A stretch of 32,000 nucleotides of DNA, taken from the NCBI RefSeq assembly GCF_000012925.1, contig NC_007517.1, positions 3,150,001 to 3,182,000 on the forward strand. Reading direction: 5' to 3'. Made by a program: the position numbers and the translations under genes. Below, in pieces: positions 1 through 32,000 of the stretch. Numbering within the stretch: the stretch's first letter is position 1; each line of letters starts with the position of its first letter. The notes below the pieces were generated by a model. The model ran no database searches and was not told where the DNA came from. It saw nothing but the letters and a program-made list of their open reading frames with translations. Origin of the DNA: Geobacter metallireducens GS-15 (GTDB lineage Bacteria; Desulfobacterota; Desulfuromonadia; Geobacterales; Geobacteraceae).

Positions 1-489
1 ACGCCACCACCCGCCGGTACCCCTTGGGGGTGCCCGCCATGGGCCACGGGAACCGCGCCGCCTCCTCAGCCGTGTAGCAGGGACCGATGGGCTTGGTGGG
101 GGTGCGGAATGCGGGATCATCCTCCGCCACCTGCACGTAGCTGATGAGGCTCACCAGAAACCGTTTTTCCCCACCGAGGGCCAGAAGCTCGCTTTCCAGG
201 CTCGATTCGATCATGTAGCCGATCTGTCCCTGGGTCTGGGCCACCAGGACCTCCAGGGGCATGGCCGGCACCTCCGGGCAGCTCTCCTGCTGCATCAGGA
301 GGTTTCCCACCTGGGGACCGTTGCCGTGGGTGATGATGATCCGGTAGCGGTCCGCCAGGCGCGCGATCTGCTCCATGGGGCGCCTCAGGTTGGCGAACTG
401 CTCCGCGCAGGTCCCCTGCTCTCCCTGGCGGATCAGGGCATTGCCGCCGAGGGCGATCAGGAGGATGGGGCGGTTCACGGTGTGGGTCA
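1..489 (-). CDS. arcC: carbamate kinase, N-terminal ~163 aa (gene continues past window start)
   Basis: Absent from the ORF track because it runs off the window. Reverse-strand translation from the ATG at 489 gives MTHTVNRPILLIALGGNALIRQGE...RIIITHGNGPQVGNLLMQQ...PTKPIGPCY. GGNAL and HGNGPQVG are the carbamate kinase / amino-acid kinase N-terminal signatures. Confidence 0.8.
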
Positions 490-580
490 TGGTGGGTCCT
501 CTCCCCGGTGTGAATTCATGAGAGTCTCTGCAATGGTACCACAGAGATGGCCCCGATGCAGGCGACGACATTGACAAGGG

Positions 581-609
581 GGGATTCGGGGGATTTACTT
601 GAAAGACAT
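581..609 (+). promoter_or_regulatory. candidate sigma70 promoter (TTGACA-17 nt-TTTACT) in the divergent arcC / 634-1728 intergenic region
   Basis: TTGACA at 581-586, a 17-nt spacer, then TTTACT at 604-609, about 25 nt upstream of the ATG at 634. Motif match only. Confidence 0.3.
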
Positions 610-633
610 CATTCAACCCCACGAGGTACGCGT

Positions 634-1728
634 ATGCCACCCTTCCCGCCGTATATCCCCCCCGATTTCACCCGTCCCGACCTGGCAGCCGCCCCTCCGG
701 CCAGCACGGAGAAGGCTCCCCGCGACGGCGTGCTCCCCGCCGGCTTCCACGCCACGTCCAACCACCCGGAGTATGTCCACCTAGGGGGCGGGAGGTGGCT
801 CCTGGCCGTCGAGAGCAGAATGGATGCGGTTCTCGTTCTTGAGGATGAGGGAGTGAGGGTGGTGGAGCCCCGCTTGGTGCGGGAGGGGGAAAGGGTCGTC
901 ATGGGGCGCGCGGAGAACGGCGAGGATGGCATCTACGTACACACCACGGGATTCGAACCGCTGGCGGATGCCTCATCGGGCGACAAATTCGGCTTCCGGA
1001 GCCGCGGCACCCGGGAGACCCCCTTTTCCCGCTCCTACGACGAGCTGTACGACATCCTGCGCCACGACCGCGACAACGGCTCTATCGTCTGGGTTCTTGG
1101 TCCCGCCGTGGCCTTCGACCGGGACAGCCGCGACGCCATGGCCAGCCTGGTCGGTGCCGGCTACTGTCATGCCCTCCTGGCCGGCAACGCCCTGGCCACC
1201 CACGACCTGGAGGCGGCCTTCTTCCACACCGGGCTCGGCCAGGACATCTACACCCAGGCCCTGGTTCCCCGGGGACACTACAACCATCTGGACGTCATCA
1301 ATGAGGTGCTGCGCCACGGCTCCCTGGAGCGGGCCATGGCCGAGCTGGGGATCGGGGACGGGATCATCCGGGCCTGCCTGGAGCGCCGGGTGCCGGTGGT
1401 CCTGGCGGGCTCCATCCGCGACGACGGGCCGCTCCCCGAGGTCATCACCGACTCCGGCCGGGCCCAGGACGCCATGCGGGTCCACGCCCGCCGCGCCACC
1501 ACCGTCATTGCCCTTGCCACCCAGCTCCACGCCATCGCCGTCGGGAACATGACGCCGGGCTACCGGGTCATGGACGACGGTACGGTGCGGCCGGTCTATT
1601 TCTATGTCGTCGACATGTCCGAATTCATCGCCGACAAGCTGGCCAACCGGGGCTCCGCCCAGGCCCGGGCCATCCTGACCAACGCCCAGGACTTCATGGT
1701 GAACCTCTGGCACAACCTGCGGGGGTGA
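634..1728 (+). CDS. LOR/SDH-like (TIGR00300-type) protein, possibly an archaeal-type ornithine cyclodeaminase-like enzyme
   Basis: ORF 547..1728. I prefer the internal ATG at 634 (MPPFPPYIPP...). High-GC codon usage and a long uninterrupted frame. The segment WVLGPAVAFDRDSRDAM...LLAGNALATHDLE...VVLAGSIRDDGPLPEV resembles, from memory, the deoxyhypusine-synthase-like C-terminal fold of the LOR/SDH family. The function is an inference. Confidence 0.55.
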   Translation: MPPFPPYIPPDFTRPDLAAAPPASTEKAPRDGVLPAGFHATSNHPEYVHLGGGRWLLAVESRMDAVLVLEDEGVRVVEPRLVREGERVVMGRAENGEDGIYVHTTGFEPLADASSGDKFGFRSRGTRETPFSRSYDELYDILRHDRDNGSIVWVLGPAVAFDRDSRDAMASLVGAGYCHALLAGNALATHDLEAAFFHTGLGQDIYTQALVPRGHYNHLDVINEVLRHGSLERAMAELGIGDGIIRACLERRVPVVLAGSIRDDGPLPEVITDSGRAQDAMRVHARRATTVIALATQLHAIAVGNMTPGYRVMDDGTVRPVYFYVVDMSEFIADKLANRGSAQARAILTNAQDFMVNLWHNLRG

Positions 1729-1741
1729 GTGCGCGGGAGAA

Positions 1742-3472
1742 CTACCCCCCGTTGGCCGGCAGCAGAAAACAGAACGTGCTCCCTTCTCCCTGGCGGCTTT
1801 CCACCGTAATGCTCCCCCCCATCAACTCGACCAGCCGCTTGCAGATGGAGAGCCCCAATCCCGTTCCTTCGTATTTTCGGCTCAAGCCGGTGTCAACCTG
1901 ATGGAACGGCTTGAAGAGGCGTTCCAGATCCTCTTCCTTGATGCCGATGCCGGAATCGGCGACGCTGGTGACGTACCACTCCGATTCGCGGGAGCAACGC
2001 ACGCTGATGGTCCCCTGTTCGGTGAACTTGACCGCGTTGCTGAGTAGATTCAGCAGCACCTGTTCCACGCGCCGCTGGTCGCTGACGATGCTTCCCACAT
2101 CATCCGCGATTTCCAGGATGAGGCGCAGACCTTTTTTGTCAACGAGGCCGGCCACCGATTGGGTGACCTTCTGAACGGACTCCCGCAGTTGGAACGGCTC
2201 AGGAGATATCTTCAACTGCCCCGCCTCGATCTTGGAGATATCGAGAACGTCGCTGATCAGGGAAAGCAGGTGGTTGGCGCTATGCCTGACCATGGTCAGC
2301 TGCTTGGCCTGTTCGTCATTGATGGGGCCGCCCAGCCCCTGCAGCAGGATGCCGGTAAAGCCGATGATGGAGTTGAGGGGGGTCCGCAGTTCATGGGACA
2401 TGGTGGCGAGAAAGGCGGATTTCAGCTGGTCGGCCGCCTCGGCCCGCTCCTTGGCCACCGCGAGCTCGGCAGTTCGCTCCCTGACGAGATCCTCCAGATT
2501 TTCCCGGTACTTCCGAAGCTCCTCTTCGGCCATTTTGCGCTCGGCCAGTTCCTGCTCCAGCTGCGCCGTGCGGAGCTTGACGGTCCGCCGGAGCGTGCGG
2601 TTCCAGAGGATGAACCCGGTCACCGTCATTATGACAACCACCCCCAGGATAAGGCCCGAAACTTGCAGCCAGACAGGCAGTTTGAACTGCACGTCTTCCG
2701 AGGTCCAGCGGTTCAGCGATGCATAATAGGCCGACCGGGGGTCCTTTTTCAGCTCCGCGAGGTGACGGTCGATGGCGTCCAGCAGGTGACGGGAAGCATC
2801 CCGGGGCGCGGCAAAAAAGAAGGGGGCGGGGTCGAACATGATCGGCGTATCTTCCAGCCCCGACTCTCTCGCGTGCCTCAACCCGTAGAAACGGTTGGTG
2901 ACGGCGGCATCAATCTTGCCATTGGCAAGCATGTCGAACTCGGTCTTGTAATCGGGCACGGGGATGAGGGTGATCTTCAACCCGAAGCTGCTGGCGAGCC
3001 TCCTGAAGGTTTCAAACTGGATCGTCTGCTCCAGGGCGGCAACCCGTTTTCCGTTCAGGTTCAGGATCGATTGGATGCCGCTCCCCTTGCGGGCATACAC
3101 CTGGGACCAGCCGGTGAGAACCGGAATCCTGTGGAAGGAGTAGAGGTTTTCCCGCTCGGCCGTATAGGCCACGTCCGGCATGAGGTCGATCTCCCCTTTC
3201 GCGAGCCGATCCAGGCCTTCCACCCAGGTGCCGTGCACATAGTGCAGGTTCCACCCCTCGGTTTTCGCGATGTGCTCGATAATATCGATGAAGATGCCCG
3301 ACGGTTTGCCGGAGTCGTCGGTGAAGATCTTGGGGGAGTTTTCATAGACACCGACGGTCACGACCCGGGCCTCGGCTCCGGCAGTGGGGATTGCGAGGTT
3401 GGAAAAAGTGAGCAGCGCGATGAGGAGCACCAGGAAACAGCTTCGACATGCCATGCCGCTTTTCGTCATCAT
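1742..3472 (-). CDS. sensor histidine kinase with periplasmic solute-binding (SBP_bac_3-like) domain, TM helix, coiled coil, HisKA and HATPase_c
   Basis: ORF 1742..3592. The likely start is [21 protein letters not shown] (signal/TM) at 3472, because the longer N-terminus would overlap the divergent gene at 3561. H-box [11 protein letters not shown]; G-boxes DSGIGI and GTGLGLSI. Confidence 0.9.
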
Positions 3473-3560
3473 ACCATGCACTCCGCTCATTAATTGTTGC
3501 CAAAAAACCGACATACGGTAAGATACAGTACGCACTAGATCAAGCCAAAAGGACTGTATC

Positions 3561-3929
3561 GTGAACAACAAAATTCTCATCATCGAAGACAACGAGCAGA
3601 ACCTCTACCTCCTGTCGTTCATCCTTGAGAAGCACGGTTACGAAGTCTTCGCCGCCATGGACGGGTTCGAGGGGATCGCCCTTGCCGACAGTGTCCGGCC
3701 AACCCTCATATTGCTGGATATCCAGCTCCCTGAAATGGACGGCTACGACGTAGCCCGCAAACTCAGGGCCAATCCTTCCCTGGCTGATGTCCCCATAGTT
3801 GCCGTCACGTCATACGCCATGGCCGGAGACCGGGAAAAAGCCCTGATCGCCGGTTGCAGCGGCTATATCGAGAAGCCGATCAATCCCGACACCTTCATGC
3901 AGCAGGTCAAGGAGCACTTGCCGGCCTAA
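3561..3929 (+). CDS. single-domain CheY-like response regulator
   Basis: 122 aa with a GTG start. [10 protein letters not shown]...[12 protein letters not shown]...VTSYAM...KP matches the receiver-domain acidic pocket, phospho-Asp, T and K positions. Confidence 0.9.
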
Positions 3930-3950
3930 TCTGTCCAGAGGAGAGAAGGC

Positions 3951-5342
3951 ATGACTCGAATCCTGATCGTCGATGACAACGAGCAGAACCTCTACATGCT
4001 GGAGGTTTTACTCTCCGCGCACGGTTTTCAGGCACTCTCGGCGACAAACGGAGCCGAAGCCCTGGCACTGGCCCAGGCCTCCCCCCCCGATCTCATCATC
4101 AGCGACATCCTCATGCCGGTCATGGATGGGTACGCATTCTGTCGCGAATGCAAGAAGACGGCCCAGCTGAATGATGTGCCGTTCATATTCTACACCGCCA
4201 CCTTCACCGAGGCAGAGGACGAGAAGCTCGCCCTGAGCCTCGGCGCCGACCGCTTTCTCCTCAAGCCTCAGGAGCCGGATGAGATGATGCGGATTGTCCG
4301 CGAGCTGCTCGCCGTGCCGCGGCCCGGAACCGGCCGAGAGCCGTCGGAGAAAGGTCAGGAGCAGGCTGAACACCTCCAGAAGTATGGCGAAGCGCTGTTC
4401 CGGAAGCTGGAAAAAAGGATGGCCGACCTGAAGCAGGCCAACCGGGCGCTGGAACACGAGATCGAAGAGCGCAAAAAGGCCGAACTGGAACTGCAGCAAG
4501 TGAACCGGACCCTCGAAGAACGGGTCGCCGAGCGCACTGCCCTGCTGGCAGCAGCCAACGGGCAGTTGCAGGAGGAAGTCCAGCGCTCCAGGCAGGCCCA
4601 GAACGAGATCGCCCTGCTGAACGACGTTCTGGTGAGGCGGACCGAATCGCTGGAAGGGCTGAACCGGGAACTGGAGGCTTTCAGCTCGGCGGTCACCCAT
4701 GACCTCCAGGCGCCGCTTCGGAGCATCATCGGATACGCCGGCATCGTGCGCGAGGAGTGCGAAAATGCGGTCGACGGGTCGGTGCTCGAATATATCGGCA
4801 GAATCGAGCGGAGCGTCAACAGGATGAACGAGCTGATCGAGGCGCTGCGGGACCTGTCGCAGGCCAGCTCCGCGGCGTTGCATCCCGACACCGTCAACCT
4901 GAGCACCATCGTCCGGGAGATCATCTCCGCCCTGCAGGAAGCGGACTCGGAGCGCCGCGTGACCTTTGTCATAGCCGACGGCGTGACCGCGGAGGCGGAC
5001 AGGCCGCTGATCACATCGGTCATCGACAACCTGCTCAACAACGCCTGGAAGTACAGCCGGCGGAATGAAACGGCGCGGATAGAATTCGGCGCCCTGGAGA
5101 AAGACCAGGAGCACGTCTATTTCGTCAGGGATAACGGCGCCGGTTTTGACATGAAGTACGCTTCGAAGCTTTTTACCCCCTTCCAGCGCCTGCATCGGCA
5201 GGATGAATTCGAAGGGACGGGGGTCGGGCTGGCAACCGTCCAGCGGATCATTCACCGCCACGGCGGCAGGATCTGGGCGGAAGCAAAAGTGGCTGAAGGG
5301 GCAACGTTCTATTTTACCCTCAGTCGGGCAATGCATGGTTAA
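3951..5342 (+). CDS. hybrid response-regulator receiver / histidine kinase (REC-coiled coil-HisKA-HATPase_c)
   Basis: 463 aa. N-terminal receiver (ILIVDDNEQN...ISDILMPVMDGY), a long coiled coil, H-box THDLQAPLRSI, N-box NLLNNAWKY, G-boxes DNGAGFD and GTGVGLA. Confidence 0.9.
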   Translation: MTRILIVDDNEQNLYMLEVLLSAHGFQALSATNGAEALALAQASPPDLIISDILMPVMDGYAFCRECKKTAQLNDVPFIFYTATFTEAEDEKLALSLGADRFLLKPQEPDEMMRIVRELLAVPRPGTGREPSEKGQEQAEHLQKYGEALFRKLEKRMADLKQANRALEHEIEERKKAELELQQVNRTLEERVAERTALLAAANGQLQEEVQRSRQAQNEIALLNDVLVRRTESLEGLNRELEAFSSAVTHDLQAPLRSIIGYAGIVREECENAVDGSVLEYIGRIERSVNRMNELIEALRDLSQASSAALHPDTVNLSTIVREIISALQEADSERRVTFVIADGVTAEADRPLITSVIDNLLNNAWKYSRRNETARIEFGALEKDQEHVYFVRDNGAGFDMKYASKLFTPFQRLHRQDEFEGTGVGLATVQRIIHRHGGRIWAEAKVAEGATFYFTLSRAMHG

Positions 5343-5365
5343 CTGGTTGCCCTCTCCCCCTCGGC

Positions 5366-5385
5366 GCCGGGCATTTCTTCCCGGC
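5366..5385 (+). terminator. weak hairpin downstream of the hybrid kinase gene
   Basis: GCCGGG-CATTTCTT-CCCGGC, a 6-bp stem 24 nt after the stop at 5342. There is no clear T-run. Confidence 0.25.
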
Positions 5386-5650
5386 CTTCTGCTGCTCCCA
5401 TCGCCATCGAAATTCCGGAGTTCCATTCGTCGTTTCGCGCTCCGCCCTTCATCGGCTGGTCAGGCCGACTACTATGGCTTCTGCTGACTTCTGCCGAACA
5501 TGAGGAAGCTGCTTTTCAGCTCCCCTGCACCGGATTTCGCCAGTGCGAGAGCTGAACCTGCCCCGCCGCGGCGAAGACTGCGTGGGAAACCTCATTGTCG
5601 GCCAGGAATCCCTGGAGCGGTATTTTCGCATGACGCAACGGCCCATAATC

Positions 5651-5719
5651 TGCCAACGGCTGAGGGCGCAGCGGCGGCGCGGGTTCACCGCGCCGACCGT
5701 CTGGCGCGCTTTGTTATGC
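5651..5719 (-). other. candidate attC site (last recognisable one, downstream of arsM)
   Basis: Minus strand reads GCATAAC-(55 nt GC-rich imperfect palindrome including GGCGCGG-TGAAC-CCGCGCC)-GTTGGCA and starts directly after the arsM stop. Both R boxes deviate from consensus, so the call is weaker than for the others. Confidence 0.4.
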
Positions 5720-6520
5720 CTATGGTTTTATTGCTTCGATAGTTGCCGAAACTACATAGTCCTCTATTTTGCTTCCCGGCATCCAGTCACGGATGAATGC
5801 TCTGCTCTCCGTTTTTGGATTGATTCGAATATTCACGAAGCCGGTTCGCTCCAACATGGATTCAATTTCCTCGATCGAAGATGCGCCTGCTATGCATCCG
5901 GTGTGGAACGCCATATTATTTTTAATGTCCCCGGGCATTTCGGCGGTGGCAACTACATCGGAAATTGCCAGCCGTCCGCCCGACTTCAAGACACGGAAGG
6001 ACTCGCTAAACACCTTTGCTTTTTCTGGAGATAGGTTGATTACACAATTCGAGATGATGACGTCCACAATGCCATCGGCAACCGGAAGGTTTTCCAACTC
6101 CCCTAATCGAAAATCGACGTTCCCGAAATTGGCTTTATCCGCATTGCGGCGGGACTTCGTAATCATTTCCGGCGTCATGTCAACTCCTATGACATGTCCT
6201 GTGTGGCCGACAGCCCGAGCCGCAAGGAAGCAGTCGAACCCTCCGCCGCTACCAAGGTCGAGCACCGTTTCGCCAAGCTGCAAAGACGCAATGGCCTGCG
6301 GATTGCCGCACCCAAGCCCCAGGTTCGCACCCTCAGGAACAGCCGCCACATCTTCGCCTGAGTAACCCAAGCCAAGCGAGATGTCTTCTGTCGTAGCACC
6401 ATTAGGCGTTCCACAGCACGATGAAGAAGAGCAACCGCAACCTGCCCCACCTGATACGGCAACCTTTCCATAATTCTCCCGAACTGCACCGCGAATCTCT
6501 TCATTCCTTTGCTTGTCCAT
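5720..6520 (-). CDS. arsM: arsenite S-adenosylmethionine methyltransferase (ArsM-type)
   Basis: ORF 5720..6535. Start taken at MDKQRNEE (6520), with GGAGGTG 6 nt upstream. SAM motif VLDLGSGGG. The three ArsM cysteines are in their typical contexts: LGCGNP, ISNCVINL, HTGCIAGA. N-terminal Cys-rich stretch GCGCSSSSCCG. Confidence 0.85.
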   Translation of the reverse strand: MDKQRNEEIRGAVRENYGKVAVSGGAGCGCSSSSCCGTPNGATTEDISLGLGYSGEDVAAVPEGANLGLGCGNPQAIASLQLGETVLDLGSGGGFDCFLAARAVGHTGHVIGVDMTPEMITKSRRNADKANFGNVDFRLGELENLPVADGIVDVIISNCVINLSPEKAKVFSESFRVLKSGGRLAISDVVATAEMPGDIKNNMAFHTGCIAGASSIEEIESMLERTGFVNIRINPKTESRAFIRDWMPGSKIEDYVVSATIEAIKP

Positions 6521-6609
6521 TTTGCACCTCCTCAATAGGGTTTATGAGCAGCGCTCACCCTATAGACGGCAAAAGATCAAAAAGGACGCAACATTAACGC
6601 TGCTGGTAA

Positions 6610-7158
6610 TCAGCAAGCATCACAAGCTTTGCCTTTGCGTTCGTAATCGCAGAGCCGTCCGTTATGGTCTAACTCAAGCCGGCAGCAATCAGCTATCATT
6701 CCCTTCAGCAGAGCGCGTCCGCGCTGTACTCGCGATTTGGCGCCGGAAAGTGACGTCCCCAGCACCTCCGCAACCTCCCTTTGCGTCAAGCCTTCCAATT
6801 CCGACAGAATGATCGCTTCCCGATAAATCTCCGGCAACCGTTGTATCATGGGCTGAAGACAGTCGGACAACTCTTGAACGGCCTTTTCGCCCGGATTCGA
6901 TTCCGGGTGCGCCAACGACACAGGAATACCGGTCGAGGCCTTTTGCGAGCGATAAAGATCGATGATGGCATTTCGCGCAATCTGGTAGAGCCAGCTTTGC
7001 AGCTTTGTCCCGTCCTTCAGGGACGGCAGTCCGGCATGCATCTTCAGGAATACGTTTTGAAGAGTGTCATCTGCAACTGCGTCATCGGCAATCCTGCTCT
7101 TGATGAAGGCGCGAAGCCTTAAATGATATTCTTGCCAAATTTGTTCTGATGTCTTCAT
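6610..7158 (-). CDS. ECF-type sigma-70 family sigma factor with a C-terminal Cys-rich tail (SigZ/CorE-like)
   Basis: ORF 6610..7230. Start at MKTSEQIWQEY (7158), 14 nt downstream of the attC R' box. Region 2 (LQNVFLKMH...SWLYQIARNAIIDLYR) and region 4 (ILSELEGLTQREVAEVLGTSLSGAKSRVQRGR) are recognisable. The tail reads ADCCRLELDHNGRLCDYERKGKACDAC. Confidence 0.85.
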   Translation of the reverse strand: MKTSEQIWQEYHLRLRAFIKSRIADDAVADDTLQNVFLKMHAGLPSLKDGTKLQSWLYQIARNAIIDLYRSQKASTGIPVSLAHPESNPGEKAVQELSDCLQPMIQRLPEIYREAIILSELEGLTQREVAEVLGTSLSGAKSRVQRGRALLKGMIADCCRLELDHNGRLCDYERKGKACDAC

Positions 7159-7171
7159 TGTAAATTCTCTG

Positions 7172-7244
7172 GCATAACGGGTCACGCAGTTGACCCGTTC
7201 GGGCAGCTTTTCCGCCCGACCGGTGTCCAACTGACCAGTTGGGA
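7172..7244 (-). other. attC site between the methyltransferase cassette and the sigma/arsM cassette
   Basis: Minus strand: TCCCAAC-T-GGTCA-GTTG-GAC-ACCGGTCGGGC-GGAAAAGCT-GCCCGAACGGGT-CAAC-TGCG-TGACC-C-GTTATGC, 73 nt. AAC pairs with GTT, GGTCA with TGACC, GTTG with CAAC and CGGGC with GCCCG, with bulged bases. The next gene starts 14 nt after R'. Confidence 0.6.
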
Positions 7245-7348
7245 CTTCTCCTTTTTAGCCTTCTGCCTTTTTACTTTTGTCTCGTGTCCAGGGCTGATCT
7301 CTTTGGGTTGTCTCCAGCCATTGACGATCCACCGGATGCGTCAACGCA

Positions 7349-8095
7349 TCACCGTGACATCAGCGCGAATACACCCCAGCCCAGGTATTCACGCGTGTAA
7401 GCGGTGTAGCGCTCGGGTTCTGAGGTCAGTTGGGCTCGAACCTCTTTCGCTAACTCGTCGTCGGGATTGGCTTCAAGCCATCGGCGCATGGTGAGCCATT
7501 TGGCCGCCTCGTATCTGTCCCAGCCGTCTTGGTCAGCCAGAACCATTTCAACGACATCATAGCCAAGGTGGCCGAAAGACGCGATAAGTTCAGGAAGCAT
7601 GAGGAAGTCGGAGATTGAATTGGCAAGACACCCCTTGGCAACATCTTCCGTCGGCGGTAATTGCCGCCAGTAGGGCTCGCCGATGAGGATAATCCCTCCG
7701 GTGCGCAGGCTCCGCGCCAGAAGCTCGATAGTGCCGGCGACTCCCCCGCCGATCCAAGTGGCCCCGACACAGGCTGCCACACCGACCTTCTCGTCGGAGA
7801 CGTAACCGACAGCATCGCCATGGATGAACTTGACTTGATCGGCGACGCCAAGTTCTACAGCACGGAGTTTCGCTTGTTCGGTGAACAACCGGCTCATGTC
7901 GATGCCGGTGCCGATGACACCGTGATCGCGTGCCCAGGTGCATAGCATCTCTCCCGAACCGCTGCCGAGATCGAGCAAGTGGGCCCCCGTTTCCAGACGC
8001 AACGCCGCGCCGAGAGTGGCGAACTTTTCTGGTGTGAACGGGTTATGGATGCGGTGAGCACTTTCGGTTATGTTGAAGATCCGAGGTATGTCCAT
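7349..8095 (-). CDS. class I SAM-dependent methyltransferase
   Basis: ORF 7349..8146. Start at MDIPRIF (8095) with AAGGAG upstream. Motif I LLDLGSGSGE. The rest has a Rossmann-like pattern. Confidence 0.8.
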   Translation of the reverse strand: MDIPRIFNITESAHRIHNPFTPEKFATLGAALRLETGAHLLDLGSGSGEMLCTWARDHGVIGTGIDMSRLFTEQAKLRAVELGVADQVKFIHGDAVGYVSDEKVGVAACVGATWIGGGVAGTIELLARSLRTGGIILIGEPYWRQLPPTEDVAKGCLANSISDFLMLPELIASFGHLGYDVVEMVLADQDGWDRYEAAKWLTMRRWLEANPDDELAKEVRAQLTSEPERYTAYTREYLGWGVFALMSR

Positions 8096-8115
8096 TTCGG
8101 GAAATCTCCTTACAG

Positions 8116-9262
8116 ATGAATGGAATTCAGGGGACACCATACTCACGGAATTCAGACAGGAATTCAGGGGACACCATACTTATCTCAGTTGAATTAGGTA
8201 TGGTGTCCCCGGAACTCCCCGTCCCCGGAACTCCCCCACACCGGTTGCGGGAGACTCTGTTGCCGATCTCGGAGTCGTCGGCTCACCCTGGCAGGGAGCC
8301 GGTACGACCAGGCAGCTTCCACCAGCATCCGTCGGGCATGGCTGTTGCCGGTCTTTGTAATCCCTCCCCGCTTGGTTGTTTCGCCGCTCGAATGCTCCGA
8401 GGGGACAAGCCCGAGATAGGCCATTAACTGCCGGGGGTGATCGAATCGGCTCAAGTCACCGAGTTCCGCGACGGTCGTCACGGCAACCACCAGAGAGACA
8501 CCGCGCAATGCTTGGAGTGCTTCAACCACCGGACCAACGCGCCACTGCGTGACGAGCTGCCGAATCTGCTCTGTGAAGCGATCGATGCGTTCGCTACAGG
8601 CCCTCACCGCATCGACGTATTCCTGGAGCGTGATCTGCTGGGCCGGGTGCGGCATTTTAATGTCAGAGATCCAGCGCCAGTGGGCGAGGCTCCATAGGGT
8701 TTTGCCGCTGTAGCGAACCCCGCTGCGCAACAGGAATGCATTGAGCTGCTGCCGCGCTTTGCGTTCCGCGCTCTTGGCATCCTCTCGGGCACGGGAGAGG
8801 TCCCGCATCGCTTCGTCCTCAACGTGAGGCACGTAGACCGGCGTCAGTTCGCCAGCCCGGTGCAAACGGGCCAGCATCTCGGCATCCCGTCGGTCGTTCT
8901 TGATCCGGTTGCCGCTCTTCTTCGGGATCAGCGACGGCGCAACCACGATGCAGTCGAACCCCTGTCGGGTCAGGTGACGATAAATCTCATAGCCGCATGG
9001 CCCGGCTTCGTACACAAAATGAAGCTCGCGTCCTTGGGAGACCAGCTTCCGCACGACTTTGTCCAAGGAGTGCAGGTCGCCACCGACGCTTCCATAGTGG
9101 CGGACTTCATTGTCTCGCCCCCAATCGGCAAGAGCTATTTCGATGGAGTTCTTGTGAACATCAAGCCCGACATACGTGATAGACTTTTCCATGACCTGCC
9201 TCCTTGGTTGTGGCTCTGTACTGGTGGTTTCCCATCTCCAGCATAACCCACGTTTCCGCAAG
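8116..9262 (-). mobile_element. IS110-family insertion sequence; boundaries approximate
   Basis: Contains the DEDD-type transposase gene. The short non-coding ends carry repeats: a 22-mer x2 at 8122-8143 and 8159-8180, its inverted 13-mer at 8198-8210, and tandem 16-mers at 8205-8236. It lies between the stop of cassette 5 (9274) and the start of the methyltransferase cassette (8095), where an attC is expected. Confidence 0.6.
8194..9192 (-). CDS. IS110-family transposase (DEDD N-terminal domain plus Transposase_20-like C-terminal domain)
   Basis: ORF 8194..9261. Start at MEKSITYVGLDVHKNSIEIAL (9192) with AAGGAGG upstream. Also has EAGPCGYEIYR...VAPSLIP...KNDRRDA and GVSLVVAVTTVAELGD...LMAYLGLVPSEHSSG...GGITKTGNSHARR, typical of the IS110 family. 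Confidence 0.9.
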   Translation of the reverse strand: MEKSITYVGLDVHKNSIEIALADWGRDNEVRHYGSVGGDLHSLDKVVRKLVSQGRELHFVYEAGPCGYEIYRHLTRQGFDCIVVAPSLIPKKSGNRIKNDRRDAEMLARLHRAGELTPVYVPHVEDEAMRDLSRAREDAKSAERKARQQLNAFLLRSGVRYSGKTLWSLAHWRWISDIKMPHPAQQITLQEYVDAVRACSERIDRFTEQIRQLVTQWRVGPVVEALQALRGVSLVVAVTTVAELGDLSRFDHPRQLMAYLGLVPSEHSSGETTKRGGITKTGNSHARRMLVEAAWSYRLPARVSRRLRDRQQSLPQPVWGSSGDGEFRGHHT

Positions 9263-9595
9263 GGGCAGGTCTTTTACTTTCTACTGTCAGCCATTATGGC
9301 TAGAGCAGCATCAACCGCTAACGTCAAATCAGCTTCTTCAGGCTCAGGTATATTCGCACCTTTATCGGCCAGCAGTTTCCTGACCCACGTTAAAATCTCT
9401 TTTGCAATGTTACAGGTTAAAGTAGTGACATCTTCTCGGGGCGGATTAAACTCCTTAACCGCACCTTTGCTGTCGATGCGTCGCAAAGGACCGATGATGA
9501 AGTTCTTAGTCCCTTGTCCTGCATTAATCATTTGGGAGCCATCATGCGTTGTAGCATTTCGGCAGTAGAAGATGAACTTGCCGTAGGTTGGAGAG

Positions 9596-9601
9596 ATTTG
9601 C
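9596..9601. repeat. target-site duplication ATTTGC (left copy) of the IS21 insertion
   Basis: The identical hexamer ATTTGC directly abuts both IS termini (9596-9601 and 11578-11583). Confidence 0.8.
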
Positions 9602-9673
9602 TGTCAACGGCAATCGAAAATTGACCCACTTTACCGGTTGATCGGCAATTGAAAAATGACCCACCTTCCTGGG

Positions 9674-11508
<1,835 letters not shown>

Positions 11509-11577
11509 CTAGGTTATCAGGAAGAGTGGGTCAATTTTCAATTTCCGAGGTGGGTCATTTTTACATTGCCGCTAACA

Positions 11578-11583
11578 ATTTGC
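11578..11583. repeat. target-site duplication ATTTGC (right copy) of the IS21 insertion
   Basis: See 9596-9601. Confidence 0.8.
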
Positions 11584-11840
11584 TCCCAAGTGACATTGGC
11601 ACCCATCGAAGTCTGGCAGGCATCCTTTATTGCTTGGATTGAGTTCAGATAAGCGCTGAAAAAGTAGTTGAGCCTGTCTAGCTCAATGTTGATAGGGTAG
11701 TTCTGGGCGACATGCTTTCGTTCGATGATCCTTGAGACCCCAACAATCTGGTCTAGAAAAAAGCCCATTTCCCCTATCTTACCGCTCAAATTACTGGCGA
11801 CTGCAATTCGGTGTCGCTGCATTTATGCGTCCTCGATCCC

Positions 11841-11901
11841 TCATAACGGGTTACCGCTGAGCCGCGAGCGTCAGCGAGGCGGCTCTAGTGGTGTGTTGGG
11901 T
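11841..11901 (-). other. attC site of cassette 4
   Basis: Minus strand: ACCCAAC-AC-ACCACTAGAGCCGC-CTCGCTGACGCTC-GCGGCTCAGCGGT-AACCC-GTTATGA, 61 nt. R'' fits RYYYAAC perfectly. The stem is near-perfect with one bulged base. R'' and the 5' arm overlap the last codons and stop of the cassette gene, as is common for cassettes. Confidence 0.6.
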
Positions 11902-12596
11902 GTCGCCTTATGAATCATGAAGCCTACAACTGCATTATCAATGACCTTACTCTCGCTCGTATTCCAGGGACTTCCTTGGAACCTATGAATTGCCTCTGCA
12001 TTTCGTCTCGCAATTTCAGCCATTGCTGTGAACATTTCGATGAATGCTCTCTCCTCCGGGATGCTGAGGCTCTTTCTGTCATAGAAAAAATTGAAAGTGT
12101 ACTCTCGATCAATCGGAGGAAGCAGACAAGGAATAACATGATGCAAGGCTTTTGAATTCGCTACAATCTGTGCTTCGGCAATGCTTACTCTCAAGGAAGT
12201 TAGAACCCTCCAGACCTTTTCTGCAGTCTTTCGAATATTCTCTCGCGGAAGAGTTAACAACGACAACTTTGAGAGGTCTGAAATGGCTTGTAATTGCAGA
12301 TTAAAGCTTTCCTTTATCTCTTCAATGTCTCGCAACTTCGCGTTGCCCGGCCCCATTCGGTGCAGCCCCCAGGATGTGAGCGTTGCGTATAGATATTCGA
12401 AAAAAGTGTGATCGGCAAACAGTGCTTCTATCGACGGAGCGTCATTTCTTGCTTGGATTGTTTTTTCATGGAAATACCAGCAAGGGCCTGTAAAGCGGCC
12501 ACTTTGGGTAAAAACTGTCACGTAAGAATCGAAATCAGCTACCAACTCCTCGACTCTAGTTGCAATTCTTGCAGTGACCTTCTCGCTACTTCCCAT
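11871..12596 (-). CDS. hypothetical protein (cassette 4), 241 aa, no family recognised
   Basis: ORF 11871..12632. Start taken at MGSSEKV (12596), because the longer form would read through the attC R' box. AT-rich. Bounded by attC sites on both sides. Confidence 0.75.
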   Translation of the reverse strand: MGSSEKVTARIATRVEELVADFDSYVTVFTQSGRFTGPCWYFHEKTIQARNDAPSIEALFADHTFFEYLYATLTSWGLHRMGPGNAKLRDIEEIKESFNLQLQAISDLSKLSLLTLPRENIRKTAEKVWRVLTSLRVSIAEAQIVANSKALHHVIPCLLPPIDREYTFNFFYDRKSLSIPEERAFIEMFTAMAEIARRNAEAIHRFQGSPWNTSESKVIDNAVVGFMIHKATPNTPLEPPR

Positions 12597-12611
12597 GCCT
12601 TTTTCCTTTTC

Positions 12612-12674
12612 ACCCAACGTCACAAGGCGCACCGGCGAAGCGTAGCGGAGACCGCGTGCCGCCGCATGTTGGCA
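12612..12674 (-). other. attC site of cassette 3
   Basis: Minus strand, starting immediately after the TGA stop: TGCCAAC-(49 nt GC-rich imperfect palindrome)-GTTGGGT, 63 nt. R' fits GTTRRRY perfectly. CCAAC pairs with GTTGG. The next start codon is 16 nt downstream of R'. Confidence 0.6.
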
Positions 12675-14738
12675 TCATCTCTTCGCCTTCTCTTCAAGAA
12701 TTTCGTCGATATGTCTGAATACAAGGCCACTTAAAGGGTTGAGAACCATATCAAAAAGCGGGTTAGCAACAATTTGGATGCCCTTCTTCAAATATCTAGA
12801 CAAAAATAAATCAAATTCATGGTCCGTTTTCAGGATCTCTATTTTATATTCTGGCAGTTCTATCCCAGCTTTAGACCAGTTAGATAAGTATGTTTTTAAT
12901 TTTAATGGATTATTTAAAATAAATATTGCGTTTTCAATTATAATTGGCTGACTAGTTTCTAAATCTAGTAATATAAATAGAGGAGCATAGTAATTTGTGA
13001 AGCGATCATAGGCTTTTTCAATCGCTAGTGTGTATTTCACTGCTTCAGCATCAATGCATTCAATACACTCTTCATCCTCATCTTTCATCTTTATAGCAAC
13101 CGAGTAAGAGCTAAATGTTTCATTATTTGAAGTATAACAACTGGGATCGCCTTTAATCCTGGCCTTCTCGAATTGCATGTTAAAAAAATCTGCTCTTTTT
13201 GTAGCAGACTCCAGCGTTTCTCTCACTACCTTGCTACGATGATGAACATATTTCGAGCTTCCATCTTCAAGGTTGATTTTTACACAGTAATTACCTTTAA
13301 ATTCACCATGCCCTTCAGGGTTCCACCCCATAAACATAATCTGATTTAGCTTGCCCTCCAAAGATCCAAACATAGCTTGTCCGGTTTGGATAAACTCAAA
13401 CCACGTTTTGTAGTCAAAATCTTTCAAATAATCATACTCGTCAAACACTTCGGCCTTGATTCCCCCCAAGACTCTATCTAGTGGACTTAAGCATTTTTTG
13501 TGAACAAGCCCCAGAGCATGCTCTGCTCCGATCTCGTCAATCTCCACTAAGGGCGCACCATTTTCTGAAATGGAGTCCCCGCAGTGGAGGCATCTTAAAG
13601 GTTGATCATTGCCTTTTCGGATGTCCTCGCAATAGTCGCCATAAGCAAGTGCGAATGGTGAATTCTCAATATCCTCCTCAGTATTTATGGGCAAGAAGCC
13701 GATGTTCTTGTCTTTGAATTCATCAGCGCGTTCTTCGATATATCTTTCTATACCCGAATATGTTGAAGCTCTCGACAAAACATTCCATGTACTGCCATTA
13801 AGCAACTCACATAAGTTGTCGTGAAACTTAACTTTTTTGCTACCAGAATCATCAAATCTGATTAATTCAACAACTAAAAAGTCCTGGCCGTCAATAAATG
13901 ACTCAACGAGGAGAACCTCTCTTCCGCTAGAAATTTTACCGGGGCTCATTTCGATCTTAAAAAAATCCTGTTCCACCGCATGTTTTTTTTCGGGAGTTAA
14001 CGTGCCTATATAATTTCCAAGCTTGGATTCAAGGCCGGATTTGTTTATTGATTGTCTAGCGGATGCTAAAGAGAGGGCTAAAGAAATAGTAGCTGAGAAA
14101 AATAGTTCGGGCTTAACTCTGCTCTTGCTTGTGAGAATAGTAAGAATTGCACCCTCAAGAGGCATGCCTTGCTGTACATCAGCAATGGCAACATACGTTT
14201 TACTCAAAATGTCAGATATGGTTGTGTCAGCTATATTATTATTTGTAATTTCTAGGTATGACGTACTGATACAATTCTTTACCTTGGTATATACGTCTTC
14301 TTCAGATTTATTAAGTGGGTTGTCTTTAAAGCCAGTATCATTTAACCGGATACTTTCTAAAATCTTTCGAAGCTCTTGCTTGATTTTTGATGATGAACCT
14401 GAAGATGTTGCCAGAACAAATTTATGTCCACCAGATGGGTCCTGTAAAAATTGATTTACAAATTGATGAACAGTTTTCATAAATTCTGAGTCTGAACTAT
14501 CAGACATACTAATGTTACGTTTTGCCTGGACGTACAAATTGCCTGTAGTCGTTTTTACAACCATATCATCAACATATGACGAAGATTCAAAGGAAACTTC
14601 TGTAATGGCATGAACTCCATCTAGTCCAATCCCTGACAATGTTTCTATGTCAAGTAGCATTTGGATCAAAAAGTAAGCTGCAAGTCTTTGTTGATAATCA
14701 ATCCCTGTATTAGTTGCTGCTCCGCCACCATTTGACAT
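12675..14738 (-). CDS. 687-aa protein (cassette 3): N-terminal DUF4297/Cap4-like PD-(D/E)xK nuclease motif followed by a large uncharacterised region
   Basis: ORF 12675..14840. Start taken at MSNGGGAATNTGIDYQQ (14738), because the upstream 34 codons run through the GC-rich attC. N-terminus: GIDYQQRLAAYFLIQML...EVSFESSSYVDDMVVKTTTGNLYVQAKR, an E...DD...QxK arrangement as I recall for DUF4297. Very AT-rich, uninterrupted 2 kb frame. Confidence 0.85.
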   Translation of the reverse strand: MSNGGGAATNTGIDYQQRLAAYFLIQMLLDIETLSGIGLDGVHAITEVSFESSSYVDDMVVKTTTGNLYVQAKRNISMSDSSDSEFMKTVHQFVNQFLQDPSGGHKFVLATSSGSSSKIKQELRKILESIRLNDTGFKDNPLNKSEEDVYTKVKNCISTSYLEITNNNIADTTISDILSKTYVAIADVQQGMPLEGAILTILTSKSRVKPELFFSATISLALSLASARQSINKSGLESKLGNYIGTLTPEKKHAVEQDFFKIEMSPGKISSGREVLLVESFIDGQDFLVVELIRFDDSGSKKVKFHDNLCELLNGSTWNVLSRASTYSGIERYIEERADEFKDKNIGFLPINTEEDIENSPFALAYGDYCEDIRKGNDQPLRCLHCGDSISENGAPLVEIDEIGAEHALGLVHKKCLSPLDRVLGGIKAEVFDEYDYLKDFDYKTWFEFIQTGQAMFGSLEGKLNQIMFMGWNPEGHGEFKGNYCVKINLEDGSSKYVHHRSKVVRETLESATKRADFFNMQFEKARIKGDPSCYTSNNETFSSYSVAIKMKDEDEECIECIDAEAVKYTLAIEKAYDRFTNYYAPLFILLDLETSQPIIIENAIFILNNPLKLKTYLSNWSKAGIELPEYKIEILKTDHEFDLFLSRYLKKGIQIVANPLFDMVLNPLSGLVFRHIDEILEEKAKR

Positions 14739-14761
14739 GCGTGTTCCCTTTATTAAATTTT

Positions 14762-14834
14762 GCACAACGGCTTGCGCCCTTGACCCGCCCGGGGCGCTTC
14801 TCAGCCCCGGTCGGTGTCCAAGGGCCTGTTGGAC
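14762..14834 (-). other. attC site of cassette 2 (clearest example)
   Basis: Minus strand: GTCCAAC-AGG-CCCTTGGACACCGACCGGGGC-TGAGAAGC-GCCCCGGGCGGGTCAAGGG-CGCAAGCC-GTTGTGC, 73 nt. R'' fits RYYYAAC perfectly and R' has one mismatch to GTTRRRY. The arms pair (CCCTTG with CAAGGG, CGGGGC with GCCCCG) with extrahelical bases. It is a GC-rich island between two AT-rich genes. Confidence 0.7.
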
Positions 14835-14855
14835 GTCCATCCTGCCTGTGGATTA

Positions 14856-15299
14856 CTATCTGTATTGTCTCTCATCCTTTTGCAATTGGATTACTTCTGG
14901 ATGCAATCGGCAAAAAGAAACCAAATGATTTGTAAGTCGATCATATAAATCATCTTCAATGTAAGGAAGATCTGCCTTCTGTAGATCATTTTCTAATTCA
15001 TCTGGTGGTATGAAGTTCTTTAGCCGTGCAAGATCGTTTGCAATTTCTGCTCTTGTCTCTTTTGAAAAGCGTTCTTCGTTCCCAAGTTTATTTTGAAGGA
15101 AATCAATAAACATCTCAAAACTGTAGTCCCAATTTATGTTTCCATTTTCCTGGGCCTCCCACCGTAGTTTCTCGATGGCACGAAGAATTTCTCCTTGAAC
15201 AGTGTCGGCTTGTCCGGACTTGGGCACAAGATTCTTCCAAATCCACCGTGCTATTTCGAAATCGGAATCAGTGAGATCGATAAAGTTTTTTTCTGTCAT
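14856..15299 (-). CDS. hypothetical acidic protein (cassette 2), 147 aa
   Basis: ORF 14856..15314. ATG at 15299 (MTEKNFIDL) is preferred over the upstream TTG, which is part of a GTTGGAC box. AT-rich. No family recognised. Confidence 0.7.
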   Translation of the reverse strand: MTEKNFIDLTDSDFEIARWIWKNLVPKSGQADTVQGEILRAIEKLRWEAQENGNINWDYSFEMFIDFLQNKLGNEERFSKETRAEIANDLARLKNFIPPDELENDLQKADLPYIEDDLYDRLTNHLVSFCRLHPEVIQLQKDERQYR

Positions 15300-15337
15300 G
15301 TTTTCCTCGTCCAACTCATTATTGAGCAGTTAGAGTC

Positions 15338-15403
15338 TGGTTTATGACAATATAAACATGTTTCTAGTATTAGAAATAAGTTTATATATCCATAAACCTC
15401 CAT
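15338..15403. repeat. AT-rich imperfect palindrome between cassettes 1 and 2
   Basis: GGTTTATGACAATATAAAC (15338-15356) and GTTTATATATCCATAAACC (15385-15403) are reverse complements apart from 3 central bases, with a 28-nt spacer. A perfect GTTRRRY box (GTTGGAC on the minus strand, 15309-15315) lies just before the next start codon. Confidence 0.5.
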
Positions 15404-15427
15404 TGTTTATATTATTATAAGCCACGT

Positions 15428-15790
15428 CTATTTAGCAGTGTTCATCCTGGTTTCTACTACTATTAACTTTTCCAGTTTCGTACCAGCGATACACCCATAC
15501 CTGACGAACCAAACCTGCTGCGCCCGATCCCATCGCCCACCTAATACTCTCACCTGTTCCTGTAATGCCTTTTCTGTCACCCCGACCCGCAGCGGTACCA
15601 GTGCGCTTTCAGGATATTTTGGTGGCGGTGGCGTCCAGTCAGTCTCGCTTACAATGAGCTCGACGGTCTTCACCTGCTTGCGTTTTTCAACGTCATACCG
15701 GTAACGGACGCAAACCAGAGAATCACCGTATTGCGCCAGCAATTTCTTGGTTCCTTTCTGCCCCGGTTTCAGTTTTACCCGCGCATTCAT
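15428..15790 (-). CDS. hypothetical basic protein (attI-proximal cassette 1), 120 aa
   Basis: ORF 15428..15811. Start at MNARVKLKPGQKGTK (15790) with GGAG upstream. The C-terminal LGGRWDRAQQVWFV resembles, from memory, the (A/G)(R/K)WD...W motif of DUF5710-type domains. That resemblance is low-confidence. Confidence 0.7.
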   Translation of the reverse strand: MNARVKLKPGQKGTKKLLAQYGDSLVCVRYRYDVEKRKQVKTVELIVSETDWTPPPPKYPESALVPLRVGVTEKALQEQVRVLGGRWDRAQQVWFVRYGCIAGTKLEKLIVVETRMNTAK

Positions 15791-15823
15791 TTTTTCTCCA
15801 GATGCTCTCATGAATTTTTGTGT

Positions 15824-15851
15824 CTTATAGCACGAATATCAGCCTCCACAA
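15824..15851 (-). promoter_or_regulatory. candidate cassette promoter (TTGTGG-16 nt-TATAAG on the minus strand)
   Basis: -35 at 15846-15851 and -10 at 15824-15829, reading toward cassette 1 and placed between attI and the first cassette gene. Motif match only. Confidence 0.3.
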
Positions 15852-15873
15852 AGAGACTTTATGAGAACTTTCT

Positions 15874-15890
15874 ATTTAACACCGTAACCC
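15874..15890 (-). other. candidate attI core (GGGTTACGGTGTTAAAT on the minus strand)
   Basis: About 60-75 nt upstream of the intI start. Two GTTA-type boxes are present: GTTACGG, and GTTAAAT, which fits GTTRRRY. This resembles the arrangement of integrase-binding sites in attI1. The crossover point is not verifiable here. Confidence 0.3.
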
Positions 15891-15948
15891 GCGCCGCGCT
15901 AAGTTTGCCACCGATCTGCTTGTATTTTTCACTTTCTGGGGATGGCTC

Positions 15949-17298
15949 ATGATTCAAGTCCCGCGTGATACGATGGCCCGGTTCGAGGCTGTTCTCAAGA
16001 GGAAGGGAATGCCGCTCGGCAGCTTTGGGGATTACAGGAAATGGCTGCGCTATTATTTCGATTTTTCGTCAAAATATCCTGAATCTCGAGGCAGGTCTGA
16101 ACAGGTTCGCAAGTTTCTGGAAAAGTTGCGTGACAAGAATCAGTCCGAGGCACAACGAAGACAGGCGGCCCATGCGATCTCACTGTATTTTGAGATGCAG
16201 CGGGAGGAGGAGCCGCCGCAGTGTAATGAAATTCCATCCTCTCCTCCCCAACGATCAACCTGTATTGTTCCACAGTCTCCTCCCCGTCAACGCAAATCAT
16301 ATTACTCCGAGGCCGGCTATCAGGAAAAATCCGATTCCCCCGAATGGGACGAGGTGCTGGGCAAACTGGCGGCCGAGATCAAGGTGCGCCACTATTCCCG
16401 CAAGACCCTGAAAACCTACGCCTTATGGTCGCGAAAATTTCAGCGGTTCCTGAAGAACAAGCCTCCGCAAGAGCTTTCAACCGCCGATGTGAAGGAGTAC
16501 CTGACCTACCTGGCGGTAAAGTGCAATGTCGCGGCTTCGACCCAGAACCAGGCGTTCAATTCGCTGCTATTCCTCTTCCGCCACGGTTTGAAGCGGGAAT
16601 TCGGCGAACTGCGCGATGTGCCGCGGGCGAAGAAGTCCCTGTATGTGCCGGTGGTGCTCTCCCGCGAGGAGATCGACGCCATTCTGAAGCATCTGTCCCA
16701 TCCGTTCAGCCTGGTGGTGAACCTGCTCTTCGGCTGCGGCCTGAGGCTGTTCGAGTGTCTGCAGTTGCGGGTGCGGGATTTCAATTTCGATGCCGTCGTC
16801 CTGACGGTGCATGGCAAGGGGAAAAAGGACCGGACCGTGCCGCTGCCGGAGGCGATCCTTCCGGAGCTGACGGCACAGATTGAACGGGTGAAGGCTTTAC
16901 ACGAAAAGGATCTTGCAGCGGGATACGCGGGGGTGTTCCTCGACGACGCCGTGGAGAAGAAGTATCCCCATGCCCCGAAGGAGCTGATCCACCAGTGGTT
17001 CTTTCCGCAGCAGTCGTTGACGCTGGTGGAGGAAACCGGGGAACTGAGACGCTATCATCTCCACGAGTCCCTGTTGCAGGAGGCTCTGTACGTGGCCGTG
17101 CGCAGGGCGAAGATACCCAAGCGGGTCACGGCCCACACCTTCCGGCATTCCTACGCGACCCACCTCTTGCAAGCCAATTACGATATCCGCACCATCCAGA
17201 CCAAGCTGGGACACGCAAGCCTCAAAACAACCATGATCTATACCCACTGCGTGCCGGTCCGGACGGTGAAGGAGGCGAAAAGCCCGCTGGATTTCTAG
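15949..17298 (+). CDS. intI: integron integrase (IntI-type tyrosine recombinase) with a ~130-aa N-terminal extension
   Basis: 449 aa. Catalytic residues are in place: GCGLRLFECLQLR (Arg), HGKGKKDR (Lys), HTFRHSYATHLL (His-x-x-Arg), MIYTHC (Tyr). It carries the IntI-specific insertion between patches II and III: GVFLDDAVEKKYPHAPKELIHQWFFPQQSLTLVEETGELRRYHLHESLLQ. From memory, IntI1 has LPDALERKYPRAG..W.WFWVF........SG..RRHH at this position. DIRTIQTKLGH...TTMIYTH also matches. Confidence 0.85.
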   Translation: MIQVPRDTMARFEAVLKRKGMPLGSFGDYRKWLRYYFDFSSKYPESRGRSEQVRKFLEKLRDKNQSEAQRRQAAHAISLYFEMQREEEPPQCNEIPSSPPQRSTCIVPQSPPRQRKSYYSEAGYQEKSDSPEWDEVLGKLAAEIKVRHYSRKTLKTYALWSRKFQRFLKNKPPQELSTADVKEYLTYLAVKCNVAASTQNQAFNSLLFLFRHGLKREFGELRDVPRAKKSLYVPVVLSREEIDAILKHLSHPFSLVVNLLFGCGLRLFECLQLRVRDFNFDAVVLTVHGKGKKDRTVPLPEAILPELTAQIERVKALHEKDLAAGYAGVFLDDAVEKKYPHAPKELIHQWFFPQQSLTLVEETGELRRYHLHESLLQEALYVAVRRAKIPKRVTAHTFRHSYATHLLQANYDIRTIQTKLGHASLKTTMIYTHCVPVRTVKEAKSPLDF

Positions 17299-17299
17299 C

Positions 17300-17881
17300 T
17301 CACACCCTTCCCAGATCGAGCCACTTTTCCGCCACCGGCGGCCGGTAGGCGCGGAAGCGCTCTAGCAGCGCATCGGGGCGTTCTTCCACGACGATCATCT
17401 CCCGGAGCTCCTTCTTGACGAATCCCTCGGCCACGGTGTGATCGAGAAACGCGGTCAGCCGGTCGTAGTACCCCGCCACGTTCAAGAGGCCGTACGGCTT
17501 GGCGTGGATGCCGAGCTGTGCCCAGGTGACCACTTCGAAAAACTCGTCGAAAGTCCCCATGCCGCCGGGAAGGGCGACAAAGCCGTCGGCCAGCCCGGCC
17601 ATGAGGGCCTTGCGCTCATGCATGGTCTCCACCACGTGGAGGGCCGAGAGCCCGGGGTGGGCGATCTCCTTGGCCTCCAGGCAGCGGGGGATGACGCCGA
17701 TCACCTCGCCGCCGGCTGCCAGGGCCGCGTCGGCCGCGGCCGTCATGAGGCCGATACTCGACCCGCCGTAGACGAGGCCGATCCCCTCCCGGGCCAGAAG
17801 CCGGCCCATCGCCTCGGCGGCGGCGCGATAGACGGGGTTCCTGCCGGGGCTGGAACCGCAGAAGACGCAGATACGTTTCAT
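17300..17881 (-). CDS. LOG-family (TIGR00730) cytokinin riboside 5'-monophosphate phosphoribohydrolase-like protein
   Basis: ORF 17300..18196. Start at MKRICVFCGSS (17881) with GGGAGG upstream. Motifs GGSSIGLM and PGGMGTFDE. Confidence 0.85.
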   Translation of the reverse strand: MKRICVFCGSSPGRNPVYRAAAEAMGRLLAREGIGLVYGGSSIGLMTAAADAALAAGGEVIGVIPRCLEAKEIAHPGLSALHVVETMHERKALMAGLADGFVALPGGMGTFDEFFEVVTWAQLGIHAKPYGLLNVAGYYDRLTAFLDHTVAEGFVKKELREMIVVEERPDALLERFRAYRPPVAEKWLDLGRV

Positions 17882-17885
17882 GGTG

Positions 17886-18779
17886 TCACCTCCCGATCCA
17901 CGCGGCGCCGATGACGCCGGCCGAATCGCCGAGCCGGTTCCTGAGAATCGGCGTCCGGAGCGCGTCGTGGAATGCGTACCGGTGCACCCGCTCGACGCCG
18001 ATGGTATAGAGTTCGTCGATATTGGAGAGCCCGCCGCCAAGGACCACGGCATCAGGGTCGAGGATGGAGATGAGCCCCCCGAGGCAGCGGCCGAAGTCGT
18101 CCAGGAAGCGGTCGAAGGCGGCGGTGCAGCGGGGCTCTCCCTCACGGGCCAACCGGACGATTTCCTCCATGACAATCCCTTCACCATGGTCGGCACAAAA
18201 GGCCCGCTCCACGCCGGAGCCGCTTATCTTCGTCTCCACGCACCCCCGGTTGCCGCAGTAACAAGGGGCGCCGGCAGGGTCCACCGAGATGTGCCCCCAC
18301 TCGCCGGCGATCCGGTGGGGCCCCTCGCGCACCACGCCGTCGATACAGATACCGCCGCCGCAGCCGGTCCCCATGATGACGCCGAAGACGAGGCCGTACC
18401 CGCGGCCGGCCCCCATCCTGCACTCGGCCATGGTGAAGCAGTCGGCATCGTTTCGAAGCGCAACGGAGCACCCCAGGCGGGACTCCAGGTCCCCCTGGAG
18501 CGGCTTGCCGATGAGGCAGGTGGAGTTGGCATTGCGCACGAGCCCAGTGACCGGATCGACGGAGCCGGGAATGCCGATGCCGATGGTCCGGCGGGCACCC
18601 TCCGGAATCCGGCCGGCCGCCTCATCGACCAGCCCAGCCACGGCGGCGACGACCGCTTCGTACCCCATGACGGCCGGGGACGGAATCCGCCGCCGGGACT
18701 GCTCCTCCCCCTCGGGGCCGAGGAGCAGGGCCTCGATCTTGGTCCCCCCCAGGTCTATGCCGATGCGGTAAGGATTCAC
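17886..18779 (-). CDS. ROK-family sugar kinase (N-acetylglucosamine / fructokinase type)
   Basis: 297 aa with a GTG start and GGAGGAGG upstream. IGIDLGGTK, the ROK signature with zinc motif GEWGH...CYCGNRGCVE, and LGGGLS. Confidence 0.85.
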   Translation of the reverse strand: MNPYRIGIDLGGTKIEALLLGPEGEEQSRRRIPSPAVMGYEAVVAAVAGLVDEAAGRIPEGARRTIGIGIPGSVDPVTGLVRNANSTCLIGKPLQGDLESRLGCSVALRNDADCFTMAECRMGAGRGYGLVFGVIMGTGCGGGICIDGVVREGPHRIAGEWGHISVDPAGAPCYCGNRGCVETKISGSGVERAFCADHGEGIVMEEIVRLAREGEPRCTAAFDRFLDDFGRCLGGLISILDPDAVVLGGGLSNIDELYTIGVERVHRYAFHDALRTPILRNRLGDSAGVIGAAWIGR

Positions 18780-18851
18780 GGCGCCTCCTCCCCAGCGGTA
18801 AGCGGCGCCGGCCGCAGGGTCGCAGCCGCAAGGACGATCCAGCGCCTCATC

Positions 18852-19217
18852 CTACCCCCCTGCCCGCTTCACGGTGTAGCCCCACTTTGTCAGTTCCGCC
18901 ACCAGGAGATCGGCGTGGTCCCCCTGGATCTCGATGTTCCCCTCCTTCACCGTGCCGCCGGTGCCGCAGCGGCGCTTGAGCTCGCCGGCCAGGGCAGCGA
19001 TCCCGTCGCTCCCCAGGGGAACGCCAGTGATGACCGTCACGGTCTTGCCGCCACGCCCCTTGGACTCGCGCCGGACCCGGACGATGCCGTCGCCGGCCGG
19101 GCTCTTCTGCTGCTTTTTGCAGACGCACCCTGCCGCCGGCTTGCCGCAGCCGGGGCAGACCCTCCCGTGCTCCGATGACCAGACCAGGGGTGCGTCCGAG
19201 GATGATCCCTTTTTCAT
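18852..19217 (-). CDS. SUI1/YciH-family translation initiation factor-like protein
   Basis: 121 aa. CPGCGKP...C, then GGKTVTVITGV...LKRRCGTGGTVK...IEIQGDH, typical of the SUI1 family. Confidence 0.8.
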   Translation of the reverse strand: MKKGSSSDAPLVWSSEHGRVCPGCGKPAAGCVCKKQQKSPAGDGIVRVRRESKGRGGKTVTVITGVPLGSDGIAALAGELKRRCGTGGTVKEGNIEIQGDHADLLVAELTKWGYTVKRAGG

Positions 19218-19233
19218 GGCTCCTCCGTTGATA

Positions 19234-19668
19234 TCACACCTTCAGCAGCACCATCCCCGAGGCGGGGTCCAGCTCCCGGATGGCGGTCACTCCCCTGATC
19301 TCGGTGATGATCGCCTCCAGGACCAGGAACACCTCGGAGGCCTCCCGCAGGCAGCCGACCCGCACGGCATCCCCCTTGCCGTAGGCGCCATGGAAGTGGA
19401 CCTTCGGCCGGTCCCCCTCCCAGAAGATGGTGCCGAACCCCACCGCCTCGTGGCTTTCCTCAAGCCGGCGCCAGACCGGCACCGGCGGCAGCTCCTCGGC
19501 CTCCGGCCCTACCACGTAGCGTCCCCCCTTGAGGGCCCCCACGATATGAAAAGCGGCGGCGCGCAGCCCCTCCCGGCGGGCGATTTCCTCAAGCCCGGCC
19601 AGAACGTCCTCGCCGTGATCGAACCGGGCCACCACGATGCGCCCCGGAGTTCCTGTCTGATAGTTCAT
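19234..19668 (-). CDS. PPC (DUF296) domain protein
   Basis: 144 aa. The pattern GRIVVARFDHGEDVLAGLEEIARREGL...GFGTIF...HFHG resembles PPC/DUF296. Moderate recognition. Confidence 0.6.
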   Translation of the reverse strand: MNYQTGTPGRIVVARFDHGEDVLAGLEEIARREGLRAAAFHIVGALKGGRYVVGPEAEELPPVPVWRRLEESHEAVGFGTIFWEGDRPKVHFHGAYGKGDAVRVGCLREASEVFLVLEAIITEIRGVTAIRELDPASGMVLLKV

Positions 19669-19834
19669 GGGATATCTCTCCTTCCTCCATGCGTTGCCCT
19701 GACCATGAACGGGACGAAAGCCGTTGTCAAGAGCTGTGTCGCTCCCGTCGCCCGCAGGCAGATGAAGGGATTGCCATGAGCCCCGTCAGCCGGTACACTT
19801 GTGACCGGAAACCACCACCCGGGACAGGACAACA

Positions 19835-21646
19835 ATGGCCATCCAAGCGCCTCCCCCCATATCAACCACCCGCTTCCGGAATATCCTCGTCCGCGCAGGG
19901 TTGGCGCCTGCCGTGTTCCTCTGGATTCTGCTCGGCAGCGCTCTCCTCCTCCGCGCCGCGGAACCGGTGGAAACGGTGGTGGAAGGGGTTGAGGGGGAGG
20001 CCCTGGAAAACGTGAAGAAGGCCCTCGCCCTCCCCTACGGCCTCGTGCGGGACGGAAAAGTGGACACCCAGTGGCTGGAGCGCTTCGCGGGCCAGGCCCA
20101 GGAACGGGTCCGGTCGGCCCTGGAGCCCTTCGGCTACTACCGGGCGCGGATTACTACCTCCCTGGTGGAAACTCCGGAGGGGAACTACCGCCTCAAGGCC
20201 GACATCGACCCCGGCCCCCCGGTTATCGTCTCCAGCGTTCAGGTTACCCTGGCCGGCGCGGGGAGCGCCAACAAGACCCTGACGGGGCTGGCCGGCCAAT
20301 TCCCCCTCCATACCGGCGATCTCCTCGTCCAGCCCAACTACGAGGAGGCCAAGGGGGTCCTTCGCTCCAAGGCCCTGGCCCTCGGCTACCTGGATGCCGC
20401 ATTCTCCACCCACGAGATCCGCATCTCCCCCGACCGGACCAAGGCCGACATCCGGCTCGTCCTGGACACAGGCACCCTCTACCGCTTCGGCGAGGTGACC
20501 ATCACCGGGGCCCCCCGCTATCCCGACGAATTCCTCCGCCGCTACGTCACCATCAAGCCGGGCCGCCCCTTCTCCTACGCCAGGCTGGGCGAAACCCAGC
20601 TCAACTTCACCAATACCGAGCGTTTCGCCGAGGTGATCGTCACCCCCGACCGGGAACACGCCCACGACCACCAGGTCCCAGTGACCATCGCCCTCAAGCC
20701 CGGCCACACCCAGCGGCTGCAGCCGGGAATCGGCTACGGCTCCGACACCGGGGCCCGGGGTTCCCTCACCTATCGTCACCTGAACGTCCTGGGCCTGGGG
20801 CACGAGTTCCAATCCCAGCTCTATCTCTCGGAGCGCCTCCAGGGGATCGCCGCCAACTATATCATCCCGTCGCCCCGGGACACCCGGACCTACTCCGCGC
20901 TGCAGCTCAACCTTCAGAAGGAGGATGTGAGCACCTACATAAGCCGCCTTGCGGCCCTGGAAGGGAGCGTGAACCGGAGCATGGGAAGGGGAAAACTCGG
21001 CACCGTCTTCCTGCGGGTCCACCAGGAGGGGTTCACCATTGCCGGCGAGGACTCCAGCTCCCTCCTGGTCCTGCCGGGCATCCGCTACTCCGAGCACCGC
21101 TTCGACAACCTGGTCCGCCCCACCAGGGGGTATCGCTTCATGGTCGAGGGAAGCGGCACCCACCAGTACCTGGGGTCAGACACGGGGCTCATCCAGGTTC
21201 GGGCCGAGGGGAGCACCATCGTCCCGCTCCCCTGGCGCCTCTCCCTTCTCAGCCGGGTTGCAGGCGGTCTCACCTTCCTCAACGACCCCCTGGCCGAGTT
21301 GCCGGCATCGTTGCGGTTCTTCGCCGGCGGCGACCGGAGCGTGCGGGGCTACTCCTACAAATCCCTGGGGCCCCGGAACGCTTCGGGGGAAGTAATCGGC
21401 GGCAGGAACCTGCTTGAAGGGAGCATCGAACTCCAACGGGCCCTCTTCACCAACTGGGGGGTCTCCCTCTTCTACGACGCGGGGAACGCCTTCAACGACC
21501 TGACCAACATCCGCCTCTACCAGGGGGCGGGGTTCGGCATCCACTACTATACCCTCGTGGGCGCCATCAACCTCTACGTGGCCCGGCAAATCGGTGTTGA
21601 CAACCCGGCCTTCCGCATCCACCTGACCATAGGGTTCGAGCTGTGA
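19835..21646 (+). CDS. tamA: TamA / BamA-family outer-membrane protein of the translocation and assembly module
   Basis: 603 aa. Signal/TM segment, POTRA-like N-terminal repeats, and a C-terminal Omp85 beta-barrel (FFAGGDRSVRGY...GAGFGIHY...IGFEL). It overlaps and is followed by tamB. Confidence 0.8.
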   Translation: MAIQAPPPISTTRFRNILVRAGLAPAVFLWILLGSALLLRAAEPVETVVEGVEGEALENVKKALALPYGLVRDGKVDTQWLERFAGQAQERVRSALEPFGYYRARITTSLVETPEGNYRLKADIDPGPPVIVSSVQVTLAGAGSANKTLTGLAGQFPLHTGDLLVQPNYEEAKGVLRSKALALGYLDAAFSTHEIRISPDRTKADIRLVLDTGTLYRFGEVTITGAPRYPDEFLRRYVTIKPGRPFSYARLGETQLNFTNTERFAEVIVTPDREHAHDHQVPVTIALKPGHTQRLQPGIGYGSDTGARGSLTYRHLNVLGLGHEFQSQLYLSERLQGIAANYIIPSPRDTRTYSALQLNLQKEDVSTYISRLAALEGSVNRSMGRGKLGTVFLRVHQEGFTIAGEDSSSLLVLPGIRYSEHRFDNLVRPTRGYRFMVEGSGTHQYLGSDTGLIQVRAEGSTIVPLPWRLSLLSRVAGGLTFLNDPLAELPASLRFFAGGDRSVRGYSYKSLGPRNASGEVIGGRNLLEGSIELQRALFTNWGVSLFYDAGNAFNDLTNIRLYQGAGFGIHYYTLVGAINLYVARQIGVDNPAFRIHLTIGFEL

Positions 21647-24600
21647 AACGGGCCGTTGCCTACCTTCTCGTGGTGCTGATTCTGGGAGCCTTCCTGGCCG
21701 GAGGGATTGCCAGCCGCTGGCTCCTGGGGACTCCGGAGGGGGCCCGCTGGCTCCTGGCGGCCGCCTCCCGCCTCACCTCCCTGACCATCACGGCACGGCA
21801 GGTGGAAGGACGGGCGGGGCGCGACCTGCGCCTCGGGGGGGTACGCGTCGCATGGTCCACGGGGTATCTGGAAGCGGAGCGGCTCCGGTTCCGGTGGCAC
21901 CCCCTGCTCCTCCTCACCGGTACCGTGGCGGTGCGGGAGCTCTCCCTGGACCGGGTCATGATCCAGGACAACGCCCCTCCGAGCACCACCGCGCCGGATC
22001 TCGCCTGGCCCGTCGTCACCGGCATCGGTGCCCGCATCGACGGTTTCGTGGACGAGGTGGGGATCACGGGACTCCGCTACCGGCGCAGGACCGGGCCGAT
22101 GCAGGAGCTGGGGGATCTGTCCGCACGCGTCACCTGGCACGACCGGATCCTTACCGTGGGCAGGCTCTCCGTCAAGACCCCCGCCGGCACCATGGCTGGC
22201 CAGGTGACGGCGGCCTTTGAACGGCCGGCTCTCCGGGCCGACCTTATCGCTGCCACAGCTGATCCGATTGCCGGGTTCCGCCGCTTCACCCTGGCAACAC
22301 GGCTCACGCCAGCCCGCGCCCCGGAGCAGATGGCGGGGCCCCTCTCCCTCACCGCCACCGACGGGGCAAAGCGCTCCGCAACCCTGGCGGGGAAGGTGGG
22401 AATGACGCACTCCGGCTTCACCCTCCACGCTCTCCGCCTCGCCGAAGCGGGGAGGCGCGGCACCGTCACCGCCGACGGCTCCGTCACCCTCACGGCGAGC
22501 GACCCGGTGGCGGACCTGCGGGCCACGCTCGACGCCCTGGACCTGGCCCCGGAAACGGGAATCGCCACGAACCTCTCCGGCACCGTGGCCCTCGCCGGAA
22601 CCTGGCGGGACTACAAGGGACGCGTCGACCTGGCCAATGCCGGCAAGGCTTGGCGGGCCGCCCGGCTGGCCGCGGCGGTGAAGGGAACCGACACGGGAAT
22701 GGCGTTCTCCTCCCTGGCCGGGGACCTCCTGGGGGGGAAGGTGAACGGAGCCCTGAACCTCGGGTGGGACAAAGGGTTCGCCCTCTCCGGCTCCCTGCGG
22801 GGGCGGGGCCTCGACCCGGCGCGGATCACCCCCGGCTGGAACGGCACGGTAAACCTGGACCTGGCAGGGGGCGCCCGCTGGGCCGGCACCCCCCTCCCCA
22901 CGGGGACGGTGAACCTCACCCTGCGGGAGAGCCGCCTGCGGGGGTACCCCCTCACCGGCGCCCTGGACGCCCGCTCCGACGGCAGCGACCTGCAGATCAG
23001 GGAGCTTGCCCTCCACGGCAGGGGGTTCGACCTGGATGCCCAAGGGGCGCTCCGGGAGCGGATCAGCTTCACGGCCGCCATCACCGACCTGGGGGGGCTT
23101 GTCCCCGACACCCGGGGACGCCTCGCCCTCGAAGGGTGGACCCGCTACCGCAACGACCGGCTGGGGGGGAGCATCACGGGGACGGGAAAAGACCTGGGCA
23201 CCGGCACCGCAACCATTGCCGCCGCTGAGTTCTCGGCAAGCCTTGCCGATGACGCGGCGGGAGCCCTCGCCGCCCGCGTCCGCCTGACCGGGGTGAGTGC
23301 CGGAACGTTCCGGGCCGACACCGCCGCCATCACTGCGGCAGGCACCCTCCAACGCCACGTCGTCGACGGGGAGCTTCGCTCCGGCGAGTACTCCGCCGCC
23401 GCAACCTTCGCCGGCGGTTATGCCGACGGGAGCTGGCGCGGCCGGATTACCCGCCTCGCGGCCCGGGACCCTGCGGGACCGGTGCACCTCGCGGCCCCGG
23501 CAGACCTGGCCGTCACCCCCGCCTCCATCACCCTCTCCCCCCTCGTTCTTGCGGGCACCGGGGGCGAACGGCTGGAATTGGCGGCGGACCTGGGCCGCAA
23601 GACGCTTCTGGGTACCGTGCGGGGGAACTGGCATGAGCTGGACCTGGCCCACGCCGCCCCCTGGCTCCCCCGGGAGTACCACCTTGCGGGACGCCTCTCG
23701 GGGAACGCCACGGCCCACCTGCTGCCGGATGTCCGCATGGACCTTGCGGGGCGGGGAAGCCTGGCCGCCGGCTCCTTCCGGTGGGCCGGAACCGACGGCG
23801 AAATAACCGCCGCCGGCGCCCGGGCCGAATTCTCCCTCTCCTGGCGGGGTGGGCTCGGGGGAAGCGCCCGGCCCCGGCCCGATGACCGGCTGATATTCAC
23901 CGGCGACGCCACGGCCCAGGCTGCGGTTACGGCAGGAGGGCAGGAGATTGCCGTCCCGAAACTGGCCCTCGCCCTCCAGGGGGGACCGGAGGGGATGGAG
24001 GCGCGACTCGACCTGGGGAGCGCCGATGGCGGGACGCTGCAGGCCCGCTTCTCTTCCCGGGGGGCGGCCCGCTTTGCCGTGCCCGAGCGGGGCGAGTTCA
24101 CCGCTTCGTGGAAAGGGCTCGATCTGGCCCTGGCCCGGCCATGGCTTCCGAAGGGGGTGGACCTCTCGGGCCGCCTCGCCGGGGATGCCGGGGGAAGCCT
24201 CCTCCCCGGCGCCCGCATCGAGGCCCGGGGCACGGCAGCCATAAGCGAGGGGACCATCCGTCGGCACGACGGGGTGCGGGAGTACACGGCCCACCTGCGG
24301 CAGGCCGACGCCTCCTGGAACTGGCGCGACACGGCCCTGGCAGGGAATCTCTCCCTGACCCTCGCCGAGTATGGGGAGGCCAAGGGCACCTTCCGACTCC
24401 CCCTGGTTGCCCGGATCCCGACCACCCTCGATCCCCAGGGGGCGGTACAGGGCACCCTCGCCGGGGAATTCCGGGAGCGGGGCGTGCTCGCCCTCCTCTT
24501 CCCGGGACTGGTCCAGGAGAGCCACGGCACGCTCCGGCTCGACCTCGGCGTCGACGGCACCTGGCAGGCCCCCCGCCTCGGCGGCACCTTCGCCCTGGCC

Positions 24601-25776
24601 GATGCCGGCGCCTACCTTCCGCCGGCGGGGATCCGCCTCGACGGTGTCGCCCTCAACGGCCGCCTCGCCGGCAACGAGATCACCATCGAGTCCCTCAGGG
24701 CCAAGTCGGGTGCCGGCACCCTCACCGCCACCGCCGTGATCGGGCTTGACCGGTGGCGCGTTGCCAGCTACCGGGGAACCGTGACCGGCGACCGGTTCCA
24801 GACGGTCAACATCCCCGAGGTCCAGATGCTCGCCACCCCGAAGCTCACCTTCGAGGGGACTCCGGCCAAGGTGGCGGTCCGGGGGGAGATCACCGTCCCC
24901 GAGCTCCTCGTCACCGCAGCGGGGACCGGCGGCCCCGTCAAATCAAGCCCCGACGTGGTCCTGGAGGGCGCGCCCCCCCACGAAGAGACAGAGTTTCCCC
25001 TGGCCCTCGACATCAGGATCGGGGTGACCCTCGGCGACCGGGTGATCGTCAAGACAGAAGGAATCGATGCCCAGCTCGGCGGCAGCGTGGACCTGGCGAT
25101 CCTGGGCCCCGACCGGGTAACGAGCACCGGCGCCATCAGGGTAATCAAAGGGCACTACAGCACCTACGGGGTAAAGCTGGAGATCGTGCGGGGAAGGGTC
25201 TTCTACGCCGGGGGGCCCATCGACCGGCCGACCCTCGACTTTCTGGCGCTGCGCACCGAGGGGGACGTGAAGGCGGGGGTCACGGTGACCGGTACCGCGG
25301 ATCAGCCGGTGGTCAAGCTCTACTCGGAGCCGGCGATGCCCGACACGGAGATCCTCTCCTACATCGTCCTGGGGCGTCCCCTGAGCGGGGACCAGGGAGA
25401 TACCGGCCTCCTGATGAAGGCGGCCGGGGCGCTCCTGTCGGCGGGACAGTCGGTCTCCCTGCAGGACCAGTTGAGGCAGCGGATAGGAATCGACGTGCTC
25501 GACGTCTCCGGGGCAAAGGGGACGTCCTACGGAGGATACCGCAAGATTGCCGTCGCCCCCGGCGGTACGGCGGCATCAACGGCGGGAATCGGGGAAACGA
25601 TGGTGACGGTGGGGAAATATCTGACCCCCGATCTCTACCTGAGCTACGGGAGGTCCCTCTTCAGCGAGCGGAATCAGGTGGTCCTCCGCTACCGGCTCAT
25701 GAAACAGCTGGAGATCGAAACCCAGGCCGGCACCGAACTGGGGGCGGACATAACCTACCGGATCGACTTCGATTAA
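21643..25776 (+). CDS. tamB: TamB-like translocation and assembly module inner-membrane protein (DUF490 C-terminus)
   Basis: 1377 aa. GTG start overlaps the tamA stop (GTGA). N-terminal TM anchor, a long repetitive beta-rich body, and a C-terminal GKYLTPDLYLSYGRSLF...LRYRL motif typical of TamB/DUF490. Confidence 0.8.
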   Translation: MKRAVAYLLVVLILGAFLAGGIASRWLLGTPEGARWLLAAASRLTSLTITARQVEGRAGRDLRLGGVRVAWSTGYLEAERLRFRWHPLLLLTGTVAVRELSLDRVMIQDNAPPSTTAPDLAWPVVTGIGARIDGFVDEVGITGLRYRRRTGPMQELGDLSARVTWHDRILTVGRLSVKTPAGTMAGQVTAAFERPALRADLIAATADPIAGFRRFTLATRLTPARAPEQMAGPLSLTATDGAKRSATLAGKVGMTHSGFTLHALRLAEAGRRGTVTADGSVTLTASDPVADLRATLDALDLAPETGIATNLSGTVALAGTWRDYKGRVDLANAGKAWRAARLAAAVKGTDTGMAFSSLAGDLLGGKVNGALNLGWDKGFALSGSLRGRGLDPARITPGWNGTVNLDLAGGARWAGTPLPTGTVNLTLRESRLRGYPLTGALDARSDGSDLQIRELALHGRGFDLDAQGALRERISFTAAITDLGGLVPDTRGRLALEGWTRYRNDRLGGSITGTGKDLGTGTATIAAAEFSASLADDAAGALAARVRLTGVSAGTFRADTAAITAAGTLQRHVVDGELRSGEYSAAATFAGGYADGSWRGRITRLAARDPAGPVHLAAPADLAVTPASITLSPLVLAGTGGERLELAADLGRKTLLGTVRGNWHELDLAHAAPWLPREYHLAGRLSGNATAHLLPDVRMDLAGRGSLAAGSFRWAGTDGEITAAGARAEFSLSWRGGLGGSARPRPDDRLIFTGDATAQAAVTAGGQEIAVPKLALALQGGPEGMEARLDLGSADGGTLQARFSSRGAARFAVPERGEFTASWKGLDLALARPWLPKGVDLSGRLAGDAGGSLLPGARIEARGTAAISEGTIRRHDGVREYTAHLRQADASWNWRDTALAGNLSLTLAEYGEAKGTFRLPLVARIPTTLDPQGAVQGTLAGEFRERGVLALLFPGLVQESHGTLRLDLGVDGTWQAPRLGGTFALADAGAYLPPAGIRLDGVALNGRLAGNEITIESLRAKSGAGTLTATAVIGLDRWRVASYRGTVTGDRFQTVNIPEVQMLATPKLTFEGTPAKVAVRGEITVPELLVTAAGTGGPVKSSPDVVLEGAPPHEETEFPLALDIRIGVTLGDRVIVKTEGIDAQLGGSVDLAILGPDRVTSTGAIRVIKGHYSTYGVKLEIVRGRVFYAGGPIDRPTLDFLALRTEGDVKAGVTVTGTADQPVVKLYSEPAMPDTEILSYIVLGRPLSGDQGDTGLLMKAAGALLSAGQSVSLQDQLRQRIGIDVLDVSGAKGTSYGGYRKIAVAPGGTAASTAGIGETMVTVGKYLTPDLYLSYGRSLFSERNQVVLRYRLMKQLEIETQAGTELGADITYRIDFD

Positions 25777-25792
25777 CCGGGGAAAGGCCTGA

Positions 25793-27028
<1,236 letters not shown>

Positions 27029-27060
27029 TTTGTTGACTGAGAACACGGTTGCTCCGTGTT

Positions 27061-29250
27061 TCAAGTATTTTTTTCATCTTGGACGGTGAAGAAGAACGTT
27101 GCCCCCTTCCCCGGTGCGCTCTCGGCCCAGACCCGGCCGCCGTGCCGCTCGATGATCCGCTGGACCGTGGCGAGGCCGATGCCGGTCCCCTCGAATCCCT
27201 CGGCCGCGTGGAGACGATGGAAGGGAAGGAAGAGCTTGTCTGCGTACTGCATGTCGAACCCCACCCCGTTGTCCCTCACGTAGAAGGCCTGTTCCTCCCC
27301 GTCAGTGCGGGAGCCCACCTCGATGCGGGCAGCGGGATTGCGGGAGCTGAACTTCCATGCGTTATGGATGATGTTTGCCAGGACCGCCCCCAGCAGTGAC
27401 GGATCGCCCGTGGCCCGGAGTCCCGGCGCGATGACGAACTCCACCTTCCGCTCCGGCTGGCTCCGGGTGAGGTCGTCGGCGATCTCCCCGGCCAGGGTGG
27501 TCAGATCCACCGGAACCCGCCTCAGCTCGTCCCGGTTGACACGGGAGAGCTCCAACAGGTCGTCGATCAGCTCCCCCATGCGGTTGGCGGCACCGCCGAT
27601 CCGCTGGAGGTATTCTTTCCCCTCCTGGTCAAGCCGTTCGGCGTAATCCTGCTGGAGAATGGAGCTGAACCCATGGATTCCCCTGAGGGGGGTGCGGAGG
27701 TCATGGGACACCGTATAGCAAAAGGTTTCCATCTCCCGCAGGGATTGCTCCAGCTCCTCGGTCCGCTCTCTGACCCGCTGCTCAAGCTCGGCATTGAGGG
27801 TCCGGATCTGTTGCTCCGTCCGCTTCCGCTCGGTGATATCCCTCACCAGCTCGATGCCGGCAACAATCTCGCCAGTGGCATCCCGCAGCGGCGACGCGGA
27901 AATTGCCACATACTCCGCCCCCCCCCCCGAAGTGTTCCGGTTTTCCCGCATGTGAACCTTGTCGTCGGCGAAGCATTGGGCCACGGGACAGTCATCGCAA
28001 ACATGGTCGTTATGACGGTAGGCCTCGTAGCAGAATTTACCCACGTGGTTGCCGCCGGTAATCTTCCGGTGTTCCTCGTTCTGGTACAGTATGCGGAAGT
28101 TCCGGTCCTGGATGCTGATCCCCTCCCCAATGGCAGCAATGATGGCATCAGACTTCTCCCGCTCGTCCTCCGCCCGTGCAACAGCTCTCCGCAGCGACTC
28201 CTGCTTTTCCCTGAGGGCGCCCATCATGGTGTTGAAGGCGGTGGCAAGGGTGCCGATCTCGTCGTTTGACTCCACCGGCACCGTCCGCCCCCCCGCCTCG
28301 GGTTCGGCAGCCATTGCCTTGATATGGCCGGTCAGGTGCGAGAGGGGTGAAATCAGCCGCTGCATGGCATACCAGCTCACCAGGAGCATCAGGACGAGCC
28401 CCAGCACCATGGCGCTCACAAAATACCCCCGCGCCCGGTAGAGGGACGCATACGCCTCATCGAGGGGATAGACGGTCCCCAGAATCCAGTTGACGGAGCG
28501 AAGGTGTTTGTAAGAGGCAAGGACCTGAACCCCTCTGGCGTTCACCGTTTCGCCGCTCCCGTCAAATCCGGCCATGGCCCGGTCGAAGAGCGGATTGAGC
28601 CCTACCGGAACCGGCGTCATGATGCGCGACCTGTCCGGGTGTATGAGCCGTGTCCTGTTGCCGTCGATCACTACCGCATAGCCGCTCTTGCCGATGGTCA
28701 GTCGGCCCAGGTCCGTCAGGAAGTTCTCTCCCAGCAGATCCACATGGCCGGCCAGGATGGCGGTCATGCGCCCTTTGGCGTCAAAAAGCGGGAACGTCAG
28801 CATGACCGCCGGATGGCCCGGGGCATAGGTGGAAACAAACGGGGTGCTGATCTGGGGCTTTCCGGTCGCGACGGTCTTTTTGAAATAGTCCCGGAAGGAA
28901 TAATCACGTCCCCGGATCTCGAGCTTTTGGGGGCTTTCGGTGAGGAGCTTCCCCTCGGGGGAGAATACGATCAGGGCATCGAAGAGGAGATGGAGGGTGG
29001 TCTTGTCGTCAAGGGCCTGCTGGAGTTTCCCCTCATTCCGAAGCACATTCTCCGTCAGTTTGGGGGCAAACGCCTCCAGGGATTTCTGGGCGAAGAGGAT
29101 TTTGCTGTCCAGGTCATCGGCAAGGGACGAGAGGAGCGCCTCCTGGTGGGTGGAGATGCTCTCCTTGAATTTCTGCTGGAAGTAGGTGAGGGCGAAAAAT
29201 CCGGTCACCGAACCGAAACAGAGGAACAGGAGGGCGACTCCAACTGCCAT
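27061..29250 (-). CDS. sensor histidine kinase (Cache-like periplasmic domain, HAMP, PAS, HisKA, HATPase_c)
   Basis: ORF 27061..29688. Start at MAVGVALLFLCF (29250), or at the GTG at 29277, which overlaps the upstream stop as GTGA. Two TM segments flank a ~280-aa periplasmic domain. HAMP (NDEIGTLATAFNTM), H-box SHDLRTPLRGI, G-boxes DNGVGFD and GTGIGLA. Confidence 0.9.
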   Translation of the reverse strand: MAVGVALLFLCFGSVTGFFALTYFQQKFKESISTHQEALLSSLADDLDSKILFAQKSLEAFAPKLTENVLRNEGKLQQALDDKTTLHLLFDALIVFSPEGKLLTESPQKLEIRGRDYSFRDYFKKTVATGKPQISTPFVSTYAPGHPAVMLTFPLFDAKGRMTAILAGHVDLLGENFLTDLGRLTIGKSGYAVVIDGNRTRLIHPDRSRIMTPVPVGLNPLFDRAMAGFDGSGETVNARGVQVLASYKHLRSVNWILGTVYPLDEAYASLYRARGYFVSAMVLGLVLMLLVSWYAMQRLISPLSHLTGHIKAMAAEPEAGGRTVPVESNDEIGTLATAFNTMMGALREKQESLRRAVARAEDEREKSDAIIAAIGEGISIQDRNFRILYQNEEHRKITGGNHVGKFCYEAYRHNDHVCDDCPVAQCFADDKVHMRENRNTSGGGAEYVAISASPLRDATGEIVAGIELVRDITERKRTEQQIRTLNAELEQRVRERTEELEQSLREMETFCYTVSHDLRTPLRGIHGFSSILQQDYAERLDQEGKEYLQRIGGAANRMGELIDDLLELSRVNRDELRRVPVDLTTLAGEIADDLTRSQPERKVEFVIAPGLRATGDPSLLGAVLANIIHNAWKFSSRNPAARIEVGSRTDGEEQAFYVRDNGVGFDMQYADKLFLPFHRLHAAEGFEGTGIGLATVQRIIERHGGRVWAESAPGKGATFFFTVQDEKNT

Positions 29251-29273
29251 GCGGGTCTTGAGACTGAGTTGTG

Positions 29274-30239
29274 TCACGGACTGACCTCTGTCTGTGGGTT
29301 CGAAAGCACCGTTATAGTTCTCCGCGTCAGGAATTCCAACACGTCGGGGAGACGGGGTATCCCCTGCTGGGCCCCCACCTGACGGCACTTCATGGCGGCC
29401 ATGGCCGAGGCGAAGACGACCGTCTCCCGCACACTCCATCCCTGGAGGATGCCATAGCCGTAACCGCCGTGGAAGACGTCGCCGGCACCGGTGGTATCGA
29501 CCGCATCCACCGTGAAGGCGGGGACGTGAAACGGCTCGTGTCCGCTCCAGGTGAGGCTTCCTGCCGCGCCAAGGGTCACGGTGACCACCGGCGCGCCGAG
29601 GTCGGCCGCCAGCCCCCTGAAATGCTCCGGCGTGCGATCCCACCCCAGGTCCAGGAAGAATTGCTCCGCCGCCACCACGTAATCGCACTGCCGGGTGATG
29701 TCGAGCATGCCGGGCCGCATCCGCCCCGCATCCACCATGACCGGGATGCCGAGGCTCCGCGCCCTTCCGGCGGCATGGAGCGAAGCGTCGGCCATGAGCC
29801 CGTCCAGGAGGAGGAGGGAGCTGCCGGCAAGGAAGGCATCGGGCACCTCACGGGGATCAAGGGGATCACCAGTGGGACGCCGCCAGACGATTGTCCGGCG
29901 GCCGCTCCCCCGTTCGATCATGATGAACGCCCGCTGTGATGCTCCCCTGCGCCTCGTGACCAGAAACGCCCCATCCACCCCCTCGGAATCGAGGGCCTGC
30001 CGGATCCGGCTGCCGGCATCGTCATCTCCCACCACACCCGCGAAGCGGCAGGGTATCCCGAGCCGCGCCAAGGCCACCAGCGCCGTGGCCGTGGGCCCGC
30101 CAGCCTGTTCCGCCCAGACCGCGGCTTCGGCCTTGCTGTCGGGGGACGGATAGGAATCGACCACCGCAAGGGTATCCCAGCAGCACTGTCCCAAGCCTGT
30201 CGCTACAATCGCACGCCCCCCGTTACGGCCAGTTCCCAT
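29274..30239 (-). CDS. PfkB-family carbohydrate kinase (ribokinase-like)
   Basis: 321 aa. GGPTATALVALARLG near the N-terminus and the C-terminal PfkB signature DTTGAGDVFHGG. Confidence 0.85.
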   Translation of the reverse strand: MGTGRNGGRAIVATGLGQCCWDTLAVVDSYPSPDSKAEAAVWAEQAGGPTATALVALARLGIPCRFAGVVGDDDAGSRIRQALDSEGVDGAFLVTRRRGASQRAFIMIERGSGRRTIVWRRPTGDPLDPREVPDAFLAGSSLLLLDGLMADASLHAAGRARSLGIPVMVDAGRMRPGMLDITRQCDYVVAAEQFFLDLGWDRTPEHFRGLAADLGAPVVTVTLGAAGSLTWSGHEPFHVPAFTVDAVDTTGAGDVFHGGYGYGILQGWSVRETVVFASAMAAMKCRQVGAQQGIPRLPDVLEFLTRRTITVLSNPQTEVSP

Positions 30240-30374
30240 GGTTTTCCATTATCCCCATTACATCAATTGGCGTCCGTTAGTAAAACATCATTTGCATGGC
30301 GGCACCCTTGGCTTTACTATTAAACGAATGCAACCGGCACGGAGTGCCGGAATCCCGGAGCAAAGGAGTGCACC

Positions 30375-30749
30375 ATGAGACCGTTTATTGTGGCAACCGC
30401 AGCCCTTTTGGCCCTTTCCATCCTTCATCCCCCCACGGTACCAGCCAGCGAAGAACAACCCGCACAGCAGGAAAAGAACGGCGGCGACACGGAGCGAAAG
30501 GCCTCGGAAATCGGCCGAAAGATCGACGAGCTGGACGCAAAGATGAAGCAGGCTACGGAGGAGACCAAAGCAGCCTTCGCCCGGGAGATGGCCGATCTGC
30601 GCAAGCAGCAGGACGCCCTCCGCGAAAAGATGGAGGAGATGAAGGGGGCCAGCGGCAAAGCATGGAAAGAGATGAAAGCCGGAACGGAAAAGGCCCTCCA
30701 TGAATTGCAGAAGTCATACGACCGGGCACGGGAGCGGTTCAGGGAGTAA
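30375..30749 (+). CDS. small secreted coiled-coil protein, function unknown
   Basis: 124 aa. Signal peptide MRPFIVATAALLALSILH, then a K/E-rich helical sequence. AAAGGAG RBS. A 7-bp hairpin, CCGGCAC-GGA-GTGCCGG, lies in the 5' leader. Confidence 0.7.
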   Translation: MRPFIVATAALLALSILHPPTVPASEEQPAQQEKNGGDTERKASEIGRKIDELDAKMKQATEETKAAFAREMADLRKQQDALREKMEEMKGASGKAWKEMKAGTEKALHELQKSYDRARERFRE

Positions 30750-30755
30750 CTCCTT

Positions 30756-31382
30756 TCATGTTCCGAGCAGCTCGGCCAGTTCATCGAGGCTCTCCACGGC
30801 GATATCGGTCAGTTCCGGCCAACGGAAGTTCCCGCTGCGGTCCACGTGGACGGTGGCGGCGCCGGATGCCCGGCCGCTCTGGAGATCGAAGAGGTAGTCC
30901 CCAACCATCACCATGGACCTCCCCGTGGCCCCCCACCGGGTAGAGAGGATTGCGAGGCCGTGGGGATCAGGCTTCGGCTGGGCATCGTGGCGCCCCAGGA
31001 CATCGTCCGGCGCGAAACGCCCCCCGACGCCGATGGTTTCCAGCACCCGCAGGGCAATCTCCCGGGTGTTGCGGGTCACGATCCCGAGACTCTTCCCCCG
31101 GCGGTGGAGCGTCTCCACGAGGCGCACCGCCCCTGCCGCCGGCTCGGCACGGGCCGCCAGACATTCCTCGATCTCGTCGAGCCGCTGGTGAAGGCGCCGC
31201 GCCTCCTCCTCGGGAAGCGACTCGATATGCCCCAGGATATCGGTCCCATCCGGGATGCCGAGGTCGGCCCGGATGGCCGCGAAGTCATGGACCGGCACGG
31301 TCAGGGTGCCATCGAGGTCAAATACCCAGTGGGGCCGTGCCATGATCTCGGCAATACTGGCCATGGACGTGCGGTGCTCCAT
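30756..31382 (-). CDS. HAD-superfamily hydrolase
   Basis: ORF 30756..31436. Start at MEHRTSM (31382) with AAAGGAGAG upstream. Motif I FDLDGTL, motif II IVTRN, motif III/IV MVGDYLFD. Confidence 0.85.
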   Translation of the reverse strand: MEHRTSMASIAEIMARPHWVFDLDGTLTVPVHDFAAIRADLGIPDGTDILGHIESLPEEEARRLHQRLDEIEECLAARAEPAAGAVRLVETLHRRGKSLGIVTRNTREIALRVLETIGVGGRFAPDDVLGRHDAQPKPDPHGLAILSTRWGATGRSMVMVGDYLFDLQSGRASGAATVHVDRSGNFRWPELTDIAVESLDELAELLGT

Positions 31383-31620
31383 CGTCTCTCCTTTTTGCGC
31401 CGCCGTGCGCTCTATCGATCCATAGTACCAAACCACGGCGCAAAAAAAGAAGTTAAACGCACATAATTATAATAGTTATAATTTTAAGCACAATCCGTGC
31501 CGTCCAGGAGCCATGCCGCTCACGGGAAAGGTCGCCGGCGCCGGCGCAGTTTCGCGATGGACAGGGGATGAGCCGGAAGTTGGTTCCTACACGGGCCTGA
31601 GAGCATTTTCCCCACAGATT

Positions 31621-32000
31621 TTACTCCGTTGCTCCGTTGCCCCGTGTTTCAAATGTTTTTGGCAATTCAACGATCTTGCCGCCGGGAAGAAGCCGGAACA
31701 GGTTTCCCCGCCAGCGGACGCGGTTTCCCGCGAAGGAGAGGGCCCAGGTGGCGAAGGCGAGGAAGTCCCGCAGGGGAAGGAGCCAGAGCCAGCGGGGAAA
31801 AATGCCGTCCTTCACGTAACAGCGGCTGAAGGCCATGGCCACGGCGGCGCGGACTAGGTAGAGGAGGAGGACGGCCCCCCAGCCGGCGCCGGAAAATCCG
31901 GAAAGGGCCAGCGCCAGACAGGCCATGGGAAATGACTGGGTGATGCCGGAGCCGAGGTAGCCGCCGGGGCGCGAGACCCGCATGGTGCGCGACCAGCGGA
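31621..32000 (-). CDS. C-terminal part of a family-2-like membrane glycosyltransferase (HpnI / ceramide glucosyltransferase-like); 5' end outside window
   Basis: The frame is open to the window edge. RWSRTMRVSRPGGYLGSGIT plus C-terminal TM helices match the RW.RT.R....GY region I recall for HpnI-type glycosyltransferases. The last ~12 codons run into a repeat element. Confidence 0.6.
   Translation of the reverse strand, partial: RWSRTMRVSRPGGYLGSGITQSFPMACLALALSGFSGAGWGAVLLLYLVRAAVAMAFSRCYVKDGIFPRWLWLLPLRDFLAFATWALSFAGNRVRWRGNLFRLLPGGKIVELPKTFETRGNGATE

Follow-up and report, generated by a model that had tools for sequence, protein, structure and literature searches.

Does the recombinase gene at 15949-17298 (+ strand) of a 32,000-nucleotide stretch of the Geobacter metallireducens GS-15 chromosome (hereafter the window) belong to an integron, and what lies between it and the site at which cassettes would be inserted? 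The locus is a genuine but decaying chromosomal integron of G. metallireducens, of a type that is common in Desulfuromonadales. Taken together, it is very probably a small chromosomal integron, eroded by an IS21 element, an IS110 element and an intron, which carries an extra platform module consisting of a small gene, ORF1, and a palindrome array. An earlier note on this DNA was correct in its central reading of an intact intI, divergent cassettes without room for a promoter of their own and damage by two insertion sequences.

Integrase and attC sites

The intI gene is an intact reading frame of 449 aa. Its product scores 368.8 bits in a profile search with the 'integron integrase' model TIGR02249 (cutoff 265) and aligns with VchIntIA (PDB 2A3V) over residues 144-436 (phmmer E = 1.5e-69). 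Hardly any gaps interrupt the alignment, which takes in the IntI-specific insertion as well as the catalytic R, K, HxxR, H and Y positions. By family score and insertion the recombinase is thus an integron integrase with the IntI segment and all catalytic residues, as the earlier note had it, and no Xer- or phage-like enzyme lacking the insertion. A Xer identity was rejected, since the XerC and XerD models give 137 and 134 bits, far under their cutoffs of 335 and 330, and the integron model passes its own. The N-terminal extension (15949-16353, + strand) comprises a second SAM-like domain (aa 10-82; PF13495, E = 1.7e-5 using residues 1-135 alone), a variable linker and a conserved AGYQEKSDSPEWD motif. 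It is found in 15/15 aligned relatives and, in most of them, is 40-53% identical, versus 75-96% for the core. The protein is 100% identical to the NCBI entry 'integron integrase [G. metallireducens RCH3]'. Such integrons had been called poorly characterized, a claim to novelty that does not hold: besides this NCBI annotation, two published analyses cover the G. metallireducens intI genes, Nemergut et al. 2008 (PMC2426708) and Cambray et al. 2011 (PMC3108266). On its other side intI meets a fixed chromosomal flank, the LOG-family gene at 17300-17881 (- strand; TIGR00730, 201 bits; PF03641, 'possible lysine decarboxylase'). The boundary is as sharp as had been described, the intI stop (17298) and the LOG stop (17300) being 1 nt apart, and the junction is identical in kind in G. 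hydrogenophilus (locus L012).

We searched for attC sites with a covariance model, R1, built solely from 20 hairpin elements taken from other genomes, where they lie upstream of intI homologues. Its five top matches in the window are the five sites that had been proposed, all on the expected + strand, which corresponds to the folded bottom strand. attC A (14762-14834; 78.9 bits, E = 2e-19) folds as DNA at -21.8 kcal/mol (z -3.1) with bulged bases in the 3' arm, and attC D (7172-7244; 57.1 bits, E = 2e-13) is of the same family. attC C (11841-11901; 19.0 bits, E = 0.006; fold z -2.5) and the last site, attC E (5651-5719; 19.9 bits, E = 0.003; fold z -4.1), score lower. The weakest is attC B (12612-12674; 17.6 bits, E = 0.014, the fifth-best match in the window), which folded without constraint is no better than shuffles (z 0.13); its close relatives sit upstream of intI in loci L075 and L079. 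A model-free scan of all AAC...GTT pairs in the window, about 1000 candidates, ranks E, A, D and C as the best single-hairpin folds, with E the best in the entire window. Model and scan together confirm the five sites at their proposed positions, and R1 matches every one that the note had named. The sites represent at least three sequence families. R1 places no attC between ORF1 and the cassette 1 ORF (ORF2), between sigZ and arsM, or beside the IS110 element.

The same hairpins occur in other genomes. Among 80 related loci, R1 gives 79 matches at E <= 0.01, 59 of them outside the training set; all 79 are on the expected strand, and all those checked against intI coordinates fall upstream of intI. 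Across 89 sites, 91.6% of cells pair; shuffles reach 70.4% and slid controls 27-46%. Double-sided changes number 313 against 120 expected.

Cassettes and erosion of the array

The earlier note counted seven cassettes and took every gene from 15790 downwards as one. Five attC sites delimit five attC-bounded units. The gene at 15428-15790 precedes the attI crossover, and 44 of the 80 related loci have it next to intI. Start codons do stand close to the R' boxes, 9-23 nt after each, and composition does jump, with a GC fraction of 0.36-0.42 at 12.5-15.5 kb, 0.53-0.56 at 5.5-7.5 kb and 0.60-0.74 in the flanks.

All cassette genes are on the - strand. Cassette 1 (14768-15314) encodes a 147-aa protein of no family (14856-15299), and cassette 3 a 241-aa protein, likewise of no family (11871-12596). 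The 687-aa product of cassette 2 (12675-14738) has no match in Pfam; its N-terminal 240 aa resemble nuclease domains of defence systems (PADLOC PDC-M54A, E = 8e-31; LmuA, 1e-7; HamA/DUF1837, 3e-4). A 248-aa SAM-dependent methyltransferase (Pfam; 7349-8095) is the remnant of a fifth original cassette, and locus L088 carries an 88%-identical homologue next to another intI, in its cassette-side flank. The last cassette (5657-7177) holds two genes, the ECF sigma factor SigZ (6610-7158; NF007215, 257 bits, cutoff 212) and the arsenite methyltransferase ArsM (5720-6520; NF008823, 367.9 bits, cutoff 263). Thus the description of the cargo as mostly ORFan is half true: ORFans are present, alongside the arsenite methyltransferase, SigZ, a second methyltransferase and the protein with a defence-type N-terminal domain. 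Two of the cargo genes have homologues beside other integrases or attC sites.

Both insertion sequences that had been noticed are present. The IS21-family element (9602-11577, - strand, 1976 bp, with terminal repeats) encodes IstA (10465-11490; Pfam rve) and IstB (9674-10468; IstB_IS21) and is flanked by a 6-bp target duplication, GCAAAT, at 9596-9601 and 11578-11583. It splits the gene of cassette 4, ORF5 (5' part, 11578-11822; middle part, 9274-9595; - strand): removing the element and one target duplication in silico restores a reading frame of 188 aa, and ORF5 is 82-85% identical to P0241. Same-strain assemblies break at 11548-11577, which indicates that this IS21 is repeated in the genome. 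Homology to the full-length relatives of ORF5 (231 aa) ends at 9301, cutting the gene short at residue 180. At this point lies the IS110-family element (approximately 8122-9301, - strand; left edge from comparison with L095, right edge from L088), which is single-copy in the genome. Its 332-aa transposase (8194-9192; DEDD_Tnp_IS110, Transposase_20) is similar over its full length to IS110 transposases. Comparison with relatives indicates that the element took the place of the 3' end of ORF5, the attC that belonged to it and the beginning of the following cassette, so the array once held at least six cassettes. IS1111-attC insertion sequences are mobile elements that target integrons. The window resembles them in having an IS110-family element within the cassette array, but this element has a truncated gene on one side and the leader of a cassette on the other instead of two attC halves.

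A group II intron remnant (5363-5637, - strand; Rfam RF01998, 54.9 bits at 5444-5528) begins 14 nt past attC E. The reverse transcriptase and D5/D6 are missing from it, and it is 86% identical to part of an intact intron inside another array (L085). IIC-attC introns are reported in the orientation opposite to the cassettes, whereas this remnant runs the same way as the cassettes. It is like group IIC-attC introns (PMC3001079) in following immediately after an attC, and introns associated with Geobacter integrons are on record already (PMC3001079); the word 'orientation' is absent from that paper, which does not settle the orientation question.

A probable platform module between intI and attI

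ORF1 (15428-15790, - strand) encodes a basic protein of 120 aa (pI 9.9) whose C-terminal half resembles DUF5710. Synteny identifies it as a conserved small platform gene between intI and the insertion site and not as a cassette. In the 44 loci mentioned above it is the divergent neighbour of intI, with 41-89% identity, and all three further homologues on long contigs lie beside intI in the same place and orientation. There are 1197 homologues in 90% clusters; at 50% the family has 2481 representatives. None is named, and most have 110-130 aa. About one in three relatives with sufficient upstream sequence lacks ORF1; this clade of integrases can therefore do without it. The AlphaFold2 model (pLDDT 69) has no fold match in the PDB, no DNA-binding fold was recognized in it and no functional homology was found; we infer that ORF1 is a putative DNA-binding accessory or regulatory protein.

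ORF1 is followed by five palindromes of about 18 bp and the type GTTTAT-N6-ATAAAC (15340-15467, either strand; found by reading the sequence and by regular expression; hairpin z-score -5.9), at 15450-15467, 15405-15422, 15380-15397, 15360-15377 and 15340-15357. The first of these overlaps the final ORF1 codons. Relatives with ORF1 have 3-7 copies of a palindrome of about this length after the gene, with a motif differing from that in the window, and the sequence shifts with the ORF1 lineage. The mean copy number of the repeat family is 4.8 with ORF1 and 2.0 without (p = 1e-10). Beyond the array lies the attI core (CAGACTCTAACTGCTCAATAATGAG|TTGGAC; 15309-15339, - strand), with a predicted crossover G|TT at 15315/15314. 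The core is located by the end of homology: the sequence ...TCAAtaAcGAGTT is kept clade-wide, with or without ORF1, and similarity between genomes stops immediately past GAGTT (core end GAG|TT).

A simple sigma-70 promoter scan detected nothing. Alignment reveals a candidate extended -10 element (TGCTATAAG; 15824-15832, - strand) directed at ORF1 and the cassettes, which the scan missed because its -35 is poor. The T, G, T and A of TGnTA are invariant across 10 aligned relatives, and the element is a possible Pc. A terminator scan of 15200-16050 detected none. We found no description in the literature of a conserved gene and palindrome array between intI and the cassette insertion site.

In integrons, the partners that IntI recombines are a double-stranded attI core and an attC hairpin formed by the folded bottom strand. 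A newly inserted cassette comes to lie beside attI and is transcribed from a promoter upstream. In the window, IntI would join the attI crossover to the folded attC bottom strands, and with the conserved -10 as promoter the cassette operon would begin with ORF1. ORF1 most likely binds its own palindromes sequence-specifically, and the bound protein may modulate recombination at attI or read-through transcription into the cassettes.

The palindromes could instead be arm-type sites for the N-terminal SAM-like domain of IntI, as in lambda Int, with ORF1 a co-factor or irrelevant. The conserved extra domain of this clade evolves much faster than the core, and in G. hydrogenophilus the IntI core is 96% identical to that of the window, ORF1 is 44% identical and the palindrome is different. 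This swap includes the N-terminal domain too, so ORF1 is not the sole candidate binder. However, relatives without ORF1 retain the domain without the array, 22 of 23 having at most two copies, as in control DNA, and identities of ORF1 and the domain are weakly correlated (rho 0.26, p = 0.09); we regard arm sites as unlikely. Slightly less so is a passenger without a role in the integron, such as an anciently fixed insertion or a small selfish or partition-like module at attI. Centromere-binding and iteron systems have a small basic protein beside an array of its own repeats, a layout shared by ORF1, and the passenger reading also fits the ORF1-less platforms and the lack of detected functional homology. 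Against it, ORF1 keeps one position and orientation, with intI on one side and the attI core on the other, in the 44 loci and the three additional cases, the family is large and conserved, and no partner ATPase or replication gene was found nearby. Binding of the palindromes by ORF1 remains our preferred reading.

Whether the integron still works is a separate matter. Ten contigs from public G. metallireducens assemblies, strain RCH3 included, were compared; all carry an identical array, which gives no sign of recent cassette turnover. This identity, the two insertion sequences, the attC-removing deletion, the intron remnant and the mere five attC sites left would suit a dead relic that no longer captures or shuffles cassettes. 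We consider this possible but doubtful: intI is full length and highly conserved with all catalytic residues, attI and four attC sites are well formed, and among strains as close to clonal as those compared, one would expect little turnover. That there is no integron here at all, only a Xer- or phage-type recombinase by genes with REP-like or terminator hairpins between them, is refuted. The hairpins resemble terminators in their GC-richness and their position just past stop codons, and XerC/D models do match weakly; but those matches fall far below cutoff, the terminator scan of 15200-16050 was empty, and the hairpins have invariant AAC/GTT ends and one-sided bulges and lie on a single strand on the cassette side of intI in 80 other genomes.

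Comparison with known systems

The Vibrio cholerae chromosomal integron (VchIntIA, VCR-type attC) shares with the window the IntI-specific insertion and catalytic residues, an intI divergent from the cassettes, a fixed chromosomal position, and attC hairpins that end in AAC/GTT and have extrahelical bases in the 3' arm of the bottom strand. It differs in having more than 100 attC sites of one uniform repeat, whereas the window has five of at least three families, an additional N-terminal region of about 135 aa in IntI and the conserved gene and palindrome array between intI and attI.

In the class 1 platform, attI1 consists of a simple site plus DR1/DR2, and Pc lies inside intI1. The window core likewise ends in GTT, with extra repeated sites on the intI side. 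In attI1, such sites are described as binding IntI1 and enhancing recombination (PMC3146285, citing Partridge 2000). The accessory repeats of the window and its relatives differ, being 18-bp palindromes in 3-7 copies, lineage-variable and found only where ORF1 is present. Its core is about 630 nt from intI, compared with an adjacent core in class 1; IntI fails the mobile-integron equivalog NF011946 (250.7 bits, cutoff 435) and there is no transposon context.

Finally, lambda-type modules, with a heterobivalent Int and Xis/IHF on arm sites, offer only an analogy for the predicted function in the window. Here too the recombinase is of the tyrosine type with an extra DNA-binding-like domain at its N-terminus, a small basic protein is encoded alongside, and an array of repeated sites flanks the crossover core. 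Neither a sequence nor a fold relationship was found between ORF1 and Xis or IHF, and, unlike in lambda, the partner site of the recombinase is a folded single strand, the attC.

Integron integrase and chromosomal setting

The recombinase gene at 15949-17298 (plus strand) encodes 449 amino acids and belongs to the integron integrases. In a profile search, the protein scores 368.8 bits against TIGR02249 (cutoff 265), and the XerC and XerD models give scores far under their own cutoffs. Its alignment with VchIntIA (2A3V) spans residues 144-436 with only two single-residue gaps and includes the IntI-specific segment as well as the RLxE, GKGxK, HxxRH, GH and IYTH motifs. The IntI-specific additional domain is thus present, as judged from the TIGR02249 match and from the continuous alignment with 2A3V through the insertion. 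R266, K292, H396, R399, H422 and Y431 match the catalytic positions of 2A3V and are invariant in 15 relatives. The earlier note had read the locus as a true integron, and this is borne out by the IntI family score, the catalytic residues, five attC sites and an attI core.

The window IntI is 100% identical to a database entry named integron integrase [Geobacter metallireducens RCH3]. The intI genes of G. metallireducens have already been discussed (Nemergut et al. 2008, PMC2426708; Cambray et al. 2011, PMC3108266); therefore, the presence of an integron here is not new, and the novelty that the earlier note saw in it falls away. As an integron, the locus is ordinary, being already annotated and half-eroded by mobile elements, with an intI that has been published. 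What deserves further study is the platform architecture.

Regarding the type of integron, the flanks consist of housekeeping genes (LOG-family gene, ROK, SUI1, tamA and tamB), and the junction between intI and the LOG-family gene (17300-17881, minus strand) is shared with Geobacter hydrogenophilus, the same chromosomal location in both species being the mark of a sedentary integron. A superintegron has a large array, with tens of cassettes and closely similar attC sites, whereas the window has five attC sites of which only two are alike. Mobile integrons of classes 1-5 have a clinical IntI and a transposon or plasmid context, and the window has neither; the mobile-integron model NF011946 gives 250.7 bits for the window IntI against a cutoff of 435.

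Small gene and palindromes between intI and attI

Residues 1-135 of IntI form an N-terminal extra region, in which a second SAM-like domain (PF13495, E=1.7e-5) is combined with a variable linker and a conserved motif, AGYQEKSDSPEWD. This extension is common to all 15 aligned relatives. Beside intI lies ORF1 (15428-15790, minus strand), the gene of a basic 120-residue protein with a pI of 9.9. Of the 80 compared loci that encode IntI relatives, 44 have a homologue (41-89% identity) at the same place and in the same orientation, its distance to the intI start being ~100-170 nt. The same layout beside intI is found for three of three further homologues, which were obtained by protein search on long contigs.

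These loci share a design 3' of ORF1, in which several ~18-bp palindromes are followed by a core ending in CTAAC(N)6-7TCAATAACGAG/TT. In the window, five such palindromes of GTTTAT-N6-ATAAAC type lie at 15340-15467. The loci diverge directly after the core, at G/TT (15315/15314); the first true cassette gene has its ATG 13 nt further on. This comparison of genomes points to a putative attI site with insertion at G/TT. The earlier note had counted ORF1 as the first cassette gene, which is wrong since ORF1 lies before the attI core and is kept beside intI. Because ORF1 intervenes, the core is atypically far from intI (~630 nt). Relatives that lack ORF1 carry the same core ~280 nt from intI, without the palindrome array.

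To quantify the array, copies were counted for the biggest repeat family of 16-mers within the 650 nt adjoining intI. This family has a mean of 4.8 copies in loci with ORF1 (n=38, including the window), compared with 2.0 in loci without ORF1 (n=23) and 2.1 in control DNA (Mann-Whitney p=1e-10). This repeat-family size was used in place of a generic count of palindromes near intI, which separated poorly (4.5 vs 3.4 vs 2.6). The palindrome motif also varies with the ORF1 lineage; the types are GTTTAT..ATAAAC, CATATA..TAGATG, GCATCTAATATTAGATGC and TCCTATATAGGAAAC.

The G. hydrogenophilus locus (L012, 1136-2977), aligned with window positions 15428-17298, shows how these parts behave relative to each other. 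The catalytic cores of the two IntI proteins are 96% identical, whereas identity falls to 44% for the IntI N-terminal domain and for ORF1, and the palindromes are of another type. Therefore, the front of the platform has been exchanged as one block, which implies a putative recombination breakpoint inside intI between the two platforms.

The ORF1 family comprises 2481 representatives at 50% identity, nearly all of 110-130 aa and unnamed. Pfam yields only a sub-threshold match to DUF5710, a family for which the literature search returned one mention and no functional information, and searches of NCBIfam and PADLOC gave no match. The AlphaFold2 model has a moderate pLDDT of 69, and Foldseek against the PDB found nothing below E=1; longer members of the family show no informative fusions. 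Upstream of ORF1, a TGnTA extended -10-like element is kept in 10 relatives as a candidate promoter. A consensus promoter scan for Pc upstream of attI gave no match.

From the position, the basic charge and the co-varying palindromes, we infer that ORF1 would be a sequence-specific DNA-binding factor with an accessory or regulatory role in this integron type. A broader proposal, to which we give slightly less than even credence, is that environmental integrons of a large clade (Geobacteraceae, Desulfuromonadales and relatives) have a third platform component besides intI and attI. This component would consist of the ~120-aa basic protein and 3-7 lineage-specific palindromes of its own, placed between intI and the attI core, and it would serve as a sequence-specific accessory factor in the control of cassette expression or of cassette integration at attI, perhaps in concert with the IntI N-terminal domain.

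To our knowledge, no components beyond IntI, attI, attC and host factors are considered necessary for integron recombination, and automatic tools assign whatever lies between intI and the first attC to the cargo. Should ORF1 and its palindromes form a dedicated accessory module, widespread soil and sediment integrons would be regulated or assembled unlike the Vibrio and class 1 models, the ORF1 homologues would currently be miscounted as cassette genes, and a large family of unnamed small proteins would gain a function. Our literature search returned nothing relevant on a gene between intI and attI, on an IntI N-terminal extension or on Desulfuromonadales attC sites, and we found no description in the searchable literature of the combined architecture (an IntI with an extended N-terminus, a small conserved gene and lineage-specific palindromes before the attI core).

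attC sites in the window and in related loci

Five attC sites, all on the plus strand, are present at 14762-14834 (A), 12612-12674 (B), 11841-11901 (C), 7172-7244 (D) and 5651-5719 (E), and they are supported by three independent lines of evidence. In the forced-fold scan, every AAC...GTT pair spanning 48-143 nt was taken from both window strands, and ~1000 candidates were folded under forced pairing of their ends; 5655-5715, 14766-14830, 7176-7240 and 11845-11897 came out as the best single hairpins. Applied to the 80 loci of IntI relatives, the same scan gave 62 strong hairpins on the upstream side of intI (362 kb) vs 14 on the downstream side (610 kb), and many of those hairpins are near-copies of the window sites. 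Lastly, a covariance model was trained on 20 elements of other genomes, with no window sequence included; compensatory changes occur at 11 of 18 pairs in their alignment. Run unfiltered on the window, it returned as its top five matches, all on the plus strand, sites A, D, E, C and B, and its sixth match is partial, with 16.4 bits. The attC calls of the earlier note were accurate, as its coordinates are those of the top five, and each site that it had named for a covariance-model check is matched. On the 80 related loci, all 79 matches at E<=0.01 are on the plus strand, and each of those whose position was compared with the intI coordinates is upstream of the gene.

Among 89 aligned attC sites, 91.6% of cells pair, whereas shuffles reach 70.4% and slid controls 27-46%. 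The AAC/GTT pairs hardly vary, being kept in 89 of 89 sites at two of the three positions and in 88 of 89 at the third. The bulged bases of the window sites are on the 3' arm of the plus strand, which, going by the VCR and aadA7 attC structures, is the layout of the recombinogenic bottom strand for minus-strand genes. Site B is the weakest of the five, and A and D are the only pair from one sequence family. A MAFFT alignment of the five sites is not structure-aware and was kept out of model building.

An AT-rich hairpin at 15339-15398 was considered as a sixth attC and rejected. Its outer stem has GTT...AAC polarity, its inner AAC...GTT pair spans 37 nt, the covariance model does not match it, and the genome comparison places it in the conserved attI region.

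Sequences of the attC A type (AACGG-N5-GCCCTTGACCCG...CGGTCGGTGTCCAAGGGC) are near-identical in arrays of different Geobacteraceae species and MAGs (loci L013, L016, L018, L026, L033, L073 and L075). Judged from these sequences, the A type is a putative attC family common across species, rather than within one array. The conserved attC families revealed by the model across Geobacteraceae species are useful for assigning metagenomic cassettes to hosts.

Cassette array and its mobile elements

The array consists of five attC-bounded units on the minus strand, which corrects the seven cassettes of the earlier note. Cassette 1 (15314-14768) encodes a 147-aa ORFan, and cassette 3 (12617-11847) a 241-aa ORFan. 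Cassette 2 (14767-12618; ORF 12675-14738) encodes a 687-aa protein whose N-terminal ~240 residues match the phage-defence candidates PADLOC PDC-M54A (E=8e-31), LmuA and HamA/DUF1837. Its C-terminal 440 residues have no match, and the cassette may carry an anti-phage gene. Unit 4 (11846-7178) is a composite of ORF5, an IS21 element, an IS110 element and a methyltransferase gene; a homologue of the last, with 88% identity, lies on the cassette side of a different intI (L088). Cassette 5 (7177-5657) contains both sigZ and arsM, which no attC separates. With a SigZ-type ECF sigma factor (6610-7158, minus strand) and an arsenite methyltransferase (5720-6520, minus strand) in 1.5 kb, it is an unusual two-gene cassette with its own regulator-like gene. 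Neither between sigZ and arsM nor beside the IS110 did the covariance model find a degenerate attC, even at E<=10, and the folds at both places do not surpass those of shuffles. All ten contigs compared from public assemblies of G. metallireducens carry an identical array (99.98-100% identity to the window), and the compared contigs that reach that far end at 11548-11577.

The first gene of unit 4, ORF5, is split by a 1976-bp IS21 element into a 5' part (11578-11822) and a middle part (9274-9595). The family assignment follows from istA (HTH and rve), istB (AAA), multiple terminal repeats and a short target duplication, GCAAAT; exact excision yields a 188-aa frame. Ends at 11565/9602 with a 4-bp duplication were rejected because they produce a frameshift, whereas ends at 11577/9602 with the 6-bp GCAAAT restore the ORF. 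The IS110 element (~9301-8122) is a single copy with an intact transposase, classified by its DEDD transposase and Transposase_20 domain; its ends are set by comparison with loci L095 and L088 only. Relatives of ORF5 have 231 aa, and similarity ends at residue 180, window position 9301. An intact homologue on a metagenomic contig (L095) is a cassette with attC on both sides. Since ORF5 is truncated and this intact homologue is flanked by attC, the IS110 has taken the place of ~150 nt of ORF5, of the attC behind it and of the start of the following cassette. The original array thus comprised no fewer than six cassettes. A clean insertion into attC was considered for this IS110 and rejected, as ORF5 stops at residue 180 of 231. 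Elements of the IS1111-attC group insert inside attC, whereas the window IS110 has no attC half at either flank and its left flank is a truncated ORF.

At the 3' end of this IS110 (8122-8240), the 22-nt sequence GGAATTCAGGGGACACCATACT occurs in two direct copies and one inverted copy, which form a long hairpin overlapping the transposase stop. A similar hairpin is located inside another integron array (L073, 5243-5318) with no transposase near. The hairpin could be an IS-end structure, a non-coding RNA or a small non-autonomous derivative. Outside the array, a second IS110-family element (25889-27028, plus strand) follows directly after tamB and causes the GC dip at 25.5-27 kb. It has 25% identity to the array IS110 and is unrelated to it. 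A 107-nt AT-rich, perfect-looking hairpin (25795-25901) is directly upstream of its transposase.

Beyond the last cassette, a group II intron remnant of ~275 nt starts 14 nt after attC E (Rfam RF01998, 54.9 bits). Part of a complete intron in the L085 array, which has the same orientation, matches the remnant with 86% identity, and the fragment gave no match to plasmid records. Integron-associated class C (IIC-attC) introns are reported antisense to cassettes. They are complete and inserted in attC, whereas the window remnant is partial, in sense orientation and 14 nt past the site. The remnant is followed by a hybrid histidine kinase/response regulator gene (3951-5342, plus strand). Antisense to this gene, a 472-aa ORF (4008-5426, minus strand) starts inside the remnant, where a reverse-transcriptase gene is expected; it has no Pfam or other family match and is probably an artefact of high GC. 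The complete intron of L085 (6868-8680, minus strand; RF02001, RF01998 and RF00029) sits in the cassette array ~100 nt past an attC and is oriented as the cassettes, with an apparently frameshifted reverse-transcriptase ORF.

What the first reader, a model, noticed from the sequence alone, without database searches (positions are those of the whole stretch)
12675..14738. Single-gene AT-rich cassette: 687-aa DUF4297/Cap4-like nuclease fused to ~450 aa of unknown sequence, a candidate novel defence effector
**What the sequence shows.**
- The N-terminus (GIDYQQRLAAYFLIQML ... EVSFESSSYVDDMVVKTTTGNLYVQAKR) has the G-x-x-YQ lead-in and the E...DD...QxK PD-(D/E)xK arrangement of the DUF4297 nuclease domain.
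- The remaining ~450 residues match nothing I recognise. They include a possible zinc knuckle (RCLHCGD ... HKKC) and a Cys cluster (EECIECID).
- The gene is bounded by attC sites on both sides (14762-14834 and 12612-12674). Any activity must therefore be self-contained in one polypeptide.
- At about 2.15 kb it is an unusually large cassette, and it is the most AT-rich segment of the window.

**Established context.** DUF4297 is the effector module of CBASS Cap4 and of some Lamassu LmuA proteins. Here there is no cyclase, no SAVED-type sensor that I can recognise, and no SMC partner. Integron cassettes are known reservoirs of compact antiphage genes.

**Inference.** This is a nuclease effector with a built-in, undescribed sensor domain.
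Basis: partly seen in the sequence, partly recalled or inferred. Interest (0 to 1): 0.85.

Follow-up and report, generated by a model that had tools for sequence, protein, structure and literature searches.

The report
Integron-borne nuclease with a swappable effector
This integron cassette in Geobacter metallireducens encodes one 687-residue protein that joins a DNA-cutting domain known from bacterial antiviral systems to a large, conserved tail of unknown fold; relatives attach that same tail to a caspase-like protease instead, so it is probably a new self-contained immune protein, though its function has not been tested.

Summary
Window 12675-14738 (-) is an intact 687-aa gene, identical to G. 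metallireducens WP_004514683.1 and annotated only as hypothetical. It sits in a 2,150-bp cassette next to a true integron integrase and has the lowest GC in the window (0.379).

- **N-terminus (residues 1-245):** a Cap4/LmuA-type PD-(D/E)xK nuclease. PADLOC PDC-M54A scores 8e-31 and LmuA 1e-7. Foldseek hits Cap4, LmuA and HerA-DUF4297 at 1e-5 to 7e-4. D57, D58, Q71 and K73 are invariant. Pfam's DUF4297 model does not hit.
- **C-terminus (about 425 aa):** modelled confidently (pLDDT 90), with no significant match in Pfam, NCBIfam, PDB or BFVD. It has an invariant C383/C386/H413/C416 site.
- **New result:** a sister family carries the same C-terminal module (29% identity, E 7e-72) behind a caspase-like protease (PF00656). 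Effector swapping marks the module as a regulator or sensor.
- **Single gene:** no neighbouring gene is conserved across 56 loci.
- **Context:** members recur in integrons, an actinomycete conjugative element, a plasmid next to Hachiman, and defence islands.

Best reading: a single-protein defence system, a new variant of a known kind. Defence activity, the trigger and the mechanism are inferred, not shown.

The parts
12675..14738 (-). Complete gene, 687 aa plus stop. Identical to G. metallireducens WP_004514683.1 / Q39RV6, annotated as 'hypothetical protein'.
   Evidence: The ORF is listed. It matches P0001 at 100% identity, with accessions. dN/dS against the 89%-identical homologue is 0.10.
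14004..14738 (-). Residues 1-245: Cap4/LmuA-type PD-(D/E)xK nuclease core followed by a helical subdomain. E51, D57, D58, Q71 and K73 are invariant.
   Evidence: PADLOC gives PDC-M54A E 8e-31 (residues 2-241) and LmuA E 1e-7 (residues 10-242). Foldseek hits Cap4 7yia at 1.4e-5, LmuA 9hr5_C at 1.9e-5 and HerA-DUF4297 9c1m_G at 7e-4.
13953..14003 (-). Residues 246-262: predicted disordered linker. It is also the point where the effector domain is exchanged in the sister family.
   Evidence: pLDDT is below 50 for residues 245-263. Similarity to the caspase-type protein starts at about residue 242-268.
12678..13952 (-). Residues 263-687: conserved C-terminal module of about 425 aa with no described relative. 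Proposed regulator or sensor, shared with caspase-type proteins.
   Evidence: AF2 pLDDT is 90. The best Foldseek PDB hit has E 0.85 and the best BFVD hit E 0.046. No Pfam hit occurs in 46 members. A profile search finds 353 representative proteins. BLASTP to caspase-type P0139 gives E 7e-72.
13491..13592 (-). Residues 383-416, CLHCG...EIDE...VHKKC: invariant C-x2-C ... H-x2-C, a probable structural zinc site of treble-clef or zinc-ribbon type.
   Evidence: C383, C386, E399, H413 and C416 are invariant in 46 sequences and are kept in the caspase-type relative. Only faint hits to small zinc-ribbon or RING-like families appear, and none to HNH.
14762..14834 (-). Upstream attC (73 nt; GTCCAAC ... 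GTTGTGC). It is the recombination site of the preceding cassette.
   Evidence: Hairpin z = -3.2 and constrained fold of -21.9 kcal/mol. Similarity to the 89% homologue begins just after its 3' end.
12612..12674 (-). Downstream attC of this cassette (63 nt; TGCCAAC ... GTTGGGT), starting at the base after the stop codon.
   Evidence: Core sites are present and the constrained fold is -11.5 kcal/mol. The unconstrained fold is no better than shuffles. Homologous cassettes have an attC in the same position.
15949..17298 (+). Integron integrase intI (449 aa), divergent from the cassette array.
   Evidence: NCBIfam TIGR02249 integron integrase scores 368.8 bits against a cutoff of 265. Pfam finds Phage_integrase and SAM-like domains.

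Best explanation
**What it is.** The gene encodes a self-contained, single-protein defence (abortive-infection type) system carried as an integron cassette.

**Anatomy.**
- Residues 1-245 are a Cap4/LmuA-type PD-(D/E)xK DNA endonuclease, the 'executioner'.
- Residues 263-687 are a family-specific regulatory or sensor module with a structural Cys2-His-Cys zinc site.
- A flexible linker joins the two.

**Proposed mechanism.** In the resting state the nuclease is kept inactive. When the C-terminal module detects an infection-associated cue (a phage protein or nucleic-acid structure, identity unknown), it changes conformation or oligomerises. This brings two nuclease domains together into an active dsDNA-cleaving site. 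DNA is then degraded and replication of the phage or mobile element stops, probably at the cost of the cell.

**Shown by computation.**
- The gene is intact and under purifying selection.
- The nuclease fold and catalytic residues are present.
- The C-terminal module is distinct from everything described.
- The module is reused with a caspase-like protease.
- No partner gene is conserved.
- The gene has cassette status.
- Family members associate with mobile elements and defence islands.

**Inferred.** The defence function, the sensing role of the module, and activation by oligomerisation. The last is by analogy with Cap4, LmuA and HerA-DUF4297 as described in PMC12663957 and bioRxiv 10.1101/2024.10.24.620088.
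For: **Effector**
- PADLOC profiles of PDC-M54A (8e-31), LmuA (1e-7) and HamA (3e-4) hit residues 2-242.
- Foldseek of a pLDDT-85 model hits Cap4, LmuA and HerA-DUF4297 structures at E 1e-5 to 7e-4.
- E51, D57, D58, Q71 and K73 are invariant.

**C-terminal module as a portable regulator**
- The profile of residues 262-687 finds 353 representative proteins.
- Among all fetched proteins with a full module, 189 carry the nuclease and 65 a caspase-like N-terminus, plus one divergent caspase. Among the 142 newly fetched proteins of the top-150 representative list, 114 carry the nuclease, 10 the caspase, 17 have short N-termini (probably fragments) and 1 is the divergent caspase.
- PF00656 is precomputed on those caspase-type proteins.
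- The N-terminus of P0139 aligns to metacaspase-4 across the SGHG and DSCxSG motifs.
- The window protein against P0139 gives 29% identity over 446 residues, E 7e-72, with no N-terminal similarity.

**Autonomy**
- No neighbouring protein family is shared by more than 3 of 56 loci within 5 kb.

**Mobility and cassette status**
- A true intI is adjacent.
- An attC-like hairpin starts at the stop codon in 9 of 56 loci, against 62 of 2,924 random positions.
- IntI lies within 10 kb in the Thauera and Rhodocyclus loci, and the two share a near-identical attC.
- GC is 0.379 against 0.596 for the window.
- One member is cargo of a Streptomyces conjugative element.

**Defence neighbourhoods**
- PycTIR, a ThsC-like HIT protein, an Nhi/AbiO-like helicase and a PDC-M26A-like protein.
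- Hachiman and VapBC on an Agrobacterium plasmid.
- Sir2-HerA, a reverse transcriptase and AAA_15 with DUF6602.
- AAA_15/21 and SIR2_2.
- For the caspase-type members: DarT-Macro, SLATT and an SLFN helicase; TIR, SocA_Panacea, E2-ThiF-BubE and a KAP NTPase.

**Selection**
- dN/dS is 0.10 overall, 0.06 for the N-terminal part and 0.13 for the C-terminal part.
Against: - No experiment exists. No paper in the searchable library mentions the protein or its accessions.
- Pfam DUF4297 does not hit, and the N-terminal profile finds no PDB sequence. The effector assignment therefore rests on PADLOC profiles and a predicted structure.
- Q71 replaces the usual acidic residue of the (D/E)xK motif.
- Several homologues are solitary insertions among housekeeping genes. 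Among the 150 nearest neighbouring ORFs only a handful are recognisable defence proteins, so the association is real but moderate.
- The C-terminal module is as conserved as the nuclease (mean column identity 50% against 48%) and shows no hypervariable region of the kind often seen in phage-protein sensors.
- No promoter signal above chance lies upstream, so expression in Geobacter depends on the integron promoter. The gene is the third ORF in the array.
- Oligomerisation could not be modelled here.
Confidence: 0.6

Rival explanations
1. It is a standalone restriction-like endonuclease (type IV or type IIS style). In this reading the C-terminal module, with its zinc site, is a DNA-reading domain that takes the nuclease directly to foreign DNA, for example modified or unusual DNA. 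There would be no sensing or switching step and no cell suicide.
For: - It is a single polypeptide with an N-terminal PD-(D/E)xK domain and a large C-terminal part containing a Cys2-His-Cys site.
- No methyltransferase or other partner is conserved, as expected for type IV enzymes.
- A truncated Ktedonobacter relative carries the UniRef name 'Restriction endonuclease type IV Mrr domain'.
Against: - The same C-terminal module is fused to a caspase-like protease in at least 65 proteins. A protease has no use for a DNA-targeting domain, although DNA could still be the signal.
- Foldseek finds no similarity to known DNA-modification readers or DNA-binding domains (SRA, PUA/EVE, winged helix and others).
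- All the closest relatives of the nuclease domain are switch-controlled immune effectors.
Confidence: 0.12
2. It is a conflict or cell-death module that does not primarily act against phages. Examples would be an addiction or stabilisation toxin for the cassette array or mobile element, or a stress-triggered cell-death effector. The C-terminal module would then respond to a host signal rather than a viral one.
For: - It sits on mobile platforms: integrons, a Streptomyces conjugative element and a plasmid.
- The effectors, a nuclease or a caspase-like protease, are generic executioners.
- Chromosomal integron arrays are known to carry toxin-antitoxin cassettes (Darracq et al., bioRxiv 10.1101/2024.07.02.601686).
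Against: - No antitoxin-like partner is conserved.
- The neighbours, where informative, are antiviral systems: Hachiman, Sir2-HerA, DarTG, a Pycsar TIR effector and reverse transcriptases.
- Solitary chromosomal copies persist without any obvious element to stabilise.
Confidence: 0.15
3. It is a housekeeping or DNA-repair nuclease, or a decaying remnant with no current function.
For: The annotation is only 'hypothetical protein', and some copies lie among housekeeping genes.
Against: - The distribution is patchy across at least eight phyla, with no synteny.
- The base composition is strongly foreign and the gene has cassette status.
- dN/dS of 0.10 and invariant catalytic and zinc residues argue against decay.
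- No housekeeping family matches in Pfam or NCBIfam.
Confidence: 0.03

Closest known systems
Cap4 (CBASS nuclease effector; PDB 7YIA, 6WAM, 6VM5)
   Same: The N-terminal PD-(D/E)xK-type endonuclease fold matches (Foldseek E 1.4e-5 to 1e-3, about 250-280 aligned columns). There is a conserved acidic pair and a QxK lysine (K73 here; the 7YIA entry is a K74A mutant). The layout is the same: an N-terminal nuclease and a C-terminal regulatory domain.
   Different: No SAVED or CARF domain is found (no Pfam hit, and no Foldseek hit for the C-terminal model). No CD-NTase lies in the window or in homologous loci. Pfam PF14130 does not hit. Sequence identity is about 12%.
LmuA (Lamassu effector with Cap4-type nuclease; PDB 9HR5, 9UXH)
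   Same: The PADLOC LmuA profile hits residues 10-242 (E 1.1e-7) and Foldseek gives E 1.9e-5. The design is the same: N-terminal domain, flexible linker, C-terminal domain. In LmuA, tetramerisation through the C-terminal domain builds the active site (PMC12663957).
   Different: No LmuB (SMC-like) or LmuC partner is present anywhere. The C-terminal module is larger (425 aa) and unrelated in fold.
PDC-M54A (PADLOC phage-defence candidate, about 1,620 aa)
   Same: This is the best sequence match to the nuclease domain (E 8e-31, residues 2-241 against profile positions 10-257). A 1,562-aa 'ATP-binding protein' with this N-terminus sits on a Streptomyces plasmid.
   Different: Only about 250 of 1,621 profile positions match. 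The rest of PDC-M54A, an ATPase-containing giant, is absent. The candidate itself is uncharacterised, and no paper was found.
HerA-DUF4297 (PDB 9C1M) and Hachiman HamA
   Same: Both share the Cap4-like nuclease fold (Foldseek 7e-4; a weak HamA profile hit at residues 2-76). The general principle also applies: a shared nuclease with variable C-terminal domains, noted in bioRxiv 10.1101/2024.10.24.620088.
   Different: No HerA ATPase or HamB helicase partner is present. A Hachiman system lies next to the Agrobacterium homologue, but as a separate system.
'Caspase family proteins' of Bacteroidota (PF00656 plus the same C-terminal module; for example P0274 from Sphingobacterium and P0249 from Pedobacter)
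   Same: They carry the same C-terminal module of about 425 aa, including the CxxC...HxxC site and the other invariant motifs (29% identity, E 7e-72 over residues 242-687). They are also single genes in defence islands.
   Different: The N-terminal effector is a caspase-like cysteine protease instead of a nuclease. Most also carry an extra C-terminal extension of about 80 aa. They too are uncharacterised.
Single-protein nuclease defences (Shedu; Upx, PMC13099982)
   Same: The logic is the same: one polypeptide holds a PD-(D/E)xK nuclease in check through its own accessory domains until infection. For Upx, a phage protein relieves the auto-inhibition.
   Different: No sequence or fold similarity was detected, and the PDB search did not return these proteins. 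The domain order and nuclease subfamily differ.

Membership tests
Cap4/DUF4297 nuclease domain (Pfam PF14130) | A significant match to the Pfam DUF4297 model | tested here: not met
   There is no Pfam hit at E <= 1 for this protein and none at E <= 0.01 in any of 46 family members.
Cap4/DUF4297 nuclease domain (fold level) | Structural similarity of the N-terminal domain to solved Cap4, LmuA or DUF4297 nuclease domains | tested here: met
   Foldseek of the AF2 model (pLDDT 85) hits 7yia at 1.4e-5, 9hr5_C at 1.9e-5, 6wam at 9.5e-5 and 9c1m_G at 7e-4, all with probability 1.00.
Cap4/DUF4297 nuclease domain (fold level) | A conserved PD-(D/E)xK-type catalytic constellation (acidic residues plus xK lysine) | tested here: met
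   E51, D57, D58, Q71 and K73 are invariant in 46 and in 25 sequences. Residue-level superposition on Cap4 K74 or LmuA K57 could not be printed by the tools, so positional equivalence is inferred.
CBASS (Cap4 effector system) | A SAVED/CARF ligand-binding domain in the effector | tested here: not met
   No Pfam hit was found. The C-terminal model has no PDB match (best E 0.85) although the Cap4 SAVED structures are in the library. No internal duplication was detected.
CBASS (Cap4 effector system) | An adjacent CD-NTase cyclase | tested here: not met
   None is present in the window. No neighbouring family is conserved in 56 loci.
Lamassu (LmuA) | A match to an LmuA profile | tested here: inconclusive
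   PADLOC LmuA gives E 1.1e-7, but it covers only the nuclease half (profile positions 13-229 of 373).
Lamassu (LmuA) | An operon with the LmuB SMC-like ATPase (and LmuC) | tested here: not met
   No SMC or AAA partner is present in the window or conserved in homologous loci.
HerA-DUF4297 / Hachiman | A partner HerA ATPase or HamB helicase encoded alongside | tested here: not met
   No such neighbour is conserved. In the Agrobacterium plasmid a complete Hachiman pair lies beside the homologue as a separate system.
PDC-M54 (PADLOC candidate) | A full-length match to PDC-M54A (about 1,620 aa) | tested here: not met
   Only profile positions 10-257 of 1,621 match.
Integron gene cassette | An adjacent integron integrase of the IntI subfamily, divergent from the cassettes | tested here: met
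   TIGR02249 scores 368.8 bits (cutoff 265) at 15949-17298 (+). The cassette ORFs are all on the minus strand.
Integron gene cassette | An attC site (R''...R' imperfect hairpin) at the 3' end of the ORF and one upstream | tested here: met
   Both sites are at the stated coordinates. The upstream hairpin has z = -3.2. The downstream one is weak alone, but it has both core sites and is positionally equivalent to the attCs of homologous cassettes. Hairpins at the stop codon occur in 9 of 56 loci against 2.1% of random positions. No attC covariance model was available, and my attempt to build one failed.
Integron gene cassette | The same gene found as a cassette in other integrons | tested here: met
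   The Thauera and Rhodocyclus loci have IntI within 10 kb and near-identical attCs after the gene. attC pairs flank the gene in Onishia, Pseudoalteromonas and the Geoanaerobacter MAG.
Anti-phage defence system (generic) | Experimental protection against phage | not testable with these tools
   Only guilt by association and effector homology are available.

The most novel reading that the evidence does not exclude
The C-terminal module of about 425 residues, with a confident fold that has no relative in PDB or BFVD and an invariant Cys2-His-Cys site, would be a previously unrecognised, self-contained infection sensor. It would directly detect a phage-derived cue and switch on interchangeable executioner domains: a Cap4-type DNase here and a caspase-like protease in the Bacteroidota relatives. 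It would need no nucleotide second messenger, NTPase or partner protein. That would make it a new family of single-chain bacterial immune receptors, spread in part as integron cassettes.
Probability: 0.4. Interest if true: 0.8.

Novelty: new variant of a known kind. Interest (0 to 1): 0.7.

Why it matters
- **A new test case for nuclease control.** Cap4-type nucleases are known as effectors that need a separate sensor: a cyclase plus SAVED domain, an SMC complex, HerA, or a STAND ATPase. This family packs effector and control into one gene small enough to travel as an integron cassette. It would therefore show how such a nuclease can be gated without any partner.
- **A handle on the unknown module.** The shared C-terminal module with either a nuclease or a caspase-like protease gives a natural pair of experiments: same sensor, two read-outs. 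It also points to an undescribed sensing fold.
- **Support for integrons as defence reservoirs.** The finding adds a concrete, testable example to the recent idea that chromosomal integrons store defence genes, here in a deltaproteobacterium outside the Vibrio model.
- **Annotation.** About 350 protein clusters at 50% identity that currently have no family assignment would gain a name.

Tried and rejected
1. **HNH or His-Me nuclease in the zinc region.** The motif CLHCG...EIDE...VHKKC resembles the HNH layout. Pfam searches of that segment from 8 members at E <= 10 gave only faint hits to small zinc-ribbon or RING-like families and none to HNH. The Foldseek hits to Slx1, HNH or homing endonucleases were all non-significant (E 0.4 to 1.5). 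Rejected as unsupported.
2. **SAVED-like internal duplication of the C-terminal alpha/beta region.** hhalign between six sub-domain profiles found nothing (best probability 4.5%).
3. **Sequence-level link of the nuclease to solved structures.** Profiles of the full protein and of the N-terminus against PDB sequences returned only noise.
4. **An attC covariance model.** MAFFT alignments of 11-17 attCs from related loci had no consistent structural register, and RNAalifold returned no pairs. I abandoned this and used a crude constrained-fold test with a random-position control instead.
5. **A cassette-internal promoter or terminator.** Hits were no more frequent than in shuffled sequence.
6. **Phage-borne relatives.** There was no tblastn hit in 50,697 phage records and no PHROG hit.
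7. **A conserved partner gene.** All-against-all comparison of 492 neighbouring ORFs found nothing shared by more than 3 loci.
8. **Literature.** No paper mentions PDC-M54, the protein's accessions, or a Cap4-type nuclease in an integron cassette. Darracq et al. describe other nuclease cassettes, not this family.
9. **An early assumption I corrected.** I first took the Geoanaerobacter locus to be a homogeneous cassette array. Its attC-like repeat occurs only twice, flanking this gene alone.


Full report
**1. What is in the sequence**

The finding's coordinates are right. A 687-codon ORF occupies 12675-14738 on the minus strand. It is 100% identical to a Geobacter metallireducens protein (WP_004514683.1, ABB33018.2, UniProt Q39RV6) that every source calls 'hypothetical'.

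A longer 721-aa reading from the ATG at 14840 exists in one public annotation (WP_261974690.1). It runs through the upstream attC and has no counterpart in the closest homologue, where similarity starts about 25 nt before the 14738 ATG. AAGGGA precedes that ATG.

The gene has the lowest GC of the window: 0.379, with GC3 of 0.344. The window average is 0.596 and the GC3 of intI is 0.722. The whole 4.4-kb cassette array is AT-rich.

**2. Integron context**

- The ORF at 15949-17298 (+) is a genuine integron integrase. TIGR02249 scores 368.8 bits against a cutoff of 265.
- Four ORFs on the opposite strand follow it: 127, 152, 687 and 241 aa. Then come an IS21 (istA/istB, 9674-11490) and an IS110-family element.
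  - The upstream site (14762-14834) folds clearly better than shuffled sequence (z = -3.2).
  - The downstream site (12612-12674) does not on its own. It does have both core sites and starts at the base after the stop codon.
- The cassette measures 2,150 bp from crossover point to crossover point.

Comparative data settle the matter.
- An 89%-identical gene in a Geoanaerobacter MAG is flanked by two near-identical attC-like repeats. Similarity to the window begins right after the upstream R' and ends at the downstream R''.
- Thauera and Rhodocyclus copies lie within 10 kb of IntI genes and share an almost identical attC.
- attC pairs also flank the gene in Onishia and Pseudoalteromonas.
- With a crude constrained-fold test, an attC-like hairpin starts at the stop codon in 9 of 56 loci, against 62 of 2,924 random positions.

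G. metallireducens is already known to carry integron integrases, one of them close to a betaproteobacterial clade (PMC2426708). This fits the 42% identity of this IntI to the Thauera and Rhodocyclus enzymes.

**3. The N-terminal domain**

Sequence evidence:
- Pfam and NCBIfam give nothing, and Pfam hits none of 46 family members. Membership of Pfam DUF4297 is therefore not met.
- PADLOC profiles do hit residues 2-242: PDC-M54A (E 8e-31), LmuA (E 1e-7) and, weakly, HamA.

Structural evidence:
- An AlphaFold2 model built on 46 homologues is confident (pLDDT 85, pTM 0.75).
- Its Foldseek matches in the PDB are Cap4 (7yia at 1.4e-5, plus 6wam and 6vm5), LmuA (9hr5_C at 1.9e-5, plus 9uxh_C) and HerA-DUF4297 (9c1m_G at 7e-4). 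Each covers about 250-310 columns, which is the N-terminal part only.

Residues and selection:
- E51, D57, D58, Q71 and K73 are invariant.
- dN/dS against the 89% homologue is 0.06 for this part.

The 'Cap4-like PD-(D/E)xK nuclease' reading is supported at profile and fold level.

**4. The C-terminal 425 residues**

- A disordered linker (residues 245-263, pLDDT below 50) separates the nuclease from a compact C-terminal region.
- Modelled alone, this region reaches pLDDT 90.
- It has no significant structural match in the PDB (best E 0.85) or among predicted viral structures (best E 0.046).
- It has no Pfam, NCBIfam or PHROG hit and no detectable internal duplication.
- The EECIECID cysteines are not conserved.
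- An HNH-like reading of the zinc region was tested and not supported.
- dN/dS for this part is 0.13.

**5. The family and the key new result**

A profile of the C-terminal region finds 353 proteins among 1.84 billion representatives. Full-length homologues occur in Desulfobacterota, Alpha-, Beta- and Gammaproteobacteria, Campylobacterota, Cyanobacteria, Actinomycetota, Bacteroidota and Bacillota.

Most hits have the window's architecture. Some carry a different N-terminus with caspase motifs (..FAGHG....SDSCYSG..). This was confirmed in three ways.
- The precomputed Pfam domain on more than 60 such proteins is PF00656 (Peptidase_C14), and sources call them 'caspase family protein'.
- The N-terminus aligns to metacaspase-4 across both catalytic motifs.
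- The window protein aligns to one of them (P0139) over residues 242-687 at 29% identity (E 7e-72), with all the invariant C-terminal motifs kept and no N-terminal similarity.

Counts:

| Set | Nuclease type | Caspase type | Other |
|---|---|---|---|
| All fetched proteins with a full module | 189 | 65 | 1 divergent caspase, 16 with short N-termini |
| Top-150 representative list (the 142 newly fetched proteins) | 114 | 10 | 17 with short N-termini (probably fragments), 1 divergent caspase |

The exchange point coincides with the disordered linker. One conserved module combined with two unrelated 'executioner' domains is the pattern seen in Lamassu LmuA, CBASS and Avs effectors (PMC12663957). 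It is the strongest available argument that the module is a regulator or sensor rather than part of the nuclease's catalytic apparatus.

**6. One gene is enough**

In 56 loci, none of 492 neighbouring ORFs within 5 kb belongs to a family shared by more than three loci. The gene also recurs as a lone cassette. No cyclase, SMC, HerA or helicase occurs in the window.

**7. Neighbourhoods**

Nuclease-type members, besides the integron copies:
- A Streptomyces integrative conjugative element.
- An Agrobacterium pAt plasmid, directly beside Hachiman and VapBC.
- Next to Sir2-HerA, a reverse transcriptase and AAA_15 with DUF6602 in Pedobacter.
- Next to AAA_15/21 and SIR2_2 in Guptibacillus.
- Among a PycTIR effector, a ThsC-like HIT protein, an Nhi/AbiO-like helicase and a PDC-M26A-like protein in the Geoanaerobacter MAG.

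Caspase-type members:
- Beside DarT-Macro, SLATT and an SLFN helicase.
- Beside TIR, SocA_Panacea, E2-ThiF-BubE and a KAP NTPase.

Other copies are solitary insertions among housekeeping genes. A scan of the 150 nearest neighbours found only a handful of defence proteins, plus transposases, recombinases and integron-associated Cass2. The association is real but moderate. No phage record carries the gene.

**8. Mechanism**

*Best supported.* This is a single-protein defence system. The C-terminal module holds a Cap4-type nuclease inactive and, on an infection cue, drives a conformational or oligomeric change that assembles an active dsDNA-cleaving site.

*Basis for the activation step.* It is inferred from solved relatives. 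LmuA becomes active as a tetramer formed through its C-terminal domain (PMC12663957). Cap4 is activated by SAVED-driven oligomerisation and DUF4297 by HerA-driven rearrangement (bioRxiv 10.1101/2024.10.24.620088). Nothing here shows it directly.

*Rivals.*
- A restriction-like enzyme whose tail reads DNA. This is weakened by the caspase-armed relatives.
- A non-antiviral death or addiction module. No antitoxin partner exists, and the informative neighbours are antiviral.
- A housekeeping or decaying gene. This is contradicted by the distribution, composition and selection data.

**9. Comparison with known systems and novelty**

- The protein works like the Cap4, LmuA and DUF4297 group. It is not a member of CBASS, Lamassu, HerA-DUF4297, Hachiman or PDC-M54, because in each case a defining partner or domain was tested and not found.
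- It is absent from PADLOC-DB v2 as a full-length family and from the searchable literature.
- Single-protein nuclease defences such as Shedu and Upx (PMC13099982) are analogous in logic but unrelated.
- I rate it a new variant of a known kind: a known effector class with a new, portable control module of unknown fold, packaged as one mobile gene.

**10. Verdict**

Defence activity, the trigger and the activation mechanism remain to be shown experimentally.

Noticed in passing
Related proteins P0139, P0274, P0172 and others; loci L077 and L080: Most caspase-type relatives (56 of 65) and a minority of nuclease-type ones (27 of 189) carry an extra C-terminal extension of about 80 aa. Its consensus reads roughly NPxWKxGDxVxVxFP...GxLLxDE...RxVIFxPxExGK and it looks like a small SH3- or Tudor-like domain. 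The window protein lacks it.
   Followed up: partly
window 15949-17298 (+): The integron integrase is 449 aa long. The IntI model (TIGR02249) covers only residues 137-448. Pfam reports two stretches of the SAM-like N-terminal domain, so the extra 135 residues or so may be a duplicated SAM-like domain.
   Followed up: no
window 15339-15398 (-): An AT-rich, near-perfect 60-nt hairpin (GGTTTATGG...CATAAACC, z = -5.5) lies between the 127-aa and 152-aa ORFs. Its polarity (GTT at the 5' end, AAC at the 3' end) is the reverse of an attC and it has no T-run. The two small ORFs may therefore form a single first cassette, and the role of the hairpin is unexplained.
   Followed up: partly
window 12612-12674 compared with L012 12066-12132; L017 6485-6551 compared with L018 12059-12125: The window gene and its 89%-identical homologue (88.5% nucleotide identity) have completely different attC sites beyond the R'' core. 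The much more distant Thauera and Rhodocyclus copies share an almost identical attC. This suggests that attC sites can be replaced independently of the ORF.
   Followed up: partly
window 8194-11490 (-) and 25889-27028 (+): An IS21 element (istA/istB, 9674-11490) and an IS110-family transposase (8194-9261) lie immediately distal to the cassette array, and a second IS110-family gene lies at 25889-27028. After the 241-aa ORF no convincing attC was found (11815-11885 folds no better than chance), so the array may be truncated by the IS21 insertion. Public metagenome contigs of this locus also end there.
   Followed up: partly
window 11871-12596, 14856-15314, 15428-15811 and 11538-11822 (all -): The other cassette ORFs (241, 152, 127 and 94 aa) have no significant hit in Pfam, NCBIfam, PADLOC or PHROGs. 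The only trace is a sub-threshold DUF5710 hit for the 127-aa protein. The functions of these cassettes are unknown.
   Followed up: partly
L012 4333-7128 and L077 15026-17588: A MazG-like protein paired with an SLFN-g3-type helicase lies a few kb from a nuclease-type member (Geoanaerobacter MAG) and from a caspase-type member (Sphingobacterium). This may be a recurrent island companion or a coincidence.
   Followed up: no
L012 9912-9975 and 12066-12132: In the Geoanaerobacter MAG the attC-like repeat occurs only twice in 22 kb, flanking this gene alone, and no IntI lies within 10 kb. This looks like a lone cassette (CALIN-like) embedded in a defence island rather than a long array.
   Followed up: partly
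L076 3759-10000 (Psychrobacter cibarius chromosome): A stretch of about 6.2 kb directly upstream of the homologue has no called genes in the public record. It was not examined and could be an unannotated cassette array or an RNA or repeat region.
   Followed up: no
L073 5857-10545 (Streptomyces glaucescens plasmid pSglau1): A 1,562-aa 'ATP-binding protein' starts with a domain similar to the window protein's nuclease (tblastn E 4e-9). It sits beside a tyrosine recombinase and an IS5 element and is probably a PDC-M54A-like giant. This is further evidence that the nuclease subtype is reused as an effector head.
   Followed up: partly
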